Sequence record: PP989838.1
DNA from: Escherichia phage VTCCBPA_211
Reading direction: 5' to 3' (one strand)
Length of the DNA stretch: 64,000 nt
This document shows, in pieces, positions 1-64,000 of this stretch. The notes beneath the pieces were generated by a model. The model saw only the letters and a program-made list of their open reading frames with translations. It was not told the origin of the DNA and ran no database searches. How positions within the stretch are numbered: the stretch's first letter is position 1; each line of letters opens with the position of its first letter. The translations under genes were made by a program, and so were the position numbers.

Positions 1-243
1 GCGCTCGCCGCGTGTTTCTCAAAAAGGGGGAGTCCTCATTTAAAAAAAGGGTTATTGGCAATGCCTTTACCTTCCCTTTCAACGTTCCACCTTTCCCCGT
101 GCCTACTCCCCGTAATTATTCCCCCGTGTATACTACCCAATACATTACCTACCCGTTTATTTAGTTCCCCTTTACTGAGTGAGAGAAAGGCCAGCACTGT
201 ACAGGCCAACTGATTAGTCTGCTAATAATGCCATTAATGATGG

Positions 244-272
244 TTGACAGCTACAGAGTAGCGTCGTATTCC
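244..272 (+). promoter_or_regulatory. promoter-like element TTGACA-17-TATTCC; copy 1 of a ~29-bp direct repeat
   Basis: TTGACAGCTACAGAGTAGCGTCGTATTCC; near-identical copy at 467-493; perfect -35 but poor -10. Confidence 0.3.
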
Positions 273-466
273 CCCATAGTTACGTTGATAATAGTTTCAA
301 TAGTAATGATTATGAGTGCAATAATGATATATGTATTAATTAAGTGTATGATTGTATTTCTTTTAATTATTCTTTTAAGAATGATTGTTTTTATTTCTTT
401 TAATCTTTTCCTTTTTCAGCGTGCCTTTGTGAGCGTAGCGAACGTCTTTGATGTTTGAGTTAACGA

Positions 467-493
467 TTGATAGCTACGAAGTAGCGTTATACT
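467..493 (+). promoter_or_regulatory. promoter-like element TTGATA-15-TATACT; copy 2 of the direct repeat; candidate promoter for the 668-2040 operon
   Basis: TTGATAGCTACGAAGTAGCGTTATACT; good -10, short spacer; 175 bp upstream of the first RBS-preceded ORF. Confidence 0.35.
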
Positions 494-667
494 AATTATT
501 TAAGTGGTATATTATTACCGCACTATCTGGCTATGTTCCCCCGTGGTCTGTTCTGCGGTTGTATGCCCCGTCCTATATAGTAGAAATAGTTTACCCGTGG
601 TCGCTTGTCTTCCTTGTTAAGTAATAGTAAATTGAAGCCTATCAATTGAGTGATTGGAGTGATAGAA

Positions 668-841
668 ATGATTATTCTAGTAATGATGGCAATGGCTGTA
701 GTGTTTCCTTTACTTGTTCTGATCGTTTGTGAAGTAGTGGAATTGTTCACTGATAGCAAGTTAAGCCCAAGAAACAAACCTAGTAAGTTTGATGGCGCTA
801 CTTTTAGTAGAAAGAAAGTTAGAAAGATGGTTGCAATGTAA
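668..841 (+). CDS. small membrane protein (57 aa)
   Basis: ATG 8 nt after GGAG; hydrophobic N-terminus MIILVMMAMAVVFPLLVLIV then basic tail; inside track ORF 650-841. Confidence 0.4.
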   Translation: MIILVMMAMAVVFPLLVLIVCEVVELFTDSKLSPRNKPSKFDGATFSRKKVRKMVAM

Positions 842-894
842 GAAAGCGTGTCCTATTATATCCCTATCTGATACATATCAAAGAGGCTTCACAA

Positions 895-1386
895 ATGACT
901 AAACCAATGCAGATGATTAATCTGGCAAGTTATGCGCTAGTCGCCGCGATCGGTGTTAGCGCGCTGGTAACATCTCTTTCTGATAAGGCTATTGCTGGCC
1001 CTATTTCTGCAAATGATGCCGCTAGTGTTTTCGCTAGTTCCATCAATAAAGGTTGGATGATTTGCAATGGTGCGGATAGTGATGGAAGTGCCATTGTGTT
1101 AAAAGTGAAATTTAGCAACGTTACTAATGAGGGCGTTCTCTTTCAGTCTAAGACGTTGGACAATCAGCCGAACAATGATCTGGTACTCAAGCGCACTGAT
1201 AACGATGCGGATATGGTGACGTATGGCACTGTAAAACGTTATAAAGACGTTAAAGCTGTAACCAATCTAGTGAGTTATGGCCCGGTTAATCAGTCGATGA
1301 TTGCCACCACGGTTTACAATAACGCTGATAATGCTGTTTATACTGTTCACATTAATCTAGCCAACTGCATCAAGGCCAGTAAGTAA
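895..1386 (+). CDS. secreted/periplasmic protein with signal peptide (163 aa), function unknown
   Basis: RBS AGAGG upstream; signal-like N-terminus ..LASYALVAAIGVSALVTSLSDKAIA-GP; track ORF. Confidence 0.7.
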   Translation: MTKPMQMINLASYALVAAIGVSALVTSLSDKAIAGPISANDAASVFASSINKGWMICNGADSDGSAIVLKVKFSNVTNEGVLFQSKTLDNQPNNDLVLKRTDNDADMVTYGTVKRYKDVKAVTNLVSYGPVNQSMIATTVYNNADNAVYTVHINLANCIKASK

Positions 1387-1413
1387 ATAACCAATTTTCA
1401 GGAGTAACAAAAA

Positions 1414-1665
1414 ATGAGTAACGAAGCGATTAAATTATCCAGCGGTGTTTCTTGTTTTGTGTGTGATACTTTTATCTCGTTCGGCTTGGAAGAAGGTTGC
1501 GTTATAATCCCTACCGTTGCCTTTTGTTCCATGAGTTTTAGCGAGGCTAAAAGATGGCTCCAATTGGTGCGCATTGATATAAATCGCGATGACTTCCGTT
1601 CAATTTACAATGACGGTGGTTTGTCGCTTGCTGGTCTTCTGGATTGTGATTTGCCAAAATGGTGA
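1414..1665 (+). CDS. hypothetical protein (83 aa)
   Basis: RBS CAGGAG 9 nt upstream; tight spacing after previous gene; track ORF. Confidence 0.6.
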   Translation: MSNEAIKLSSGVSCFVCDTFISFGLEEGCVIIPTVAFCSMSFSEAKRWLQLVRIDINRDDFRSIYNDGGLSLAGLLDCDLPKW

Positions 1666-1670
1666 TAAAA

Positions 1671-1757
1671 ATGATTCATGATTATCTTTGGCGTTGCTTG
1701 TTCGTTGTTACAGTGGCGTTGTTCGTCGCTGATATGCTTTATTCTTACATCCTTTGA
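1671..1757 (+). CDS. micro-ORF, single-TM peptide (28 aa) MIHDYLWRCLFVVTVALFVADMLYSYIL
   Basis: Hand translation; GGTGA 5 nt upstream; first of four back-to-back hydrophobic mini-ORFs ending at a terminator. Confidence 0.35.
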   Translation: MIHDYLWRCLFVVTVALFVADMLYSYIL

Positions 1758-1766
1758 GGTCCGGTT

Positions 1767-1865
1767 GTGTTGTTTCTGTTTTTGTTTGCCATTGGCTTCA
1801 TTTCTTTAAATTATTTACTGATTGTTGCCGCTCTCGATGTTATTAATCTCACCATTAAAGGTTGA
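1767..1865 (+). CDS. micro-ORF, single-TM peptide (32 aa), GTG start
   Basis: GTG 5 nt after GAGG; ..LFLFLFAIGFISLNYLLIVAALDVINLTIKG. Confidence 0.35.
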   Translation: MLFLFLFAIGFISLNYLLIVAALDVINLTIKG

Positions 1866-1871
1866 TTGGCT

Positions 1872-1967
1872 ATGTGGTTTATTAGATTCGTCGTTAAAAC
1901 GGTTGTAGGCTTCTTTCTGGTCATTCTTCTGTTAGGTGTCCTTCTATCGGCTATGGGTAATGCTTAA
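1872..1967 (+). CDS. micro-ORF, single-TM peptide (31 aa) MWFIRFVVKTVVGFFLVILLLGVLLSAMGNA
   Basis: Hand translation; AAAGG ~10 nt upstream; stop overlaps the next start (ATGCTTAA). Confidence 0.35.
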   Translation: MWFIRFVVKTVVGFFLVILLLGVLLSAMGNA

Positions 1968-2040
1968 ATCCATAGGCTTAATCTTTCTCCTGTATTGTGC
2001 CGTGGTCATGCCTATGGTCATAATCTATCTGATGCTCTAA
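1960..2040 (+). CDS. micro-ORF, single-TM peptide (26 aa) MLKSIGLIFLLYCAVVMPMVIIYLML
   Basis: Hand translation; start overlaps the previous stop; terminator follows 10 nt later. Confidence 0.35.
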   Translation: MLKSIGLIFLLYCAVVMPMVIIYLML

Positions 2041-2050
2041 TCCTTCCTAT

Positions 2051-2079
2051 AAGCGCCGCTATGGCGCTTTTCTGTTTTC
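2051..2079 (+). terminator. rho-independent terminator
   Basis: AAGCGCC-GCTAT-GGCGCTT (7-bp stem) followed by TTCTGTTTTC. Confidence 0.7.
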
Positions 2080-2252
2080 TAAGGTGATTGTATTCCTTAC
2101 TCCCTTTTAGTTCGCTGTAGTGCGTTTTAGGCCGTTAAATATCGATTTACAAGCCGTTTCCTATGATGTACCGCGTGCGTGCGCTCTTTTACTCTCCCAC
2201 TATGAAAAAAGTTTAAAATATTTTGCTTTACCCTATTGCATCCCTCACTGAT

Positions 2253-2261
2253 TAATGTATA
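2253..2261 (+). promoter_or_regulatory. TAATGTATA element (putative phage-sigma promoter -10-like element)
   Basis: Exact 9-mer; one of five exact copies, all intergenic; followed by hairpin + boxA. Confidence 0.5.
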
Positions 2262-2295
2262 CTTCATTTCATCGGGTACGATGTAAAACATACAA

Positions 2296-2322
2296 GGCAA
2301 GAAATTGCCCCGCTCTTTAAAA
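2296..2322 (+). promoter_or_regulatory. boxB-like hairpin + boxA antitermination element (unit 0)
   Basis: GGCAA-GAAA-TTGCC directly followed by CCGCTCTTTAAAAA. Confidence 0.6.
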
Positions 2323-2359
2323 ATCAGGCTAGAAAGTGAAAATATTCTTAAAAAGAGTA

Positions 2360-2388
2360 TTGACACCAGAAAAAGCCTGATACATAAT
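2360..2388 (+). promoter_or_regulatory. strong sigma70 early promoter P1
   Basis: TTGACA-17 nt-CATAAT; A-rich UP-like tract upstream; start region CATAATTAGCACAC shared with P3. Confidence 0.75.
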
Positions 2389-2396
2389 TAGCACAC

Positions 2397-2432
2397 AGTC
2401 AGCGATGACTTGAAAAATCCCGCTCTTTAAAA
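2397..2432 (+). promoter_or_regulatory. boxB-like hairpin + boxA (unit 1)
   Basis: AGTCA-GCGA-TGACT hairpin, then CCGCTCTTTAAAAA at 2420. Confidence 0.6.
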
Positions 2433-2509
2433 ACTTATCATCTTGCCCTTTCGCACAGAATCACGCGAGAAAGAGGGATAGAAAAGAAAAGAAGATGATA
2501 AAAAAGAGA

Positions 2510-2538
2510 TTGCAAACGTGGTTAAAGTAGTTCATACT
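2510..2538 (+). promoter_or_regulatory. sigma70 early promoter P2
   Basis: TTGCAA-17 nt-CATACT; A-rich upstream tract (AAAAAGAGA) as in P1. Confidence 0.7.
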
Positions 2539-2652
2539 AACCACAAGTTAGCAAAACATCGCTAACTAGTTCCCAAATCAACGTATCGCGGGAAAGGTGG
2601 CACATAGTGCAGCGAGTAGTTCGGGATTAGGCGCCCCGTTAATGAATAAGTA

Positions 2653-2712
2653 AGCCTTTAATGATGCAGTGATTAGCAGACACTATAAAAGGCTAAAAAC
2701 GCTCTTTAACAA
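2653..2712 (+). promoter_or_regulatory. hairpin + consensus boxA (unit 2)
   Basis: AGCCTTT..AAAGGCT stem, then CGCTCTTTAACAA at 2700-2712 (rrn boxA is TGCTCTTTAACAA). Confidence 0.65.
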
Positions 2713-2814
2713 AATGAATCATGAGTTAAGCCTTATCGCTTAATCTTCAACCCAACAAAGCGGGTTGATATATCCTCCCAATAGAGGGAACGACGAAAAA
2801 GATTAAAAAAGTGG

Positions 2815-2843
2815 TTGACGGCGAAAACATCATGGTCCATAAT
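2815..2843 (+). promoter_or_regulatory. strong sigma70 early promoter P3
   Basis: TTGACG-17 nt-CATAAT; A-rich UP-like tract; CATAATGAGCACAC start region. Confidence 0.75.
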
Positions 2844-2904
2844 GAGCACACTCAAGCAAAACACCGCTTCAGTGAAAAGCGAAACAACGGCTTACAGTTG
2901 CGTA

Positions 2905-2944
2905 GTGTGAGAAAGCACACTGACAGATTTACCGCTCTTTAATA
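2905..2944 (+). promoter_or_regulatory. boxB-like hairpin + boxA (unit 3)
   Basis: GTGTG-AGAAAG-CACAC hairpin, then CCGCTCTTTAATAA at 2932. Confidence 0.6.
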
Positions 2945-3752
2945 ATTTAAACATTCTCCTATATCGGTTGCATATGCTGGAAGATAATAACCATCGGAAA
3001 GCATACCAGATAAAACGGTGTAAGGCCCCTAAACTATCAGGGTAAACAGTCTTACAATCCCTTAACTGGAAACGTCACCACTGTTAAACGGATTCATTGA
3101 GTACACGCAACGGCTTAAACTAATCGCCCACGGTTAAAGGGTAGCGGCGGCCATCGCTAACAAGGTGCTACAATGAAAGAAGTTTATCAGGGTAGGCAAG
3201 TCCGACAAATTAACGCCCAATTGAGGGCGGCGGGGGATGGTTAAAAAGTGGCAAATTGCTATTTAACAATAAGGTTTAATGCGAACGTTTACGATGTGAA
3301 CGGCTTGAGATTCGTCTTATGACGGAAGTACATAGTCGGGTTATGTAGTAAACCCGCCGAAAGATATAAAACGCCGGAATATTAGGCGGTCAATGATCTC
3401 TTTCCGCAATAACCTCCCGTAGTGGGCGATGGTTAGCGGTTAGGAGTTGGCACAAAGGATAAGCGGGAGCGAAAACAAAGTAGACGATATTGCCGACGGT
3501 TACAGCAATGTAATTAAATAGAGTCGGACGCATAGCCTTATTGTGATGATTGATCATCGCTATCAGGTCGGCTTCGTTTATAGCGACTAATTAAAGATAC
3601 CAGATGAAACATCACGGATAAGGGGGCGGCAAGGTTAACTCCTGATAAGACCGCCCCGCTTATCAATAATTACTTAACAATGAGTGGTTATCGATAAGTC
3701 AACAGTGACTTAAAAAGCTCATAGAGAGCGGGGCATAGTGCCCTTACAATTG
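2945..3752 (+). other. ~0.8 kb ORF-free transcribed leader / candidate structured non-coding RNA
   Basis: No ORF above 23 codons with an RBS; GC-richer than flanks; many hairpins and short repeats (TATCAGGGTA x2, AACGGCTT x3, GATAAG x5); downstream of 4 promoters with boxA. Confidence 0.3.
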
Positions 3753-3765
3753 AAAGGTGAATATC

Positions 3766-4665
3766 ATGGCTAAAATCTTTACTCTGGTTAACGAATCTGG
3801 TTTTAATGCTCTGGCTAACAATATCCGTAGCAATAATGCAGCGATCAAACAGGATGTTTCTAATTTTCTGTTAGGGCACTTACAGCACTTCCGTAGCAAC
3901 GGTAAAAAGTTAGACGTATTGCAGTCGGCGGTTGATTTTCTGTTAACCGAACGTTTCCGCGATATGGATGTTATTGCTACCGCAATCACTTTCTTAACTC
4001 CTATCAAGTTTAACACTGATGCGGCGAATGGTCGTAAGAAGTGGATTAATCTGGAAGGTGAAGCGAAAGCGAAAGAAGATGCGAAAGAAGCGCAAATTAA
4101 AACCAAAATGGAGCAAAACCGCGCTCGCTGGTCAAACGCTTTCGAAAACTTCGCGTTAGGTCGTGAAATTGAAGTCGATAACCCTAACTTCTTCAAAGGT
4201 TGCAATGACAACGTAGCGGCACACCTGCAAATTCCGGCAAAGAATAAAGAAGACTTTAACCAAGATATTTACGCTTTGGTTGAACGCTTGAATGCAATCC
4301 GTATTGAAGCCAAATTACTGGCTGATGAGCGCAACGGCGCAACCAGTGATAATACTATCGCCTTAAGTGAAGAAGTGGGCAAGGTTAAAAAGTCCTTTGA
4401 TTCACTCATCAAGAAAGTCACGGCATCGACGGTAGCGATCTCAGATGATTATCTGATGAACGCATCAAGCAAGGAGCTGGAATCACTCGATTCATACGCT
4501 GATGAAATGGAAAAGACTGTTGCAGCTATGCAGGAGAAGTTAGAAAGTCTGCGCGGTCGTATCTCTTCAACGGTTGCTACCCGTACCGAACAAGCTGCGA
4601 AAGAAGAAGAGGAAGAAGTATTGCGTAAAGCTGCTGAAATTATGGCGGCACGTCAGGCGGCATAA
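3766..4665 (+). CDS. hypothetical early protein (299 aa), C-terminal acidic coiled coil
   Basis: ATG 8 nt after AAAGG; first ORF after the boxA leader; strong terminator follows. Confidence 0.75.
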   Translation: MAKIFTLVNESGFNALANNIRSNNAAIKQDVSNFLLGHLQHFRSNGKKLDVLQSAVDFLLTERFRDMDVIATAITFLTPIKFNTDAANGRKKWINLEGEAKAKEDAKEAQIKTKMEQNRARWSNAFENFALGREIEVDNPNFFKGCNDNVAAHLQIPAKNKEDFNQDIYALVERLNAIRIEAKLLADERNGATSDNTIALSEEVGKVKKSFDSLIKKVTASTVAISDDYLMNASSKELESLDSYADEMEKTVAAMQEKLESLRGRISSTVATRTEQAAKEEEEEVLRKAAEIMAARQAA

Positions 4666-4687
4666 GTAAGACAATCTAAATAAACAT

Positions 4688-4722
4688 AAGGCGCTATCTT
4701 AACGGGTAGCGCCTTTTCTTTA
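4688..4722 (+). terminator. rho-independent terminator
   Basis: AAGGCGCTA-10 nt loop-TAGCGCCTT (9-bp stem) followed by TTCTTTAT. Confidence 0.75.
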
Positions 4723-4775
4723 TCAGTGCATTGATTCAGTGCATTAATCAAAGAATCTAATCAAAGGTGACGATC

Positions 4776-4994
4776 ATGTTAATTACACATACCACGATTT
4801 ATCGGAATCTTGTCAACGGTCAACATTACCGCCTATCTAAAAAGTATGGCGTTGAATGTAAATGCGTTATTACCGGTGAATGGTATCCGTCACCAATGAA
4901 GATTGAAACGTTGGAACGTGAAGCGATCAGCTATATTATCACGCAAGAAACAACGTTAGGCCGTATCTTAAGAAAGCTGGGATTGAGAAAATGA
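4776..4994 (+). CDS. hypothetical protein (72 aa)
   Basis: ATG 5 nt after AAAGGTGA; inside track ORF 4767-4994. Confidence 0.6.
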   Translation: MLITHTTIYRNLVNGQHYRLSKKYGVECKCVITGEWYPSPMKIETLEREAISYIITQETTLGRILRKLGLRK

Positions 4995-5215
4995 TATTCA
5001 GTAATAATTTTGGCAAGTGTCCTATTTGTGAGAAGCATCGCAGCACGGGAAACCATCGCAAGTGTAGTAAGATATTACAGCGCCAACGTGATAACAACCA
5101 TTGGGATACTGTGCACACTAACCAGCGTAAAGAAGAAGTTAGGAAAATGGCTGTTAAAGCGTCGTTTGCTCAATCAACCCGTATCGAACATATTCAAAGG
5201 TATCAAGCATTATGA
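4991..5215 (+). CDS. small basic protein with CPIC..H..H zinc-knuckle-like N-terminus (74 aa)
   Basis: ATGA start/stop overlap with the upstream gene; preferred over alternative frame 5010-5222. Confidence 0.55.
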   Translation: MIFSNNFGKCPICEKHRSTGNHRKCSKILQRQRDNNHWDTVHTNQRKEEVRKMAVKASFAQSTRIEHIQRYQAL

Positions 5216-5421
5216 TCACTAATATTTCAGAGTTTAAGAAAGCGCCATCTCGTTTGTTAGGTCGTCGTGTTATATATCTTTACAGCAATAAAGGTAAATG
5301 TACAACCGGACAAATTACAACGGTGAGTAGTACCAACAAAACATTACTAAAATTATGCGTAACTATGGATGATGGTACAATCCTGCTACGTAGTTGGAAG
5401 TCATTTAGTTTACTCGATTAA
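5212..5421 (+). CDS. hypothetical protein (69 aa)
   Basis: ATGA overlap with the upstream gene; track ORF. Confidence 0.55.
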   Translation: MITNISEFKKAPSRLLGRRVIYLYSNKGKCTTGQITTVSSTNKTLLKLCVTMDDGTILLRSWKSFSLLD

Positions 5422-5490
5422 GTTATTTGTTCAAGCCTATCGCCTTGGTGGGCTTGCCCGATATAACTTATCACTGAAAGGAGTGAGATT

Positions 5491-5934
5491 ATGGCTAAAT
5501 CTAAAATCAGTATGAAGGGCGGGCGTTGTTTTTCTATCTCTGAACTGGAGAAAGAGAAGCCGAAGGCAACCAATTACATTAGTAAGCGCAGTTTAAAACG
5601 TCGTGCTGCAAAGGCTGAAGCTGAATCCTATATCCCTTCTAGTGTGGCAAAACGTGTAGGTCATCGCGTCCATCGTGCTGATGCGTTGTTGTTAGCTGAT
5701 CATAAACGTTCTTTGTTAAAGAGCGGGGGAGCTAAAACAGAAGAAGAGAAGAAATTAGAAATATTCTGTAATGGTCGCACCCGTGGTAAACAGAAGTTTA
5801 AGGGTAGCACGAAAGACCCTCAGGCTTTCCCTAAGACAAGCCAGTGTGCACCTGATGTTTTCTACGCAGACAGTAAACACAAGTGGGGCGTTGAAAAATA
5901 CATTGACCCTATCAAAGAGGCGAGGGTTAAGTAG
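5491..5934 (+). CDS. highly basic protein (147 aa), function unknown
   Basis: RBS AAAGGAG 8 nt upstream; K/R-rich; track ORF. Confidence 0.7.
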   Translation: MAKSKISMKGGRCFSISELEKEKPKATNYISKRSLKRRAAKAEAESYIPSSVAKRVGHRVHRADALLLADHKRSLLKSGGAKTEEEKKLEIFCNGRTRGKQKFKGSTKDPQAFPKTSQCAPDVFYADSKHKWGVEKYIDPIKEARVK

Positions 5935-5950
5935 TAGGAATATATCCCCT

Positions 5951-5968
5951 CTTTTAGTACTATGACGC
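5951..5968 (+). repeat. conserved 18-mer CTTTTAGTACTATGACGC, copy 1
   Basis: Exact second copy at 11712-11729; both lie just after a stop codon, preceded by a pyrimidine tract; here followed by CGCTCTTT (boxA-like core). Confidence 0.6.
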
Positions 5969-6013
5969 TCTTTCTGTAGCGTCGTGCCCTCTCCCCATTT
6001 GAAGCTTCCGCAT

Positions 6014-6036
6014 AGCCGCCTTTGAGCGGCTTTTTG
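6014..6036 (+). terminator. rho-independent terminator
   Basis: AGCCGC-CTTTGA-GCGGCT followed by TTTTT. Confidence 0.65.
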
Positions 6037-6098
6037 CGTTGCTGTAAGTGCATTTGCGAGTGTATTTATAGCAACGGTCATGTGTTGCTTTCAGGTTT

Positions 6099-6126
6099 GC
6101 CCCGGCTACGGCTGGGGCTTTTTTAT
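6099..6126 (+). terminator. rho-independent terminator (UACG tetraloop)
   Basis: GCCCCGGC-TACG-GCTGGGGC (8 bp, one G-U) followed by TTTTTTA. Confidence 0.8.
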
Positions 6127-6173
6127 GCCCGTAAAACAGGAGGTAGCAAGTTCTGATAACAACGGCACAGCTA

Positions 6174-6563
6174 ATGTTGACATTGACTATTTATTATGAG
6201 GCAGGGAATCAGCCAACCGCATGTAAAGCTATGGTTGCGGATACCGTGATAAATAGAATGGCCCAACGAAAACTGACCGCTGAACAGGTGATAAGACAAA
6301 AGAACCAGTTTGAGTGGATTCCGGTACTATTAAAACAGGAGAAACCTTATAAACGTTATGTAAAGCTGATTCGTGATAAAAATCCGATGACTAAGCAAGC
6401 CATTGGAGAAAGCGAGCGACTTGCTAAACGTGCCCTTAAGAAGAATTATGTTCCGCTGTACAGTGGGACTTACTTTCAGAGTAAGAGCGAAGGGGTGCCA
6501 AAATGGTATGCCAATCCCATGTATTGTGGTGATTTAGTGTTCGATAATAGCTCTAGGGAATAA
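6174..6563 (+). CDS. SleB-like cell-wall hydrolase domain protein (Hydrolase_2-like, 129 aa)
   Basis: LTLTIYYEAGNQP..AMVADTVINRM..NQFEW resembles the SleB-family N-terminal motif; start uncertain (strong AGGAGG at 6138 has no canonical start nearby). Confidence 0.6.
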   Translation: MLTLTIYYEAGNQPTACKAMVADTVINRMAQRKLTAEQVIRQKNQFEWIPVLLKQEKPYKRYVKLIRDKNPMTKQAIGESERLAKRALKKNYVPLYSGTYFQSKSEGVPKWYANPMYCGDLVFDNSSRE

Positions 6564-6762
6564 TCACTAGTGCCAGATTTGACAAACTAAATTCCTTTAT
6601 AAACCAACCACTTAGTAAATTTATTGAAAAAGATGGTAGTATTCTGGGACTATGAGTAATGCTCTGTATATAGACCCTTTGAAAATTTCTTAGAAAATAA
6701 GTTTACTAAATATAACTTACTTAAATAATATTACTTTTAATCTCTGATAAAGGGTAAATAAT

Positions 6763-7059
6763 ATGACTTTAGAAGTATATAAATTCCTTTTTGTAAGCTG
6801 TTTAACTATCAGCGTTATAGGATTTATTATCCTTAGAAACAAAGCAGCAAGCTGGGAGAGAATGTATAAATCCCTAGTCCGAGTGGATGAGATGTATAAT
6901 GAGAAAGTTAAAGTGACTCTTAACGATCTTATTATGCAAGTTGAAGACAGAAACAAACGTCTTCAGAACCTCAATCATGAAGTATTGCGCCTTGCTCGTG
7001 CTAATGAAGACTTGCGAGTGGCTATTGCTAAGCAGCAGGAGATTAACAGTGATAATTGA
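6763..7059 (+). CDS. membrane-anchored coiled-coil protein (98 aa)
   Basis: RBS AAAGGG upstream; N-terminal TM then heptad-like region; track ORF. Confidence 0.6.
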   Translation: MTLEVYKFLFVSCLTISVIGFIILRNKAASWERMYKSLVRVDEMYNEKVKVTLNDLIMQVEDRNKRLQNLNHEVLRLARANEDLRVAIAKQQEINSDN

Positions 7060-7060
7060 T

Positions 7061-7285
7061 ATGAACCATCCACCAAAGAAGTTAACTCTTGGGGATCTAG
7101 ATTCAGGTGATGTGTTCCAATTCTTTGTGAACTCTGATGATTTTTATATGGCTTCCTGTAGATTTAACAAATCGGATGGTTGTAGAAATTATATGAACCT
7201 TTCGAACGGTGTGATCTCAGCAGATCGTAATACTGTGGTTGTTAAGAAGATTAACAATGCTCGACTTACAGATAAGGTGGATTAA
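7061..7285 (+). CDS. GDVF-family small protein, paralog 1 (74 aa)
   Basis: KKLTLGDLDSGDVFQF motif shared with 6 other ORFs; internal ATG of track ORF 6941-7285, abutting the upstream stop. Confidence 0.6.
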   Translation: MNHPPKKLTLGDLDSGDVFQFFVNSDDFYMASCRFNKSDGCRNYMNLSNGVISADRNTVVVKKINNARLTDKVD

Positions 7286-7287
7286 CA

Positions 7288-7524
7288 GTGAAAGTTAATA
7301 TTAAATCTGATCGTACAATGCTTCGATTAAATAACATGAAGCCGGGCGTTCTGTTTGAGCGTAAAGAGTCCCTTTATATTAGAACTGACACATTGTACGC
7401 AGATAACTATGTGAACTGTGTTGATGTGGTAACTGGAAAGCTAATGCCTATTAAACGAGATGAAGTCTGCCAAGTACGCAGTGATCTCCACATAACAAAC
7501 ATAGAGGCTAAAGATGAAGATTGA
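7288..7524 (+). CDS. GDVF-family small protein, paralog 2 (78 aa), GTG start
   Basis: RBS AAGGTGG upstream; LRLNNMKPGVLFE variant of the family motif. Confidence 0.6.
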   Translation: MKVNIKSDRTMLRLNNMKPGVLFERKESLYIRTDTLYADNYVNCVDVVTGKLMPIKRDEVCQVRSDLHITNIEAKDED

Positions 7525-7768
7525 TCTGAACCTTAAAGCTAAAGAATTGCGTGTGGGTGATTTGAAACTTGGTGATGTGTTCCAAGTTAAGGCAACATGT
7601 ATTGATTATTACATGATTGTTCAGCTATACACACCACATGTGTCAGAGACTGATCTTCGGAATGGTTGTGTAGTTCTTAGTTTAAGCACCAATCAAGTAA
7701 TGAAGCTAGATTCAAACTTACCTGTTTCAGTCATCCATGATGTAGTAATTACTAATAAAGAAAAGTAA
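7514..7768 (+). CDS. GDVF-family small protein, paralog 3 (84 aa)
   Basis: RBS AGAGG; KELRVGDLKLGDVFQV motif; overlaps the upstream gene by 11 nt. Confidence 0.65.
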   Translation: MKIDLNLKAKELRVGDLKLGDVFQVKATCIDYYMIVQLYTPHVSETDLRNGCVVLSLSTNQVMKLDSNLPVSVIHDVVITNKEK

Positions 7769-7777
7769 CATCGACTT

Positions 7778-7810
7778 ATAGCCCTTGTGTTTATCAGAGG
7801 GCTATGTGAG
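7778..7810 (+). repeat. conserved intergenic hairpin + GGGCTATGTGAG, copy A
   Basis: ATAGCCCT-12 nt-AGGGCTAT then GTGAG; homologous element at 12041-12067; no U-tract. Confidence 0.5.
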
Positions 7811-8126
7811 GGTGTTCCTCATTAACTTATTAATTCAGGCATATGCCACACCGCTAGGGAGAGCTTGCTCGAACATCCGGTGTTAGACTAAAACCTGTTA
7901 ATTTTCGAAAGACTTTCTGATATGTAGGGGTACATATTGGTTTGGGATTCAGGAGACTTCCTAGGGGTAGGGAGTCTTCACCAGTTGGGATAAGAGATAG
8001 CTCTAGAACCTGAACTCTTAGGCAGAGAAGGTCGGCAATGAGTACGCGGTCAGAATTAGTCTACTGACTAGGGCTATCCCTTATATCAACTGGCAATAAT
8101 GCCTCCACTAACAAAGAGAGATAGAT

Positions 8127-8267
8127 ATGAAAGTATCAACCAAACGTATGAACCGCCCTGAACGTATGGATGCAGTAGCTAATGGTGCTCTGAAACTGGA
8201 AGGCTTCTGGATTCATGCGATGTCAGCCATCCGTAACAAGCAAGGCAATTGGACCTATGGTAACTAA
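8127..8267 (+). CDS. hypothetical small protein (46 aa)
   Basis: Hand translation MKVSTKRMNRPERMDAVANGALKLEGFWIHAMSAIRNKQGNWTYGN; GAGAG upstream. Confidence 0.4.
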   Translation: MKVSTKRMNRPERMDAVANGALKLEGFWIHAMSAIRNKQGNWTYGN

Positions 8268-8457
8268 CAAAGAACAAAAAGCTATCTGTCGTTGTGCTCC
8301 TTTCTTCTTTGCAGAAGACGGGGATGTGTTCAGTAAGCTTGCACAAGAGTTAGGTTGTTCTCGAACTGGTGCTAAGGTAGTCTTTCATAAGTGGCTTATC
8401 TATTCTGACTCTTACGTGGCTATCAAATTAAGAGAACTGCAAATACACACGCTTTGA
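8257..8457 (+). CDS. small HTH-like protein (66 aa)
   Basis: Internal ATG of track ORF 8215-8457 overlapping the upstream stop; SKLAQELGCSRTGAKVVFHKW looks helix-turn-helix-like. Confidence 0.5.
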   Translation: MVTNKEQKAICRCAPFFFAEDGDVFSKLAQELGCSRTGAKVVFHKWLIYSDSYVAIKLRELQIHTL

Positions 8458-8461
8458 ATAA

Positions 8462-8494
8462 AAGGCTGCCCAATCGGGTGGCCTTTGTTGTTTT
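8462..8494 (+). terminator. rho-independent terminator
   Basis: AAGGCTGCCC-AATC-GGGTGGCCTT (10 bp, 2 wobbles) followed by TGTTGTTTT. Confidence 0.7.
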
Positions 8495-8538
8495 AATTAA
8501 GGGTCAGCTCTTACTTAAACTAACAAGAGGAAGCTCAA

Positions 8539-8715
8539 ATGTCTAAGCAAACAATCAAACATACGCAAGCTGGTTACTCTTATGTTAACTCTCCTTGTTG
8601 TGGCGCTCGTGTCAATATGGTTAAGGAAGAGGTTCGTATCGTTCAGCGTGGCGCTACTGTTGTTCGTTCATGCTGTGTCTGTGGTAATGATATTTTTATC
8701 AAAGGTAAAGTATGA
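8539..8715 (+). CDS. zinc-ribbon protein (58 aa)
   Basis: RBS AGAGGAAG upstream; CC at residues 20-21 and CCVC near the C-terminus; hand translation. Confidence 0.5.
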   Translation: MSKQTIKHTQAGYSYVNSPCCGARVNMVKEEVRIVQRGATVVRSCCVCGNDIFIKGKV

Positions 8716-8963
8716 AAAACTTTCAAGCTGCACCAATTACTAAAGTGATTGCAGTTAATGATGTGATGATGGCTGTTCCTCTGAACACTCGTTACATTGC
8801 AATTGACAAGATGGGTTATGTATGGGCTTGGAAGATTAAGCCTAGCTATAACGCACTGTTTGATGAGTTTGTTTGTACTGGTACTTACAGTCCTACATTC
8901 TTGGGTTTGTTTAGTGAGTTTGATGGTCAGTATAAAATCATCACACTCCCTGCTTGTGCTTGA
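8712..8963 (+). CDS. hypothetical protein (83 aa), paralog of 8971-9204
   Basis: ATGA overlap; RYIAIDKMGYVWAWKIKP matches RYLATDSNGEVYGFTHKP in the next ORF. Confidence 0.6.
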   Translation: MKNFQAAPITKVIAVNDVMMAVPLNTRYIAIDKMGYVWAWKIKPSYNALFDEFVCTGTYSPTFLGLFSEFDGQYKIITLPACA

Positions 8964-8970
8964 GGTTCTG

Positions 8971-9204
8971 ATGGAGACTAAAGAGGTTAAATATTTTGGT
9001 GAAGTTGTTAAAGTAGGTAACTCTATAAGATATTTAGCAACTGATAGCAACGGCGAAGTGTATGGCTTTACCCATAAGCCAGAAATTCGTGGATATGCTT
9101 GGGCACTCCCTTATGGAACTCCATTCGAGACTGGAGGAGCTGTTTATCTTAATGATAATGGACCTATGTTTGCATGGAAAACATCTCTCGTTGAGGTAGT
9201 GTAA
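8971..9204 (+). CDS. hypothetical protein (77 aa), paralog of 8712-8963
   Basis: ATG 5 nt after GAGG; internal start of track ORF 8797-9204. Confidence 0.6.
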   Translation: METKEVKYFGEVVKVGNSIRYLATDSNGEVYGFTHKPEIRGYAWALPYGTPFETGGAVYLNDNGPMFAWKTSLVEVV

Positions 9205-9206
9205 TT

Positions 9207-9371
9207 ATGTTCAAGTGGTTTAAACGTCTATTCCATCTGCACGATTGGGTAATCCTTGAAAAGTATACACTAAAGATCACTGATGATTATGGCGATACGA
9301 AACATAAAGGTTTACGCTACATCATGCAGTGTAAAACGTGTGGTCATATCACCAAGCGAGATATGATCTAA
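9207..9371 (+). CDS. hypothetical small protein (54 aa) with C-terminal CxxC
   Basis: Hand translation MFKWFKRLFHLHDW..QCKTCGHITKRDMI; GAGG 9 nt upstream. Confidence 0.45.
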   Translation: MFKWFKRLFHLHDWVILEKYTLKITDDYGDTKHKGLRYIMQCKTCGHITKRDMI

Positions 9372-9379
9372 ATAATTCT

Positions 9380-9456
9380 GCGCCCTTAGTTCAATTGGAC
9401 AGAACATCGGATTTCTAATCCGTCGGTTACAGGTTCGAATCCTGTAGGGTGCGCCA
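9380..9456 (+). tRNA. tRNA-Arg (anticodon UCU, reads AGA), CCA encoded
   Basis: Manual cloverleaf: acceptor GCGCCCT/AGGGTGC, D arm GTTC/GAAC, anticodon loop TTTCTAA, T arm ACAGG-TTCGAAT-CCTGT, 3' GCCA. Confidence 0.9.
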
Positions 9457-9475
9457 AATCGAATAGGAGGTAGCC

Positions 9476-9775
9476 ATGAGTTGGGGTGGTGTAATATCCT
9501 TAATCTGTATCTTCCTTGTCTGCATAGCCCTTACAGGCTGCGTACAGAGCCGTCCTGATGGATGGTGTGCAGTAGCAGTGGATGGTATTTGTGTATCTCG
9601 CTGGCATAAGGGTGAGAAGATTCCTTCTGGTGAGATTAATATGCGCTGGAACGGAGCAACCTGTTCTAATGCTAACCCTTCTATCAACGAAGAGAAGTCT
9701 ACACCGGATAATGTTGTTATTGATACAGCATTGTGGTGTGGTGGCTCTACGATTACAACCGGTAAGGAGTGGTGA
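9476..9775 (+). CDS. Cys-rich lipoprotein (99 aa)
   Basis: Strong RBS TAGGAGG; signal peptide with lipobox LTG-C (..FLVCIALTGCVQS). Confidence 0.7.
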   Translation: MSWGGVISLICIFLVCIALTGCVQSRPDGWCAVAVDGICVSRWHKGEKIPSGEINMRWNGATCSNANPSINEEKSTPDNVVIDTALWCGGSTITTGKEW

Positions 9776-9776
9776 T

Positions 9777-9974
9777 ATGAATTACACATCTACAAAGGTG
9801 TTAATTGATTCAATTAATAGCTCCTCAGAAGCTGTACAGGAGCGTTTAATACAAGATGTTAGCAATGACATTAAGTTCTTTGTTAAACGACGCCTGTTAG
9901 GTTCTAAGGCTTATTACAGAGCTAAAGCAGAGCTTACAAAGAGGGTGTTTCTCTTACACGGATTAGTGTATTAA
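9777..9974 (+). CDS. hypothetical protein (65 aa)
   Basis: ATG after AAGGAGTGG, abutting the lipoprotein stop; internal start of track ORF 9582-9974. Confidence 0.5.
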   Translation: MNYTSTKVLIDSINSSSEAVQERLIQDVSNDIKFFVKRRLLGSKAYYRAKAELTKRVFLLHGLVY

Positions 9975-10218
9975 GAGCTTATCGTGAAGGATTCTTACGA
10001 GAGTCCTTTGAGATAGGACTTCAGATCTCCTATCAAACTAACATTCATGTAACTAGCCCATAAGGGCGTTACCCTTTAATAACCCAGCCCACTAAGGGGG
10101 CGGGAGTTTAGTGCTGGATTGGCTTTACGCTTATCCCTACAAAGGCAACCGATTGTTAGATCTTACATGCAATATTAACTAATAGGATAAGGGAGGATTC
10201 GTCCCCTCCCCCTATTTA

Positions 10219-10248
10219 TTGAATCTTTATCTAAGCAAGTCTTATATA
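10219..10248 (+). promoter_or_regulatory. possible sigma70 promoter
   Basis: TTGAAT-18 nt-TATATA, ~20 nt upstream of the 10269 start. Confidence 0.3.
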
Positions 10249-10268
10249 AATGTTTAATTGGAGGGTAT

Positions 10269-10580
10269 ATGAAACCTGAAAGAATTAGATGGACTCCTGA
10301 AGTTATAAAACAGCTAGAAGTCTTGGTTAATAATTATTCTTTAGAAACAGTTGCAGATATTATGGAAACAAACAAATCAGTTATTAGCAGAGCCTGCTCT
10401 AGTTTCCAGATAAAACGTAAACGTCAAAGAAAAGTCTGGTCTGAAGAAGAAGATCAGTTCCTTATCCGTAATGCTGGGTTCATGCCCATTCAGAGAATGG
10501 CTGACATGCTCGGTAGAAGTTATGCTGCTGTACAGAACAGGGCATGTATGCACCTTAACATTAGCCTAAAACTTAAATAG
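10269..10580 (+). CDS. DNA-binding protein with two Myb/SANT-like repeats (103 aa)
   Basis: RBS GGAGGG; repeats RWTPEVIKQLEVLV.. and VWSEEEDQFLIRNAG..MADMLGRSYAAVQNR. Confidence 0.6.
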   Translation: MKPERIRWTPEVIKQLEVLVNNYSLETVADIMETNKSVISRACSSFQIKRKRQRKVWSEEEDQFLIRNAGFMPIQRMADMLGRSYAAVQNRACMHLNISLKLK

Positions 10581-10588
10581 GAGTCAAG

Positions 10589-10819
10589 ATGAATTTTGAA
10601 CTAGTACCAAAAAGCAAAACACCCTCCAAGACTTTCTCTGACTTGGAGAATGGAGATGTTTTTCGTTTTATTGGTGACGATGTAGTCCCTAAATTCTGGA
10701 TAAAAACAGGGGAACATTCTGCAATGTGTGTTCGGAACCCTAAAGATATTTTCTTTCCGGTCCCTTTGTCCAATACTGTTGATCTGTTCGAATCTAAACT
10801 TATTATTCAGGGTAAATAG
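10589..10819 (+). CDS. GDVF-family small protein, paralog 4 (76 aa)
   Basis: RBS TAGGAG; KTFSDLENGDVFRF motif. Confidence 0.65.
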   Translation: MNFELVPKSKTPSKTFSDLENGDVFRFIGDDVVPKFWIKTGEHSAMCVRNPKDIFFPVPLSNTVDLFESKLIIQGK

Positions 10820-10820
10820 T

Positions 10821-11069
10821 ATGAAGATTACTCACAAGAAAGAAGAAGTGACTACGGTTGATCTCAACTCCCTTCCCAGCGGAGCAGTATTTAAATTCCC
10901 TGAGAGTGCTACTCTCTATGTTAAAGGGTCTGTGTCTGAAAGTCCTCATGTAACCGTTAACTCTGATCGAGCAATTACCCTTCGTTTATCCGATGGTAAC
11001 GTAACAGCACCTTCTATCTGGTGCCGAGTTGTTCCTGTGTCGGCAGAACTTTTGGTGGATAACACATAA
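10821..11069 (+). CDS. GDVF-family small protein, paralog 5 (82 aa)
   Basis: Internal ATG of track ORF 10728-11069, 2 nt after the upstream stop; VDLNSLPSGAVFKF motif. Confidence 0.6.
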   Translation: MKITHKKEEVTTVDLNSLPSGAVFKFPESATLYVKGSVSESPHVTVNSDRAITLRLSDGNVTAPSIWCRVVPVSAELLVDNT

Positions 11070-11314
11070 TGAAAATCATCCCAAAGAAAAAGGATAATAC
11101 GGTACGATTGGAAACAATCATTCCTGGAAATCCTTTCGTGGTTCAGAACGGAAGTGCTTCTCCTCAATATTACATGAGGGTTGAAAATGCTTCTTGTAAC
11201 ATCCGTATAGCCAGTGGTTGGGTTCCTGTGGTAAACCTTTTCACAGGTGTACTATCTGTTAAAGGTCTTGACGATCAGGTAGAAATGATTCGTATGTCTG
11301 TGGTTCAGGAGTAA
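11069..11314 (+). CDS. GDVF-family small protein, paralog 6 (81 aa)
   Basis: TAATG overlap with the upstream gene; VRLETIIPGNPFVV variant motif. Confidence 0.6.
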   Translation: MKIIPKKKDNTVRLETIIPGNPFVVQNGSASPQYYMRVENASCNIRIASGWVPVVNLFTGVLSVKGLDDQVEMIRMSVVQE

Positions 11315-11321
11315 CAAGTAG

Positions 11322-11570
11322 ATGAGCACCATTAGTATTAAAGTTAAGCATAAGAAAGAGAACATCCTCAGGGTTATGGATTTATTCAGAGCCGACGTCT
11401 TTACTTTAAAACAGTGTCCAACTTCCCATACCTACATGCTAACGAACCCGAGCAATGGTCTTAAGCCCGCTGGGGCGGTTAATCTGGGAACTGGAGAACT
11501 TCGGACAATTGCTGGTGATATGGTTGTTGATGAGAAGTTTAGTAAAGTCGAAATGATCTTAACTCCTTAG
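11322..11570 (+). CDS. GDVF-family small protein, paralog 7 (82 aa)
   Basis: LRVMDLFRADVFTL variant motif; same size class; track ORF. Confidence 0.6.
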   Translation: MSTISIKVKHKKENILRVMDLFRADVFTLKQCPTSHTYMLTNPSNGLKPAGAVNLGTGELRTIAGDMVVDEKFSKVEMILTP

Positions 11571-11578
11571 GAAAACAA

Positions 11579-11695
11579 ATGAGACTTAAAGCATATTCTT
11601 ATGACGATATGATTAACCAAAAAGGCTTCGGTCAACGACAGCCTGATGGTTCAATTATCTGGTTCGTAAACGGACAGAAAAAGGTAGCTAAATAA
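11579..11695 (+). CDS. hypothetical small protein (38 aa)
   Basis: Hand translation MRLKAYSYDDMINQKGFGQRQPDGSIIWFVNGQKKVAK; AGGA upstream. Confidence 0.35.
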   Translation: MRLKAYSYDDMINQKGFGQRQPDGSIIWFVNGQKKVAK

Positions 11696-11711
11696 GCCCT
11701 CTTCTCTCCTC

Positions 11712-11729
11712 CTTTTAGTACTATGACGC
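11712..11729 (+). repeat. conserved 18-mer CTTTTAGTACTATGACGC, copy 2
   Basis: Exact repeat of 5951-5968; follows a stop codon and a pyrimidine tract; a hairpin follows at 11742-11763. Confidence 0.6.
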
Positions 11730-11801
11730 CTCTCTGTGGGCGGCCCAATTTGCGTAGGGAATTCCCTCTACGCAGCCATGACTTTTTAAGGAATTTCCCC
11801 T

Positions 11802-12035
11802 ATGTCTAAAGTAAGCGCAATTGATGCAATCCGTCAACCATTCCAGTTCCAATCTAAATCAACCCAAACCTTCAGTGAGCCTAAGCAAATTCGCTTGGGC
11901 GGCACAGAAAAAACTGTGTTTGATCTGGCTAAAAATAAGAGCGTTACCGTAGTTGATGGTGGCACTCTGGTTAACGTTTCCCATCGAATCCGAACTGGCA
12001 AAACTGCCAAAGATCGTGCTAAGAAAGGCGAGTAA
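11802..12035 (+). CDS. hypothetical protein (77 aa)
   Basis: AAGGA upstream; track ORF. Confidence 0.6.
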   Translation: MSKVSAIDAIRQPFQFQSKSTQTFSEPKQIRLGGTEKTVFDLAKNKSVTVVDGGTLVNVSHRIRTGKTAKDRAKKGE

Positions 12036-12040
12036 CGCCT

Positions 12041-12067
12041 ATAGCCTTCTTCGGAGGGCTATGTGAG
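12041..12067 (+). repeat. conserved intergenic hairpin + GGGCTATGTGAG, copy B
   Basis: ATAGCCT-TCTTCGG-AGGGCTAT then GTGAG; homolog of 7778-7810; further shared blocks downstream. Confidence 0.5.
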
Positions 12068-12261
12068 TTATTCTGACTCAACTAACCTAATCTTAATATA
12101 TTTCCCGTATGGGGCCGATGCTAGGGCGAGGAGTGTTCCTCAAACATCCGTCGGATAGATATTTTAAGAGCAGGTTATCCACAGATATTGGGTAATATCT
12201 TTTTGTATTTAAAGCTTGACTCTTTTCGGAGAGTCCTTTTTTAAATTCAACGAGAGGAAAT

Positions 12262-12414
12262 ATGTCTAAATTAGATTTAAAACTGCTAGCAGCAGCGGTA
12301 GTGATTTGTGCACTAGCACTGGTAACGCAGAGAACATCTGGATTTATTCAGTGTTTCTTTTCTGGGCAATCCACTTATCAGTGGGTTATTGACGAGTGTA
12401 AACAACAGGAGTAA
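12262..12414 (+). CDS. small membrane protein (50 aa)
   Basis: RBS GAGAGGAAA; TM LLAAAVVICALALV; hand translation. Confidence 0.5.
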   Translation: MSKLDLKLLAAAVVICALALVTQRTSGFIQCFFSGQSTYQWVIDECKQQE

Positions 12415-12416
12415 GT

Positions 12417-12779
12417 ATGAATACACGTCCCATCAAGGGCAACGTTAATATTGAAACTCTGAACAAGGTTGCATCAAACCTCGGTGGAATGTCCAACGAT
12501 GAGCTTGAGCAAGAACTTGCTTGGATTGCAAATGGTATCAAAGTTGCTAAAGGTAAGATTGCTCGTGAGCAAAGCAACATGAAAGCTCACAAGTATATCA
12601 TCCGTCGTGCAAATGTGTTACCAGAGCGGGTTGTACATCTTGCCCGTAAAAACTACGCAGAAGCAAAGAAAGCTCTGGAAGAAGCTACTTTCCAGAAGCA
12701 CCAATTTATGAACAACTATCGAAACTTCCGAGATATTCTTTATATCCGTAAGTCGATTGAGTTGATTAAAAACCAATAG
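12417..12779 (+). CDS. hypothetical coiled-coil protein (120 aa)
   Basis: RBS CAGGAG; track ORF. Confidence 0.65.
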   Translation: MNTRPIKGNVNIETLNKVASNLGGMSNDELEQELAWIANGIKVAKGKIAREQSNMKAHKYIIRRANVLPERVVHLARKNYAEAKKALEEATFQKHQFMNNYRNFRDILYIRKSIELIKNQ

Positions 12780-12790
12780 AGGTTGGTATA

Positions 12791-22360: not shown

Positions 22361-22386
22361 GCTCAAGGATTCCAAGGAGGAAGAGC

Positions 22387-23634
22387 ATGTCAAAGATCAT
22401 TTTGGGAGACACAGGTTGTAAGGAATGTATCTCTCATGGTCGTGATAAAACCCACAACCACATGATTCTCTTCCGTAACGAAGAGACTGGTGAGGAGTGG
22501 GGAAGTTGTAACCGTTGTGGGAATTACGAAGTGTTCGAAAAGGGCACTACACCTACTCCAAACGAGAAGAAAGAGTTATCCCCTGAAGAGTTGAGAGAAG
22601 TCTTAGATGATTGCTTAGAGCTTCCTCAGGGTGAACTTACTCGCCGTTTAATCCCTAAAGCTGTATCAGAGCGGTTTGAGTGTCGTATTGGCCTCAGTCA
22701 AACTGATGGTCAGACACCAGACAGTTACTTCTTTCCTCGTGAACGTGATGGAAACATTGTCGGATACGAGGTTAAGCTGCTAGATAGTAAGAAGTTCTAT
22801 TACGTCGGCAGTGTGAAAGAAGCAGATTTGTTCGGTATGGCACAAGCTCAACGTGGAGATGTGTACAACAAGAAGCTGTTCATTTTTGAAGACCCGCTAT
22901 CCTGTATGTCAGGTTTCCATGTCCTTACAGCTTTTACAAATGCAACAAATATTAAACCAGCATGTGTTTCTTTACCGTTCGGTGCAGGTTCAATCTCTTC
23001 TGTGTTGTCTCGTAACCGAGACTTCGTAAATGGTTTTGAGGAGGTTGTGCTCTGCATGGACAACGATGATGCAGGTGAGATAGCTTTAACAAAAGGTCGT
23101 TCTTTATTCCCTCATGTTAAGTTTGCTCGTATTCCTAAAGGAACTTTCCCATACAACGGTGTGGAGAAAGAGATTAAGGATGCGAATGACATGCTTCTGT
23201 CTGGTCGTGGTCAAGAGTTATTCAACATTCTCAAGTACTCAGCAAAGCGGGAATCTCCTGCTGGAGCTGTAACAATCTTTGATTGTCTTGATGATGCTCT
23301 GAAGAAAGCGGAGTGGGGTATCCCATATCCGTGGAAGACTCTGAATGAGATGACCTTCGGTATTCGATGGGGAGAGGTGGTAGCAATTGGTGGTGGAGTA
23401 GGGAGTGGTAAAACACTCATTGCTCACGAGCTGGTTGCTCATCTGTGCTTAGAGCATGGTTTTAATGGAGGTGGCTTCTTCTTGGAAGAGAAGGTAGGCA
23501 TGTCTGTTAAGAACATTGCTGGTAAGTCAGCATCAATTCCTTTCCACCGACCTGATGTTGAATATGATGAGGAGGATTTGCGTAATGAAGCACTTCGTTA
23601 TGCAGACAAATTCTTCTTGTATGACAACTTCGGT
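22387..23634 (+). CDS. DNA primase/helicase (T7 gp4-like), exon 1
   Basis: Zn finger CKEC..CNRC, TOPRIM VLCMDNDDAGE, Walker A GGGVGSGKT; ends ..LYDNFG at a U-G splice-site pairing. Confidence 0.85.
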
Positions 23635-24355
23635 TAACACAATGGCCGAAGTAAAACTAGGTGAATTCAGGGAAAGCTAAGTCGAAAGATATGCCAATCC
23701 TGAGCGAAGCCCTTCTCCTCCTATAGCACAAGGAGGTAATTCATGAAACGAATCACAGGATACGAAAACTACACCATTTCTGAAAACGGTGAGGTTTTTA
23801 ATAACAGAGGTGCTCAATTAAAACCTTTTGTGAATAAAGGCAGAAATGAGTACTTGAGAGTGACACTAAGCTGTAGAGGGAAATCTAAACATTTTCTTGT
23901 TCACAGATTGGTTGCTCAAGAATACCTTAAAGATTTTAACCCGAATCTCCAAGTAGACCACATGGATGGTGACAGTAGAAACAACCACCACTCAAACCTC
24001 CAAATGGTTACTTGCAAAGAAAATAACTCACTTGCTTCACAAAGAGAGTGGGAAAAGGGTGGTAATCAAAAACATTCTGATGATACAGTAAGGGAGGCCA
24101 TAAGGCTTTCTCTAGATATGTCAACAGATAAGGTTGGGGAATTACTAGGTATCTCAGGGAGACAAGTCAGACGATACAGAAGTTTGACAAGTCGAAGATT
24201 TGTTGGAGAAGGGAACGTGCAGAGACTATCCGAAAGGAGTACACTGGAAGCTAATGACAGTGGAAGCGCCTAGCCCCTTAACAGGGTGATGATATAGTCC
24301 AATCCCGTGGGAAACTGCGGGCAGTAGCCATGATGCTACGGGTAAAGGAGTTGCG
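23635..24355 (+). mobile_element. group I intron in the primase/helicase gene
   Basis: P1: exon CTTCGGT pairs with GCCGAAG (U-G at the splice site); starts TAACACAATGG like the polymerase intron; GATATAGTC core; carries an HNH ORF; 3' boundary is a best guess (alternative 24340). Confidence 0.7.
23743..24273 (+). CDS. intron-encoded HNH homing endonuclease (NUMOD4-like N-terminus + HNH, 176 aa)
   Basis: GYENYTISENGEVFN; VHRLVAQEYL..VDHMDGDSRNNHHSNLQ..TCKENN; RBS AAGGAGG. Confidence 0.85.
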   Translation: MKRITGYENYTISENGEVFNNRGAQLKPFVNKGRNEYLRVTLSCRGKSKHFLVHRLVAQEYLKDFNPNLQVDHMDGDSRNNHHSNLQMVTCKENNSLASQREWEKGGNQKHSDDTVREAIRLSLDMSTDKVGELLGISGRQVRRYRSLTSRRFVGEGNVQRLSERSTLEANDSGSA

Positions 24356-24916
24356 TCCTTTATTGAATTATTGCAAAATGAATGGGAAGACATTAAACAG
24401 TGTATCCGTTTCTGGGTAGTTGAAAACCAGTGTAAGTTCATCATCCTTGATAACATTACCGCTCTGGTGTCTCATTTAACACCTTCAGAGATTAACACTG
24501 AAATCAGTAAGATTGCTTCCGAGCTTGCTGGTATGTGTAAAGAGTTAGACTTTACCGCTTTCGTGCTATCTCACCTTAATGCTCCGGCAGGTGGTGCTCC
24601 TCATGAAGAAGGTGGACAGGTACGTGAAGTACAGTTCACTGGCTCTCGTTCTCTTATGCGTTGGTGTCAGTGTATCATTGGCTTTGAGCGTGACAAGCAA
24701 GCTGACGGCTTAGCTAAGAACCTCTCAGTCATTCGATTACTGAAAGAACGTAACTACGGTCAGACAGGTGTATGTTATACTAAGTATATCAGTGAAACCG
24801 GTAGACTTGTAGAAAGGGAAGACTTTGAAGTTGATGAAGATAATCCATTCGTTTTAACTAACGGAGAGGATGCAGCTTCTCTCGTCAACCAAGCAGATGG
24901 AGCTTCACCGTGGTAA
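24356..24916 (+). CDS. DNA primase/helicase, exon 2
   Basis: Frame open from 24293; junction gives [26 protein letters not shown], aligning with T7 gp4 LYDSF..DVIILDHIS. Confidence 0.75.
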
Positions 24917-25467
24917 AGAAAAAGAAGAAAGTGTTTGCATTCGATATCGAGAGTAATGCACTGTACGATGACATAACTAAAGTATGGTGTATTTATATCT
25001 TCGATGTTGAAACTGGTGAAAGGTGGGGCTATCGGCCTCACCAAATTGAAGATGGGATTCGTAAACTTACAGAAGCAGATGTACTGGTGGGTCACAATAT
25101 TATTGACTTCGACCTTTGTGCTCTGAAGAAGATGTATCCCAATCTGATTAACTATCGTTTTAACGTCTTCGACACTTTATGTCTTAGTCGATATCTTAAA
25201 CCTGACCGTATTGGTGACAGTCCTGAGTATCCGAAAGGCGACCCTAGACGTGGCCCAAGAGGTCATGGTTTGAAGCAGTGGGGTGAGTTCTTAGGAGAGC
25301 TTAAGGGCGATTATGGTGAGCAAGAGGAAGCATGGGATGCTTTCACTGAAGATATGTTTACTTATTGTGAACAGGACGTTAACTTAACTGTTAAGGTTTA
25401 TCTTTTCTTGTGTGAGCTCACGGGATTTGACCCTTACGACCCACCTTCATTATATTGGAAAATGTAA
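24910..25467 (+). CDS. stand-alone 3'-5' exonuclease domain of family-A DNA polymerase (185 aa)
   Basis: [10 protein letters not shown] (ExoI), [10 protein letters not shown] (ExoII), YCEQDV (ExoIII), similar to the T7 gp5 N-terminus. Confidence 0.8.
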
Positions 25468-25468
25468 A

Positions 25469-26839
25469 ATGATTGTTATCCCGATTAACCAAATTGAAGA
25501 TAAGGTTGCTCAACAACCTGATATCACTGTTGGTCGTCACTTCATTGAACAGTTGATTAACAACAATTTAGTTCCAGACGGTATCTGTCCCATCATTACT
25601 GGTGGGGCTGTTCGTGATGCTGTTCTTAACAATATAGCACCACATGACATTGATATCTTTATTGTCAGAGGGCAGCTTCCTGCTGGTAGAAACACTTTCA
25701 CATCAACTGACCGTTGGCAAGCTCTTGGAAGAGAGATTGAAAGTAATGTGAAGGAATGGCTAGAGTCGCAAGATATTGAGTATTCATCACTTCTTGCTGA
25801 AGCTACAAACGAATCCTATGCGGGGGGTTCTCAATTAACATTCACTGATATTATTGAGTTTCAGTGGAATGGGGTTCGTATCCAATTCATGTTTAATTAT
25901 CCTACTTCTATTGAAGAGATATTGGATAATTTTCCTATGATGTGCCGTGGTGCGATGACTCTTGACAACCTATTCATGACTCCTCATGGATATTTGGCTA
26001 TGACCGCTCCTTGCCCGGTGGTTGTTTCTAGTCGTGAAATCAGATACGTTCACAAAAAGTGGCCTAATTCACAAGTGTTAAGATTCTCAGCTCCATCTGT
26101 TGCATATCAATATATGGCCCAAACTCGATACCTTCCTACACCTCAGCCAGTTAGTCATCTGGTTAGTGGATTAGGTCAGGTTTCTCTTATTGAGGATACA
26201 ACAAGTGCTCAATATTGTGTTAACCGAGACATGAGTCTATTCTTTGGAATCCCTTATGAAGAGATTCTATTAATGTCAAGCGTTCACGGGTCTGGTCAGA
26301 TTAGTGCGTATTGGTCTGAAGGGTTGACAAATTTAACGACTAACACGGGTGGTGATCTGCTTGGTCGAGAAGATGAACCTAACCGACACAATGCAATTGA
26401 AGGGGTTTTTGTAGCCCCTGCAATGCGTAGAGCACAAGAGTCACGAAGAGTAAGCCCTACTCGTAGAGCATCTTTTGAAGAAGCTCTCGGTGTTACAAGT
26501 GATTCTATGGAGCGATGGATGGCTAGACCCTCTCGTGGTCGACCAAATGGTTTAACTGTTAGCGCACGTCAGTTCTCTGGTCAGGGTTTTGCTGTCGGTG
26601 ATATCAACGCACCTGTTAGGGCTGTGTGGACTGATGAAGGTGTGGCCCAAGATGTGGTAGGCAGTCTCTCCGATCTTGATACTCCTTCTCATGAGGAACT
26701 CGCTGAGGCTGTCAGCCGCAATCTCGCTGATCGCTTTATTACTAACAACCCTGAAGTATTAGAACCTCAAACCCGTACAGTTCGGTTTGCTGATGAAGCG
26801 GGTCGTGGAATCTCTTTTGACGTAGAAACAAATAACTAA
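25469..26839 (+). CDS. nucleotidyltransferase with CCA-adding/poly(A)-polymerase-like head motif (456 aa)
   Basis: ITGGAVRDAVLNNIAPHDIDIFIV (GGxVRD..DxD); internal ATG of track ORF 25412-26839, 1 nt after the upstream stop. Confidence 0.65.
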   Translation: MIVIPINQIEDKVAQQPDITVGRHFIEQLINNNLVPDGICPIITGGAVRDAVLNNIAPHDIDIFIVRGQLPAGRNTFTSTDRWQALGREIESNVKEWLESQDIEYSSLLAEATNESYAGGSQLTFTDIIEFQWNGVRIQFMFNYPTSIEEILDNFPMMCRGAMTLDNLFMTPHGYLAMTAPCPVVVSSREIRYVHKKWPNSQVLRFSAPSVAYQYMAQTRYLPTPQPVSHLVSGLGQVSLIEDTTSAQYCVNRDMSLFFGIPYEEILLMSSVHGSGQISAYWSEGLTNLTTNTGGDLLGREDEPNRHNAIEGVFVAPAMRRAQESRRVSPTRRASFEEALGVTSDSMERWMARPSRGRPNGLTVSARQFSGQGFAVGDINAPVRAVWTDEGVAQDVVGSLSDLDTPSHEELAEAVSRNLADRFITNNPEVLEPQTRTVRFADEAGRGISFDVETNN

Positions 26840-26848
26840 GGAATAAGA

Positions 26849-27382
26849 ATGAGTTTACTAGGAAGTATTGAACTGCACGATGTAATTGACAATGGCTATC
26901 TGAATGCGGAGCATAAATATGTTAACGCTGCTAGTGTGGATATCCGTATTGGTGATACTATCCTTGTTGAAGAACAGGCTGATGGCATCGTTGATATTGA
27001 TGCGAAAGAGAATCTTCAGTGGAAGGAAGTAAAGATTCCTGAAGAGGGTTTGGTTATCACTCCGGGTCAGTTCTTCTTGGCTCACTCCATGGAGGAGTTT
27101 AATCTTCCAGATAACATCTCAAGTCTGTTTGTCCTACGTTCATCTATGGCTCGTTGTGGTTTGAACCACCTCCACGCCGGGTGGGCAGACGCAGGGTTTA
27201 ACAGCAGTAAGCTGACATTTGAGTTCCATAACGTAACCAAGCATCATAGCTTACGAGTTCGTGCTGGTATGCGTGTTGGTCAGATGGTGATGTTTGAGCA
27301 CTCTCATGCAGGGGAACATTCCTATGCAGTGAAGGGTCGTTATAATAACTCTGAAGGTGTAGTTGCATCTAAAGGTGTGTAA
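26849..27382 (+). CDS. dcd: dCTP deaminase
   Basis: SVDIRIGD, RSSMARCGL, GWADAGF..LTFEFHN, RAGMRVGQ, aligns by eye with E. coli Dcd. Confidence 0.85.
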   Translation: MSLLGSIELHDVIDNGYLNAEHKYVNAASVDIRIGDTILVEEQADGIVDIDAKENLQWKEVKIPEEGLVITPGQFFLAHSMEEFNLPDNISSLFVLRSSMARCGLNHLHAGWADAGFNSSKLTFEFHNVTKHHSLRVRAGMRVGQMVMFEHSHAGEHSYAVKGRYNNSEGVVASKGV

Positions 27383-27589
27383 ATGACTGAAGAAGAGTTC
27401 CAAGAACTGAAAGGTTTGACTACCGAGGTTCAATTAAAAGCTATGACATTTGGTCGAGCATGTCATCGATTTGATACTTGTGATGAAAGCAGTAAAGAAG
27501 CTTGTAAGAGTTATATGGATAAGAAGCACCTTGAATGGGGTAAAGCTTCTAATGATCTTTATGACTACATGAAGGGTTTAGTAAAATGA
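27383..27589 (+). CDS. hypothetical protein (68 aa)
   Basis: Start abuts the dcd stop; track ORF. Confidence 0.6.
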   Translation: MTEEEFQELKGLTTEVQLKAMTFGRACHRFDTCDESSKEACKSYMDKKHLEWGKASNDLYDYMKGLVK

Positions 27590-27783
27590 AAAAGTGGATT
27601 GTTCGTGTACATGATAACACGACTGGAGAGTTAGTAGCTGTAGATTTTGTTAATACTCGAGACCACGCCCGTAGGGTCAAAAACCAATACAAGTCTACTT
27701 TTAGACTCAATAAGGTTACAATAGGAAAAGCTTTCGTAAACAGTGAAGGTGCTTTTCTTTCCAATAGTAAGGTTTATTATTAA
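27586..27783 (+). CDS. MKKxW/TRxxAR-family small protein, paralog 1 (65 aa)
   Basis: MKKWIV..NTRDHARRVKNQ..KVYY; ATGA coupling. Confidence 0.6.
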   Translation: MKKWIVRVHDNTTGELVAVDFVNTRDHARRVKNQYKSTFRLNKVTIGKAFVNSEGAFLSNSKVYY

Positions 27784-27992
27784 TGAGACCAATCACTATG
27801 AGAAAATTTTGGTTAGCAAAGATTGAGTGGGCATCAGGTGGCATGACTATGACTGCACTACCCACTCGCCAACAAGCTCGAGATTTTAAAAAGACTATGC
27901 TTACTGGTGACGTGGTCAATAGTATCAGTATCCATAAGGCCAAGGAGTATTCTTCTGGTCGTGTTTATATCAGCGGAAAGGTGCATTACTAA
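27783..27992 (+). CDS. MKKxW/TRxxAR-family small protein, paralog 2 (69 aa; may start at 27798)
   Basis: ..MRKFWLA..PTRQQARDFKKT..KVHY; TAATGA coupling. Confidence 0.55.
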   Translation: MRPITMRKFWLAKIEWASGGMTMTALPTRQQARDFKKTMLTGDVVNSISIHKAKEYSSGRVYISGKVHY

Positions 27993-28201
27993 TGAAAAAG
28001 ATGTGGGCTATTCATGTTGTTTGGGATCTTGAGCAACACATGAGAAAAGATAGCATCAAATTGTTTGACACTCGCAAAGAGGCTCGTATTGCTAAGAAAC
28101 AGTTGAAGACTCTGGGCACAATAGTAAAAAGCGCTGACATACATCGCTGGTATGAAGGCCCTAACACTGGTTCTTTTATGTCTAAAGTAATTTACTACTG
28201 A
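27992..28201 (+). CDS. MKKxW/TRxxAR-family small protein, paralog 3 (69 aa)
   Basis: MKKMWAI..DTRKEARIAKKQ..KVIYY; TAATGA coupling. Confidence 0.6.
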   Translation: MKKMWAIHVVWDLEQHMRKDSIKLFDTRKEARIAKKQLKTLGTIVKSADIHRWYEGPNTGSFMSKVIYY

Positions 28202-28225
28202 TTGGTAGTAGATATGATAACTCTC

Positions 28226-28234
28226 AAATGTATA
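28226..28234 (+). promoter_or_regulatory. AAATGTATA, 8/9 match to the TAATGTATA phage-promoter element
   Basis: Intergenic, 40 nt upstream of the 28274 start. Confidence 0.4.
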
Positions 28235-28273
28235 TAGAGTACAATAAGAATTTGTATTTTACAGGAGAGAGTT

Positions 28274-28603
28274 ATGTTAGATTTGAGTAAAGTGGCCCCG
28301 CCCACTGAAGAGATTACAAAATCCAAGGTGATGCAACAGTTTTATCATCGTGATATGCTTGGTCGCTTTATCAAGAATCGTGATGTTGTTGCTTGGTCTA
28401 TTGGTAATCAGGGGTATCTGTTGAAGGTTCTTCAGGTTACAGGTTCAACTGCTAAGCGAGTTAAGGTGTATGACCCTGAAATGGGGCGTTCTAAGTCAGT
28501 AGACCCACAGAACTGCATCGTAATTACCCAGCAGGTAATGGATAATATTGCACGTAACGTTGCTAACTCAGTTGAACTTGATGGAGAAAACCCAAATGCA
28601 TAA
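28274..28603 (+). CDS. hypothetical protein (109 aa)
   Basis: RBS CAGGAGAG; track ORF. Confidence 0.65.
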   Translation: MLDLSKVAPPTEEITKSKVMQQFYHRDMLGRFIKNRDVVAWSIGNQGYLLKVLQVTGSTAKRVKVYDPEMGRSKSVDPQNCIVITQQVMDNIARNVANSVELDGENPNA

Positions 28604-29159
28604 GAATGTCTTTGATTTACCTGAGATTGGTCGTGACAGTTATAGCATGTTAGACCGGTCCGACCTATCAATCTCTCGCCTTGAAACGATGCAAGGTATG
28701 ATTAGTGGAAACAGCCTAGAACACATCCTGAGCTGCTTACAAGCTAACATGGAACTCTTGCATATCAAAGCTAAAAACTACCACTGGAACGTCTCTGGTG
28801 CAGGATTTCAGGGTGTTCATGGTATGTTTGACGAGCTGGAAGATTACGCACGACAGGTAGGAGATCGTATTGCTGAACGTATGCGTTACCACTGTGTTAA
28901 AGTGGATGCTACAGCAGCTAACTACCTCTCTCATGCTTGGTTCTCAGAGGGTAATGCTGATCTAGACATGGACGGTATGCTCTCTGATATGTGCATGACC
29001 TTGATGTGTATTATTGAGAAGATGGATGAGTTTGATGGCGATTTAGCCACCTACCCTGTCGATCAGAGTATGCTTCAAGAAATTAATGAAGGTCTTGGCA
29101 AGTATTGCTACTTCGTCAAGAGCAACATGTCCCACTCAAGTGGTGATGTGTCTTACTAA
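28596..29159 (+). CDS. Dps/ferritin-like protein (187 aa)
   Basis: LHIKAKNYHWNVSGAGFQGVHGMFDE..DRIAERMR matches the Dps helix A/B signature; internal ATG of track ORF 28548-29159. Confidence 0.7.
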   Translation: MHKNVFDLPEIGRDSYSMLDRSDLSISRLETMQGMISGNSLEHILSCLQANMELLHIKAKNYHWNVSGAGFQGVHGMFDELEDYARQVGDRIAERMRYHCVKVDATAANYLSHAWFSEGNADLDMDGMLSDMCMTLMCIIEKMDEFDGDLATYPVDQSMLQEINEGLGKYCYFVKSNMSHSSGDVSY

Positions 29160-29219
29160 AACCTCCGCCCTGTCTCCTAACCCGAGGTGGGGCGAACTTA
29201 TTTATAAGGATATAGATAT

Positions 29220-29399
29220 ATGTTATCAGCAATCGTATGGGGTATTTGGGCTATCTTTATTGGTGGTGGTATTTATTGGGCTTCTGGTAAGCTTATTGAA
29301 GAAACCCCTGATAAGAAAGGTGAGATTCAAACAGCATCAACTATCATGGTTATCGTAGCTGTTGTTATCCCATTCCTGCTTCACCTCCTGACTGCATAA
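29220..29399 (+). CDS. two-TM small membrane protein (59 aa)
   Basis: Hand translation MLSAIVWGIWAIFIGGGIYWASGK..IMVIVAVVIPFLLHLLTA; AAGGA 9 nt upstream; preferred over track ORF 29086-29358. Confidence 0.5.
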   Translation: MLSAIVWGIWAIFIGGGIYWASGKLIEETPDKKGEIQTASTIMVIVAVVIPFLLHLLTA

Positions 29400-29407
29400 G
29401 GATTTAC

Positions 29408-29680
29408 ATGACTAAAGTAATTAAGTTTTATAGTGATCAGTGTGCTCCATGTAAAGCAATGGCTCCTACCTTTGAGAAGGTTGTTAAGGAGTTTGATGTA
29501 GAAGTGGAAGAGATTAACATCCTTGAAGGTGATGGTCGTGAACAAGCTGTTAAGTATGGTGTACGAAGTATCCCTGCTTTCGTTGTACCTGACCGTAACA
29601 GTGGTGCACACTACAGCCTCTCTGGTATGCAGACCGAAGCAAACCTGAAAGCATTCTTAACTACTGCCCTAGGTGTTTGA
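29408..29680 (+). CDS. thioredoxin (90 aa)
   Basis: Active site CAPC in FYSDQCAPCKAMAP; thioredoxin-size ORF. Confidence 0.85.
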   Translation: MTKVIKFYSDQCAPCKAMAPTFEKVVKEFDVEVEEINILEGDGREQAVKYGVRSIPAFVVPDRNSGAHYSLSGMQTEANLKAFLTTALGV

Positions 29681-29682
29681 TT

Positions 29683-29886
29683 ATGAAAAAATATTGGACG
29701 GTGGTATATTACCTCTACCAAGACCCGGCTATACCTGTTACAGAGCACTTTGCTACTCGTAAAGATGCTCGCCGTTTTAAGAAGGCTCTTAAGATGGCCC
29801 CAAAGATTTATAGTAAAGTAAGCTTACATAAATCAACATTGTCAGAGATGGGAACCTTAGTGGTTTATTATGTAAAAGAATATTAA
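29683..29886 (+). CDS. MKKxW/TRxxAR-family small protein, paralog 4 (67 aa)
   Basis: MKKYWTV..ATRKDARRFKKA..; ATG 7 nt after AGGTG. Confidence 0.6.
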   Translation: MKKYWTVVYYLYQDPAIPVTEHFATRKDARRFKKALKMAPKIYSKVSLHKSTLSEMGTLVVYYVKEY

Positions 29887-29901
29887 TAAGGAAATTCACG
29901 G

Positions 29902-30558
29902 ATGAATGAACAATTACAAGCAACATTAATCGAAGCTATGGGAAGTGATCGTAGCGTAGTAAACGCAGCTCGAGTTTCCTTTGGCGTAACCCGTGAAGGT
30001 GATTTAAATGAACGTGATGAACGTCTCATCAACTTCCTCGCAAGAGAGAAGCATGTTACTCCATTCCGACACCCACAAGTCAGTTTCCGATGCAAAGCAC
30101 CTATCGCAATTGCGAGACAGTTGGGCAAGCATCAGGTTGGATTCTCGTGGAACGAAATGTCCCGGCGGTATAAAGATGGAGCAGTTGAAGTCTTCATCCC
30201 TAAAGAGATTTTTGCGAGACCTTCGGACCTCCATGCAGGTTCAGGGGTTCAACTCATCGATGGAGAACGAGCTGAAGCGTTAATGTTGATTAATGATGCA
30301 TATGAAGCTTCTCTAGCAGCATATGACAAGTTGATTGAATTCATTGCACCAGAGCAAGCTCGATTTGTTCTTCCTCAGGGGATGATCACTGAGTGGGTAT
30401 GGACTGGTTCTTTGTATGGCTGGTTTGAGTTATGTCGTCAGCGACTCTCCTCTCACGCTCAATATGAAGTTCGAGTGTTTGCTAAATCTCTGGATGAAGA
30501 GATGGCTAAACTTTACCCAATCTCATGGGCAGCTCTGAAGAAAACTTTGGAGAATTAA
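29902..30558 (+). CDS. thyX: flavin-dependent thymidylate synthase
   Basis: TPFRHPQVSF.., KHQVGFSWNEMSRRY (ThyX RHRxxSxxxxSxRY-type motif). Confidence 0.85.
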   Translation: MNEQLQATLIEAMGSDRSVVNAARVSFGVTREGDLNERDERLINFLAREKHVTPFRHPQVSFRCKAPIAIARQLGKHQVGFSWNEMSRRYKDGAVEVFIPKEIFARPSDLHAGSGVQLIDGERAEALMLINDAYEASLAAYDKLIEFIAPEQARFVLPQGMITEWVWTGSLYGWFELCRQRLSSHAQYEVRVFAKSLDEEMAKLYPISWAALKKTLEN

Positions 30559-30692
30559 TGTTGGAAGAAGATGACGATGTGTTCTGCACCAAGTGTGGGA
30601 TGACAGTTGATGATGCATATGACCCAAGTGTAGAAATCTGCCCTTGTTGTGGAGTATGTGAATATTGCTGTTCCCACAACTCAGAGGATTAG
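30558..30692 (+). CDS. acidic zinc-ribbon mini-protein (44 aa)
   Basis: TAATG overlap with thyX; CTKC..CPCC..C..CC; hand translation. Confidence 0.45.
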   Translation: MLEEDDDVFCTKCGMTVDDAYDPSVEICPCCGVCEYCCSHNSED

Positions 30693-30704
30693 CAGGAATT
30701 TCTG

Positions 30705-30938
30705 ATGAAAATCAAACATATTACAGATATTCAGGAGGCATTTAGGATGCTTCCTCGAAGAGAGAAGGATAAGATTAAAAAGCTTATTCAAGTTTATGGT
30801 CATACATCTAAAGATGATGTAGACTATATGCCTTCTACTTTCGTAGAGTGTGGGATTGCTCGCGGTTTCACATTCGACCATAAAGTGTTTCAGCAATTCG
30901 TTGACCACTGGAGAAAAGATGGAAAAGAAAGTCTGTAG
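30705..30938 (+). CDS. hypothetical protein (77 aa)
   Basis: AGGA upstream; track ORF. Confidence 0.6.
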   Translation: MKIKHITDIQEAFRMLPRREKDKIKKLIQVYGHTSKDDVDYMPSTFVECGIARGFTFDHKVFQQFVDHWRKDGKESL

Positions 30939-31104
30939 CTTCTGTAAGAAAGAAAAGCCGATCATCAATTTTAAGCCCAATCCTGTGACTGGTTTGTCTC
31001 ATGTTATGTGCCACTCCTGTAGGACATACCTTGAAACAAAGCACACTATCAATAGGTTGCACTATTATCACCCAACAACATTCAAATTTAAGGTTGTGAA
31101 ATGA
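30919..31104 (+). CDS. stand-alone zinc-finger protein resembling the N-terminus of the intron HNH endonuclease (61 aa)
   Basis: CSFCKKEKPIINF..VTGLSHVMCHSCR versus CRICKEDKSEDNF..VTGLDYRCKACR at 36144; RBS GGAG. Confidence 0.5.
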   Translation: MEKKVCSFCKKEKPIINFKPNPVTGLSHVMCHSCRTYLETKHTINRLHYYHPTTFKFKVVK

Positions 31105-31304
31105 AAACTTTGTGGACTCTTGACTGCCAAGACGAGGACGGAGAGCGTTGGACTTGGAAATATTTCCTAGGGAAACCGACACCTGATAATCCTGCTTTGG
31201 ATTGTGCTTCATATGAAGACGCCAAGAAATTGGTAAACGGAGAGAAAGTTCGGTCTCCGGATAATGAAGTTATGTACTTTTTAACAGAACGGAAATTTTC
31301 ATAA
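31101..31304 (+). CDS. hypothetical protein (67 aa)
   Basis: ATGA coupling; track ORF. Confidence 0.6.
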   Translation: MKTLWTLDCQDEDGERWTWKYFLGKPTPDNPALDCASYEDAKKLVNGEKVRSPDNEVMYFLTERKFS

Positions 31305-31627
31305 TGATCGATGGTAATACATTTAGGACTTCAAATGGAAGTGAAATAAGTCCCGCTGAAGTAATCAATCGGCATAGAAGGCAATTGATCATCCATTCCT
31401 ATTTGTATTACTGGTTGGATGACCCTATCTGGTCTGATGATAAATGGCAACAAGTTGCTAATGATCTAGTGGAGCTACAAGCCCTGTATCCAGAACCTAC
31501 CGGAGTCTTTGACAACGAGTTTAAAGATTGGGATGGTTCTACAGGTATGCATCTCCCACATAACGAAGCTGTTGCTTGTATGGCGACAGCTGTTTACAGA
31601 CTTCATAAAGAGGTTAACGTCGCATGA
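31304..31627 (+). CDS. protein resembling domain Ia of NAD-dependent DNA ligase (107 aa)
   Basis: RRQLIIHSYLYYWLDDPIWSDDKWQQVANDLVELQALYPE versus the LigA N-terminus L..H.YLYHV.D.P.I.D.EYD.L..EL..LE..HPE. Confidence 0.55.
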   Translation: MIDGNTFRTSNGSEISPAEVINRHRRQLIIHSYLYYWLDDPIWSDDKWQQVANDLVELQALYPEPTGVFDNEFKDWDGSTGMHLPHNEAVACMATAVYRLHKEVNVA

Positions 31628-31716
31628 GCGTAGTTTATGTTCTAGAAAGATACGCTGAAGATCGCAACAGTATTGTTGCCATATTTAAATATGCCCGGAT
31701 GTTGAGGACATTTTGA
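31624..31716 (+). CDS. small ORF (30 aa), possibly the 5' part of a frameshifted gene
   Basis: ATGA coupling; MSVVYVLERYAEDRNSIVAIFKYARMLRTF; the downstream -1 frame continues sensibly. Confidence 0.3.
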   Translation: MSVVYVLERYAEDRNSIVAIFKYARMLRTF

Positions 31717-31718
31717 AT

Positions 31719-31823
31719 GTGACTCACTTAACTGATGTTGATAAAATCAAAGACCTCATCAGGAATGACAATGCCCACATAGGTGACTCTCTGTGGTCTC
31801 TTACTGAATGGACATTGTGGTGA
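31719..31823 (+). CDS. small ORF (34 aa, GTG start), possibly the 3' part of a frameshifted gene
   Basis: VTHLTDVDKIKDLIRNDNAHIGDSLWSLTEWTLW; frame open back to 31692. Confidence 0.3.
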   Translation: MTHLTDVDKIKDLIRNDNAHIGDSLWSLTEWTLW

Positions 31824-32005
31824 AGTGCTCTAAATGTGAAGGAACAAACCTTCATTTAAGTAACAAGGTTATCAGAGAGCTTGCCAAAGGCTCTCCAACC
31901 AAAGGGAAGAACAAACGATTTACTAACGTCAGGGTTTACACAGCAATCTGTAAAGATTGTTTAACTACTGAGTGTCATTACGAAGAAATTGGAGAGCGTA
32001 AATGA
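31808..32005 (+). CDS. zinc-ribbon protein (65 aa)
   Basis: CSKCEG..CKDC; track ORF; ATGA coupling to phoH. Confidence 0.55.
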   Translation: MDIVVKCSKCEGTNLHLSNKVIRELAKGSPTKGKNKRFTNVRVYTAICKDCLTTECHYEEIGERK

Positions 32006-32745
32006 GTCGTCGTCAATCACGGAAAGAATCACGGAAAGACCTTCGTCGGGAAGCACTTGTCACTCGTAAGGGTAAGCGAGAGTTTGAAGAGGTGGTTTTA
32101 GCAAAGCCTGTAGTCCCTCAGAACCAGTTTCAGTCTGAGCTACTCAATGCTATTAAGACTAAACAAGTTGTGTTCACAGACGCTCCTGCGGGCTGTGGTA
32201 AGACCTTTGTAATCACTTCCACAGTTATTGATGCACTGAAGAGCGGTAAGATTCAGAAGATCATTCTGAGTCGACCTTCGGTTGGCATGGGCAATTCTCT
32301 TGGGCTACTTCCGGGAGGAATGCGTGAGAAGTTTGAACCATACCTGATGCCTATCATTGATGTTATCACTCAGCGATATGGTAAGGGGTTCTATGAATGC
32401 CAACTTGGTAACAGTAACATTGAGTTCGTACCTCTGGAATATCTCCGTGGTCGTTCTTTCAATGATGCTATTGTTATTGTTGATGAGTTCCAGAATACCA
32501 CTAAAGATGAAGCCTTCTCAATCATGACTCGATTGGGAGAAACCTCTCAGCTGTTCTGCATGGGTGATACAAACCAGCATGATATGCGTGGTCGTGAGAG
32601 TGGTCTTACTTGGGCTACTAATTTTATTGATGAACACGATCTGTATGAGTTCGCTGAGATTGTAGACGGCGAATCAGATGACATTGTTCGTTCTGGTTTC
32701 TGTAAAGCCATTGTTAAAGCTATGGAAAAGGAACAAGATAAATGA
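32002..32745 (+). CDS. phoH: PhoH-like ATPase
   Basis: Walker A DAPAGCGKT, IVIVDEFQN, typical PhoH length. Confidence 0.9.
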   Translation: MSRRQSRKESRKDLRREALVTRKGKREFEEVVLAKPVVPQNQFQSELLNAIKTKQVVFTDAPAGCGKTFVITSTVIDALKSGKIQKIILSRPSVGMGNSLGLLPGGMREKFEPYLMPIIDVITQRYGKGFYECQLGNSNIEFVPLEYLRGRSFNDAIVIVDEFQNTTKDEAFSIMTRLGETSQLFCMGDTNQHDMRGRESGLTWATNFIDEHDLYEFAEIVDGESDDIVRSGFCKAIVKAMEKEQDK

Positions 32746-32927
32746 AAGTCGCTTTAGTTATCCGAGATTGTGGTGATGGTTCAGCAACCATCGACTTCTA
32801 CAAAAATATCGAACGAGCGTGTTTTGAGTGTGAAGAGTTCAATGAAGACACCTGCATGAATGATGGAGAACCTACTATCATTGACGTTCCTGATGATTTT
32901 GTACCACCGGGAGGGTGGAGTGAATAG
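32742..32927 (+). CDS. hypothetical acidic protein (61 aa)
   Basis: ATGA coupling; track ORF. Confidence 0.6.
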   Translation: MKVALVIRDCGDGSATIDFYKNIERACFECEEFNEDTCMNDGEPTIIDVPDDFVPPGGWSE

Positions 32928-33108
32928 CACTCAAGAGTTAGTGATAGAAGAGATTAAAGCTCAGATAGTTGATAAACTCTCTATCAGGGTTGATTCTAAA
33001 GACACCAAATGCTCTGGTATATTGAAGATAGAACTTCTTTACAATGGAGAAGTTATTTCCTTTGATGAGGTATATGCCTCTGATATTAAATACTTAGCAG
33101 AGTTTTAA
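32920..33108 (+). CDS. hypothetical protein (62 aa), GTG start
   Basis: GTG after GGGAGGG; internal start of track ORF 32860-33108. Confidence 0.45.
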   Translation: MNSTQELVIEEIKAQIVDKLSIRVDSKDTKCSGILKIELLYNGEVISFDEVYASDIKYLAEF

Positions 33109-33117
33109 TAGCATCCA

Positions 33118-33126
33118 TAATGTATA
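33118..33126 (+). promoter_or_regulatory. TAATGTATA element (putative phage-sigma promoter)
   Basis: Exact 9-mer, intergenic, 37 nt upstream of the 33163 start. Confidence 0.6.
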
Positions 33127-33162
33127 CTCCTTAGTGTACACTGATATATTAAGGAGTTTTAA

Positions 33163-33486
33163 ATGGCAGATCATGTAGGAAAGAGAGATTATGCACAAGA
33201 AAGACGTACCGCAATTGCCCGTGGTGAAACAGGCGTTGGGAGCAAGAGCGGAGATGCTCAGCGCCACCGTGCACGTCGCATCGTTGAAAAGCGCGATGGA
33301 AAAGCTGCTGTCAGAGGTAAAGATGTTGGACACAAACGAGCCATCAAGTCAGGAGGCTCTAATGCGTCAAGCAACTTACGTGTTGAAACAGTCAGCGGAA
33401 ATCGTTCAGCTGGCGGCAAAAGTGGAGATCGAGCTGGGAAGGCAGCTGGTGCTGCTAAGCGAAAAGGAGCTTTAAGCTCATCGTAA
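33163..33486 (+). CDS. highly basic protein with HNH-like core motif (107 aa)
   Basis: RBS TAAGGAG; GHKRAIKSGGSNASSNLRVETVSGNRS; flanked by a phage promoter and a strong terminator. Confidence 0.6.
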   Translation: MADHVGKRDYAQERRTAIARGETGVGSKSGDAQRHRARRIVEKRDGKAAVRGKDVGHKRAIKSGGSNASSNLRVETVSGNRSAGGKSGDRAGKAAGAAKRKGALSSS

Positions 33487-33489
33487 TAT

Positions 33490-33520
33490 AAGGCTACCCA
33501 AATGGGTGGCCTTTTCTTTT
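33490..33520 (+). terminator. rho-independent terminator
   Basis: AAGGCTACCC-AAAT-GGGTGGCCTT followed by TTCTTTT. Confidence 0.8.
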
Positions 33521-33554
33521 ATATAAACCAAATTAAACTTCTTAGGTAATAAAT

Positions 33555-33806
33555 ATGTCTATTGTAAAATCTGTAAATATCATTGATGTAATGTCTAACA
33601 ATCGTATGGTTAAATGGAAGTTCACCAATAATCACGGCATTGCTAATATCATTGCAAACCAGATTAGTCATAACCCAAAAACAGCTCGTACTAACGTAAT
33701 CCTACGTGGTGCTGATGGTAAATTCATTTCTTATAAGAATAAAGGTGTAGAGAAAGAATTCCGTGTTGCAGTAGAAAACCTCATCCCATTCCCTAAAGGA
33801 TTTTAA
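33555..33806 (+). CDS. hypothetical protein (83 aa), paralog of 33808-34092
   Basis: NPKTARTNVILRGADGKFISYKN..ENLIPFPKGF versus PHKTARTHVMLRDSKGKFISYRD..ESLMPFPKG. Confidence 0.65.
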   Translation: MSIVKSVNIIDVMSNNRMVKWKFTNNHGIANIIANQISHNPKTARTNVILRGADGKFISYKNKGVEKEFRVAVENLIPFPKGF

Positions 33807-33807
33807 T

Positions 33808-34092
33808 ATGAATAAATTAGCTATGGTTCAAATTCGAGACACTTTCCCTCTGCGTGAGAATATGAAACCACGCACTTGGTCTTACCTGCTAGCTGAGAGT
33901 AAGACTATCAACAAATATTTTGTAGAGATTGGTTGTATCCCAACCAGTATTACTTTGCTTCCTCATAAAACAGCTAGAACTCATGTGATGCTACGTGACA
34001 GCAAAGGTAAGTTTATCTCTTACCGTGATGAACGAATCAATAGCGATATCAAAAATGCTATGGAATCTTTAATGCCGTTCCCAAAAGGTTAA
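33808..34092 (+). CDS. hypothetical protein (94 aa), paralog of 33555-33806
   Basis: See the paralog motif; start 2 nt after the upstream stop. Confidence 0.65.
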   Translation: MNKLAMVQIRDTFPLRENMKPRTWSYLLAESKTINKYFVEIGCIPTSITLLPHKTARTHVMLRDSKGKFISYRDERINSDIKNAMESLMPFPKG

Positions 34093-34095
34093 GTT

Positions 34096-34254
34096 ATGAA
34101 AGAGTACATCTATGTAGGACAGCGCTGGTTTGGTGATGAATGGGAAGGTGGTTACAGCGTTGTGAAAGCTTTTAAGTCTGAAGAAGATGCCAAGGCATGG
34201 GTCTTAAAAGATGACGTTGGCGAGAGAACTTACATTGAAGTAGAGGTGGAGTAA
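34096..34254 (+). CDS. hypothetical small protein (52 aa)
   Basis: Hand translation MKEYIYVGQRWFGDEWEGGYSVVKAFKSEEDAKAWVLKDD.. Confidence 0.45.
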   Translation: MKEYIYVGQRWFGDEWEGGYSVVKAFKSEEDAKAWVLKDDVGERTYIEVEVE

Positions 34255-34255
34255 A

Positions 34256-34678
34256 ATGCCATTACCAACTAGACACCAAAACCGTTTCCTAGTTCTTAAG
34301 TGGGATGATATCGAAATGAATCTCACTGAACATGAACTGGATTTGTTCCATGAGCTTTTGTCAGAGATTCGCTCTGGTATTCCTGAACGTCAGTATGTAG
34401 TTATCAGTGATAAACATCCTCAAGAGTTTGAAGAAGCTTGGGGTATGAAGTTAGCTTACATTCAGAGAGCTATCCGAGAAAGAGAAGAAGTCGCTAACCA
34501 AAGGGTTGTGGCTCATTTAGTACGAGAGCAACCTCGTGAAGCTAGGGCTAACCATGCACCACCTCCACCTACTCCTCGGATAGTTGTTAACGGGGCGGTT
34601 AGGGCTTACAGTTATGAAGCTACCATATCAGATATGATAGAAGATAACCAAGCATTTACAGATTTACTTTACCAATAA
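34256..34678 (+). CDS. hypothetical protein (140 aa)
   Basis: Start 2 nt after the upstream stop; track ORF. Confidence 0.65.
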   Translation: MPLPTRHQNRFLVLKWDDIEMNLTEHELDLFHELLSEIRSGIPERQYVVISDKHPQEFEEAWGMKLAYIQRAIREREEVANQRVVAHLVREQPREARANHAPPPPTPRIVVNGAVRAYSYEATISDMIEDNQAFTDLLYQ

Positions 34679-34694
34679 TTTAAAGGAGTATAAA

Positions 34695-36040
34695 GTGAGC
34701 AACCCGGACGCTCTTCCATTTTTGACAGAGATGACTGTCGCTGATATAATCTCTAAGCAAGCAAAGCACGGAGTGAGTTTCAACCGAAGAAATGCTCGGT
34801 GGTATGTTCACCTCCTTAAAGAGATTATTGTTAATATTGACAGAGAGTTGATTCCTCTCTTACCTAAGATGAGATTAGACGGCTCTACTTATATGAAGCC
34901 GTTTAAGAAGTCTGGAGCTTTACAGAAGTGGCCTCAAGCTTATTGTGATAGGGTTGGGCTGAAGAGAGAAGATATTGGTGGAGCTTTCACCTGTGTCGAA
35001 TATGTAGACTTTGACCCATCGAAAGATGCACGAGTTAAAGAAGCTCTTATGGATGAGGGCTTTCTTCCTCCAGAGTTTAATGTATCTAAGAAGCCTTGGA
35101 ATACTTTCGAAATTAAGAAAGATATGAGAAAGTATGGAACATACCAAGCATGGTATACTGCTTGGATGCGAGGCAATGCTAAGCAGAAGCAGACAGCCGA
35201 GATGGTTGACGCTGATATTAAGAAGTTCTTAGAAAAGCATTTCAGGTTTAAAACTAAGAACTATATGAAGGCTTACGTATTTGGTTTGGGATTAAACCCT
35301 AATCGTCGTAATCCTGTAACGTTTGATGAGATTAAGAAAGCGCTAGCCACATCAAACAAGTGGCCTACAGCTCCTACAAACCTCGAGGAGACTCTTGAAG
35401 AAGGGTTAGGGGGTGAGCTAGGGAGTGTCGGAAGTTTGCTTAAGAGACGCGTTGTAGCGGCTCACAGGCTAGGTCTTATCAGTGGACTTATAGCAAAGGA
35501 ACGCGAAGATGGTAAACTTTCGGCAGAAGCTAACAGCTGCGCTACGCCGACTTTTCGATTCAAACATCGTATCGTGGTTAATATTCCCTCCCGTGGTCTG
35601 TTTGGTCACGAGTGTCGCAGTTTGTTTGAGTCTGACTATAACTCAGACAGTGATCACTCTCGTCCTTTCGTTATTACTAACGCTGTTCCTGATGGTTGTT
35701 ATATACGAAAAGGTACTAACGTAATTTACGAGAAAGGTAAGCCGGGGAAGAAAGACAAACCTGTAGGCGCTTACAAATATTACATACCCGCTGGTAAAGA
35801 AGTATTCTTAGGGTATGATGGTTCTGGACTTGAACTTCGTATGTTAGTGCATTATCTTGTGAAAGAGTGCCTTGACATGATGGAAGAAGCCAAAGCAGAG
35901 AACGATAAAATTAAGTATCTAAGGGCTGAGAAAGGTTTAGAGGCTGCTTATACTTATCGAGAGGTTCTTCTCTCAGGTGATATCCATTCCCACAACCAGA
36001 AACTAGCTGGCCTACCAACTAGAGATAATGCAAAGACGTT
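34695..36040 (+). CDS. family-A DNA polymerase (polymerase domain), exon 1, GTG start
   Basis: RBS AAAGGAG; ends ..LPTRDNAKT(F), the first half of motif B (RxxAKxxxYGxxYG). Confidence 0.85.
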
Positions 36041-36728
36041 TAACACAATGGGCGTCTATAAATTCCTTTAATTCGGTGGACATCTAGAACAGATAATACC
36101 GAGCCAAGCCATCCAATCTGCCTTGAAGACAAGGAGGTGGATTATGATTTGCAGGATTTGTAAAGAAGATAAAAGCGAAGACAATTTCCACAGAAACAGA
36201 ACAAACGTGACTGGACTAGACTACAGGTGTAAAGCTTGTAGGAGAGAAGAAGCACGAATTGGAAGAGAGAGCAATTACTTCCAACACTACTGTAGAGGAA
36301 AGAAATCTGAATGTAAGATAAAGGGTTATGATTTTGACTTAACTCCAGAGTTCTTAGAAGAGATTTGGACAGGATATTGTCCAATATTTGGTGTAGAAAT
36401 CTCAAGAGCTTCGGAAGGAAGAGGATCTCACAACTCAGCACATTTGGACAGAATAGATTCAAGTAAGGGTTACCTAATAGGTAACGTATCTTGGATTAGC
36501 GGCAGAGCAAACCGTATAAAATATGATGCTACTGCTAAAGAGCTTAGATCTATTGCAGATTGGATGGAAGGTGTAACGACTAGTCGTGATGAGTTTAGCG
36601 ACGTAGGGCCAAGCGGCTCGAAACAAGGAACCTCTTAAAAGAGGAAGAGATAGTCTGCTCTGCATGGGGACATGCAGCAGTTCATAAGAGAACGGGGGGA
36701 GTGGTAGCGTACTCCCTTGAACATCAGG
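36041..36728 (+). mobile_element. group I intron in DNA polymerase motif B (T4 td-like core)
   Basis: P1: exon AGACGTT pairs with GGCGTCT; starts TAACACAATGG; ATAGTCTGCTCTGCATGGGGACATGCAGC nearly identical to the T4 td intron core as I recall it; ends ..GAACATCAGG. Confidence 0.8.
36144..36638 (+). CDS. intron-encoded HNH homing endonuclease (164 aa)
   Basis: RBS AAGGAGGTGG; N-terminal CxxC..CxxC; HNSAHLDRIDSSKGYLIGNVSWISGRANRIK. Confidence 0.85.
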   Translation: MICRICKEDKSEDNFHRNRTNVTGLDYRCKACRREEARIGRESNYFQHYCRGKKSECKIKGYDFDLTPEFLEEIWTGYCPIFGVEISRASEGRGSHNSAHLDRIDSSKGYLIGNVSWISGRANRIKYDATAKELRSIADWMEGVTTSRDEFSDVGPSGSKQGTS

Positions 36729-37227
36729 TATCTATGGATTTCTATATGGGGCAGGCGCAGCTAAGATTGGAGAGATTGTTGGAGGAGGCGCTCAAGAGGG
36801 TGAAATTCTCAGAGAACGTTTCTTAGCAGAATGCCCTTGTATCCCAATTGTCTTGGAGAGAGTACAAGCTCGTGCAGAAACAGGCACTCTTGAAGGTGTG
36901 GATGGTCGTAAGTTGACCATGAGACGGGATGCCACTGGTAAAGTTATGGTTCATAAAGCACTAAACACTTTACTTCAGAGTGCGGGTGCTATTGTCATGA
37001 AATATTCTATTCTCTTCACAAACAAGTGGGTAGATCAGCAGAACATTAGGGGTAACAAAGTAATTGACTACCATGATGAAGCTCAGTGGTCTGTTAACCG
37101 TAACGATGTTGATAAGATGAAAAAGATAGCTGAGACTTGTGTCAAGAAGGCGGGTGAGTACCTAAACATGCACTGTGAGCTAGCTTCTGATTGTAAAATC
37201 GGACTGAATTGGATGCAAACTCACTAA
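36729..37227 (+). CDS. family-A DNA polymerase, exon 2
   Basis: Splice restores RDNAKTF-IYGFLYGAGAAKIG (motif B); then motif C region VIDYHDEAQW; total 614 aa in frame. Confidence 0.85.
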
Positions 37228-37296
37228 ACACAGAACTGAAAGAATAGAATACAAATGAACTAGTCTTATTGATTAGTTCATAATAAGGAGATTGAA

Positions 37297-37425
37297 GTGG
37301 AAGAGATGCCATCGGATTGGTGTTATCGTCAGAGCGCCATCTGTAATGAACAAGGACGTCCTGATGAAGCTGAGTTTTATTTAGAACTAGCTGAACTGTG
37401 GAAAGAACGAGAGGAGAAAGAGTGA
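37297..37425 (+). CDS. hypothetical small protein (42 aa), GTG start
   Basis: RBS TAAGGAG 5 nt upstream; hand translation. Confidence 0.4.
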   Translation: MEEMPSDWCYRQSAICNEQGRPDEAEFYLELAELWKEREEKE

Positions 37426-37592
37426 TGGAAGGTATCTACCGTAAGCCACCTCCGAAGTATAACATCCTTTACACTGACGCAACAGGTGAGTTTAGAAGTG
37501 TGTTAGTTTACACGGATGAAGAACGAAACCAAATGGTTGCTGCTATTGAAGCCAATGGTGGTACAATCATGCGAATTTATAACATAACATAA
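37425..37592 (+). CDS. hypothetical small protein (55 aa)
   Basis: TGATG overlap; internal ATG of track ORF 37398-37592. Confidence 0.5.
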   Translation: MEGIYRKPPPKYNILYTDATGEFRSVLVYTDEERNQMVAAIEANGGTIMRIYNIT

Positions 37593-37601
37593 GGAATATC
37601 A

Positions 37602-37778
37602 ATGACTGCTTCTGAATTAAAAGAAACCCTATCCACCGAAGAAGGTAAAGCTTTCTTCTTATCTCAAGTACACTCTATGGGTAAAGATGCCCTTCGCCAA
37701 GCAGTCGTTGAGCTTACTGGTGTAGTGATTGACTTGAGTATTGAAAACGAAACACTTGAAGCTAAAGTGAACAGTTAA
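37602..37778 (+). CDS. hypothetical small protein (58 aa)
   Basis: RBS AAGGAA; hand translation MTASELKETLSTEEGKAFF.. Confidence 0.5.
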   Translation: MTASELKETLSTEEGKAFFLSQVHSMGKDALRQAVVELTGVVIDLSIENETLEAKVNS

Positions 37779-37783
37779 ATAAG

Positions 37784-37808
37784 AAGCTGCCTTCGGGCGG
37801 CTTTTCTT
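37784..37808 (+). terminator. rho-independent terminator (UUCG tetraloop)
   Basis: AAGCTGCC-TTCG-GGCGGCTT followed by TTCTT. Confidence 0.85.
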
Positions 37809-37824
37809 GTCTAAAGGATTTGAC

Positions 37825-38217
37825 ATGAATATTGGTTTAGATTACGATGACACTTACACCTCAGATAAAAAGCTGTGGCGCTCTGTGGTGGCATTAATGC
37901 AAGAAAAGGGCTACGATGTACGCTTTGTAACTTATCGCTTTGCAGAGCCTAATGGGTATGATAATTATGACATTAAGATTGATGCAGAGTGTTTGCAGAT
38001 TCCTATCATCTTTTGTAATGGTGTGCAGAAGGATGAGGTGTGTCGACAGTTAGGTTTCTTCGTCGATATCTGGATTGATGACTTCCCTGTTGGAATCCCC
38101 AAAAAGGACCACCTAGACGGTATGCTGAAGGGCGTAAGACTTAATGACCTTAGGGCAGCACCTCCTGTAGAAATAGCCGCTCCTGTGTACTCTGAAGAGC
38201 CTCTGGTTATACGTTAA
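37825..38217 (+). CDS. HAD-superfamily phosphatase-like protein (possible deoxynucleotidase, 130 aa)
   Basis: N-terminal IGLDYDDT (DxDxT) and late IWIDDFP motif; RBS AAAGGA. Confidence 0.55.
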   Translation: MNIGLDYDDTYTSDKKLWRSVVALMQEKGYDVRFVTYRFAEPNGYDNYDIKIDAECLQIPIIFCNGVQKDEVCRQLGFFVDIWIDDFPVGIPKKDHLDGMLKGVRLNDLRAAPPVEIAAPVYSEEPLVIR

Positions 38218-38229
38218 TAAGGAAATTAA

Positions 38230-38451
38230 ATGATTTGGATTCACACTTATAGAATTGGGAAGAAAGGGCTTACTACTATTCACACATCTGAAGATAGTGC
38301 TAAAGCATCTCAGGCTGTACTGAAAGGAAAAATCACACCTTATGTAGTCGCTGAAGAAAAGAAGAGTCCTCCAGTTCTGGAATACTTAGGAACAGGTAAA
38401 GCTTATACAGCACTGGATGTTATTAACAATAAACAAGGAGATGTGGCATAA
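38230..38451 (+). CDS. hypothetical protein (73 aa)
   Basis: RBS AAGGAA; track ORF. Confidence 0.6.
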   Translation: MIWIHTYRIGKKGLTTIHTSEDSAKASQAVLKGKITPYVVAEEKKSPPVLEYLGTGKAYTALDVINNKQGDVA

Positions 38452-38453
38452 AA

Positions 38454-38669
38454 ATGGAATACATTGATAAATACTCAAGTGAAGATTCAACAGACGCTGA
38501 AGTTTTGTTCATACTAAAAACTGACTGTCTTGAACATGGTCAACTTATCAATTTCATTGAGTTGGCAAAACTTAAAGAAGAGATAGATCAACTATACAGT
38601 GATGAGCAATCCAGATTACTTTCTCTATCCCTTCTAGGTGATTTAACTTGCGACGGGTGCACTATCTAA
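38454..38669 (+). CDS. hypothetical acidic protein (71 aa)
   Basis: Start 2 nt after the upstream stop; track ORF. Confidence 0.6.
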   Translation: MEYIDKYSSEDSTDAEVLFILKTDCLEHGQLINFIELAKLKEEIDQLYSDEQSRLLSLSLLGDLTCDGCTI

Positions 38670-38678
38670 GAGGTCTTT

Positions 38679-39182
38679 ATGGCTGAAGTTTATTTTGCAG
38701 GGGATGGTCACTTAGGCCATCGCAACATCTGTAGTTTTCGTAAGCAATTTAAAACCATCGAAGAACACGACAAAGCAATCCTAGCTGCATTTGATCATGT
38801 AACTAAGCGTGATAAAATCTTCTTTACCGGTGATTGGGTGTTTGAAAAGTATGCCCTTGATATCATCGCTGAAGTAAGAGGAGAGAAGCATCTAGTCTTA
38901 GGGAACCATGACAGGTTAGAACTTCTCCCTGATATGATGAAAGTCTTCCGTAGAATCTCTGGTGATTATAAATATAAAGAGTTTTGGGTAACTCATATTC
39001 CTATTCACACTGATGAGATGAGAGGGAAGTTTAATATTTATGCTCATACTCATAACCACGTAATTGATGATTGGAGATATTTCTGTACATCAATGGAGCA
39101 AATTAACTATAAAGCTGTTTCTCTGCAAGAGATTAGGAAGGTCTTTGATGAAAGAAGAAAAGAACAAGATCTCATTATTTAA
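38679..39182 (+). CDS. metallophosphoesterase (calcineurin-like, 167 aa)
   Basis: GDGHLGH, FFTGDW, LGNHD, HTH motifs. Confidence 0.75.
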   Translation: MAEVYFAGDGHLGHRNICSFRKQFKTIEEHDKAILAAFDHVTKRDKIFFTGDWVFEKYALDIIAEVRGEKHLVLGNHDRLELLPDMMKVFRRISGDYKYKEFWVTHIPIHTDEMRGKFNIYAHTHNHVIDDWRYFCTSMEQINYKAVSLQEIRKVFDERRKEQDLII

Positions 39183-39312
39183 AGAACCTGTAGTTTATAA
39201 AGACTCTATCAGAGATCAGTATAATGAGATGTTAAAGAAACAATCTGATTCTAATCTTCGTTATCAGAGGATAGTAGAACAAACTAACTTTAAAGGTTTA
39301 CTTGAATGGTAA
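39148..39312 (+). CDS. hypothetical small protein (54 aa)
   Basis: ATG 7 nt after AGGAAGG; internal start of track ORF 39064-39312. Confidence 0.45.
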   Translation: MKEEKNKISLFKEPVVYKDSIRDQYNEMLKKQSDSNLRYQRIVEQTNFKGLLEW

Positions 39313-39413
39313 CTTATATCCTTTACTTTTTAGCTTTCTTAGGAATAATCTTTTTATCTATTATTCTTGAATTTGGTTTAAGTAAGTTAGTTAATTATTT
39401 AGGTAATAAGTAA
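39306..39413 (+). CDS. micro-ORF, single-TM peptide (35 aa)
   Basis: ATGGTAA start/stop overlap; MVTYILYFLAFLGIIFLSIILEFGLSKLVNYLGNK. Confidence 0.35.
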   Translation: MVTYILYFLAFLGIIFLSIILEFGLSKLVNYLGNK

Positions 39414-39588
39414 TTATTATTCTTTTAAATAGAGAATCAAAGTCCCTAGGAGTCCCTACAACCTAAATCAAGGATTCCTTAATTCTCTATTTTTATCTCG
39501 CAGGTGGCTCCTGCCCTTCGGTACTTGCAAGGGATTCTGTGAATTGCCCAATATACAAGCCTGCAATAACTTTATCAGCTATACAATA

Positions 39589-39597
39589 TATACATTA
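39589..39597 (-). promoter_or_regulatory. TAATGTATA element on the minus strand (antisense-facing putative phage promoter)
   Basis: Exact 9-mer (TATACATTA on plus); inverted relative to the 39661 copy 64 bp away; no minus-strand gene downstream. Confidence 0.4.
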
Positions 39598-39660
39598 CTA
39601 GTGTGATATATCTACTACCAAAGATACTTATATTATATAGTACTCTTATCGGTATAAGCG

Positions 39661-39669
39661 TAATGTATA
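39661..39669 (+). promoter_or_regulatory. TAATGTATA element (putative phage-sigma promoter) upstream of the SSB operon
   Basis: Exact 9-mer, 60 nt upstream of the 39729 start. Confidence 0.6.
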
Positions 39670-39728
39670 CTATACATAACCGCTCAAAGAGAGCAACAAT
39701 CTTTCAAATTAAATAAGGAAATTAAAAT

Positions 39729-40475
39729 ATGTCTATGATTCCAACTATCGCAACTGCTTCCCGTAAATCCAACTACGATGTAATCCCTGATGGTGAGTAC
39801 GAAGCACGTATCGTTCGTGTAGTAGGTTTGGGTGTTCACAATCGTGACCCTTGGATTGACCCGAAGACCAAAGCAGTAACTCCTAAGAATCCGGCTTTCC
39901 GTATGGATTTAGCTTTCGAGCTGATTGGTGTTGATGCTACTGGTAAAGATTCCGATGGTAAGGCATTAGAACCACGTCCGGCTTGCCAGTTCAAGAGCTA
40001 TGATGTAAACCCACGAGCTAAGAACTCTGGTATTCTTGATCTTTGCAAGATGATTGACCCAAGTATTCAAGCACTGAAAGGTGATCTGTCTTGGTTCAAG
40101 GATGTTCTGTTAGGTCAGCCTGTTAACATTCTGGTTAACTCTTACACTAACAAAGCTGGTGAAGTTAAAAACTCCATCAAGACCATTTCTCCAATCCCAA
40201 CCAAATATCGTGCAGCAGTTGGTGAAGCTCGTAGTCCTCTGGTATTCTTCGAACCATATGCTGAAACCGACGAGAACGTAGCATCCTATCAACTGATGTT
40301 CCCGTTCCAGCGCAACCTGCTTACTCAAGCTAATGACGCTAAGAACATGCCTCTGGCTGGTCGTGAAATTACTCGTGCTTCTGAAACAGAGCAGAAAGAA
40401 GCTACTCCTTCAATCCCTACGATTGATAAAGAGCCTGCTTCTACTTACGAAGACGACAACGATAGCCCATTCTAA
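39729..40475 (+). CDS. single-stranded DNA-binding protein, T7 gp2.5-like (248 aa)
   Basis: Acidic C-terminal tail ending ..YEDDNDSPF (aromatic terminal residue as in gp2.5/SSB tails); RBS TAAGGAA. Confidence 0.65.
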   Translation: MSMIPTIATASRKSNYDVIPDGEYEARIVRVVGLGVHNRDPWIDPKTKAVTPKNPAFRMDLAFELIGVDATGKDSDGKALEPRPACQFKSYDVNPRAKNSGILDLCKMIDPSIQALKGDLSWFKDVLLGQPVNILVNSYTNKAGEVKNSIKTISPIPTKYRAAVGEARSPLVFFEPYAETDENVASYQLMFPFQRNLLTQANDAKNMPLAGREITRASETEQKEATPSIPTIDKEPASTYEDDNDSPF

Positions 40476-40497
40476 GTAACTCTCCTTGTTATAGCTT

Positions 40498-40520
40498 AGC
40501 CACCTTCGGGTGGCTTTTTT
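40498..40520 (+). terminator. rho-independent terminator (UUCG tetraloop)
   Basis: AGCCACC-TTCG-GGTGGCT followed by TTTTT. Confidence 0.9.
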
Positions 40521-40768
40521 CGTTGGAGACAATATGCAAAGTACATTAAGTGATAATGTAGGGTTTATCATTTTCTCAGCTCTTGTATTCTTTGGTGGTA
40601 TGAAGTTTAACGAGTACCAAACAGACAGCAGTAATCTGGACAAAGAGAAGCACCAGCAAGAGTTAGAGATTGAAAGAAGTAGGGCAGCTGATGAAGTTGC
40701 TCAGAGGGTTCTTACCGGTTTGTCTAACTGGAAGAAGAACACGGAAACTATTTATAAAGAGATGCATT

Positions 40769-42058
<1,290 letters not shown>

Positions 42059-42062
<4 letters not shown>

Positions 42063-42952
42063 ATGAAGAAGTAAAAGCTTTAAAGAAAGCTCTTGCAATT
42101 AAAATCAAACATTTAAATTTCATCAGAGATGAGTTGGAGGAGCTATCCAACTTATCAGGGTATGAGTTACAGAATGAGCTTGTAGAGTTTCAAATCAATA
42201 TTGATGGCGGTAAATACGTAGAAACAACTAGAGCGATTTTACCTAAAGTTACTGGTAACAAAACTTCTCCAGTAGACTACTCACATGACCACACGGAGCA
42301 ATTAGAAATGGAATCTCAAGGCAATTCAGCACTGACTAATATGGTGGAATGCTCCCAATATAAACCTTTAGTGGTAATTCTTAATGGGCCTCCGGGTTGT
42401 GGTAAAGATACGATAGCTAGTGCTTGGGTAAATGCACACTCACACCATCATGGATATTCAACCAAGTCTTTCAAGGAGCCGATGTATAATGTAGCTGCTG
42501 CTGCATTGGGTATGCCTATAGAAAACTTTCTAGCACTCTATGAAGATCGTGAATGGAAAGAAAAGCCTAGACCAGAATGGGGAGGGAAGTCTGTAAGAGA
42601 TTTGATGATCTCCACAAGTGAAGACTTCTTAAAACCTATGTTTGGCAACAACCATATGGGGAATCTTGCTGTAGAGAGCATCAAACAAGAAGGGCTGGGT
42701 CAGGACGACATTATTGTTTTCACTGACGGAGGCTTTGATGCAGAGGTACGAGAACTAGAAAAGAATTTCAATGTCCAAGTTGTCCAAGTGTTGAGGGATG
42801 GTTGTTCTTTCGATGGAGACTCTCGCTCGTACATTGAAGGAGAGCAGAGAAAAACATATCTGCTATTTAATGACTCAACTGTTGAATCAGCAGTGTCAGA
42901 TTTAGATTGGATTGTCGCTCAAGCTCAGGATGATATTTATGGAAGAAGTTAA
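42059..42952 (+). CDS. deoxynucleoside monophosphate kinase (T4 gp1-like) with ~110-aa N-terminal coiled-coil extension
   Basis: P-loop LNGPPGCGKDT, K.P motif, VRDLM, FTDGGF; ATG 5 nt after GGAGAG. Confidence 0.65.
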
Positions 42953-43757
42953 GCTCCCTGAAATTGCTCTAGTGGATGCTGACGTTCTTCGATATGAAGT
43001 AGGTGCTCTTACTCAGGAGCATCCCTTTCTTGACACAGGACGTGTTCCAGTTGATTACAATTTCATGATTGAACGGCTTCAGTATAAGATTGATACAATC
43101 ATAGCTCGGTCAGGTTGTAGTAAGGTTGTGTTCTACTTCAGCGAAGGTGGTAACTTCCGTTTCGATGTTGCTAAGCAACAAGACTACAAGGCAAACAGAC
43201 CTCCCGGAGAAAGACCTTTTCACTGGCAAAACGTTGGTGATTACATTAAAGGTAAATATGAATACATAGACGTATTTGGGAGAGAGGCTGATGATGCACT
43301 AGCTGAAAGGCAACGCAGAGATAAGAACACTATCATCTGTACTAGAGACAAGGATTTGTTGATAACTCCCGGATGGCACTACCGTTGGGCTTGTGGAGAA
43401 AGACAGAAAGAAGTTCCTCCTCACTATGTATCTGATTTAGTTTCATGGCAAAACTTCTTCTATCAAATGTTGATTGGAGATGGTACAGATAATATCCCCG
43501 GATGTGGAGAACGTAAAGAAGTTATGTGGGGTGGTAAGCTCCAGCTTCGACGTCAAGGAATAGGGAAGAAAGCAGCAGCTAAACTGTTGGCTGGTGTTAC
43601 AGATAAGTGGACCATGTATCATATAGTACGAATGGAATATTATAAGAAGTTCGATACTGAAGATGAAGAGAAGATGCTTGAGAATGCTCGGCTGCTCTTT
43701 GTTGGTCAGACTCCGGAAGACCTATTTGATTGGTCGTGGTTAAATAAATCTTGGTAA
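42939..43757 (+). CDS. 5'-3' exonuclease / flap endonuclease (FEN family, 272 aa)
   Basis: VDADVLRY, EADDALA, TRDKDL, GDGTDNIPG motifs. Confidence 0.8.
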   Translation: MEEVKLPEIALVDADVLRYEVGALTQEHPFLDTGRVPVDYNFMIERLQYKIDTIIARSGCSKVVFYFSEGGNFRFDVAKQQDYKANRPPGERPFHWQNVGDYIKGKYEYIDVFGREADDALAERQRRDKNTIICTRDKDLLITPGWHYRWACGERQKEVPPHYVSDLVSWQNFFYQMLIGDGTDNIPGCGERKEVMWGGKLQLRRQGIGKKAAAKLLAGVTDKWTMYHIVRMEYYKKFDTEDEEKMLENARLLFVGQTPEDLFDWSWLNKSW

Positions 43758-43770
43758 TAAGGATATTATA

Positions 43771-43950
43771 ATGGGTAAATTTGATTATCGTTCATATGAT
43801 GAAAACTCCTCCAATCGTGAATCTCGTAAAGACCAAAAAATCAAGCATCAACTGTTTGATCAGCGTACTGGTCGTATCCCTCGTGAGGGGAAAGTGAGTC
43901 ATCGTGTAAACAAACGAGTTTGGGAAGAAGCTGATTATGGCGAAGTCTGA
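43771..43950 (+). CDS. hypothetical basic small protein (59 aa)
   Basis: RBS TAAGGA; hand translation MGKFDYRSYDENSSNRESRK.. Confidence 0.5.
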   Translation: MGKFDYRSYDENSSNRESRKDQKIKHQLFDQRTGRIPREGKVSHRVNKRVWEEADYGEV

Positions 43951-44335
43951 GAAGACTCGTTGTAGTGGAATGTGGACTGAAGCTCGTTACAACTCTTTCA
44001 TCAAGTCAGGGATTCGCTCTCTGACTAGAAAGTGGAAGCCCATGTTCGATGCACTAGCAGACGCCAAGACAGAGCAGAAGGTTAATCCAAAGACAGGCAG
44101 ACTGGCAATGCACTTTAAGTGTGCCATGTGTGGTTCTGACCACCCTGTAAAGGATATGGCTATTGACCACATAGAGCCTATAGTTCCTCTTGACCATGAA
44201 GCAACTTGGGATGAAATCATCTCTCGTGCTCTGTGTGAGAAAGAAGGTTTTCAGGTTCTGTGTAAAGACCCTTGTCATAAGATTAAAACTAAGATGGAAA
44301 ATGATGCAAGAAAACAATTCAAAAAAGGAAATTAG
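43937..44335 (+). CDS. HNH-type nuclease (132 aa)
   Basis: CAMCG..MAIDHIEPIVPL..LCKDPCHKIKT. Confidence 0.7.
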   Translation: MAKSEKTRCSGMWTEARYNSFIKSGIRSLTRKWKPMFDALADAKTEQKVNPKTGRLAMHFKCAMCGSDHPVKDMAIDHIEPIVPLDHEATWDEIISRALCEKEGFQVLCKDPCHKIKTKMENDARKQFKKGN

Positions 44336-44558
44336 TGATGATCAAAAATCTACGCAACAAGTGCTTCGCTTTCGCTATCGCAATTGGAGAGGCGAGGTTG
44401 CTGACCGGTCCGTTATTCCACTCCGAACCTCCGTTGCTAGCTCCCGTTTTCATAACGGTGGCAAACCTTGTTGGATTATGACAGCAATAGATGTAGAGAA
44501 AGATGAGATTCGAGAGTTCAAGCTCTCAGATATTATTCAATATTATGATTTAATTTAG
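44301..44558 (+). CDS. small WYL-like domain protein (85 aa)
   Basis: LRFRYRNWRGEVADRSVIPL..WIMTAIDVEKDEIREFKLSDI resembles the WYL-domain pattern. Confidence 0.5.
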   Translation: MMQENNSKKEISDDQKSTQQVLRFRYRNWRGEVADRSVIPLRTSVASSRFHNGGKPCWIMTAIDVEKDEIREFKLSDIIQYYDLI

Positions 44559-44627
44559 GAGGGTATATGATTGAAGAATGCTGGGATGTATGACGAATTT
44601 GATGGTTTTTAAAACTTAGAAACAATA

Positions 44628-44665
44628 AAGCCCTCTTGGATTTCTCCTTGAGGGCTTTTCTTTTA
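44628..44665. terminator. bidirectional rho-independent terminator between the convergent gene blocks
   Basis: AAGCCCTC-14 nt-GAGGGCTT with T-rich runs on both sides. Confidence 0.8.
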
Positions 44666-47600
44666 TCACTCCTTAGGTCGAACTCTTACACGGAGTCTCG
44701 ATTGACGCTTACTGCGTTCAAGCTTCTCTGACAATGAGCCACGTTTAATCTTCGGCTTCCCTTCGTCATTAAACTTCTCCAAGAACTTCAAGTACTCAGT
44801 ACGATTCGTTGTCTTGTAAGAAGGAATCTTAACATCAGGGTTCTCTTCGATTACACGTCTCATCTTCGCTACATCATCCCTACCAAGCAACTTACTCTTA
44901 GCCTGTTCAGCTGTAGAACCAAAGATCTTCTCCAGTGCCCTAGATTTGTTACCACCTGCGGAAGAAGCACCAAGTTTAGCAATGGCAGAGTAATCATCAG
45001 CACTAAACCAAGCTACTGGATTATCACCATACTTCTTCTTGTTTTCAGCAGCAGTCTGCAATGCACGCACAAAGCGACGGTTGTTACCAGCCTTATCTGC
45101 ACCATGAACCCTGTCTAAAACTTCAGCCACACTAGCCAACTCATCCAAGCTCTTCCCACTCAAGAAAGCTTTCTCTACTTTATCAGCAAAGACCTCTTCT
45201 TGTTGTTTAATGCTTTCCAAGATATCAGAATTTGCTTGAGATTTTTCATCATCAGGCAGAGCAGAACGAATCTTCTCCATCTCCAACTCTTCCTCTTGCA
45301 GTTTCTTAATATCAGAGTCAACCTTCTGAGCCTCCTCAACAGCCTTCCTAGTATCCGAATCCAAGTTATCAAGCTTACCTTCAGTATTTCCAGTAACCTT
45401 AACAATCTCTTTCTCGATAGGAGTCATTGATTCGTACTTCTTAGCGAACTTCTCAACATCAGCTTCGATACGAGAGCGAGCATTCTGATGTTCAGTCGGA
45501 GTCATAGGCTTCTCAAGAAGTGCATAACGGTTATCCATATAGGAACCAGCAAACGCTTCAGCATCCTCTCTAGATATGCCCTTATCTTCCATAGTACGCA
45601 TCAGGCGGCGATGAATGTCATCACGTTGACGTTGTACTGCCATAAGGTCATTCTCACGCTCTTGGGCCGCTTTAAGCTCTTCACTGCGCTTAACTCTCTT
45701 GTCCACATCAAACTTACGGTTCATCTCTTCCGCTTGCTCATACATCTTGTTCCACTTAGCCTGACGAGCATCTTCCTCTGCATCAGTTAAACGACGCTGA
45801 CGATCAAGGTAATCTGACTCGGCGTTGTGGATACGTTCAATATAACTACGGAACTTCTCTGGAGGAACTGGAGAGTTCTTATCGTGGTGAGCAGCCAACT
45901 GTTTCAGTGTACGAGATTCCTGAGCCTTACGAACAGGTTTAGGTAAACCTTCCATCATCTTCTCAATCTCACTCTTCTGAGCTGCAATAGCCTCTAGAGT
46001 TTTACGTTCATTCTCAACAGCAGCTTTAGCATCCGAACGAGCCTGAGCCTTTTTCCTGAGTGTAGCAAGACGTTCTTCACGAGCCTGTAAATGCTTAGCA
46101 GCAGCTTCGTACTGAGAGTTCTTGTTAGCTTTGTTGAAGGCATTCACTTCTCTGTTATAGGTGTTAATAAACCCATCCCAAATATCCTTCATCTGACCAA
46201 CTTCCAAAGCCTCTTCCCTACCAGCCTTCTCTGAAGATTTAAACTTTCCATCTACAAAGTCATTCATCAATTTACGCATAGCGTCTTTCTGAGCAGGACG
46301 TAAAGGTTCTGCATCAATCAAAGTATCAATCTCAGACTGAAGCTCTTTCTTCTGGTCAACCAGCTTAGGAGCATTCTTGTTATCGAAAGCTTTATTCTCT
46401 TCTAGAGCTTGTTGGTACAGTCTATCAAACTCATCTTCACGCTGCTTCTGATACAACCTTTCAGCACGACGTTTCAGACTATCCAAGTTAGTTACGTTCC
46501 CACCTAAACCTTTCTCTTCAGCACGTAATGCCTTAGTAGCAATGTCTTCTGGCAGACCACGTTCTTTAACCCATTCAGCAAAGTTAGTTCGTACAGTGTT
46601 GTTCTTAGCAGTAGCAATACCTTGCTGAGAAGCCAGCTGGTTACGAGCCATCTCTTCATGACGTTCAGTGTTGATAGCATTATCTTCCCGACGAATACGC
46701 CGCATCAACTCCAAAGGGTCTCCCTTGTAAGCCAAGAAGTTTTCAGCAGTAGCTTTAGCTTTAGCAGCCTTAGAGTATAAAGATTTAGCAAAACGTGTTG
46801 CACGATCTTTAGCAACTTGACGAGCAGTGCTTGACATAGCAGCTAGGAATTCTACACCACTTTCCGGTTTAACATCCTGTACAGCTTCCTGAGGAGCTTT
46901 AGGGGAACGGGTAGGTAATGGATCAGCTTGTCTTAGAGAACTAGCTTTGACCATATCATTTGAGTCAACCAAATTATGGTTACGCAAAAACTGTTGCTCA
47001 GCCGGGGTGAACTGATTTAGGCGAAGGGCAATGTTGCCATTTAAATCTTGAGAAAGTATCCCATCTTCAGCATAGTGAGAGAGAGATTCTTTAGTAACAG
47101 AAGATGCATCCTCTGATGAAGCCTTTTGGCCCTCTTCTTGAGCACGTTGCTGCTCTGTTGCACGGCGCTCCTCTAAAGGATTACGAGCAGGAAGAGGTTC
47201 AGCCTGTGGAGCTTGTTCAACAGGAGCTTCTTGAGCAGCCAATGCCTCTTCTTCAGCGCGACGCTGTTCAGCCTGACGGATAGCACGTCTTTGAGCAACT
47301 AAATCACGAGCCGTAAGAGGGGCTTCTTGAGGAGCAGAAGAAGGAAGATTTTCTTCCGTCACAGTACTAGAAGAAGGCTCCCGAACCGGTTCGGTTTCCA
47401 CGTCATTTTGCGTCTTAAAATTAATGTCATCAACAGCTGGTTCTTCTTCCATCTTAGTGCGAGCTTCATCAGCAGCGGATTTAGCACGAGCAACTTCCAA
47501 ATCACCACGAGCTAGAGAGCGGATAGCTTCACTGTTAGATTCTTGTTGCTTAACACGTTGAGAGCGAGCACGCTGAGAAGAGAAGCGATTCAGAGCATAT

Positions 47601-49246
47601 TTAGCAGCACCAAGAGTGTTCATTACCAGACTAGGTGAAGAAGCCTCACGGAAGCCATCATCAGTCAGGGAAGTCCAGCCACGATCTTGGTTGCTCATGA
47701 ATTTAGCTGTATTGTTCAGAGTGTAAGCATCTTGGATAGGATTAAAACCTTCAGGCATACCTTTCAGTTTCTTCAACCCACCAATAGCTTTCTTCATCTC
47801 TGGAGAAACATTATCAGCCATCTTCTGTAGTTCAGCAGCTTTCTCTACAAAGTTATTAAAGTCTTCACCATCACGAGCTTTGAATCGATTTGCTTCATTA
47901 TAGAAAGTCTTGTAAGCATCAATGAAATCACGGTCAGCTTGTGTGCGATTCTTAACGTCAAGTGGACTACCGGTGAAGTGCCCAGATGCTCTAAGAGAAG
48001 TTAATTCACGATCTAGGTTGTCTAGAACATCTGTAAGGGCTTTCGTGTTGTCTTTGGTGTAATCAGCCATTGCATCCTTCATAGCAACAGCCTGCTTCTG
48101 GTTGTGCTCGTTATCAGCGAATGCTTTACCACGAGTCTTAGCAGGAGAAGCTAAAGGGTTGAGGCCCGGAATGTTGGAATGTTCTTTCTGAACGGAAGCA
48201 GCTTTCTCAGCACGAGCTTGGTCAGTATTAAGAATACGCTGAGCAGCAGGAGAATCTACAGCAACAGCATCTGTAATACGGAATCCATTCTCATCTAGAA
48301 GGTTCAGAGCAGAAGCAGCGTTAGCAGTTTCAGCTTTAGAGTAAGCCTCTTTCAGCTCATCAATATTCTTAGCACTACGAATCAGTTCATCATCAGCAGC
48401 AATATCAGTCTTCGCATACTCTGGAGTGTTCCTGAAGACAGCAGAATCCGGACGGCTAATCAAACCATGAACCCCACCAACTGCACCACCAAATGCAGCA
48501 CCCATAGCTCCTTCTTCGATAACACCTTCCAATGTCTTAGCTAGATCATTGTCATCACCATACTTGTTCTGCGCTTCAGCAGCACCTATAAGAGCTCCGC
48601 CCTTAGCACCAGCCACTGCGTTAGTAGCAACGTTCTGACCAATACGTCCAAGTGTGGACTCAGCTGTACCAACAGCACCCGGAAGGATTCTCATAGCCGC
48701 GTAGTTAGCACCACCAACTAAAGCTGCATCTAGAATAGACTTATCTTCTCCCTCTTCAGGGGTTTGGTCTGCATACGCACGACCTGTCTCACGACCTGCG
48801 ATGATAGCAGCAGCCGCCAATGGGTTAGCAACAGTCATGCCGATATCACCAGCAACGCCAGCATACTGACCAACAGTTTTACCAATCCCATCCTCAATCT
48901 TATCCATACGTTCTTTCAGAAGGTTCTGAGAGTTCTCTTGGATACGCTTACCATAACTAGTTTGTGCTCCAGCTAGATTCTCACCAATCTCAACTAAACC
49001 ACCAATACCTTTAGCAGCACTAGCTGCGATGTTTGCACCACCAGATTGAAGAGCATTTGACACACCTTGAGCAAACTCACCTATAGCACCACGTTCTTCT
49101 TGTTGTGGTTGTGCTGCTGGTTGTTCCTCAGGAATAGAGCCACCTGCTGCCTTATATTGTTCTCTCATTTGAGCCTGCTGCTCTGGAGAGGCATTCAGAT
49201 ACGCAGGAGCTTTGGAAGCTTCTTCCCACGGTTTAATGTTAGCCAT
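44666..49246 (-). CDS. giant internal-virion/ejection protein candidate (1526 aa)
   Basis: RBS AAAGGAG before MANIKPW (internal ATG of the track ORF); Gly/Ala-rich hydrophobic N-terminal third, then very long E/K/R/A coiled coils. Confidence 0.75.
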   Translation of the reverse strand: MANIKPWEEASKAPAYLNASPEQQAQMREQYKAAGGSIPEEQPAAQPQQEERGAIGEFAQGVSNALQSGGANIAASAAKGIGGLVEIGENLAGAQTSYGKRIQENSQNLLKERMDKIEDGIGKTVGQYAGVAGDIGMTVANPLAAAAIIAGRETGRAYADQTPEEGEDKSILDAALVGGANYAAMRILPGAVGTAESTLGRIGQNVATNAVAGAKGGALIGAAEAQNKYGDDNDLAKTLEGVIEEGAMGAAFGGAVGGVHGLISRPDSAVFRNTPEYAKTDIAADDELIRSAKNIDELKEAYSKAETANAASALNLLDENGFRITDAVAVDSPAAQRILNTDQARAEKAASVQKEHSNIPGLNPLASPAKTRGKAFADNEHNQKQAVAMKDAMADYTKDNTKALTDVLDNLDRELTSLRASGHFTGSPLDVKNRTQADRDFIDAYKTFYNEANRFKARDGEDFNNFVEKAAELQKMADNVSPEMKKAIGGLKKLKGMPEGFNPIQDAYTLNNTAKFMSNQDRGWTSLTDDGFREASSPSLVMNTLGAAKYALNRFSSQRARSQRVKQQESNSEAIRSLARGDLEVARAKSAADEARTKMEEEPAVDDINFKTQNDVETEPVREPSSSTVTEENLPSSAPQEAPLTARDLVAQRRAIRQAEQRRAEEEALAAQEAPVEQAPQAEPLPARNPLEERRATEQQRAQEEGQKASSEDASSVTKESLSHYAEDGILSQDLNGNIALRLNQFTPAEQQFLRNHNLVDSNDMVKASSLRQADPLPTRSPKAPQEAVQDVKPESGVEFLAAMSSTARQVAKDRATRFAKSLYSKAAKAKATAENFLAYKGDPLELMRRIRREDNAINTERHEEMARNQLASQQGIATAKNNTVRTNFAEWVKERGLPEDIATKALRAEEKGLGGNVTNLDSLKRRAERLYQKQREDEFDRLYQQALEENKAFDNKNAPKLVDQKKELQSEIDTLIDAEPLRPAQKDAMRKLMNDFVDGKFKSSEKAGREEALEVGQMKDIWDGFINTYNREVNAFNKANKNSQYEAAAKHLQAREERLATLRKKAQARSDAKAAVENERKTLEAIAAQKSEIEKMMEGLPKPVRKAQESRTLKQLAAHHDKNSPVPPEKFRSYIERIHNAESDYLDRQRRLTDAEEDARQAKWNKMYEQAEEMNRKFDVDKRVKRSEELKAAQERENDLMAVQRQRDDIHRRLMRTMEDKGISREDAEAFAGSYMDNRYALLEKPMTPTEHQNARSRIEADVEKFAKKYESMTPIEKEIVKVTGNTEGKLDNLDSDTRKAVEEAQKVDSDIKKLQEEELEMEKIRSALPDDEKSQANSDILESIKQQEEVFADKVEKAFLSGKSLDELASVAEVLDRVHGADKAGNNRRFVRALQTAAENKKKYGDNPVAWFSADDYSAIAKLGASSAGGNKSRALEKIFGSTAEQAKSKLLGRDDVAKMRRVIEENPDVKIPSYKTTNRTEYLKFLEKFNDEGKPKIKRGSLSEKLERSKRQSRLRVRVRPKE

Positions 49247-49284
49247 AACGTCTCCTTTTATAAATAAAAATGTCCTACCCCCTA

Positions 49285-49293
49285 TATACATTA
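49285..49293 (-). promoter_or_regulatory. TAATGTATA element (putative phage-sigma late promoter)
   Basis: Exact 9-mer on the minus strand, 39 nt upstream of the 49246 start, intergenic. Confidence 0.6.
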
Positions 49294-49313
49294 TAGAAGG
49301 CAGGACTTAGGTC

Positions 49314-50993
49314 TTATTGAGTGAACCAGCTAGTATCTGAAGAATCGGATAAAGCACCACCCTTCAATTTAGGAGGCTTGTCATCAGGGAATGTTTTATC
49401 ATGAACTTTACTGTGTCCACGAGACCATTCTTTAAACTCTTCAGTAGTGAGTCGAACAGAGCCAGGAGCAAAAATAGAGTTAGCAGCTCTGATAGCATTT
49501 TCAGGAGCCAAACCACTGTCAAGAATCAAAGATTCCACTAGAGGGGCTACTTGGTATTTAGTTGCCTCTTTATCAATTTCTTGAATCTCTGTACCAAGTG
49601 CTTTAAGCCACTTAATGTTTGCTTCGGTTGGGCCTTGACCTGCCATCATCTGAATCTTGTTCAACTTGTTGTTAACCCAATCTGGATCACCTGTAAGCTC
49701 ATTCATAACTTCTCCGTTAATAGAAGCTAAACCACCCTGAATAAGTTTAGTCAAGTTCTCAATAGCAGCACGTTGCTGAGCTGAGTTCTCTTGAGAGTTT
49801 GCACCAGTTCCTAGTTTAGAAATAGCAGCTTCTGTAGGAGCCATCCACTTGTTTCGAGAAGCTAGGACATTAATAACAGGACGATAAGATTGCTGTAGCT
49901 TATCTCGTAAGTTAGGGGTAATACCACCAAGCTCCTCTGTTTTTTCCCACTTGGGAGATGTTCTACGAACATTGTGTTCCTTCTTGAACAAAAGGTTGTC
50001 ACGAACAATCTCACCACGAGCTTCTGCCAGAGCTAATTGGTTTTCCAAAGTAGCCTTACGATTTCTCTCAGCAGATTCTTCACTGATAGCTTGACGTCTA
50101 TCCCACTCAGCATTCTGACGTCTTTCACGCTCAGCGTATAAAGCTTCCTGTTGAAGAGGGTCTTTAGCTCTCATCTTCAGAAGAGAAGGGTCTCCGCTTG
50201 CGATAGCAGCAGCAATGGAGTCTTGAGAGAAACCTTGTTCAACCAATGCATCACGGTTAGCTTCTAGTTGTTTCTTAGTCTCATCTTGGTTAGCCATACC
50301 TTGACCAATTTGGAAAGCTTCAATTGGAGACTTACCTGACATGATTGAAAGACCTACACCCATTAAGCCTGTGTAGAAACTAGAGTTCTGATAGAACGGC
50401 TCTTTCTGTAACTTATTCCAAGCCTCTGAAGGGTCTTTAGCTTTTGCAATCTGCATGATATCAGAGTTAACACGTTCTTGATCTTTTGCACGAGTAGCCC
50501 CAGCCATGCCTTCACTAGTGTCCTGACTTTGAGCAAGAGTGGTAACAACACCTTGTGCCTGCTCTACTTGAGAAGGAGTAAACTCTGTAGGACCATCTTC
50601 GAGAGGCTTAGTCGGAGGCGTCACCGGAAGAGGGTCGCTAGGCATAAGTCCCGCATCTTGTAAACCTTGATCAGTGGATAGGTTAGGATTAGCTGCTACA
50701 GGAGCTGGTTCCCCAACATCAATGCCCTGAAGGCTTGTTGGAGTTCCTCGATTCTGTTGTTCCATAAGACGTTGCTGGAATCCCGGATTCACCATAGCAT
50801 TCTGATCTTCTTCTGCCTGAGAGACAAGGCCAGCAAGAGATGAAGGTACAGCAGGACGTTGGTACATAGAAACATCTGATGTCTGAATAGGTCTAGCCAT
50901 ATAAGGAGAGGCCGAAGCCGCTCCCGGATTAACACCATAGAAAGTATTTCTCGGGTCACGACTCCTGACCTGAGCGTAAGTTGTCTGTTGCAT
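49314..50993 (-). CDS. virion protein, function unknown (559 aa)
   Basis: RBS GGAGATAAAT; long ORF in the structural block. Confidence 0.75.
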   Translation of the reverse strand: MQQTTYAQVRSRDPRNTFYGVNPGAASASPYMARPIQTSDVSMYQRPAVPSSLAGLVSQAEEDQNAMVNPGFQQRLMEQQNRGTPTSLQGIDVGEPAPVAANPNLSTDQGLQDAGLMPSDPLPVTPPTKPLEDGPTEFTPSQVEQAQGVVTTLAQSQDTSEGMAGATRAKDQERVNSDIMQIAKAKDPSEAWNKLQKEPFYQNSSFYTGLMGVGLSIMSGKSPIEAFQIGQGMANQDETKKQLEANRDALVEQGFSQDSIAAAIASGDPSLLKMRAKDPLQQEALYAERERRQNAEWDRRQAISEESAERNRKATLENQLALAEARGEIVRDNLLFKKEHNVRRTSPKWEKTEELGGITPNLRDKLQQSYRPVINVLASRNKWMAPTEAAISKLGTGANSQENSAQQRAAIENLTKLIQGGLASINGEVMNELTGDPDWVNNKLNKIQMMAGQGPTEANIKWLKALGTEIQEIDKEATKYQVAPLVESLILDSGLAPENAIRAANSIFAPGSVRLTTEEFKEWSRGHSKVHDKTFPDDKPPKLKGGALSDSSDTSWFTQ

Positions 50994-51006
50994 ATTTATC
51001 TCCTAA

Positions 51007-51975
51007 TTAAGAACTAGCCATCCCGCCAATCACCCCTCCAGCCAAAGCACCCCAAGGACCAAAGGAAGAGCCAGCTGCTGCACCACTCATAGCTCCACCA
51101 AGGAAACCACCACTCCCACCAGATGTTTTAGTAGTTGTAGTTTGTCCGAGAGCACCGTTAAGTACACCTGCTGCACCGAGTTGGTTGTTGATATCTTGCC
51201 ATCCCCAATTAGCTGCGTTCTGAGCATTCTGGTAGGCATTATCATATTCATTCTGTTGTTGCTGTTGTTGCTGCAACCCAGCCTTCCATTGGTTTAATAT
51301 TTGCTGTTGAGATAAATCAGCACCTTGTTGACCTAAGTTGGAAAGGTTAGAACCGATAGTAGAAAGACCTGATAGAGCAGCTGCCTGATTCTGTCTATTA
51401 CCAGATAGGATGCTTTCAGCTTGACTGATAGCTGAGTTATAGGCACTGTTGGTAATATCTGTTGCTTGACTTTGCATCTGATTCAGAGCATCGCCTTGGG
51501 CAAAAGATTTAGCCATACGAGCACCTGAACCTTGTTGACCGGCAAACTGTTGAGCCAACTGAGGAAGAGCATTACGTGCCAAGTTCTGTTGAACCTGTTC
51601 ATTATTAGCTGTAATGGCTGCTTGCACAGCGTCATCATCATACAGTTGACCAGCGAGAGCACCAATCTGTTCTCCAGTAATCCCACCTTGTCCAGAGAGG
51701 CTCTGATAGCCTTTATAGGCATTATCTAGATAACCCAAGCCTTGACCTGCTGCATCCATGTATTGCTGTGAGAGAGTGCCTAGAGCGCCAGATTGTGCTA
51801 GGTTATTAAGTGCCTCTGTCTGATTGTTATTAAACCCTACATTATCTCGATAAACATAATCCCCTGAACTAGTATTGCCAATTTGCTTGTTAAGCTGGTC
51901 GATATACTGTTGAATGTATTCAGGGCGAATCATTTGGGAAGTAGTTTTACTACCTCCGCCTCCGAATAAAGCCAT
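51007..51975 (-). CDS. Q/N/G-rich virion protein with C-terminal glycine-zipper segment (322 aa)
   Basis: RBS GGAGA; MALFGGGGSKTTSQ..; C-terminus GGFLGGAMSGAAAGSSFGPWGALAGGVIGGMASS; paralog of the next gene. Confidence 0.75.
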   Translation of the reverse strand: MALFGGGGSKTTSQMIRPEYIQQYIDQLNKQIGNTSSGDYVYRDNVGFNNNQTEALNNLAQSGALGTLSQQYMDAAGQGLGYLDNAYKGYQSLSGQGGITGEQIGALAGQLYDDDAVQAAITANNEQVQQNLARNALPQLAQQFAGQQGSGARMAKSFAQGDALNQMQSQATDITNSAYNSAISQAESILSGNRQNQAAALSGLSTIGSNLSNLGQQGADLSQQQILNQWKAGLQQQQQQQNEYDNAYQNAQNAANWGWQDINNQLGAAGVLNGALGQTTTTKTSGGSGGFLGGAMSGAAAGSSFGPWGALAGGVIGGMASS

Positions 51976-51987
51976 ATTAAATCTCCT

Positions 51988-53040
51988 TTAGTTTGCTCCG
52001 AATGCCCCTAAGACACCGCCTAAGATATTATTACCCGTTGTGGATAACCAGTTAGACTGACCTCTCTGTTGAGAAAGATTAGAACCTCCAATCATAGGTC
52101 CAGCCATTCCAGATTGCCCACCTGAGTTGTTATAGGAACTCCAAGCATTCTGAGTCTGTTGATTAGGAGAGAAAGCACCCATACGACCTGCAATACCTAA
52201 CCCAGTGATACCAGCACCGAGAATCTGCTGCCCTGTGTTAATGCCCGGAGCGGCATTCTTAATTGTGTACCCAGCCATCGGGCTTACACTGTTTAATACA
52301 TTAAGTTGGTTGTTAAGCTGATTCCACCCATACTGTTGAGAGCCAATAGCGTTCTGCCAATTAATATCAGCTTGAGCCTGAGCTTGTTGCTGTTGTAGAT
52401 TACCAGCCATGAGTTGATTCTGGATAGCTTGTTGAGTTGCCTGAACACCTTGAGCACCAAGATTGAGATTCTGTCCAGCCAATCCTGACTGAGCACCAAG
52501 TAACCCTCTCTGGAAGTTTTGGTCTTGTTGAAGAGCGTTGATTCCCATATTCTTGCCGCTAATAGTACGAGCTAAGTTTGTATTAGCACTATTCAGAGCA
52601 GCACCTTGAGCAGCAGCTCTACGGAGAGAACCTGAATCAGAACCATTTCCGAGAGACACGTTGGAAGCTGCCTTACTAGTAGCTTGGGCAAGAGCTGAGC
52701 TATTCAAACCTTTACTAAAGTTATTAACCCCTTCAGCCGTTACTCCACCACCATTGACAATATTTTGATACTGCTGTGCAAGAGAGTTTAATTGGTCCAA
52801 CCCTTGCTGTGTACGTGGTGTATACATATCAGCCAATTGCTTTTGAGTAGTAGAAGCTGCTAAGTTGTTCAGAGCACCTTGTTGGTTGCCATTAAACCCA
52901 GCCAGCTGTTGGGAGATGAATCCCGGATCGTTGTTCTGCATATTCTGAGCATTAGCAACAATCTGCTTCAGCAGGGCATCAACCTGAGAGGAAGGAGCCA
53001 CTGTGGTTTTGCTAGAAGCCGATTTTCCAAATAAAGACAT
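51988..53040 (-). CDS. Q/N/G-rich virion protein (350 aa), paralog of 51007-51975
   Basis: RBS GGAGGA; MSLFGKSASSKTT..; similar composition and termini. Confidence 0.75.
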   Translation of the reverse strand: MSLFGKSASSKTTVAPSSQVDALLKQIVANAQNMQNNDPGFISQQLAGFNGNQQGALNNLAASTTQKQLADMYTPRTQQGLDQLNSLAQQYQNIVNGGGVTAEGVNNFSKGLNSSALAQATSKAASNVSLGNGSDSGSLRRAAAQGAALNSANTNLARTISGKNMGINALQQDQNFQRGLLGAQSGLAGQNLNLGAQGVQATQQAIQNQLMAGNLQQQQAQAQADINWQNAIGSQQYGWNQLNNQLNVLNSVSPMAGYTIKNAAPGINTGQQILGAGITGLGIAGRMGAFSPNQQTQNAWSSYNNSGGQSGMAGPMIGGSNLSQQRGQSNWLSTTGNNILGGVLGAFGAN

Positions 53041-53059
53041 AAGTCCTCCTTAATGACTA

Positions 53060-53842
53060 TTACTTAACACCAATGCTAGCCAAACGTCTAAGCACTGCTT
53101 GTGTTTGTGGACTGTACTGAGAACCTGCCGCATGTGGTGCACTTGCTCTCTGAACTGTTTGAGAAGTAGGAGGTTTACCAGCAAGCATAGCAGCTACTCC
53201 TAATACTGCATTACCAAAGTTCTGTTGGGGCTTCTGGTCTTCACCTTCCTGCACTTCATCAGAGTAAAATTCTACTGGATTTCCACCTAAAGCGCCTGTC
53301 TTAGAAGCAGCAATCTCTGCCTGAGTTGGAGCTTGTGCGGCCTTCTCTCTATCTAGCAAGTCAGGGCTAAATTGATTGGCTGGTTGAACAGCTTGTAAAG
53401 CCCCTACAGGGTTAGCAATCTGAGAAGCTGCATCACCATAGAAAGGAAGAAAGTGTTTATTGTTCATGGAGTCAAGAGCCTGAGGGGTAAACCCTTTCTT
53501 ACCAGCGAACATCTGCTTAGCACCACCAGTTCCCTCTGAGTAGCCAACCATTGCCTTCTTAACATCGCCATTAAAAGCTTTCAGGTTGTCTCTGATGTAA
53601 CGAGCACCCATATCGATATTCTTGGCTGGGTCAAGCCTATCTTCTAACTTGTAACCATAATCTTTAGCTAACCCTTTACTGATCTGCATCAAACCAACAG
53701 GACCAGTTCCGGAAGCCACCTTAGGACGACCACTAGACTCCCTTTGAATTACAGCATGAATCAAAGCAGCTGGAATACCATACTTCTTTGAAGCCTGTTG
53801 AACCATCGGGTCTAGTTCTTCTATACCCATTCTAATTGCCAT
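53060..53842 (-). CDS. virion-associated lytic transglycosylase (SLT domain, 260 aa)
   Basis: ALIHAVIQRESSGRP..GPVGLMQI SLT catalytic motif. Confidence 0.85.
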   Translation of the reverse strand: MAIRMGIEELDPMVQQASKKYGIPAALIHAVIQRESSGRPKVASGTGPVGLMQISKGLAKDYGYKLEDRLDPAKNIDMGARYIRDNLKAFNGDVKKAMVGYSEGTGGAKQMFAGKKGFTPQALDSMNNKHFLPFYGDAASQIANPVGALQAVQPANQFSPDLLDREKAAQAPTQAEIAASKTGALGGNPVEFYSDEVQEGEDQKPQQNFGNAVLGVAAMLAGKPPTSQTVQRASAPHAAGSQYSPQTQAVLRRLASIGVK

Positions 53843-53851
53843 AAGTTCTCC

Positions 53852-54886
53852 TTATTGTATGCTTCTAAAAATTTTCCTAGCATCTAGGACTGGAACCTGA
53901 AGGGAGATAGCCCCACCACCACCCATATCGTAGTTTCTATCCCACTGGAACATATATCGACCATACCCTGTACCAAAAGAAGAGCCGTTCATCGTATGAG
54001 ATCTAGCATGTTGGAAATACCAACTCCCCGCCTGACCTCTAATAGAACCTGCTCCGTTTGTCAGAGGTATCATAGGATATGTAAGTCCAGTATTCCCTCC
54101 ACTCATAGCCATAAAACGATCAACCATAAAAGGTGTTCTGTAAGTAGAAAATACACACTGAGAACCATTAGGTGAATATATGTTTAATCCACCATTGTGA
54201 GTAGGAACACCAGCCCCATTACAGAACACTGCAACTCTCACATTATTGATTGTTCCTGTTTGGTTGTTGTTTCCGTTATTGTAGGTTCTGTTTTGGTAAA
54301 CCCTGATATTACGACTCCCAGCATCATAGAGTAAACCTTGTCCTCCAGACCAGTTAGCAAATACGGAAGCTCTAGACATATCAAAACCACTGATTGCTGG
54401 TATTTTCATAGAGCCATTAATATTTCCTTCCCAAGCCCAAATACATTGACCAACAACTCCAGCATCTGATATAGAGAAGTAATCAGCTGTGTTTGAAAAT
54501 GTTATCCCGTAGTTTCTATTAGCTCTGGGCCATATTTGATATACATTGAAAGCCACGTCAAACAATGGGTTACTTCCCGGATTCATATTTAAACTAACCC
54601 TGAAAGTCGAGTTATTAATGATGCTGATGTTATTCACAACATACACATCAGGGACAAGGTTAGGAGGAACCTCCCATTGCCAACACAGAGAGCCAGTAGG
54701 GACTACAACTATTTGACCTGAGCCATTCCATCCAGAAATAGGGAAATCCCTACTTCCTCCGTTAAAGTTATAATTACCGCTTACTCTGTTCTTAAATTGA
54801 GGGAAAGTAGAACCACTGTCAATAAAAAGCTCAGCCGGAGAAGCTGGTCCCGGCCCGGCTGGCGTTGTCCATATTCCATATGCCAT
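53852..54886 (-). CDS. tail/virion protein, function unknown (344 aa)
   Basis: Long ORF, start abuts the upstream stop; N/G-rich. Confidence 0.7.
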   Translation of the reverse strand: MAYGIWTTPAGPGPASPAELFIDSGSTFPQFKNRVSGNYNFNGGSRDFPISGWNGSGQIVVVPTGSLCWQWEVPPNLVPDVYVVNNISIINNSTFRVSLNMNPGSNPLFDVAFNVYQIWPRANRNYGITFSNTADYFSISDAGVVGQCIWAWEGNINGSMKIPAISGFDMSRASVFANWSGGQGLLYDAGSRNIRVYQNRTYNNGNNNQTGTINNVRVAVFCNGAGVPTHNGGLNIYSPNGSQCVFSTYRTPFMVDRFMAMSGGNTGLTYPMIPLTNGAGSIRGQAGSWYFQHARSHTMNGSSFGTGYGRYMFQWDRNYDMGGGGAISLQVPVLDARKIFRSIQ

Positions 54887-54887
54887 A

Positions 54888-55859
54888 TTACCAAGTCCCT
54901 ATTCTAATACGAAGCGTACCACTTCCATCATAGAAGTCTATACGGCTACCATTCATCCACAACCGGTTACTACCAGAACCAGCCCCTAATTGGAAATCAC
55001 CACCAACAGTCAGTCTCCAGTTTGTACCACTCATGGCCCCTGCTGTAATCTTATTAGCTGATAGGCTTACAATCTGAGCATTCTGTATTGATACATTATC
55101 AATCTGTGCCCATTGAATCCTAGCATTAGCAATCATAGCAGTTGTGATATTGACATTCTTTATGTCAGCGAACTCCATTCTAGCTCTTCCATTCTCAAAT
55201 ACAAAAGGGGTATTCCCTGTCGTACCATTACCTACGATGAACTTGTTAGCTGTTACTTGGAATTGGCTGTTTGTTCCATTGTTAGTTAACTTGACCCCAG
55301 CATATCTTCCGTTGACTGTAGAGTTAACACCCCACGTAGCTTCATACTCAGAAAGCTTCATATATTGAGAGAGGCTTCCATTAATATTTTGAATCTCTGT
55401 CTGAACTAAAGCAATCTCTTGACCTTGGTCGTTGACAATACCTTCTACCGTTTGAATCTTAGTTGTGTTACCTTCAATACTTGTTTTAAAGCCAGATACA
55501 GTGCTTTCTAATTTTACAGGAGGTTGAACAGAATTATCCCAAATATCTTCAGTGGAGAGATTCCCCATCTGTGTTATAATATCTGCGATAGCTGTTTCAA
55601 TCTCTGTGGTAATTCTGTTCTCAAGCTCATCAAATTGTAGATTCATCGCATGAAGAGCTTTGATACGAACATCAATCTCATCGTGAATCTCATCAATAGC
55701 TTGGAACATTTGGTTAGTAGCTGTACTGACTTTCTGTAGCTCGTCATATACGGCTACGTTATATGTTTCTGTGTCCTGTACATTATTGAGAAACCCAACG
55801 TTGTACGGGAGTGTGGTGTTATTACGACCAGTGTTCTTACGAAAACCACCTGCACCCAT
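54888..55859 (-). CDS. tail fibre-like protein (323 aa)
   Basis: Start moved to MGAGGFRK (GGAGGA RBS); the track start at 55925 lies inside a terminator hairpin; C-terminal IANARIQWAQIDNVSIQNAQIVSLSANKITAG fibre-type repeats. Confidence 0.7.
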   Translation of the reverse strand: MGAGGFRKNTGRNNTTLPYNVGFLNNVQDTETYNVAVYDELQKVSTATNQMFQAIDEIHDEIDVRIKALHAMNLQFDELENRITTEIETAIADIITQMGNLSTEDIWDNSVQPPVKLESTVSGFKTSIEGNTTKIQTVEGIVNDQGQEIALVQTEIQNINGSLSQYMKLSEYEATWGVNSTVNGRYAGVKLTNNGTNSQFQVTANKFIVGNGTTGNTPFVFENGRARMEFADIKNVNITTAMIANARIQWAQIDNVSIQNAQIVSLSANKITAGAMSGTNWRLTVGGDFQLGAGSGSNRLWMNGSRIDFYDGSGTLRIRIGTW

Positions 55860-55870
55860 AAGTTCCTCCA

Positions 55871-55897
55871 AAACAATAAAAGGGGCACGAAGCCCCT
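55871..55897 (-). terminator. intra-operon rho-independent terminator/attenuator
   Basis: Minus strand AGGGGC-TTCGT-GCCCCT followed by TTTATTGTTTT, between the 55903 stop and the 55859 start. Confidence 0.65.
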
Positions 55898-55902
55898 TGT
55901 TG

Positions 55903-58900
55903 TTATCTCCGTCCGCCAACAGCAAACTCTATCGTTAACCCATTGATAGCAGCATTACTGTTAACATCATTATCTATAACATTATAGAAAAGGTATGGAT
56001 GGTTCAGTCTCACTGAGACATGCCTGTCAACACCGATTGTATAAGTCTTAGATATGTGTGGGTGTCCATATTCATTTGAGAATTGACTACCTCCAGCTTC
56101 AAAGGTATAAGTGCCTGAGCCGGTTGTCTGAGGACGGAATCTGTTAATATGCTTCTGATTCCACTCATTTGTCACATTATCAAAATCTAGACCAGTTCTC
56201 TCCAACCTCATCTCCAGAGGCTTCTCTATAACAACATCATTTAACCTGTCATAGAAATAATCAAGAGCACCTACATCCACTTGGTAGAATCCCCTCAAGA
56301 ACGAACCTACTACCGTAACCCTCTGTCTAAAGTTTGTTGCATCCTTTCTCCAAACAAGCTCTTTGATGGATTGGTCATCCCAAGTGATTTCTTGGAAGTC
56401 AGACCAGATTGGACCTCTTTCTAAAACAGGAGGATCAACCAGACCAATACACTGAGCATATGGGATAGTACGGAAAGACCAGGTATCAAACTCATAATTC
56501 CATACAGCAGCTTTGGTGCAAGCGAAGCTTTCTTTTGGTTCTCCCGGACCTACATACAGAACCCAAACTTCTTTTTTATCCTGATGCAAGTGTACTCGAG
56601 TTGCTAGAGGGTTAACCAGACACACCTCGTTAATCAGCATGTTCTTGACACGATTAGATGCAATTGACTTCTTGGTTGCACCATTGTGTAAGATTACATC
56701 GTTCTGAGTAACTACGAAGTGGCTACCTTCTACTTCAACCACACACTCAGGAGCAAGGATACCAGAATCGTTAAAGAGCTTCTTGAACATTAGAGGCTGG
56801 TACGTGTTATTAGTCGGAGAACCAATATACGTTTCAAACTCTGTATAAACGAACAAGTAGTCTTTAAGAGGTAAGATATCAATCAAGCTGCCGTTAGAGT
56901 CAGCTAAGTCAATGTAACCAGCATATCCATTTTCTAAAGCCTGAGTCTGTCCTACGATGTTAGAAGCTAAGTCTGAAGACACAACTCGATCATAGGCAAA
57001 GTCATCCCACAGTGTAGGGGCTTTGTTCTCGTTGGCAAAGTTAGACCAACGAAGACGAAGCGGGTAGTTAGTGGTAACACCAGAAGCATTAGCCTCTCTC
57101 ATATTCAGAGCAAAAAGACGGTTGTTAAAAGATCTTACTCTCTCACATTTCCAGTTAAACTTCTTGACTGAAGGGTTTCCATCATTATCAACAACTGTTT
57201 GCTCACCCCACCCCGGAAGGTCTACAAAGTATTCTGATTCGAATTCTTTTACCTGAGGAGTTTCATAGTGAGTTGTAGCAACTGCACAGTTAGAGATAAC
57301 AGCGTGATACCAAGGATAGTCATCAAAAGCATCGTAATCCTTCTGAGTCATCTGACTGACAGTACATGTTACGTTAATCTCTCCTTTACGAAGAGCAACC
57401 AGTTTGATAGATTTACCAGTAACTGAGGTTGTAGAAACATAACCAGTTTTATCAACAGACCACTGATAAGAGTAATCACCTTCTGGAGAAGCCGTAGCTG
57501 TAATGACAATCTCTTCACCAACGTCAAGAGAAGCGCTGACAATATCTAAGGTTACAGATGACAGAGGGGTTGCCAGTAAAGAAGCTCTTGCAAAACCTTC
57601 AATGTCATTCACGTTAGAGTAATCATAGAAGTTGTTACCTTCATACATCCCTGACGTATCTATACCAGATGTAGGCTCAGCAAAATAGGTTACTTCCTCG
57701 CTTTCAGGAGGAGTTACTACTTCCTCGTCTTGAGTTTCTACTGACTCTGGCACAGGAGCAGCAAATGCCATAGCACTTGTTCTCATTGCCCTTCCAGCTA
57801 AATCCACACGTACAGTACAGACAGCAACTCTGTTACCTTCTTCAGTGGTAGCTGTAATCTCAGTAAAGCCAGCAAGTAAAGCATTTATTGTCCCTTGTGT
57901 GCTAGTCCCCGATACTGTTGCAATATTTGGATTAGAAGAGGTCCAAGTAATATTTTGATTAGGGGCGTTAGCAGGAGAAAGGGTAGCAGTTAAGATGTAC
58001 TGAGAACCTCTACTCACAGTAACATCTGACTGGCTTAAAGAGATACTATCAATCTGAGGGATAGAAACAATCTCACAAGAAGCAGTCTTAGTCCCGTTAT
58101 CAGCAGTGATTGTTACATTACCTTCTCCATTCGCTGTAATGACAGCAGTTAAAGAGTTGGCGTTAGGAGTTACAGATACAATAGAAGCGTTATTGCTGGA
58201 CCAAGTTACAGGAGTTTTGCCAGTAACAGCCGTGAGAGTAGTAGTCCCTCCTTTACGAATTGTAACAGTGTCTTGACTCAAGAAGATGCCTGAATCACCA
58301 TCGATGATATTAACAGCAATCTGAGCCACTACAGAGTCATCAGCAGTAGAGATAGTTACTACAAGATTACCTTCTCTCTCAAAAGATGTTAGAGTAGCAA
58401 GTTTAGAATCGTTAGGGTCTACTGTAATACTTCCATAAGATGAGTTACTAACTTCCCAAACAAGATCGATATTATTAGCATCAGCAGGAAGAAGAGAAAC
58501 CTCTAGATTCTTGGTCTGATTGAAGTTCATTGAGATAGTTGATTCTTTAGGAACGATCTGAGAAACAACTGGATAAATCTTAATTGAGGCAGAAGCCTTC
58601 TTAGTGACTGTAGCAACCTTACGGCTAATATCAGTCAAGCTTTCATCTGTCAGTTTGTATAACTTCTTATCCGTACCTACAACAAGAAAGCTATTACCTG
58701 CGCTATAATAATCGAAAGGCATAGAAACGAAAGACAGAGGGGTTAAATCCTTATCTTCATCTACATAAGAAAGAGGGGCATTGCCCCCCGTCTTAAATAC
58801 TCTCTGCTCAACAAATCGAGCATTTATAGCATTAGTGAAAGCATTAGGAGCTAAGTCTGTCGGAGCCTGATCAGCGATAACGCCTACAGCACCTAGTGAC

Positions 58901-58920
58901 TTTATTGGATACAGCGCCAT
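55903..58920 (-). CDS. large tail protein with four Big_2-type Ig-like repeats (1005 aa); possibly tail-tubular-B/nozzle-like
   Basis: RBS TAAGGAGG; four ~85-aa repeats with the Big_2 pattern (..LTATLSPANAPNQNITWTSSNPNIATV..); N-terminus GVIADQAPTDL recalls T7 gp12 GGISQQPD. Confidence 0.7.
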   Translation of the reverse strand: MALYPIKSLGAVGVIADQAPTDLAPNAFTNAINARFVEQRVFKTGGNAPLSYVDEDKDLTPLSFVSMPFDYYSAGNSFLVVGTDKKLYKLTDESLTDISRKVATVTKKASASIKIYPVVSQIVPKESTISMNFNQTKNLEVSLLPADANNIDLVWEVSNSSYGSITVDPNDSKLATLTSFEREGNLVVTISTADDSVVAQIAVNIIDGDSGIFLSQDTVTIRKGGTTTLTAVTGKTPVTWSSNNASIVSVTPNANSLTAVITANGEGNVTITADNGTKTASCEIVSIPQIDSISLSQSDVTVSRGSQYILTATLSPANAPNQNITWTSSNPNIATVSGTSTQGTINALLAGFTEITATTEEGNRVAVCTVRVDLAGRAMRTSAMAFAAPVPESVETQDEEVVTPPESEEVTYFAEPTSGIDTSGMYEGNNFYDYSNVNDIEGFARASLLATPLSSVTLDIVSASLDVGEEIVITATASPEGDYSYQWSVDKTGYVSTTSVTGKSIKLVALRKGEINVTCTVSQMTQKDYDAFDDYPWYHAVISNCAVATTHYETPQVKEFESEYFVDLPGWGEQTVVDNDGNPSVKKFNWKCERVRSFNNRLFALNMREANASGVTTNYPLRLRWSNFANENKAPTLWDDFAYDRVVSSDLASNIVGQTQALENGYAGYIDLADSNGSLIDILPLKDYLFVYTEFETYIGSPTNNTYQPLMFKKLFNDSGILAPECVVEVEGSHFVVTQNDVILHNGATKKSIASNRVKNMLINEVCLVNPLATRVHLHQDKKEVWVLYVGPGEPKESFACTKAAVWNYEFDTWSFRTIPYAQCIGLVDPPVLERGPIWSDFQEITWDDQSIKELVWRKDATNFRQRVTVVGSFLRGFYQVDVGALDYFYDRLNDVVIEKPLEMRLERTGLDFDNVTNEWNQKHINRFRPQTTGSGTYTFEAGGSQFSNEYGHPHISKTYTIGVDRHVSVRLNHPYLFYNVIDNDVNSNAAINGLTIEFAVGGRR

Positions 58921-58929
58921 AATTCCTCC

Positions 58930-59733
58930 TTAGCTAATACGTCTCCAAATGTGAGCTGCTCTGAATGGTGGCAAAGTGTTAATAGGTTGACGAGAGATAT
59001 CATCACGACCAAGACTTACACTACCAGAGATTGTATGAGTGTGAGTATCATTATCAGTTCTCTGACTATATCCACCACCCGGACTATACCAGTTTGGCGA
59101 GCTGTTATGACCACTAGCATCTCCACGACCAAATACCATATTGTGACTGTGAGTATTACTGGATAGAGAGAAGCTGGAGCCATTAACTGTCATCAAAGGT
59201 ACGTTCTCAGTTCGAATGGTATTGAAGACACGACCACCAGTACCACCTGCTTGGAACTCAACTCTCTGAGCATTAGGAACAGAGCCATCAGGGTTTACTA
59301 CACCAGTACCCATAATGACACCAGTCACTTTAGCCCAAGAACCAAACCCTAAGGAGATTGAGTCACCGGGGTTAATATCTTCTTCAGTGATGTAGTAAGA
59401 ACCAATTCGATAGAGCTTATTCTCCATCCAGTTCTTCATGAACGCTTCCATCTGACCTTTAGTAACAACGTCCTTGTCACCAGTTCCCGGAGTAACGTTC
59501 TTGATCATAAGACCACCAACATCCATTGCATCACCAGTAAACTTGAGCTTCTCTGACATAATCTTAAAGGTGTCAGAATCTATATCAACCGGTTCTGTAA
59601 CATTGGGGAATGTGTTCTGTAACGTTTGTTTAATGAGGCGGATTTGAGCCGCCCCTTCGTAGATGTAATCCCTGTCTCTAGGATAGAGTGGGTTTAAGTC
59701 GGTAATAACTACCGCATTAGTTTCGATAGCCAA
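58930..59733 (-). CDS. tail-associated protein (267 aa), TTG start
   Basis: TTG 4 nt after GGAGGTG; track ORF. Confidence 0.65.
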   Translation of the reverse strand: MAIETNAVVITDLNPLYPRDRDYIYEGAAQIRLIKQTLQNTFPNVTEPVDIDSDTFKIMSEKLKFTGDAMDVGGLMIKNVTPGTGDKDVVTKGQMEAFMKNWMENKLYRIGSYYITEEDINPGDSISLGFGSWAKVTGVIMGTGVVNPDGSVPNAQRVEFQAGGTGGRVFNTIRTENVPLMTVNGSSFSLSSNTHSHNMVFGRGDASGHNSSPNWYSPGGGYSQRTDNDTHTHTISGSVSLGRDDISRQPINTLPPFRAAHIWRRIS

Positions 59734-59745
59734 AAGGCACCTCCA

Positions 59746-60237
59746 TTAATATTTACCTTCGGTGTAAAGATTAGCTTCTGCAACTCTTCTATTATGAAGA
59801 CCCTGACTTCTCTGCTTCTCTCCCTTGACCGTTATTTTATCCCAACGAAGAAATTCGGAATAAACATCCCCCTTAACATCTCCATTGATTACCTTCCTTA
59901 ACTTAGATGTGCTCAAAGCCCCACTGCCAACATTGAAGTTGAAAGAAGTGAGTGCATCAAACTCATGAACTAGTAAAGGAACCTTTATGTTCTTCTGAGT
60001 AGCACGAACAGAGTCTTGTGTGTCTCTATCTAGCAGAGCTAGACAATCCTCTATAGAATACGTTAATCCTTGTCTAACCGGATAACCATTCATATCGCGC
60101 GTAGCCCCTACACATATAGTCCAGATACCTGCGGAATCTTTATAAGCCTTGGTTCTCATACCCTCATGCTTCATGATGAATTCCATTCCAGCTGGGCTTA
60201 AGTTTAGTTGTACAGGTGGCAATGCGACGTTATCCAT
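59746..60237 (-). CDS. endolysin, GH24 T4-lysozyme family (163 aa)
   Basis: FIMKHEGMRTKAYKDSAGIWTICVGAT (E..D..T catalytic pattern); RBS GGAGG. Confidence 0.85.
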   Translation of the reverse strand: MDNVALPPVQLNLSPAGMEFIMKHEGMRTKAYKDSAGIWTICVGATRDMNGYPVRQGLTYSIEDCLALLDRDTQDSVRATQKNIKVPLLVHEFDALTSFNFNVGSGALSTSKLRKVINGDVKGDVYSEFLRWDKITVKGEKQRSQGLHNRRVAEANLYTEGKY

Positions 60238-60266
60238 TTCTAACCTCCTTTTGTAGTCCCTTTAAA

Positions 60267-60485
60267 TTAAGGTAGTATCTTTCTCAGAGCGTTAGATTCA
60301 GCATCAGGGCAAATAACAACCAAGTTGTTTTGAATAGTTCTCTGCTTACATTGAGAACTAAGCTTCTCAACAGGAGCTGGTGCTGTGACTAATGGATGGA
60401 CTGCGTTAACAGGAACTGCTGTAGAAACCACAACCCCTGCACCTAAACAGACTAAACCGTAAACAGCTTGTTTCATCATTTTCAT
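60267..60485 (-). CDS. small secreted or membrane-anchored protein next to the endolysin (72 aa); lysis-accessory/holin candidate
   Basis: RBS GGAGA; one N-terminal hydrophobic segment AVYGLVCLGAGVVVSTAVPVNA. Confidence 0.5.
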   Translation of the reverse strand: MKMMKQAVYGLVCLGAGVVVSTAVPVNAVHPLVTAPAPVEKLSSQCKQRTIQNNLVVICPDAESNALRKILP

Positions 60486-60552
60486 TTACGTATCTCCTAT
60501 GTATTAACCTCTTGGGATATATTAGTTTCATTACCTACTAGCTCTAGTTACT

Positions 60553-60572
60553 ACTAAAGCCCCCGAAGGGGC
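60553..60572 (-). terminator. terminator-like hairpin (UUCG loop) after the tail-fibre gene
   Basis: Minus strand GCCCC-TTCG-GGGGC followed by TTTAGTAG (short U-tract). Confidence 0.5.
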
Positions 60573-60578
60573 AATAGA

Positions 60579-62759
60579 TTATTTACCAGATTTTAACTCT
60601 GATACCTCTTTCTTAAGATCTTCGATCTGTTTCATAAGTTCGAGGATAGCTTCGTGATGGAGGGCGGCAGCAACACCATAAGTATCAACTGCTTTAGTGT
60701 CTTCTACAACTGTACCATCAACAAGTTCTGTCTCCCCAATATTCTTAACTGCATCAGGGAATACAGTTTCAACATCCTGAGCAACAAAGCCAAAACCAGT
60801 AGGGTTGCCAGTAGTTTTGAGGTTCCAAGAAACACCTTTAATCTGCTTCATCTTATCCAGAGGGTTATCTATCCGTTGGATGTTCTCTTTAATTCGAATA
60901 TCAGAAGAAGGGTTTACTGTAGCGTACACAGCACCAGCAAAACGAGTCTGGTACGTACCATCGCTCATCAGCTGAGAGTAATAAGCATAGCTGCTACCAA
61001 TCTTCAATTCTACAACTGAGACTCGAGTTTTGTCAGCACCTGTACCAAAACTATTACCCCAATGTTCAAACCAAGCTTGATCTCTAGCTCTGCTCCCTCC
61101 AGGTATTACTGACATACCTAAAGTCTGGGTTCCGGGTTCCGTACTCGTAATTCTCAGTCTCCCTGTGCCTACATAAATCTCATTGGTACTATTAGAGAAG
61201 TCAAACTTCATATTACCACTTCGAATAGAACCACCACTTGGGAGTACGAAAACTCCACCATCGGTAAAATCATAAACCTGAGTAACATTCTTGGTTTTAT
61301 TAAAGACGTTCATACGTCCTACGTAAGTACCGCCAACCTCACCATTAGCTCTTAAAGAAACCTGAGCTTCAGTGTCCCCACCTACTAGGTACTGAGAACG
61401 CAGTTCTCCACCATTTACAGTTGTTCCAGAATTAGGAAGGGTAGTATCTTGATTAATAACAGCCCAAGACGTATTAGCAGCAGTAAATCCACCGTGTGCA
61501 CGGATAGTCCAAACACCAACAACGTGACTTGGGTAAACTTCGGTTGTAGAATCACGCCCGTATACGGAGTTGCCGTCGGATAGCTTGAATGTAACGGAAC
61601 CTGTGGCGATCGTCCCTCCGCTGGTTATATGTGCGGTGTTAAGCAGTCCTGGTTTGAATGCCCCGCTGGCTGCCGATGGACCCATGGTTTGGAATAGCCC
61701 TGCTACATTGGGAGCAGCGTTCTCCCTAATCATACCATTGTTATTCGACACACCACCGTCACCACGAGCAAACAGGCCAGAGACAGAATCAGCCCCCGTG
61801 AACCCGTTAACGCCGTTCTTCTGAACACCGTTCCTGTCAGGTACACGGAACGTTGTTTCTCCGTCACCAAGTGAATACTTGCCGCGATTGGCTGGGTCTG
61901 CAAGCCACTCCGCATCACTGACAGGAGTTAGAAGCTGTGCATAAGCCCACAAGTCAGGGTAATCAGCACGATTAAGAAGTTGTCCATCAGACAGCACTTC
62001 AAAAGCTGGGATAAAAGCTCGACTATCTCGTAAGTGGAAATCACCAATACCAAAGTTAGAGATACCACTCATCGTAGGACCACCAGAGCCACCACCACTG
62101 TTTCGAAGCTGTCTCAAAGTAACCGCATCACAATCACCAACTGCATCAGGGACGGTTACTGGTTGAGTGAAAGTAACTTTCTGTGTGAGCTGTTTGATAT
62201 CAGAGTTAATTCCTGTACGAGTAACACCAATAGTCCGACCTTTGGAGTCTTTAACGTAAGAACCAATCGCAGCGAAAGGTAAATCCTCAATCTCAGGGCG
62301 GTATCGTTTAGAATAAACAGGGTACTTAGTTTCTACCCCAGAGTCATTCTGGTCAACAACCTGAAGACGACCAGCGGAATGAATCTCTACACCTTGAACT
62401 GAAGAGGCATAACTACCAATCTTGATTGAGTTATCAGTAGTCACTTTCATCATATCCACAGACTCTACACCATTAGCACCAGTAGAGCGGAATGGAGTAT
62501 CATTAACAACCCAAGGGTCTTCTCGGAACAAAGCACCGGACATGATAGGTTGAATTGAATCCAGCACAAAATCTTTAGATGCACCTTCTGCTTTAGTTTG
62601 GTAAGTAGCAGCTGCGTCAGTTTTCTGTAAATATTTTCCGGTGAGATCAACAGCACCAGCCTGTCCATCTACAGTAGAAACACCAACAACAGCCGCATCT
62701 CTGGTTACAACTACATGAGGCATCATTATGCCAGATTTGGGCATTAATTCTCTAGACAT
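60579..62759 (-). CDS. tail fibre/spike with C-terminal S74 intramolecular-chaperone peptidase domain (726 aa)
   Basis: SSDIRIKENIQRIDNPLDKMKQIKGVSWN..GFVAQDVETVFPDAV plus terminal coiled coil. Confidence 0.85.
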   Translation of the reverse strand: MSRELMPKSGIMMPHVVVTRDAAVVGVSTVDGQAGAVDLTGKYLQKTDAAATYQTKAEGASKDFVLDSIQPIMSGALFREDPWVVNDTPFRSTGANGVESVDMMKVTTDNSIKIGSYASSVQGVEIHSAGRLQVVDQNDSGVETKYPVYSKRYRPEIEDLPFAAIGSYVKDSKGRTIGVTRTGINSDIKQLTQKVTFTQPVTVPDAVGDCDAVTLRQLRNSGGGSGGPTMSGISNFGIGDFHLRDSRAFIPAFEVLSDGQLLNRADYPDLWAYAQLLTPVSDAEWLADPANRGKYSLGDGETTFRVPDRNGVQKNGVNGFTGADSVSGLFARGDGGVSNNNGMIRENAAPNVAGLFQTMGPSAASGAFKPGLLNTAHITSGGTIATGSVTFKLSDGNSVYGRDSTTEVYPSHVVGVWTIRAHGGFTAANTSWAVINQDTTLPNSGTTVNGGELRSQYLVGGDTEAQVSLRANGEVGGTYVGRMNVFNKTKNVTQVYDFTDGGVFVLPSGGSIRSGNMKFDFSNSTNEIYVGTGRLRITSTEPGTQTLGMSVIPGGSRARDQAWFEHWGNSFGTGADKTRVSVVELKIGSSYAYYSQLMSDGTYQTRFAGAVYATVNPSSDIRIKENIQRIDNPLDKMKQIKGVSWNLKTTGNPTGFGFVAQDVETVFPDAVKNIGETELVDGTVVEDTKAVDTYGVAAALHHEAILELMKQIEDLKKEVSELKSGK

Positions 62760-62770
62760 TTAAATCTCCT

Positions 62771-62790
62771 TAAAGCTCCCCGAAGGGAGC
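62771..62790 (-). terminator. intergenic hairpin (UUCG loop), possible attenuator
   Basis: Minus strand GCTCCC-TTCG-GGGAGC then TTTAAGGAG (RBS of the next gene). Confidence 0.45.
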
Positions 62791-62799
62791 GTTGTTAGT

Positions 62800-64000
62800 T
62801 TACTCAGAAGGCATTTCAACACGAACTGAGATAAAAGCATCACTCGGGATATCAATAGGATCACCGTCAGAGAAACCTTCTATCTCATTTCTAGCAAAAA
62901 CCGGAGAGGTTGGATGGGTTCTGTGATAGGTTTTAACTAAAATAGAACCATCTTCTTTAATCCCATAATCCAGCCAAACCCTAGGTTGTTTGTTGCGATC
63001 AGTAGGAATTTCAAAGCCGCCGTCGATGCCTCCCCATTTTGCATCTGCGTTTAAGCCAAGGCAGCCGGTAATCAAGTACTCACCAACACCTTGCCGAATG
63101 ACATTAACCCCCTCAGATTCCTCGTTCGTCTCATATCGACCGTTTGAGTAAATATTAACTATCGGAGATGCCGCTTTGATAAATCCGTTTACATCAGTAG
63201 TGGTGTTTTTGTTTGTAAGACAATGGACATATTTTATTGTTCCGTCTGCAATCTTTATTGCGTAAGATATACGACCATATCCTGAGGCTTCGCCACCAGA
63301 TCCTGCATAGGACACACCGTGGGCAATCCAGAAGTTAGTATCCTCTGGCTGCATATACCAGTAGCAGTTAAACATATCTAAAGTAAACAGGCCATTCCCG
63401 GAGGCATGTTGGACACGATCACCAGCACCACCTACGCCTGAATTTGCTGGAGTGTTACTTAGCGCTCCAATATTGAACCTTGCACCAGCAGCATCTCCAG
63501 CCCCTGTCCCACCATTAGCAACAGGTACATTATCCAGAGTAGAAACACTTCCCAACCCTAAATTAGATCGGGCACTAGCAGTATTATTCGCTCCAGTACC
63601 ACCATTGGCAATTGGTATGATATCTAGAGTAGCTGTTGGACCTAAACCAAGGTTAGCAAGTGCCTCACTGGCTGTAGATGCTCCAGTACCACCCGCTTCT
63701 ATAGATACTGGATTAGGTGTCCAGCTCTCAGAGGAGAGATCACTTCTCTCTTGTACAATAAAGTACCCATCATCCCTTAATACAATCCTGTTTAACAGGT
63801 TCGGGGAGAAGATAAATGCATGATTGTTTTGACTGGTAAATGGGTTTATTTTTAAAACATCACGAATCCCATCTACGGTTGTAGATCCAGTCCCTCCTTG
63901 AGAGATGGATAACGGCGTTGTGAGTCCAGATAAAGATGTAATGTCAGAGTTTGCACCAGAAGCGGCAGCACCTAAGATAGATCTGGAGATGTTTACGTTT
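62800..64000 (-). CDS. tail fibre protein, 5'-truncated by the window edge (at least 400 aa)
   Basis: My translation shows the frame stays open from 63555 to 64000 with no start codon in between; repeats LD..P.ANGGTGA....AR.NLGLG x3; the track start at 63555 (TTG) is an artefact. Confidence 0.8.
   Translation of the reverse strand, partial: NVNISRSILGAAASGANSDITSLSGLTTPLSISQGGTGSTTVDGIRDVLKINPFTSQNNHAFIFSPNLLNRIVLRDDGYFIVQERSDLSSESWTPNPVSIEAGGTGASTASEALANLGLGPTATLDIIPIANGGTGANNTASARSNLGLGSVSTLDNVPVANGGTGAGDAAGARFNIGALSNTPANSGVGGAGDRVQHASGNGLFTLDMFNCYWYMQPEDTNFWIAHGVSYAGSGGEASGYGRISYAIKIADGTIKYVHCLTNKNTTTDVNGFIKAASPIVNIYSNGRYETNEESEGVNVIRQGVGEYLITGCLGLNADAKWGGIDGGFEIPTDRNKQPRVWLDYGIKEDGSILVKTYHRTHPTSPVFARNEIEGFSDGDPIDIPSDAFISVRVEMPSE

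Follow-up and report, generated by a model that had tools for sequence, protein, structure and literature searches.

The gene under study lies at positions 25469..26839 on the plus strand of a window of 64,000 nucleotides, the whole stretch of DNA that was analyzed, from the phiEco32-like Kuravirus Escherichia phage VTCCBPA_211 (PP989838.1). It is a complete coding sequence for 456 amino acids plus stop, belongs to PHROG 12715 and was already labeled "nucleotidyltransferase" in GenBank. The open reading frame list, the family HMM, the orthologues, and dN/dS ratios all support it. In the open reading frame list, the frame is given as 25412..26839 and begins at an upstream GTG. The ATG at 25469, which had been taken as the start in the original prediction, is the start in every annotated orthologue and fits the family-wide conserved N-terminus MI.IP. 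From this start, residues 1-456 matched positions 1-457 of the phrog_12715 HMM over the full length (E=4e-260). Kuravirus orthologues are 94-96% identical, and the gene is under purifying selection, with dN/dS below 1 in nearly all regions and comparisons. No promoter or terminator signals above chance were found in or around the gene, and the motif TAATGTATA, which we take to be the phiEco32 middle/late promoter consensus, is absent from its neighborhood. One peptide of the nucleotidyltransferase has been detected in a preparation of phage SU10 (PMC4281155).

Directly upstream, at 24910..25467 on the plus strand, is the gene of a DNA polymerase A 3'-5' exonuclease subunit (Pfam DNA_pol_A_exo1; phrog_38876, phrog_403), the TAA stop of which is located one base before the nucleotidyltransferase start. 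Two genes upstream, at 22387..24916 on the plus strand, a primase/helicase gene was recognized by tblastn with the SU10 protein and from annotations; it is interrupted by an insert that bears an HNH endonuclease. The next gene downstream, at 26849..27382 on the plus strand, encodes a dCTP deaminase (Pfam DCD, E=3.7e-34). The order primase/helicase, exonuclease subunit, nucleotidyltransferase, dCTP deaminase is found in 9/9 loci with adequate flanks, down to 25-30% identity. In four loci, the start is only 0-2 bases past the exonuclease stop, and the gap is wider in more distant relatives. That this is a core gene of the operon for DNA replication and nucleotide metabolism in phiEco32-like podophages is well supported. 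As the exonuclease domain is encoded separately, as a protein of 185 aa, the question arose of whether the nucleotidyltransferase gene supplies the missing DNA polymerase, which is not the case, as a Pol A polymerase gene exists at 34695-37224. We also considered an obligate partnership with the split exonuclease subunit, an idea that is weakened by Vibrio phage Vp_R1, which has a 50%-identical split subunit without such a gene adjacent to it.

PHROG 12715, of which the protein represents the founding type, is a small family that is restricted to phages, and its architecture of a head, a lineage-specific helical extension, and a variable tail is well supported. Among 1.84 billion proteins, the family comprised 32 clusters, all from phages; a second homologue search with a diverse alignment recovered nothing beyond the family, and IMG/VR contributed 6 loci only. 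All 97 records of Gordonclarkvirinae that were found contain the gene, and a tblastn search with two distant family members as queries recovered the same 97.

An AlphaFold model of the full-length protein, based on 21 close homologues, was unreliable throughout (pLDDT 32.7), whereas the model of aa 1-300, based on 27 diverse members, reached a pLDDT of 86.6. The conserved core (aa 1-199; 25469..26065, plus strand) consists of N-terminal helices and a Pol-beta-type head and ends in a helix with the pattern R-[DE]-x-x-Y-x-x-K-K-W-P; it is delimited by the alignment, by pLDDT values mostly above 90, and by dN/dS ratios of 0.10-0.16. In the most distant relatives, only this part, from aa 1 to about 210, can be aligned. 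The core is followed by a helical extension (aa 200-300; 26066..26368, plus strand; pLDDT 73-93, dN/dS 0.16-0.47) with a [WY]-S-x-G-L motif near aa 282. According to the alignment, this extension is confined to Gordonclarkvirinae and the uncultured relatives closest to them; it aligns in P0045-P0053, ECBP2, and EP335 and is not alignable in shorter relatives. The C-terminal tail (aa 301-456; 26369..26836, plus strand) has an R/S-rich segment, a semi-conserved stretch at aa ~316-342 (PAMRRAQESRRVSPTRRASFEEALG) and an acidic end, and varies between genera, with indels and low conservation (dN/dS 0.17-0.5). Composition, charge, and indels suggest that this tail is probably disordered. The R/S/E-rich, low-complexity end that had been described earlier is only in part what we found: residues ~316-360 are indeed R/S-rich and the last ~70 are acidic, but the entropy is moderate (3.5-3.7 bits per 30 aa). 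In sequence searches, residues 200-456 had no match outside the PHROG 12715 family.

The GGxVRD..DxD signature on which the original prediction was based is intact, as residues 43-66 are exactly the reported sequence, ITGGAVRDAVLNNIAPHDIDIFIV, with the motif GGAVRD…DIDIF. Motif A proper (aa 44-66, TGGAVRDAVLNNIAPHDIDIFIV; 25598..25666, plus strand) contains the family invariants and could be aligned to the motif A of class II enzymes and to that of Gad2. The Pol-beta superfamily pattern, hG[GS] with DxD on the next strand, is present, as are the GGxVRD and DxD elements that define class II motif A (residues 45-62). In the model, a strand (39-44) is followed by G45-G46, a helix (46-53), and a further strand (61-67) with D60 and D62. 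Residues G45, G46, R49, D50, D60, and D62 are invariant in 27 sequences, down to ~23% identity.

As to the catalytic carboxylates, the alignment of which had been suggested as a check, both carboxylates of motif A align with those of class II enzymes, but the third is not placeable from sequence. Candidates for a third metal ligand are found in a beta-hairpin (aa 123-146; 25835..25906, plus strand; modeled with DSSP strands at 125-133 and 136-146), which contains the conserved positions D/E127 and Q139. D/E127 is always acidic, but it is on the partner strand of the hairpin. By strand order and topology, the alignment and the model together indicate that the invariant Q139 may occupy the position of E79 in BstCCA. 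In Gad2 relatives, the corresponding strand, which shares the pattern I-Q-x-[MI] including the Gln, has mostly Gln and once Glu, as judged by eye.

This possible Gln at the third carboxylate position would fit a nucleotide-binding pseudoenzyme or replisome scaffold, the tail of which binds partners, and which does not catalyze any transfer. The same can be said of the acidic core, whose net charge of -10 is unusual in a nucleic-acid enzyme, of the long variable tail with its semi-conserved short motifs, and of the start within 2 bases of the exonuclease stop in Gordonclarkvirinae loci, which suggests co-translation. However, the invariance of the GG, R-D, and D-x-D residues at ~23% identity argues for chemistry at this site, and Gad2 has a biological effect even though its relatives also mostly carry Gln at this position. 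We give a scaffold function little credence.

That the N-terminus is a class II-type head, as found in CCA-adding enzymes and poly(A) polymerases, is well supported, and on this point structure matches and profile comparisons bear out what had been predicted. The best solved-structure matches were CCA-adding, A-adding, and poly(A) enzymes, the named class II relatives being BstCCA (1miv), the A. aeolicus A-adding enzyme (4wby), and E. coli PcnB (3aql). The class II head-domain fold is present, with a superposition that covers only ~143-166 residues. Only the head superposes on solved structures, in agreement with the earlier claim that the remainder of the protein is unrelated to the usual neck, body, and tail. 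The family profile matched a solved CCA-adding enzyme with E=0.002, and hhalign of the family against the class II alignment gave 78% probability (P=1.8e-5), as compared to P=0.05-0.34 for reversed-sequence controls. When single sequences of E. coli Cca, LKD16 ORF16, or one Gad2 were used in hhalign, motif A alone was aligned. The Pfam profile PolyA_pol (PF01743) matched the single sequence with E=0.02 and 15.7 bits, below the gathering cutoff of 23, and relatives gave 13.5-21.9 bits or no match, so that every member tested remained below the threshold. A phmmer search against the PDB returned only noise, and a search of NCBIfam gave no match. The phage protein and the class II enzymes have motif A in common, with the differences that the phage protein has an N-terminal extension of ~25 residues, a much longer helix after the DxD strand (aa 80-100), and an unrelated C-terminal part of 250 aa. 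We regard it as a diverged form of an established kind of nucleotidyltransferase.

By profile comparison, the protein appears about equidistant from the class II tRNA enzymes, from Gad2, and from the small nucleotidyltransferases that T7-like phages encode beside helicases. Gad2 is an anti-Gabija protein of SPbeta-like phages with an unsolved mechanism (PMC12904381), and it also is a phage-encoded, divergent class II-type head. A comparison of the family with Gad2 by hhalign gave 84.6-87.8% probability with E-values of 3-7e-6 (84.6% and E=6.9e-6 over 96 columns), and in greedy mode, the probability for class II enzymes was equal to that of the Gad2 comparison. The common alignment ranges from motif A to an F-x-x-x-C-x-G strand; the greedy alignment of 204 columns extends as far as a helix with PVV-S-R…Y…K-[WY] and takes in the PVV-S-R…Y…K-W motif of the family (reversed control P=0.05). 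Precomputed Pfam matches to Gad2 (PF26128) were recorded for 30/44 close homologues, the one looked up, P0031, being flagged "weak", whereas the nearest homologue, P0001, and the distant members had no such record. In sequence-profile scoring, the protein encoded in the window reached only 3-4 bits with the Gad2 profile versus ~10 bits with the class II profile, and membership in Gad2 was consequently not adopted. The profile data point to a relationship with Gad2 at the superfamily level only.

Several details of the Gad2 alignment differ from one family to the other. Of the Gad2 invariants, P146, R152, and Y156 align in the greedy comparison with P183, R189, and Y193, which are conserved in PHROG 12715. 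F106, D107, and T109 of the Gad2 FDFT motif correspond to F-P-M-M, or to M-P-L-I in distant members, so that D107 and T109 are not conserved, and the HEDF motif of Gad2 was not found in the family consensus. Conversely, Gad2 proteins are mostly without the V-R-D of motif A, which PHROG 12715 keeps. Both families vary in their C-terminal parts, and the protein described here lacks the C-terminal domain of Gad2. While Gad2 is encoded in a variable anti-defense locus, the gene described here belongs to a core replication operon. A search with PADLOC gave no match for the protein.

The third group of profile neighbors, phrog_1614, consists of "poly A polymerase head" enzymes of ~170-250 aa from T7-like and phiKMV-like podophages, such as LKD16 ORF16. 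These share the head-only architecture and are, beyond the family itself, the best viral structural neighbors (Foldseek E-values from 2e-8 to 1e-4), but they form a separate PHROG, lack the long tail, and align with aa 34-155 only. The phrog_1614 profile matched our protein with E=9.7e-7, Gad2 with 2.3e-6, E. coli Cca with 4.5e-10, and LKD16 ORF16 with 9.5e-40. The LKD16 gene directly follows the replicative helicase gene and overlaps its end. Emajogi gp22, which is probably similar to phrog_1614, immediately precedes the primase/helicase gp23 by its number. Overexpression of this nucleotidyltransferase is cytotoxic. The alternative named with the original prediction, that the protein belongs to a different Pol-beta clade with no tRNA link, thus holds by half: Gad2 and phrog_1614 are profile neighbors at least as close as the class II enzymes, and no tRNA link has been reported for either of them in the literature examined.

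The comparison with Gad2 also made it possible to locate the counterparts of class II motifs B and D. Motif B recognizes the ribose and motif D serves as the protein template; together, they govern the choice of NTPs and whether C or A is specified. The strand with F-P-x-x-C-R-G (aa 153-165; 25925..25963, plus strand) corresponds to FDFTVCMG in Gad2 and, via Gad2, to RRDFTINA of class II motif B, as derived from hhalign of the family with Gad2, of Gad2 with class II, and from the family alignment. All class II sequences in the alignment have the RRD, but its counterpart here is L-D-N-F-P-M-M-C-R-G, and RRD is not conserved in the family. Likewise, the segment P-C-P-V-V-V-S-S-R-E-I-R-Y-V-H-K-K-W-P (aa 181-199; 26009..26065, plus strand) resembles YPVVSALRVQKYEDKGY of Gad2 in the greedy hhalign and the family alignment, and this Gad2 segment aligns with the EDPLRxLRAxRF helix of class II motif D. 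The counterpart of the invariant class II E-D…R, assigned via the Gad2 alignment, is therefore C-P-V-V-V-S-S-R, in which the base-reading E-D…R residues are not conserved, and no EDxxR is present in the family consensus.

These data bear on the suggestion that the enzyme repairs tRNAs of the host or the phage that have been damaged by defense or stress nucleases, either by rebuilding the CCA or by adding the terminal A. The class II signature GGxVRD…DxD in motif A, the closest solved structures, and a phage tRNA gene are in line with such a repair; the predicted tRNA-Arg(UCU) was indeed located at 9380..9456, with a genome-encoded CCA. However, this tRNA brings its own CCA, and E. coli has the Cca enzyme. 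Motifs B (RRD) and D (EDxxR) are missing from the family, tRNA-binding body and tail domains are absent from the family protein, and the core is acidic. The profile of the true phage tRNA-nucleotidyltransferase family, phrog_2244, gave only E=0.056 over 24 residues, as compared to 1.9e-132 for E. coli Cca. As motifs B and D as well as body and tail are absent and PolyA_pol remains below its threshold, the protein does not qualify as a member of the CCA-adding enzymes. The tRNA repair that had been proposed is therefore unlikely, and we would assign it only a very small probability. Even if the protein proves to be an ordinary accessory enzyme, there is a practical consequence: the present database label "class II CCA-adding enzyme domain" is not to be taken to mean tRNA repair.

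We tentatively favor a nucleotidyltransferase of the replication module that has the 3' end of a nucleic acid as its target or counters host nucleases, a reading that we consider possible rather than probable. In its favor are the fold, the invariant active-site residues, the profile relatives, the gene order, and the resistance of Gordonclarkvirinae to restriction-modification. We infer that the invariant GG, R-D, and D-x-D residues would bind an NTP or dNTP together with metal, and that a nucleotide would be transferred without a template to a 3'-OH. The acceptor would probably be a nucleic-acid end that results from phage DNA replication, which could be a DNA end, a primer, or a replication intermediate. 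As a consequence, phage DNA might be shielded from host nucleases or be handled differently by them, and the tail could be used for recruitment or regulation. Such an enzyme would functionally resemble the anti-Gabija protein Gad2, but as the mechanism of Gad2 is unsolved, stating that it works like Gad2 explains little. Anti-defense genes are usually accessory, whereas this gene is core and syntenic, which counts against the proposed role, and the conserved order within one phage lineage may reflect plain inheritance; the split exonuclease subunit of Vp_R1 has no such neighbor. The acidic core, the possible Gln at the third carboxylate position, and the lack of matches in PADLOC and NCBIfam likewise count against the proposed role.

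Alternatively, the protein could be a host-directed RNA enzyme that shuts down host expression, either by tailing host RNAs in the manner of poly(A) polymerases or by blocking tRNAs in the manner of MenT-type toxins. The toxicity of related phage enzymes to cells, namely the Gad2 of SPbetaL7 and Emajogi gp22, would agree with this. We nevertheless regard such a function as doubtful, as the neck motifs of poly(A) polymerases and CCA-adding enzymes are missing, the core is acidic, and the gene is part of a replication operon and not of an early host-takeover region. The looser options named with the original prediction, a tailing of RNAs or a nucleotide signal, may still apply.

Gordonclarkvirinae are unusually resistant to restriction-modification and other tested defenses, and no cause for this is known (PMC11990801). 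In the 64-kb window, 29 EcoRV and 8 EcoRI sites are left, and site avoidance alone therefore may not explain the resistance. A DNA-modification pathway in which the nucleotidyltransferase would act together with the adjacent dCTP deaminase, as proposed in the BASEL collection paper, would account for the so far unexplained resistance to restriction, and the deaminase gene is adjacent in all nine loci. We consider this pathway highly improbable, as dCTP deaminase and ThyX (29902..30558) constitute the ordinary dTTP route, and as palindromes are strongly avoided (663 observed versus 824-1073 expected), which explains part of the resistance. To our knowledge, there is no base-modification pathway with a Pol-beta-type nucleotidyltransferase. 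Returning to a nucleotidyltransferase of the replication module, it would be a long shot that this core enzyme, alone or with the dCTP deaminase, is behind the resistance of Gordonclarkvirinae to restriction and other DNA-targeting defenses, by a novel kind of nucleotidylation of phage DNA ends, replication intermediates, or a host nuclease. If this were true, the way in which Gad2-type enzymes beat DNA-end-sensing systems such as Gabija would become clear as well.

Gordonclarkvirinae are common E. coli phages with a broad host range and are used in therapy cocktails. The product of their nucleotidyltransferase gene can be grouped loosely with other head-only nucleotidyltransferases of phages, among which Gad2 is the only member with a known phenotype. 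As isolates that infect K-12 exist, such as Bas91, the gene offers a usable genetic handle on this group.

The nucleotidyltransferase gene (25469-26839, + strand) lies in a single long open frame (25412-26839) and starts at ATG 25469, one base past the TAA of the preceding gene, which yields a product of 456 aa. This ATG is the annotated start in every orthologue, and the conserved N-terminus MI.IP, common to all 27 aligned family members, begins there. The surrounding 8 kb share 93-96% identity with Escherichia phages NJ01, 172-1, SU10, and relatives, phiEco32-like podophages of the genus Kuravirus (subfamily Gordonclarkvirinae). Purifying selection acts on the gene, with dN/dS values of 0.10-0.16 (aa 1-215), 0.16-0.47 (aa 216-300), and 0.17-0.5 (aa 301-456), and one peptide of the SU10 orthologue was detected in a phage preparation (PMC4281155). 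No promoter or terminator signals above chance were found in or around the gene. In its 3' third (26369-26836), dS was 0.12-0.27 versus 0.31-0.79 in the 5' part, a two- to threefold drop in four pairwise comparisons and a drop of about 1.6-fold in the fifth, suggesting either mosaic recombination or nucleotide-level constraint.

The head signature GGxVRD..DxD, to which the original prediction had pointed, is present at residues 43-66 (ITGGAVRDAVLNNIAPHDIDIFIV). Because the gene has carried the label nucleotidyltransferase, with a class II CCA-adding-enzyme domain, since 2012-2014, this observation is not new. New here are the failed CCA-adding membership, the limits and architecture of the family, its apparent superfamily tie to the anti-Gabija protein Gad2 and to the small podophage head-only enzymes of phrog_1614, and the depth of synteny.

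We do not class the protein as a CCA-adding enzyme because motif B (RRD) and motif D (E-D…R), whose residues are among the invariants of our class II reference alignment (five members), are both missing from the family consensus, the class II body and tail domains are absent from the protein, Pfam PolyA_pol was below cutoff in every family member tested, and phrog_2244, the true phage tRNA nucleotidyltransferases, was barely matched (E=0.056 over 24 residues; 1.9e-132 for E. coli Cca). At default stringency, hhalign of the family against class II aligned 26 columns of motif A only (78%, P=1.8e-5), and greedy extension gave almost no confidence. tRNA CCA repair, with the motif A match on its side, is given low weight. 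The phage tRNA-Arg(UCU) (9380-9456) encodes its own 3' CCA in the genome, as had been noted before, and has been linked to the high AGA codon use of these phages (PMC9965538).

Over its full length, the protein matched phrog_12715 ('nucleotidyltransferase'; E=4e-260). When 1.84 billion representative proteins were searched with a profile, only 32 clusters fell in the family, and these included no canonical CCA-adding enzyme. Only 97 of 50,697 phage records carried a member, all of them Escherichia/Shigella Gordonclarkvirinae, and the same 97 were recovered with this protein or two distant members as query; IMG/VR held 6 loci. Family members are 274-482 aa long and can be aligned throughout the family only from aa 1 to about 210; aa 210-300 are common to nearer relatives only, and beyond that both length and sequence change even from one genus to another. 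In the 27-member alignment, G45, G46, R49, D50, D60, D62, F64, Y117, I128, and Q139 are invariant, and position 127 is D or E in every member.

Pfam PF26128 (Gad2) had a precomputed match for 30 of 44 close homologues, flagged 'weak' in the one inspected. Gad2 of SPbeta-like phages is a predicted nucleotidyltransferase that is toxic in cells (bioRxiv 10.1101/2023.05.01.538930), and its mechanism was still given as unknown in a February 2026 review (PMC12904381). With an alignment of nine homologues from the supplement of the former study, hhalign of the family against Gad2 gave 84.6% (E=6.9e-6) over 96 columns and, in greedy mode, 87.8% over 204 columns, pairing C-P-V-V-V-S-S-R-E-I-R-Y-V-H-K-K-W with Gad2 Y-P-V-V-S-A-L-R-V-Q-K-Y-E-D-K-G-Y. 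Gad2 against class II aligned over 163 columns, with FDFT on RRDFT and LRVxKY on LRAxRF; reversed-sequence controls gave P=0.05-0.34. Plain profile scores temper the suggested Gad2 kinship: the Gad2 profile gave 3-4 bits for our protein and 24 bits for the best family member, and the class II CCA/PAP profile about 10 and 14 bits, respectively. phrog_1614 acts as a hub among these groups, being matched by our protein (9.7e-7), Gad2 (2.3e-6), E. coli Cca (4.5e-10), and LKD16 ORF16 (9.5e-40). Judged by these profile comparisons, the family appears to branch separately within the class II-head superfamily, at roughly the same distance from tRNA enzymes, Gad2, and small podophage enzymes, and outside all three groups.

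AlphaFold modeled aa 1-300 with pLDDT 86.6 and pTM 0.83 when given a diverse alignment; the full-length protein with close homologues reached pLDDT 32.7. Solved structures matching the aa 1-300 model were E. coli poly(A) polymerase 3aql (9.9), BstCCA 1miv (9.2), A. aeolicus A-adding enzyme 4wby (9.1; 143 residues at 3.4 Å), T. maritima CCA-adding enzyme 3h37 (8.8), and human CCA-adding enzyme 1ou5 (8.4). Because class II structures match and Foldseek agrees, albeit with TM-scores of just 0.3-0.4, the model bears out the view that the N-terminus is class II-like and the remainder unrelated. In the viral structure library, the closest structures outside the family were 'poly A polymerase head' proteins, 170-250 aa long, from T7-like and phiKMV-like phages. 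The predicted hairpin 125-133/136-146 would sit where the E79-bearing hairpin of BstCCA sits. From alignment and model, the invariant polar residue of its second strand, Q139, is the candidate at the place of the third carboxylate, and D/E127 on the first strand apparently lies on the opposite face; by eye, the corresponding I-Q-x-[MI] strand of Gad2 relatives has Gln and once Glu. A non-catalytic scaffold, to be weighed between such a glutamine and the GG, R-D, and both motif-A aspartates, none of which varies in the family alignment, seems to us of modest or low weight.

The window and 8 further loci with sufficient flanking sequence all keep the order primase/helicase, exonuclease subunit, nucleotidyltransferase, dCTP deaminase, down to uncultured relatives that are 25-32% identical. 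The phrog_1614 gene of LKD16 overlaps the helicase gene at the latter's end, and in phage Emajogi, the cytotoxic nucleotidyltransferase gp22 is numbered just ahead of the primase/helicase gp23. No such nucleotidyltransferase gene adjoins the split exonuclease subunit of Vibrio phage Vp_R1, which is 50% identical. The classification as a class II-head relative and not a CCA-adding enzyme is solid. Our guess as to function is that the protein would transfer nucleotides template-independently within the replication module, which might keep host nucleases off phage DNA or its intermediates, by whatever means Gad2 does so. Host-directed tailing of RNA or blocking of tRNAs, which may be set beside the toxicity of gp22 and Gad2, ranks modest or low.

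The BASEL paper (PMC11990801) describes these phages as resisting restriction systems for no known reason and names the nucleotidyltransferase and the dCTP deaminase as candidates for DNA modification. Strong palindrome avoidance also bears on this resistance: the window contains 663 six-base palindromes versus 824 (Markov) or 1073 (zero-order) expected, 13 palindromes are wholly absent, and CGCG, GGCC, and GCGC are depleted; 29 EcoRV and 8 EcoRI sites remain. We assign a DNA-modification pathway low weight.

Several neighboring features were observed alongside. The primase/helicase gene (22387-24916) is split, with SU10 residues 1-416 at 22387-23634 and 417-596 at 24374-24913. The 739-bp insert (23635-24373) carries an HNH endonuclease frame (23743-24273) and two Rfam group I intron matches below threshold (32 and 28 bits versus 50; E=3.6e-6 and 7e-5); it is probably a group I intron that houses a homing endonuclease. 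Likewise, the DNA polymerase A gene (34695-37224) is interrupted at about 36066-36729 (SU10 residues 1-453 at 34695-36065, 94% identity; 450-614 at 36730-37224, only 69%), with an endonuclease VII-like frame (36123-36638, phrog_3322) and a weak group I intron signal (19 bits, E=0.02). Just upstream of the replication genes, 12791-22167 encodes a COOH-NH2 ligase, an amidoligase, a glutamine amidotransferase, a gamma-glutamyl cyclotransferase, and several proteins without Pfam matches, a cluster kept in uncultured relatives (locus L013). The 'DNA binding protein' gene (28548-29159, phrog_3636), conserved in the same operon, occupies the gene-order position of a gene at locus L012 whose weak Pfam Ferritin match would make the protein Dps-like.

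The tail (aa 301-456) is richer in S, T, N, Q, G, P, and R than the core (0.48 versus 0.40) and is probably disordered; an R/S-rich stretch precedes an acidic end, and the core is acidic as well (net charge -10). Indels distinguish even close relatives, and aa ~316-342 are semi-conserved in three genera. Many relatives (P0047, P0048, P0054, P0056, P0058, P0061, and P0063) carry a Trp or Phe among their final one to three residues (…REVW, …RWQW, …GGWTF, …TWDW, for example), which may recall the aromatic C-terminal residue used for docking by T7 gp2.5 and gp4. In the Kuravirus orthologues P0018, P0026, and P0040, the last ~25 residues are swapped for a different ending (…PQVGGELDQLLNSQNIR), as would be expected after a frameshift or indel close to the gene's 3' end.

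What the first reader, a model, noticed from the sequence alone, without database searches (positions are those of the whole stretch)
36041..36728. A T4 td-like group I intron with an HNH endonuclease sits inside motif B of the DNA polymerase
Exon 1 ends ..PTRDNAKT(F). After 688 nt the frame resumes with IYGFLYGAGAAKIG, which restores the family-A motif B (RDNAKTFIYGFLYGAG).

P1 pairs exon AGACGTT with GGCGTCT in the intron. The only boundaries that satisfy a U at the 5' site, a terminal G and the reading frame are 36040|36041 and 36728|36729. Total coding length is then 1845 nt, which is in frame.

The 3' core ATAGTCTGCTCTGCATGGGGACATGCAGC..CGGGG..GAACATCAGG is nearly identical to the T4 td intron core as I remember it (ATAGTCTGCTCTGCATGGTGACATGCAGC..CCGGGG..GAACATAATG).

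The intron ORF (36144-36638, RBS AAGGAGGTGG) is an HNH enzyme with an N-terminal CxxC..CxxC finger. Introns in T7-like DNA polymerase genes are known (Bonocora and Shub). A td-like core in this lineage, paired with a sibling intron in the helicase gene, is worth documenting.
Basis: partly seen in the sequence, partly recalled or inferred. Interest (0 to 1): 0.55.

Follow-up and report, generated by a model that had tools for sequence, protein, structure and literature searches.

The report
Group I intron in phage polymerase
A 688-base self-splicing-type (group I) intron carrying its own DNA-cutting enzyme gene interrupts the DNA polymerase gene of this phiEco32-like coliphage; this kind of element is well known in phages, so the find is real but largely ordinary.

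Summary
Window 36041-36728 is a 688-nt insertion in the family-A DNA polymerase gene. The window comes from a Kuravirus (phiEco32-like) coliphage, not a T7-group phage.

- **Boundaries.** Removing the insertion gives a 1845-nt CDS. It is collinear, without gaps, with the intron-less polymerase of the closest relative (602/614 aa).
- **RNA.** It is a subgroup IA2 group I intron with P1, P3-P9.2, P7.1/P7.2 and no P2. Across 11 same-site homologues, 92% of pair cells are paired and 49 of 75 pairs show compensatory change. An ORF-less homologue passes the Rfam Intron_gpI threshold.
- **Relatives.** The recalled T4 td match is real (28/29 nt in P7'-P9). However, T4 nrdB is closer overall, and the 5' half points to same-site polymerase introns (Yersinia phage Berlin and others), not to either T4 intron.
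- **ORF.** ORF 36144-36638 lies in the P6a loop and reads on through P7, P7.1, P7.2 and P3' into P8. No Pfam or NCBIfam model matches it. The predicted fold and a family profile match restriction enzyme PacI, an HNH variant that lacks the catalytic His and uses a Tyr.

Splicing and cleavage are inferred, not shown. Verdict: a new member of a known kind, of low to moderate interest.

The parts
34695..36040 (+). Exon 1 of the family-A DNA polymerase gene. It ends with the first two bases of the Phe codon of motif B (..RDNAKT-F).
   Evidence: Collinear with the intron-less CDS of L001. Pfam DNA_pol_A hits the spliced product at 8e-21.
36034..36057 (+). P1: exon AGACGUU (36034-36040) paired with the internal guide GGCGUCU (36051-36057). 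The splice-site U36040 pairs with G36051.
   Evidence: 7 bp, 100% of cells paired in 11 homologues, with one compensatory exon/intron change.
36041..36728 (+). Group I intron, subgroup IA2, 688 nt, no P2. It ends with the terminal guanosine G36728.
   Evidence: An exact 688-nt indel against intron-less relatives. Covariation analysis. The ORF-less homologue L006 scores 62.9 bits on Rfam RF00028, gathering score 50. The window itself scores only 19.4 bits because of the ORF.
36063..36103 (+). 5' core. P3 5' strand 36063-36068. P4 36072-36078 with 36097-36103. P5 36082-36085 with 36091-36094.
   Evidence: All six P3 pairs show compensatory changes. P4 is 100% paired, with 3 covarying pairs.
36109..36567 (+). 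P6/P6a: a 13-bp helix (36109-36121 with 36555-36567) that encloses most of the ORF. Its 3' strand also encodes the D-W-M-E residues of the ORF.
   Evidence: A perfect 13-nt inverted repeat found by self-BLAST. 12 of 13 pairs covary.
36131..36140 (+). Shine-Dalgarno sequence AAGGAGGTGG of the intron ORF. It is predicted to be partly paired in a local hairpin.
   Evidence: Sequence. RNAfold of the window and 8 homologues pairs the SD in each. Regulation is inferred.
36144..36638 (+). Intron ORF, 164 aa: a PacI-like His-Me finger (HNH-superfamily) endonuclease with an N-terminal Cys4 zinc ribbon. The last ~20 codons are encoded by the ribozyme core.
   Evidence: phrog_3322 'endonuclease' at 7e-33. 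202 homologues. Invariant D102 R103 Y110 N114 N123 K126. AlphaFold pLDDT 88.9, with the tail below 50. PacI is the top match.
36578..36655 (+). 3' core. P7 5' strand GACUA 36578-36582. P7.1 36583-36586 with 36599-36602. GUA linker. P7.2 36606-36610 with 36615-36619. P3 3' strand 36625-36630. P8 36631-36635 with 36640-36644, with the ORF stop codon UAA in its loop. P7 3' strand UAGUC 36651-36655.
   Evidence: P7 is invariant in 11 of 11 homologues. All pairs of P7.1 and P7.2, and five of the six P8 pairs counted, covary. P7.1 and P7.2 joined by GUA is the IA2 signature according to PMC3428280.
36660..36728 (+). Peripheral 3' helices. P9 36660-36666 with 36671-36677. P9.1 36680-36683 with 36690-36693. 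P9.2 36696-36702 with 36711-36717. Terminal G at 36728.
   Evidence: P7'-P9 is 28/29 identical to T4 td. The P9.1 region is identical to T4 nrdB.
36729..37227 (+). Exon 2 of the DNA polymerase. It starts with the third base of the Phe codon, then IYGFLYGAG.

Best explanation
Window 36041-36728 is a mobile group I intron of subgroup IA2 (the T4-phage type, here without P2). [quoted passage not shown]

**Proposed splicing (inferred).**
1. In the pre-mRNA the exon sequence AGACGUU pairs with the intron guide GGCGUCU to form P1.
2. The core folds into P3-P8, with the P3/P7 pseudoknot and the extra helices P7.1/P7.2.
3. A free guanosine bound in P7 attacks after U36040.
4. The terminal G36728 then takes its place and the exons are ligated. 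This restores ..AAG ACG TT|T ATC.. (K-T-F-I) and a 614-aa polymerase.

**Proposed mobility (inferred).** The P6a loop carries an ORF with its own ribosome-binding site. It encodes a 164-aa PacI-like His-Me finger nuclease with an N-terminal Cys4 zinc ribbon. The first His of the HNH motif is replaced by Arg, and an invariant Tyr lies in the loop between the two strands. This enzyme most likely cuts or nicks intron-less polymerase alleles of co-infecting relatives near the insertion site. Repair from the intron-bearing copy would then spread the intron (homing).

**Shown here:** exact boundaries, restoration of the frame, the RNA fold by covariation, homology to an Rfam-positive intron, and the fold class of the ORF.

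**Inferred:** splicing, nuclease activity and homing.
For: **Boundaries and spliced product**
- The closest relatives have an allele shorter by exactly 688 nt. The spliced protein is gap-free and 602/614 identical.
- Only one pair of boundaries gives U(-1) and a terminal G.

**RNA structure**
- 75 base pairs in 12 helices: 92.4% of cells paired against at most 42% for slid controls. 49 pairs have changes on both sides. 0 of 500 shuffles reach the observed values.
- P7 is invariant. P7.1 and P7.2 are joined by GUA, as in IA2 introns (PMC3428280).
- The ORF-less homologue in Ralstonia phage DU_RP_I scores 62.9 bits on Rfam Intron_gpI, gathering score 50.

**Homologues at the same site**
- The same 5' junction, AAGACGTT|TAACAyAATGGGCGTCTATAAA, is present in at least 10 other phage polymerase genes. 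It is annotated as a join in Yersinia phage Berlin.
- A polymerase intron 5 nt downstream, in LUZ24, is experimentally spliced (PMC10914365; site mapped).

**Exon flanks**
- Within 77 nt of the junction, the only two exon differences from the intron-less relative are at -6 and -3. Both are synonymous. They create the P1 pairing and match every intron-bearing allele.

**ORF**
- All family-invariant residues are retained.
- AlphaFold pLDDT is 88.9.
- PHROG families annotated as endonuclease match it.

**Distribution**
- The intron is absent from all of roughly 90 Kuravirus-like records.
- It is present at 90.5% identity in one metagenome contig.
Against: - No RNA or enzymatic data exist for this element.
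- The window sequence itself scores only 19.4 bits on Rfam Intron_gpI, below the gathering score of 50. I attribute this to the ~430-nt ORF in P6a, but I did not test it by scoring an ORF-deleted window sequence.
- P10 is at best 3 bp by eye.
- The ORF has no Pfam or NCBIfam match and lacks the canonical catalytic His. Activity therefore rests on analogy with PacI.
- Translation of the last ~28 codons runs through P6a', P7, P7.1, P7.2, P3' and P8. This must compete with ribozyme folding.
Confidence: 0.92

Rival explanations
1. The insertion is a homing-endonuclease cassette that no longer splices, or never did. The polymerase would then be made as two separate polypeptides ('part A' and 'part B', as several GenBank records annotate it) that assemble in trans.
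For: Many deposited genomes annotate the two halves as separate CDSs. Exon 1 runs into an in-frame stop 31 nt into the insertion. The window does not reach the Rfam threshold.
Against: - Exon 2 has no start codon or ribosome-binding site at the junction.
- The cut would fall inside the O-helix, between K-T-F and I-Y-G.
- A complete group I core is kept by compensatory changes across at least 11 lineages. That is not expected without selection for splicing.
- The two exon changes next to the junction strengthen P1.
Confidence: 0.04
2. The ribozyme splices, but the ORF is a decayed or domesticated remnant that is no longer an active nuclease. The intron would then be immobile and simply inherited.
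For: The canonical HNH histidine is missing, and no curated HNH model matches. The second zinc site of PacI is not conserved. The C-terminal tail is disordered.
Against: - The ORF is intact and keeps every residue that is invariant in 44 homologues, including the Tyr that aligns with the Tyr of PacI's GY motif. PacI is reported to use a tyrosine in the loop between the strands (PMC5714182); its residue number was not checked here.
- PacI itself is active without the His (PMC5714182).
- The intron is absent from about 90 close relatives, yet present at the same site in distant phage families. That pattern points to recent horizontal gain.
Confidence: 0.12
3. The element is an intein or another in-frame protein-level insertion.
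For: It sits in a highly conserved catalytic motif, as inteins do.
Against: The exon 1 frame hits a stop codon after 10 codons (36069-36071). The ORF is in its own frame with its own SD and ATG. RNA covariation explains the conservation.
Confidence: 0.005

Closest known systems
DNA polymerase intron of Yersinia phage Berlin / YpP-G and relatives (Autographiviridae). Annotated as a join in NC_008694 and noted in PMC6083498.
   Same: Identical insertion point (..AAGACGTT|TAACACAATGGGCGTCTATAAA..). Same IA2 ribozyme family without P2. ORF in the P6a loop. The 3' segment is 71% identical to the window and the first 80 nt match at 58 positions.
   Different: Its ORF is an Endonuclease VII (PF02945, DHHRN-type) protein, unrelated to the window's PacI-like ORF. 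The host is a T7-group phage, not a Kuravirus.
Same-site introns with the same ORF family: Aeromonas phages PT2 and BUCT695, Salmonella phages PKM.Hi.22.6 and Vi06, E. coli phage ULINTec4, Erwinia phage phiEa1H.
   Same: Same site, same ribozyme, same PacI-like ORF ending in ..DWME.. over the P6a 3' strand. PKM.Hi.22.6 and BUCT695 share the expanded P7.1 and an ORF that stops in the P8 loop.
   Different: Only 66-77% nucleotide identity. Different phage families (Autographiviridae, Grimontviridae). Mostly annotated as split polymerase genes, not as introns.
Pseudomonas phage LUZ24 polymerase intron (splicing shown experimentally: Ceyssens 2008, PMC10914365), and the Bas93/Bas94 intron.
   Same: Group I intron in motif B of a family-A polymerase, with the ORF in P6.
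   Different: Inserted 5 nt further downstream, after ATC T in the Tyr codon. It has a P2-like hairpin and an Endo VII ORF.
phiI / W31 intron with I-TslI (Bonocora and Shub 2004, 2009).
   Same: IA2 intron with a His-Me endonuclease in P6a, in a T7-type polymerase gene.
   Different: Inserted at motif C (E. coli Pol I position 881) according to PMC3428280. That site is occupied in the Kuravirus-like phage PE006 by an intron with an HNH_3 ORF unrelated to the window's. I could not read the original papers.
T4 nrdB and td introns (IA2).
   Same: Same subgroup, with P7.1 and P7.2. P7'-P9 is 28/29 identical to td. GCAGCAGTTCATAAGAGAACGGG is identical to nrdB.
   Different: Different host genes. 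The td 5' half is much less similar than the same-site polymerase introns (45 of 80 against 56-67). By reading the sequence, the window has only 5 nt between P1 and P3, so no P2; that td and nrdB have a P2 is from my own knowledge and was not mapped here. The ORFs are I-TevI (GIY-YIG) and I-TevIII, not PacI-like.
Restriction endonuclease PacI (PDB 3LDY/3M7K). Group 20 of the His-Me finger superfamily in PMC5714182.
   Same: Best structural and profile match to the ORF. Shared N-terminal CxxC..CxxC. Shared motif DRxD..GY..N..NRIK, with Arg in place of the catalytic His and a conserved Tyr.
   Different: About 19-20% identity. PacI is a bacterial type II restriction enzyme with two zinc sites. 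The second site is not conserved here, and the biological role differs (intron homing against restriction).

Membership tests
Group I intron (Rfam RF00028), subgroup IA2 | U at the last exon position, paired with G in P1 | tested here: met
   U36040 pairs with G36051. The pair is U-G in 11 of 11 homologues.
Group I intron (Rfam RF00028), subgroup IA2 | Terminal guanosine at the 3' end of the intron | tested here: met
   G36728. All 11 homologues end in G before [T/C]AT.TA.G.
Group I intron (Rfam RF00028), subgroup IA2 | Conserved core P3-P8 with the P3/P7 pseudoknot, supported by covariation | tested here: met
   All six P3 pairs are compensatory. P7 is invariant. P4, P5, P6 and P8 covary. Overall 92.4% paired, 0/500 shuffles.
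Group I intron (Rfam RF00028), subgroup IA2 | P7.1 and P7.2 between P7 and P3', joined by G-U-A (the IA2 criterion quoted in PMC3428280) | tested here: met
   P7.1 at 36583-36602, GUA at 36603-36605, P7.2 at 36606-36619. All 9 pairs covary.
Group I intron (Rfam RF00028), subgroup IA2 | Score at or above the Rfam gathering threshold (50 bits) | tested here: inconclusive
   The window scores 19.4 bits, with the ORF inside P6a. The homologous ORF-less intron in L006 scores 62.9 bits. An ORF-deleted window sequence could not be submitted to the tool.
Group I intron (Rfam RF00028), subgroup IA2 | Guanosine-dependent self-splicing | not testable with these tools
   Needs RT-PCR or in vitro splicing.
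HNH / His-Me finger nucleases | Beta-beta-alpha-metal fold | tested here: met
   In the AlphaFold model (pLDDT 88.9), strands 98-103 and 115-119 are followed by helix 120-126. The top matches are PacI, Cas9 HNH, McrA, Hpy99I and Gme HNH. This is a prediction, not an experimental structure.
HNH / His-Me finger nucleases | Catalytic histidine (first H of HNH) and a match to curated HNH models | tested here: not met
   The motif reads LDRID, with an invariant Arg where the His is expected. No Pfam hit at E up to 10 and no NCBIfam hit.
PacI-like subgroup (group 20 of PMC5714182) | His absent, a conserved Tyr in the loop between the strands, and the DRxD..GY..N..NRIK motif | tested here: met
   Y110 is invariant and aligns with the Tyr in PacI's GY motif. 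The profile matches PacI at E 0.002.
PacI-like subgroup (group 20 of PMC5714182) | Two Cys4 zinc sites | tested here: inconclusive
   The first site is conserved (C3, C6, C29, C32). Of the second site only C79 is conserved.
Mobile intron with a homing endonuclease | Intron-less alleles in close relatives and a sporadic distribution across distant hosts | tested here: met
   None of about 90 Kuravirus-like records has the intron. The same site is occupied in Autographiviridae and Grimontviridae.
Mobile intron with a homing endonuclease | The enzyme cleaves the intron-less allele near the insertion site | not testable with these tools
   Needs a cleavage assay.
T4 td intron specifically | td-type P2, a GIY-YIG I-TevI ORF, and td as the nearest relative | tested here: not met
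   Only 5 nt lie between P1 and P3, so there is no P2. The ORF is PacI-like. nrdB and the polymerase introns are closer than td.

The most novel reading that the evidence does not exclude
The intron's enzyme is a working PacI-type nuclease that cuts DNA with the invariant Tyr110 instead of the usual histidine-activated water. That would make it a homing-endonuclease lineage with a catalytic mechanism not yet described for homing enzymes. In addition, the same ribozyme at the same polymerase site carries this ORF, an unrelated Endo VII-type ORF, or no ORF at all. This would be a natural series showing independent invasion of one intron by different nuclease genes.
Probability: 0.4. Interest if true: 0.45.

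Novelty: new member of a known kind. Interest (0 to 1): 0.25.

Why it matters
**Annotation.** The polymerase of this phage should be annotated as one joined CDS, 34695..36040 with 36729..37227, not as two fragments. The same correction applies to many deposited genomes that list 'polymerase part A / part B'.

**Biology.** The window adds a phiEco32-like host to an intron family that moves between distant phage families at one hot spot of the polymerase O-helix.

**Natural comparison set.** The closest relatives provide one. The same gene is found intron-less, with this intron, with a different intron 5 nt away, or with an intron in motif C. This would suit studies of intron homing and of exclusion between co-infecting phages.

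**The ORF.** The only less ordinary point is the nuclease. It belongs to a very common but uncurated phage family that resembles PacI and lacks the canonical histidine.

Tried and rejected
**Searches that gave little**
- Rfam on the whole window at gathering threshold finds only a tRNA. The permissive search gives a weak, misregistered Intron_gpI hit.
- Pfam, NCBIfam and a single-sequence PDB search of the ORF find nothing.
- A degenerate 22-mer of the 5' end finds only 2 IMG/VR contigs. I used the GenBank phage collection instead.
- The original Bonocora and Shub papers and the PacI structure paper are not held. Statements about them come from citing papers or from my own knowledge.
- No paper in the library links Kuravirus or Gordonclarkvirinae with introns.

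**Readings rejected**
- Intein: stop codons in the exon frame.
- Functional split gene: no start signal for exon 2, and a covarying ribozyme core.
- Recent transfer specifically from T4 td: nrdB and the same-site polymerase introns are closer.
- Relation of the ORF to the phiI-type ORF: the HNH_3 ORF of PE006 at motif C shows no similarity.

**Not done**
- I did not build a covariance model. The alignment has 287 columns, which I expected to exceed the calibration limit. BLAST homology and the pair counts already answered the question.
Full report
**1. What the window is**

Megablast of 34600-37300 against GenBank phage records finds Kuravirus / phiEco32-like coliphages (Gordonclarkvirinae). 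The best is Escherichia phage SDYTW1-F1-2-2_3, at 94.6% identity. No record covers more than 75% of the query. The missing part is the reported feature. In five records (H1-H4, H7) the match spans exactly 2013 nt, which is 2701 minus 688.

**2. Check of the observation**

The sequence is as described:
- Exon 1 ends ...GCAAAGACGTT at 36040.
- The insertion runs from TAACAC (36041) to CATCAGG (36728).
- Exon 2 starts TATCTATGG.

Joining 34695-36040 to 36729-37227 gives 1845 nt. That is the length of the annotated intron-less polymerase CDS in the closest relative (L001 1596-3440). The two proteins align without a gap, 602/614 identical, through PTRDNAKTF|IYGFLYGAG.

By sequence alone the indel could be placed one base further 3'.

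Pfam places the spliced protein in DNA_pol_A (8e-21).

From my own knowledge of T7 gp5 and E. coli Pol I, RDNAKTFIYGFLYG is motif B (O-helix; T7 R518-G531). The split codon corresponds to T7 F524 / Pol I I760. It lies two codons before the Tyr/Phe that discriminates dideoxynucleotides.

**3. The RNA is a group I intron of subgroup IA2**

*Rfam.* Run directly on the window, Rfam gives only 19.4 bits for Intron_gpI. A 495-nt ORF sits inside the structure.

*Homologues.* Sensitive BLAST of the insertion finds homologous insertions at the same polymerase position in many unrelated phages. I fetched ten:
- Aeromonas PT2 and BUCT695
- Ralstonia DU_RP_I
- Erwinia phiEa1H
- E. coli ULINTec4
- Salmonella PKM.Hi.22.6 and Vi06
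- Pectobacterium Jarilo
- Klebsiella RCIP0053
- Yersinia Berlin

All share the junction AAGACGTT|TAACAyAATGGGCGTCTATAAA (Vi06 slightly diverged). All end in G before the I-Y codons.

The DU_RP_I copy has no ORF and is 243 nt long. It scores 62.9 bits on Rfam Intron_gpI, above the gathering score of 50.

*Structure.* Using that alignment as a guide, I wrote a structure for the window with 12 helices: P1, P3, P4, P5, P6/P6a, P7, P7.1, P7.2, P8, P9, P9.1 and P9.2. I then counted the pairs on an alignment of the 11 ORF-trimmed introns:

| Measure | Value |
|---|---|
| Cells forming a standard pair | 92.4% |
| Same, with partners slid by 1-3 columns | 36-42% |
| Pairs with changes on both sides | 49 of 75 |
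| Shuffles reaching the observed values | 0 of 500 |

Further details from the same counts:
- All six P3 pairs are compensatory.
- P7 (GACUA/UAGUC) is invariant.
- P1 includes one compensatory change between exon and intron.
- Only 5 nt separate P1 from P3, so there is no P2.
- P7.1 and P7.2 are joined by GUA. A paper on a cyanophage polymerase intron with the same architecture uses this as the IA2 criterion (PMC3428280).

*Exon flanks.* Within 77 nt on either side of the junction, the exons differ from the intron-less relative at only two positions, -6 and -3 (AAA to AAG, ACT to ACG). Both changes are synonymous. Both turn mismatches into P1 pairs and reproduce the exon sequence of every intron-bearing allele. 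This fits co-conversion during homing, selection for P1, or both.

**4. The td claim**

I took the real T4 td and nrdB introns from NC_000866. The recalled 29-mer is right: 28/29 identical over P7'-P9.

| Compared with the window | 3' segment (P7 to the end) | First 80 nt |
|---|---|---|
| T4 td | 63.8% | 45 of 80 |
| T4 nrdB | 70.3% | 53 of 80 |
| Same-site polymerase introns | 65-71% | 56-67 of 80 |

The stretch GCAGCAGTTCATAAGAGAACGGG is identical to nrdB.

The intron therefore belongs to the T4-type IA2 group and is not specifically td-like. The 3' segment does not separate nrdB from the polymerase-site introns; the 5' half and the shared insertion site place it with the latter.

**5. The ORF**

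*Position.*
- ATG at 36144 follows AAGGAGGTGG (36131-36140).
- The ORF ends at UAA 36636-36638, in the loop of P8.
- It starts in the loop of a 13-bp P6a helix (36109-36121 with 36555-36567).
- Its last ~28 codons are also the 3' strand of P6a (codons D-W-M-E), J6/7, P7, P7.1, P7.2, P3' and half of P8.
- The part encoded by the core is predicted to be disordered (pLDDT below 50-70 from about residue 145).

*Family matches.*
- Pfam and NCBIfam give no match, even at permissive thresholds.
- PHROGs places it in phrog_3322 'endonuclease' (7e-33). There are weaker hits to families named endonuclease VII and HNH.
- 202 homologues were found.
- An alignment of 44 shows conserved C3, C6, C29, C32 and the invariant motif L-D-R-x-D...G-Y...N...A-N-x-x-K. 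An Arg stands where HNH enzymes have their first His.

*Fold.*
- AlphaFold with this alignment gives pLDDT 88.9.
- Other His-Me finger nucleases follow: Cas9 HNH, McrA, Hpy99I, DraIII, Gme HNH.
- A profile of the family also finds PacI end to end (E 0.002). It aligns LDRIDSSKGY..GN..IS.RANRIK with PacI's VDRSDSFEGY..QN..ACFICNRIK.

PacI is described as an HNH enzyme that lacks the catalytic His and uses a Tyr in the loop between the strands (PMC5714182 and PMC3384342). The precise assignment is 'PacI-like, histidine-less'.

*How common the family is.* At least 542 loci are confirmed in IMG/VR. Only about 4-5 of the best 80 have a T4-type intron core next to them. Most members are probably free-standing.

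**6. Same ribozyme, different cargo**

At this one site the intron carries one of three things:
- The PacI-like ORF: window, PT2, ULINTec4, PKM.Hi.22.6, BUCT695 and Vi06 (phiEa1H carries a much shorter ORF that I did not classify).
- An unrelated Endonuclease VII ORF (PF02945): Berlin by Pfam scan; Jarilo by its annotation and sequence motif; RCIP0053 by its C-terminal similarity to these, not scanned.
- No ORF: DU_RP_I.

The Berlin polymerase is annotated as a joined CDS whose implied intron length (680 nt) equals mine. PMC6083498 states that the Endo VII ORFs of Berlin, YpP-G and LUZ24 lie in a group I intron of the polymerase gene.

**7. Neighbouring sites**

- The LUZ24 intron has been shown to splice (PMC10914365). 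It is inserted 5 nt downstream of the window's site, after ATC T.
- The Kuravirus-like phages Bas93 and Bas94 have an intron at that same downstream position, annotated as a join.
- PE006 has a 607-nt intron between the His and Asp codons of motif C. That is the position reported for phiI and W31 (site 881; PMC3428280).

**8. Distribution**

- None of the roughly 90 Kuravirus-like records carries this intron.
- No record of any kind has a close full-length copy. The best is PT2, at 66% identity over 95% of the query.
- One short metagenome contig (Logan SRR27212853) is 90.5% identical across exon, intron and exon. A second contig is 73% identical. Both have the same junction and show further compensatory changes.

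**9. How it most likely works**

*Shown:* the boundaries, the restored frame, the fold, and the class of the ORF.

*Inferred from the established group I mechanism and from homing in T4 and SPO1-type phages:*
1. P1 presents U36040.
2. Guanosine bound in P7 attacks.
3. G36728 replaces it and the exons are ligated.
4. The nuclease made from the P6a ORF cuts or nicks intron-less alleles of co-infecting phages.
5. Repair copies the intron in, with a short co-conversion tract.

In the window and in 8 homologues the Shine-Dalgarno sequence is predicted to be paired in a local hairpin. This suggests restrained translation, as is known for T4 intron ORFs. I did not test it.

**10. Verdict**

The feature is real and correctly delimited. 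It is a new member of a known intron family at a known site, in a phage group where the held literature does not mention introns. The most unusual aspect is the PacI-like nuclease. Interest is low to moderate.

Noticed in passing
window 23635-24373 (exons 22387-23634 and 24374-24916): A second group I intron, 739 nt, in the primase/helicase gene. P1 pairs exon ACUUCGGU with GCCGAAGU, and the intron starts with the same TAACACAATGG. ORF 23743-24273 has HNH_3, NUMOD4 and HTH domains. Rfam Intron_gpI hits are sub-threshold (32.1 and 27.7 bits). The twelve best of 98 related phage records carry an allele exactly 739 nt shorter, and none of the 98 covers more than 80% of the query.
   Followed up: partly
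L002 (Bas93) CDS offset 1351; L022 (LUZ24); L003 (PE006) CDS offset 1692: Polymerase genes of Kuravirus-like phages carry introns at three different sites. This window's site is at offset 1346. A site 5 nt downstream is shared with the experimentally spliced LUZ24 intron and carries an Endo VII ORF. A third site lies between the His and Asp codons of motif C and carries an HNH_3 ORF.
   Followed up: partly
L017 (Klebsiella phage Henu2_3), L018 (Pseudomonas phage KIL4), L019 (E. coli phage ECO104 4-5-2): Introns with a 5' half 74-78% identical to this one interrupt terminase large-subunit genes. In these, P6 is a short hairpin without an ORF, and in KIL4 and Henu2_3 an ORF lies downstream of P9 (L019 has no long ORF there). 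Cronobacter phage CsaP_009 has a related fragment next to its capsid gene.
   Followed up: partly
Only about 4-5 of the best 80 loci show a T4-type intron core beside the gene. Most members are probably free-standing.
   Followed up: partly
window 36144-36638 (protein residues 55-141): The ORF also matches PHROG families named 'Srd anti-sigma factor' (phrog_1400, 1.6e-5) and 'decoy of host sigma70' (phrog_4592, 0.008). This suggests those T4-type proteins contain a related domain.
   Followed up: no
window 36109-36146 and the homologous regions of L004, L007-L011, L014, L016: The Shine-Dalgarno sequence of the intron ORF is predicted to be base-paired with an upstream anti-SD stretch in the window and in all 8 homologues folded. 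In the window this hairpin competes with the 5' strand of P6a.
   Followed up: partly
L004 (Aeromonas phage PT2) 2501-3178 and about 3800-4185: The PT2 polymerase gene appears to carry two insertions: the motif B intron and a second one with a 'homing endonuclease' ORF before the last 57 codons.
   Followed up: no
window 9380-9456: A tRNA-Arg gene with anticodon TCT.
   Followed up: no

What the first reader, a model, noticed from the sequence alone, without database searches (positions are those of the whole stretch)
39313..39728. Inverted pair of phage-promoter elements in a 0.4-kb AT-rich gap: antisense promoter or replication-origin candidate
The largest intergenic gap inside the middle region contains two exact TAATGTATA elements in divergent orientation. 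They are 64 bp apart (39597 minus, 39661 plus) and flank an AT-rich, repeat-like spacer (GTGTGATATATCTACTACCAAAGATACTTATATTATATAGTACT).

No minus-strand gene exists anywhere upstream, since all genes from 0.67 to 44.6 kb are on the plus strand. The minus-facing element would therefore transcribe antisense to the 38679-39413 genes. Alternatively it could serve transcription-primed initiation of replication, as the T7 primary origin does with its promoters followed by an AT-rich segment.

The gap sits directly upstream of the SSB gene.
Basis: inference. Interest (0 to 1): 0.5.

Follow-up and report, generated by a model that had tools for sequence, protein, structure and literature searches.

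The report
Unreported leftward phage promoter with small RNA
In this phiEco32-type coliphage, the known promoter of the putative single-strand-binding-protein gene sits back to back with an apparently unreported promoter of the same phage-sigma class, which faces the other way and most likely makes a conserved, structured, non-coding RNA of about 160 nt whose function is unknown.

Summary
The window is a phiEco32-like coliphage, and TAATGTATA is the published -10 element of promoters read by the phage sigma factor gp36.

**Plus copy (39661-39669).** This is the published middle promoter P40.

**Minus copy (39589-39597).** It is not among the six published gp36 promoters, but it looks like a complete promoter:
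- It has the 14-mer TTGGTAGTAGATAT in exactly the same register as the validated promoter P68, including the -37G and -34A contacts.
- It is intact in 32 of 33 close relatives from three genera.
- It survives in diverged form in relatives whose neighbouring gene is only 71-82% identical.

**What it would transcribe.** Starting at about 39582 and running leftward, it would copy a block that is far more conserved than synonymous sites of the adjacent gene. The block has four parts:
- a 5'-terminal hairpin that begins at +1 and is kept through compensatory changes and complete sequence replacement;
- a variable middle domain;
- two nearly invariant hairpins.

It has no conserved ORF, no Rfam match, and no match in E. 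coli, plasmids or bacterial genomes.

**Best reading.** This is a seventh gp36 promoter driving a new non-coding RNA.

**What is not settled.** The replication-origin idea is neither supported nor excluded. The AT-rich spacer itself is not conserved. No expression data were available.

The parts
39427..39492 (-). Hairpin H1, the proposed 3' hairpin of the leftward RNA. The outer stem pairs 39427-39442 with 39477-39492, and there are inner pairs. Read on the plus strand, the same hairpin is followed by the T-run 39490-39494 (TTTTTAT). It may therefore also terminate rightward transcripts coming from the gene upstream.
   Evidence: The hairpin is nearly invariant in all relatives. On the minus-strand RNA the stem is 15-16 bp with fixed G.U pairs at 39438/39481 and 39441/39478. 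On the plus strand these positions would be C.A mismatches. The simple terminator scan did not call it.
39500..39514 (-). Hairpin H2: GCAGG, a 5-nt loop, then CCTGC.
   Evidence: The stem is invariant in close relatives. In L051 it is GCTGG/CCAGC, a compensatory A-U to U-A change.
39523..39561 (-). Variable middle domain of the proposed RNA.
   Evidence: It exists in at least three unrelated versions: the window type, the ECBP2/MN05/ES17 type with a UCUCUCA/UGAGAGA hairpin, and the L049/L054 type. It is flanked by the conserved sequences UUGCA and GAAGGGC.
39566..39582 (-). 5'-terminal hairpin of the proposed RNA (AUAGCU-GAUAA-AGUUAU). The predicted transcription start is A at 39582.
   Evidence: The hairpin begins 7 nt after the -10 element in every variant. 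Ten distinct 5' ends, falling into three unrelated stem-sequence families, all fold into a hairpin of 5-7 bp that opens at nt 1. Compensatory pairs are UA/GC and CG/UA/AU. About 5% of random 21-mers of the window fold this way. A G.U pair in the window type and in L051 fits only the minus-sense RNA.
39589..39597 (-). -10 element TAATGTATA of the leftward promoter, here called Panti.
   Evidence: It is an exact match to the published gp36 consensus. It is intact in 32 of 33 fetched loci of close relatives. The exception, L030, has TAATATATA. In more distant relatives it reads TAATGAATA or GAATGTATT at the same spacing.
39608..39621 (-). -35 region of Panti, TTGGTAGTAGATAT, with G at -37 and A at -34.
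   Evidence: The 14-mer and its register are identical to those upstream of AAATGTATA at 28226, the P68 homologue. These are the only two exact copies in the window. Both sites, and only these two, recur in each of five complete genomes in IMG/VR. The -37G and -34A contacts to the gp36 C-terminal domain are described in PMC12276001.
39598..39660 (.). Spacer between the two divergent -10 elements. It holds the two -35 regions and is 30% GC.
   Evidence: Apart from the -35 boxes it is not conserved. There is a 10-nt deletion in MN05 and SR02 and an insertion of about 120 nt in ES17-type phages.
39661..39669 (+). -10 element of the published middle promoter P40. Its -35-like AGTACT lies at 39639-39644, and its predicted start is 39676.
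   Evidence: P40 is listed with TAATGTATA in Table S3 of PMC8948821. The window is 98.5% identical to phiEco32 here, between phi32_41 and phi32_40. It is conserved in all relatives, including those that lack the leftward module.
39682..39694 (+). 5'-proximal hairpin of the P40 mRNA (GCUC-AAAGA-GAGC).
   Evidence: It is kept through compensatory changes in relatives: GUCC/GGAC, GUUCA/UGAAC and GUUC/GAAC. It shows that transcripts from a known gp36 promoter carry a conserved 5' hairpin, as the leftward RNA is predicted to.
39729..40475 (+). Gene 40 homologue, a putative OB-fold ssDNA-binding protein. It is followed by a canonical terminator at 40498-40515.

Best explanation
The gap holds two back-to-back, divergent promoters for host RNA polymerase carrying the phage sigma factor gp36.

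**Rightward promoter.** This is the published middle promoter P40 for gene 40.

**Leftward promoter ('Panti').** This is a seventh gp36 promoter, apparently unreported, of the same sub-type as the validated middle promoter P68.
- Its -35 region is TTGGTAGTAGATAT at 39621-39608.
- Its -10 element is TAATGTATA at 39597-39589.
- Its predicted start is A at 39582.

**Product.** It would start a non-coding RNA of roughly 155-165 nt that runs leftward to about 39420. The RNA has four parts:
- a 5'-terminal stem-loop;
- a lineage-variable middle domain;
- a small G+C-rich hairpin (H2);
- a long, nearly invariant hairpin (H1).

**3' end and the plus strand.** H1 probably defines or protects the 3' end of the RNA. 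On the opposite strand, where it is followed by TTTTTAT, H1 probably also terminates rightward transcripts from the upstream genes. Gene 40 would then be an insulated unit of its own.

**Function.** The near-invariance of the 3' domain, loops included, suggests a sequence-specific partner, either a protein or another nucleic acid.

**Shown versus inferred.**
- Shown from sequence: the promoter architecture, the conservation, the structure signals and the lack of coding potential.
- Inferred: that the promoter fires, where the RNA ends, and what the RNA does.
For: **Identity of the motif.**
- The window is 98.5% identical to phiEco32 in this region.
- tAATGTAtA is the published gp36 promoter element, and P40 is one of six listed promoters.

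**The minus copy is a complete promoter.**
- It shares an identical 14-mer, at identical spacing, with the P68 homologue, including -37G and -34A.
- The 14-mer occurs only at these two places in the window.
- The combined -35/-10 pattern hits exactly P68 and Panti in each of five complete genomes.

**Conservation of the promoter.**
- The -10 element is intact in 32 of 33 loci across Kuravirus, Suseptimavirus and Nieuwekanaalvirus, although the distance to P40 varies from about 51 to about 183 nt.
- In relatives whose gp40 is 71-82% identical, the -35 box (ACTACCA on the plus strand), the 14-nt spacing and an AATG-core -10 all persist.

**Conservation of the transcribed block.**
- Positions 39421-39522 are 97-99% identical in 4E8, SU7 and KBNP1711.
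- In the same phages gene 40 is about 80% identical overall, and 66-70% identical at third positions of conserved codons.

**The 5' hairpin.**
- It starts at the predicted +1 in every lineage, with compensatory changes and with three unrelated stem sequences.
- About 5% of random 21-mers fold this way.
- The mRNA from the known P40 promoter likewise carries a covarying 5' hairpin.

**Strand.**
- There are 50 G.U cells on the minus-sense RNA against 2 on the plus sense.
- Canonical cells number 657 of 660 on the minus sense against 609 of 660 on the plus sense.
- XT18 T39480C keeps pairing only on the minus sense.
- The window-type fold is -45.8 kcal/mol (z -2.3) on the minus strand against -35.3 (z -0.9) on the plus strand.
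- Plus-strand GC skew of the block is -0.19, against +0.11 for the surrounding plus-strand genes. Only 1.4% of windows are as low.

**Non-coding, unique and phage-specific.**
- The 32-aa TTG ORF on the minus strand is not preserved.
- There is no Rfam hit.
- There is no match in E. coli genomes, plasmids or 185,579 species genomes.
- The covariance model finds a single copy in the window.
Against: - No expression data of any kind were available. The primary promoter-mapping paper (Pavlova 2012) and the genome paper (Savalia 2008) are not in the held library. I therefore cannot rule out that they saw, or tested and rejected, this site.
- The later papers I could read list only six promoters.
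- There is no good U-tract after H1 on the minus strand (AUUUAAAAG), so how the RNA ends is unexplained.
- H1 and H2 are almost invariant, so they give hardly any covariation: one compensatory pair.
- Consensus folding energies of the 3' domain are similar on the two strands, -26.8 against -24.0.
- The G.U count is biased, because the structure was derived from the minus strand.
- H1 followed by TTTTTAT fits a plus-strand terminator by itself.
- One metagenomic relative (L030) carries G-11A in the -10 element.
- No target complementarity above chance was found in the window.
Confidence: 0.6

Rival explanations
1. **Replication origin.** Divergent gp36-dependent transcription opens the AT-rich spacer, or the leftward transcript forms an R-loop and primes leading-strand synthesis by the phage DNA polymerase. 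Precedents are the middle-promoter origins oriF and oriG of T4, the T7 primary origin and ColE1 RNA II. On this reading, the conserved hairpins are folding or processing signals of the primer RNA, or priming signals on the displaced DNA strand.
For: - There is a strong phage-specific promoter with no gene behind it.
- The site lies in the replication-gene region, with DNA polymerase upstream and a putative SSB downstream.
- The leftward RNA is G-cluster-rich, with plus-strand GC skew of -0.19.
- The non-coding block is highly conserved.
- The spacer between the promoters is 30% GC.
- Nothing in the data excludes this reading.
Against: - The AT-rich spacer lies upstream of both promoters, not downstream as in T7. 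It tolerates a 10-nt deletion and an insertion of about 120 nt.
- DNA just downstream of Panti is 44-60% GC after the 5' hairpin.
- There is no iteron array, only one 8-nt direct repeat.
- Cumulative GC skew changes sign only at the transcription switch near 44.6 kb.
- Relatives with 63-70% identical gp40, and phage 7-11, lack the whole module yet must still replicate.
Confidence: 0.15
2. **Plus-strand signal.** The conserved block is a terminator and/or an RNase III-type processing site that ends the upstream P58 transcription unit and insulates gene 40. The minus-strand promoter either is silent, or serves only to block read-through by convergent transcription or by polymerase sitting on it. 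No functional RNA product is made.
For: - H1 is followed by an invariant TTTTTAT on the plus strand.
- The block begins right after the stop codon of whichever gene lies upstream.
- The plus strand folds into a lower stem, an internal loop and an 8-bp upper stem. From my own knowledge, not tested here, this resembles phage RNase III sites.
- Consensus energy of the plus strand is nearly as good as that of the minus strand.
- RNA processing at an intergenic stem-loop has been proposed for phage 7-11.
Against: - It does not explain why a perfect -35/-10 promoter is kept at fixed geometry.
- It does not explain why a hairpin is maintained by compensatory change exactly at that promoter's +1. On the plus strand this region would lie downstream of the terminator and upstream of the P40 start.
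- It does not explain why the fixed wobble positions pair only on the minus sense.
- The terminator scan did not call H1.
Confidence: 0.15
3. **Long antisense transcript.** The leftward promoter makes a long antisense RNA that down-regulates the upstream genes (39306-39413, 39064-39312, 38679-39182) by transcriptional interference or by RNase III cleavage of double-stranded RNA.
For: - There is no intrinsic terminator on the minus strand between 38600 and 39420.
- The tail after H1 has only three U residues.
Against: - The genes to the left differ between relatives that share the module. They are phi32_41/42 homologues, LAMP gp40.1, or a long phosphoesterase directly.
- Conservation stops abruptly at the base of H1.
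Confidence: 0.07

Closest known systems
phiEco32 middle promoter P68, and the gp36 promoter class in general (Pavlova 2012 as cited in PMC8948821; cryo-EM structure in PMC12276001)
   Same: - The -10 element matches the consensus tAATGTAtA.
- The -35 region, TTGGTAGTAGATAT, is identical and sits in the same register, with -37G and -34A.
- It is conserved in all clade members.
- The predicted start is 7 nt after the element.
   Different: - It points against the direction of all neighbouring genes and has no ORF downstream.
- It is not among the six listed promoters.
- Its activity has not been tested.
Lambda OOP RNA, a 77-nt leftward RNA from promoter pO between cII and O (from my own knowledge)
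   Same: - It is a short non-coding transcript made from its own promoter, against the flow of a rightward operon.
- It lies next to replication genes.
- Historically it was suspected to be a replication primer.
   Different: - OOP overlaps the 3' end of cII and ends at a strong intrinsic terminator.
- Here the conserved block stops 14 nt short of the upstream gene.
- The upstream gene is not conserved.
- The minus-strand U-tract is poor.
- There is no sequence similarity.
T4 oriF(uvsY)/oriG(34) origins, and the T7 primary origin (from my own knowledge)
   Same: A phage-specific promoter, middle-mode in the T4 case, whose transcript is not needed for a protein. It lies in the replication-gene region.
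   Different: - The T4 and T7 origins have an AT-rich unwinding element downstream of the promoter. Here the AT-rich stretch is upstream.
- Here the downstream DNA is a structured block that is partly G+C-rich.
- There is no replication data.
ColE1 RNA II (from my own knowledge)
   Same: It is a structured, promoter-proximal non-coding RNA whose folding could matter for its function at the DNA.
   Different: - RNA II is about 550 nt and is controlled by the antisense RNA I.
- There is no evidence here for hybrid formation or RNase H processing.

Membership tests
gp36 (phiEco32 sigma)-dependent promoters | -10 element tAATGTAtA spanning about -15 to -7 | tested here: met
   The match at 39597-39589 on the minus strand is 9 of 9. 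The consensus comes from PMC8948821.
gp36 (phiEco32 sigma)-dependent promoters | -35 region contacted by the gp36 C-terminal domain, with G at -37 and A at -34 | tested here: met
   GGTAGT lies at -37 to -32. The 14-mer is identical to that of the P68 homologue, in the same register.
gp36 (phiEco32 sigma)-dependent promoters | Located in front of a middle or late gene, on its coding strand | tested here: not met
   There is no conserved ORF downstream on the minus strand. All neighbouring genes are on the plus strand.
gp36 (phiEco32 sigma)-dependent promoters | Transcription by the gp36 holoenzyme in vitro, with a primer-extension 5' end 6-8 nt downstream | not testable with these tools
   This needs experiment. 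Indirect support is a conserved 5' hairpin that starts at the 7th nt after the element.
Transcription-primed phage origin (T7 primary origin, T4 oriF/oriG) | Phage-specific promoter followed downstream by an AT-rich or easily unwound segment | tested here: not met
   The AT-rich spacer 39598-39660 lies upstream of both promoters. Downstream of Panti, after the 17-nt hairpin, GC is 44% and then 60%.
Transcription-primed phage origin (T7 primary origin, T4 oriF/oriG) | Replication initiates at the site | not testable with these tools
   GC skew gives no sign change here, but in this genome skew follows transcription direction. This is therefore uninformative.
cis-antisense small RNA of the lambda OOP type | Discrete short transcript ended by an intrinsic terminator | tested here: inconclusive
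   A strong hairpin, H1, is present, but it is followed by AUUUAAAAG on the minus strand. No terminator was called.
cis-antisense small RNA of the lambda OOP type | Overlaps and pairs with the mRNA of the convergent upstream gene | tested here: not met
   The conserved block ends at about 39421, after the stop codon at 39411-39413. The upstream gene differs among relatives.
Any described RNA family (Rfam 15) | Covariance-model match | tested here: not met
   There was no relevant hit, even at E up to 10, in 38500-40700 on either strand. There is no tRNA or tmRNA.
Rho-independent terminator (plus strand) | Stable hairpin immediately followed by a U-run | tested here: inconclusive
   H1 followed by TTTTTAT is invariant. 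However, the stem is A+U-rich with a 38-nt interior, and the scan did not report it.

The most novel reading that the evidence does not exclude
The leftward gp36-dependent transcript is the determinant of the primary replication origin of phiEco32-clade phages. On this reading a structured RNA made from a phage-sigma promoter forms a persistent hybrid and primes DNA synthesis. Alternatively, its displaced strand provides the priming signal. This would be a ColE1- or T4-oriF-like mechanism in a podovirus that uses host RNA polymerase with its own sigma factor.
Probability: 0.15. Interest if true: 0.75.

Novelty: new member of a known kind. Interest (0 to 1): 0.55.

Why it matters
phiEco32 is the model system for phage-encoded sigma factors (gp36, with gp79). 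Its transcription map is taken to consist of six gp36 promoters.

A seventh, antisense-facing promoter with the strongest-looking architecture would add an unrecognised player to that map, together with a conserved non-coding RNA that is specific to the clade.

The candidate is directly testable, either as a regulator or as a replication primer, in a group of phages widely isolated for therapy. At least 98 sequenced genomes match this region.

The analysis also suggests GGTAGT at -37 to -32 as the preferred -35 box for gp36. The preference rests on three promoter sites (P68, the new leftward promoter, and P40 of ES17-type phages).

Tried and rejected
- **Protein-coding reading.** The 32-aa TTG ORF at 39468-39566 on the minus strand and the 37-aa GTG ORF at 39603-39716 on the plus strand are not preserved across indels and domain swaps.
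- **Known RNA families.** There are no relevant Rfam hits and no tRNA or tmRNA in the gap.
- **Host or plasmid origin of the block.** There is no match in E. coli genomes, in plasmids, or in 185,579 species genomes.
- **Trans target within the phage.** A short-word BLAST of the block against the window gave only chance-level matches of 9-13 nt.
- **Strand assignment by thermodynamics.** The result is only weakly in favour of the minus strand.
- **GC-skew test for an origin.** This is uninformative.
- **Primary literature.** The phiEco32 papers PMC3275717 and PMC2587145 are not held. Full-text searches for phiEco32 with 'antisense', and for Gordonclarkvirinae transcript work, found nothing relevant.
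- **gp40 structure.** The single-sequence AlphaFold model was useless, with pLDDT 36. It was redone with an alignment.
- **More variants from IMG/VR.** Further scans returned only the five known genomes.
Full report
**What the sequence is.** The region 39200-39800 matches 98 phage records, all of them phiEco32-like coliphages or Shigella phages. The best match is 99.3% identical, and phiEco32 itself is 98.5% identical in reverse orientation. In phiEco32 the gap lies between phi32_41 and phi32_40. The sigma-factor gene phi32_36 corresponds to window 41029-41673.

**The observation.** TAATGTATA lies at 39589-39597 on the minus strand and at 39661-39669 on the plus strand.
- There are five exact copies in the window against 0.65 expected.
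- The truly non-coding gap is 39414-39728, because 39306-39413 is the phi32_41 homologue.
- The spacer between the two copies is 30% GC.

**What the motif is.**
- tAATGTAtA is the published single consensus element of promoters used by E. coli RNA polymerase carrying phiEco32 gp36. Start sites lie 6-8 bp downstream (PMC8948821).
- That paper's Table S3 lists six promoters for phiEco32 and five relatives: P6, P13 and P26 (late), and P40, P58 and P68 (middle). P40 reads TAATGTATA.
- The SU10 genome paper likewise counts three middle and three late promoters.
- The plus copy is therefore the known P40.
- None of the papers I could read mentions the minus copy. The two primary phiEco32 papers are not in the held library.

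**The minus copy has a full promoter architecture.**
- A 2025 cryo-EM study of the gp36-gp79 open complex on a middle promoter (P68 was the middle promoter used in its transcription assays) shows two sets of contacts. AATG at -14 to -11 is read by the gp36 N-terminal domain. G at -37 and A at -34 are read by its C-terminal domain, and both contacts are needed for activity (PMC12276001).
- I aligned all exact and near-exact sites of the window on the -10 element. The minus copy carries TTGGTAGTAGATAT at 39621-39608.
- This 14-mer is identical, and in the identical register, to the one upstream of AAATGTATA at 28226, the P68 homologue.
- It occurs at these two places only.
- An IMG/VR scan for TGGTAGTAKAT-N11-13-AATGTATA hit exactly two sites, P68 and the minus copy, in each of the five complete clade genomes held there.
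- P40 of ES17-type phages also has GGTAGT at -37 to -32. This supports GGTAGT as the preferred -35 box.

**Conservation of the promoter.**
- I fetched 16 annotated relatives from three genera, plus IMG/VR and metagenome contigs. This gave 33 loci and 26 distinct versions of the module.
- The minus -10 element is intact in all but one. The exception, L030, reads TAATATATA.
- The distance between the two -10 elements is not conserved. It is 63 nt in most phages (62 in some), 52 in MN05 and SR02, and 183 in ES17.
- The pair is therefore not kept as a fixed-geometry inverted repeat.
- Relatives found through gp40 homologues at 71-82% identity (L049-L056) still carry the module. Its parts, read on the plus strand unless stated, are:
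  - the -35 box ACTACCA;
  - 14 nt of spacing;
  - an AATG-core -10, which reads TAATGAATA or GAATGTATT on the minus strand;
  - 6 nt, then a hairpin.
- Relatives at 63-70% identity (L022-L024, L057, L059, L060) and phage 7-11 have only a short gap with a P40-type promoter. They lack the module altogether.
- The module is thus a clade-specific insertion.

**What lies downstream of the leftward promoter.**
- The predicted start is A at 39582.
- From there to about 39420 the sequence is far better conserved than the coding DNA around it.
- Positions 39421-39522 are 97-99% identical in 4E8, SU7 and KBNP1711.
- In those phages gene 40 is about 80% identical, and 66-70% identical at third positions of conserved codons.

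The block has four parts.
1. **A 5' hairpin at 39582-39566.**
   - It opens at nt 1 of the predicted RNA.
   - Within the close relatives it shows compensatory changes: UA to GC, and CG to UA or AU. It also shows a GC/GU alternation.
   - In the distant relatives its sequence is completely different (ACAUC...GAUGU, AUCUCU...AGAGGU), yet it still opens at nt 1.
   - About 5% of random 21-mers of the window do so.
2. **A middle domain (39561-39523).** It exists in at least three unrelated versions.
3. **H2 (39514-39500).** It is invariant apart from one compensatory A-U to U-A change in L051.
4. **H1 (39492-39427).** This is a long hairpin that is almost invariant, loops included.

No ORF is preserved on either strand. 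There is no Rfam match and no tRNA. There is no match in E. coli genomes, plasmids or 185,579 species genomes. A covariance model of the 3' domain finds a single copy in the window, at 39422-39519 on the minus strand with 120 bits, and nothing in loci that lack the module.

**Which strand.** The evidence favours the minus sense but is not decisive.

In favour of the minus sense:
- The fixed positions 39438/39481 and 39441/39478 form G.U pairs on the minus sense and C.A mismatches on the plus sense.
- The XT18 substitution at 39480 also forms a G.U pair only on the minus sense.
- The GC/GU alternation in the 5' hairpin behaves the same way.
- In total there are 50 G.U cells on the minus sense against 2 on the plus sense.
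- The window sequence folds better on the minus strand, at -45.8 kcal/mol (z -2.3) against -35.3 (z -0.9).
- The plus-strand GC skew of the block (-0.19) is of the sign seen in minus-strand genes.
- The positional argument is stronger. The 5' hairpin is tied to the +1 of the minus promoter. On the plus strand that stretch would lie between a terminator and the P40 start.
- The mRNA from the known P40 promoter also carries a covarying 5'-proximal hairpin, at 39682-39694. Such hairpins therefore seem to be a regular feature of gp36-dependent transcripts.

Against:
- The structure was derived from the minus strand, which biases the G.U count.
- Consensus energies of the 3' domain are close, at -26.8 against -24.0.
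- H1 followed by TTTTTAT reads well as a plus-strand terminator.

**How it most likely works.** From the middle phase, when gp36 and gp79 redirect the host polymerase, both promoters fire.
- P40 makes the gene-40 mRNA, which ends at the canonical terminator 40498-40515.
- The leftward promoter makes a small RNA of about 160 nt.
  - Its 5' stem-loop would protect it from 5'-end-dependent decay.
  - Its 3' end is probably set at or trimmed back to H1.
- Read in the other direction, the same hairpin probably stops transcripts arriving from the upstream genes.

The invariance of H1 and H2, loops included, across phages that have otherwise diverged to about 70% at silent sites points to a sequence-specific partner. 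I could not identify that partner, and no complementarity above chance exists within the window. The promoter, the conservation and the structure are shown from sequence. Expression, RNA ends and function are inferred.

**Rivals.**
- **Origin of replication.** It remains possible. There is a phage-specific promoter without a gene, in the replication region, and the RNA is G-rich. However:
  - the AT-rich spacer is upstream of both promoters and is evolutionarily plastic;
  - there are no iterons;
  - skew is uninformative;
  - sister lineages lack the module.
- **Pure plus-strand terminator or processing site.** This explains H1 but not the promoter, the +1 hairpin or the wobble pattern.
- **Long antisense regulator of the upstream genes.** This fits poorly, because those genes differ among phages that share the module.

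**Context check on 'SSB'.**
- gp40 has no PHROG function, no Pfam hit and no PDB sequence hit.
- With a 28-sequence alignment, AlphaFold gives a confident OB-fold model with pLDDT 81.7.
- Foldseek's top hits are SSB, PriB and RPA, but they are weak.
- Together with the acidic ...DDNDSPF tail, 'SSB-like' is reasonable but unproven.

**Verdict.**
- The finding is real, and its core suspicion, a functional leftward promoter, is well supported by comparative data.
- It is a new member of known kinds: a further gp36 promoter, and a phage small RNA without a described family.
- Interest is moderate to fairly high for specialists in phage transcription.
- The origin reading, if it proved true, would raise the interest.

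Noticed in passing
L006 1400-1776 (ES17); also L018 and L030-L034: ES17-type phages carry an insertion of about 120-146 bp between the two divergent promoters. It contains an annotated 47-aa ORF. It also contains a hairpin, ACTACC-TTCC-GGTAGT, that gives their P40 a consensus GGTAGT -35 box.
   Followed up: partly
window 2253-2261 (+): This is a fifth exact TAATGTATA, in the early region on the coding strand. It has no GGTAGT box and no A at -34 upstream, and it is not in the published promoter list.
   Followed up: partly
window 39682-39694 (+): The P40 mRNA has a 5'-proximal hairpin that is kept by compensatory changes across relatives: GCUC/GAGC, GUCC/GGAC and GUUCA/UGAAC.
   Followed up: yes
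L022-L024, L057, L059 and L060, about 150 nt upstream of the gene-40 homologue: Relatives that lack the leftward module have a GTACTCT-N14-TAATGGATA promoter. It is followed by a different, repeat-rich 5' UTR (AGCTTAGCTTAGCTTTG...GCTAGCTTTGCTAG).
   Followed up: no
L030 (metagenome contig ERZ1034915 NODE-75): This is the only variant in which the leftward -10 element is altered, to TAATATATA. The change is at the -11G position that gp36 contacts.
   Followed up: partly
L037, L038/L040/L044, L043 and L046 (IMG/VR contigs): Six stretches, from contigs that are not among the five clade genomes, match TGGTAGTAKAT-N10-11-AATGTATA. The spacing is one or two nt shorter than in the clade. I did not determine whether these are chance matches or promoters of other phages.
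   Followed up: no
window 28192-28215 (+): The P68 -35 box GGTAGTAG is preceded by its inverted copy ACTACT. This forms a small palindrome around the -35 region. A similar arrangement occurs in ES17-type P40.
   Followed up: no
window 39441-39458 (+): The direct repeat AGTCCCTA occurs twice, 10 nt apart, inside H1. In Paul- and ECBP2-type variants both copies are shortened together, to AGTCCT twice at 9 nt apart. This could reflect RNA structure or a protein-binding site.
   Followed up: partly
window 9380-9456 (+): A tRNA-Arg (anticodon TCT) gene lies in the early region.
   Followed up: no
window 39729-40475 (+): The gp40 family has no functional annotation in PHROGs or Pfam. It models confidently as an OB fold closest to PrgE of plasmid pCF10, and it has an SSB-like acidic C-terminal tail.
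   Followed up: yes
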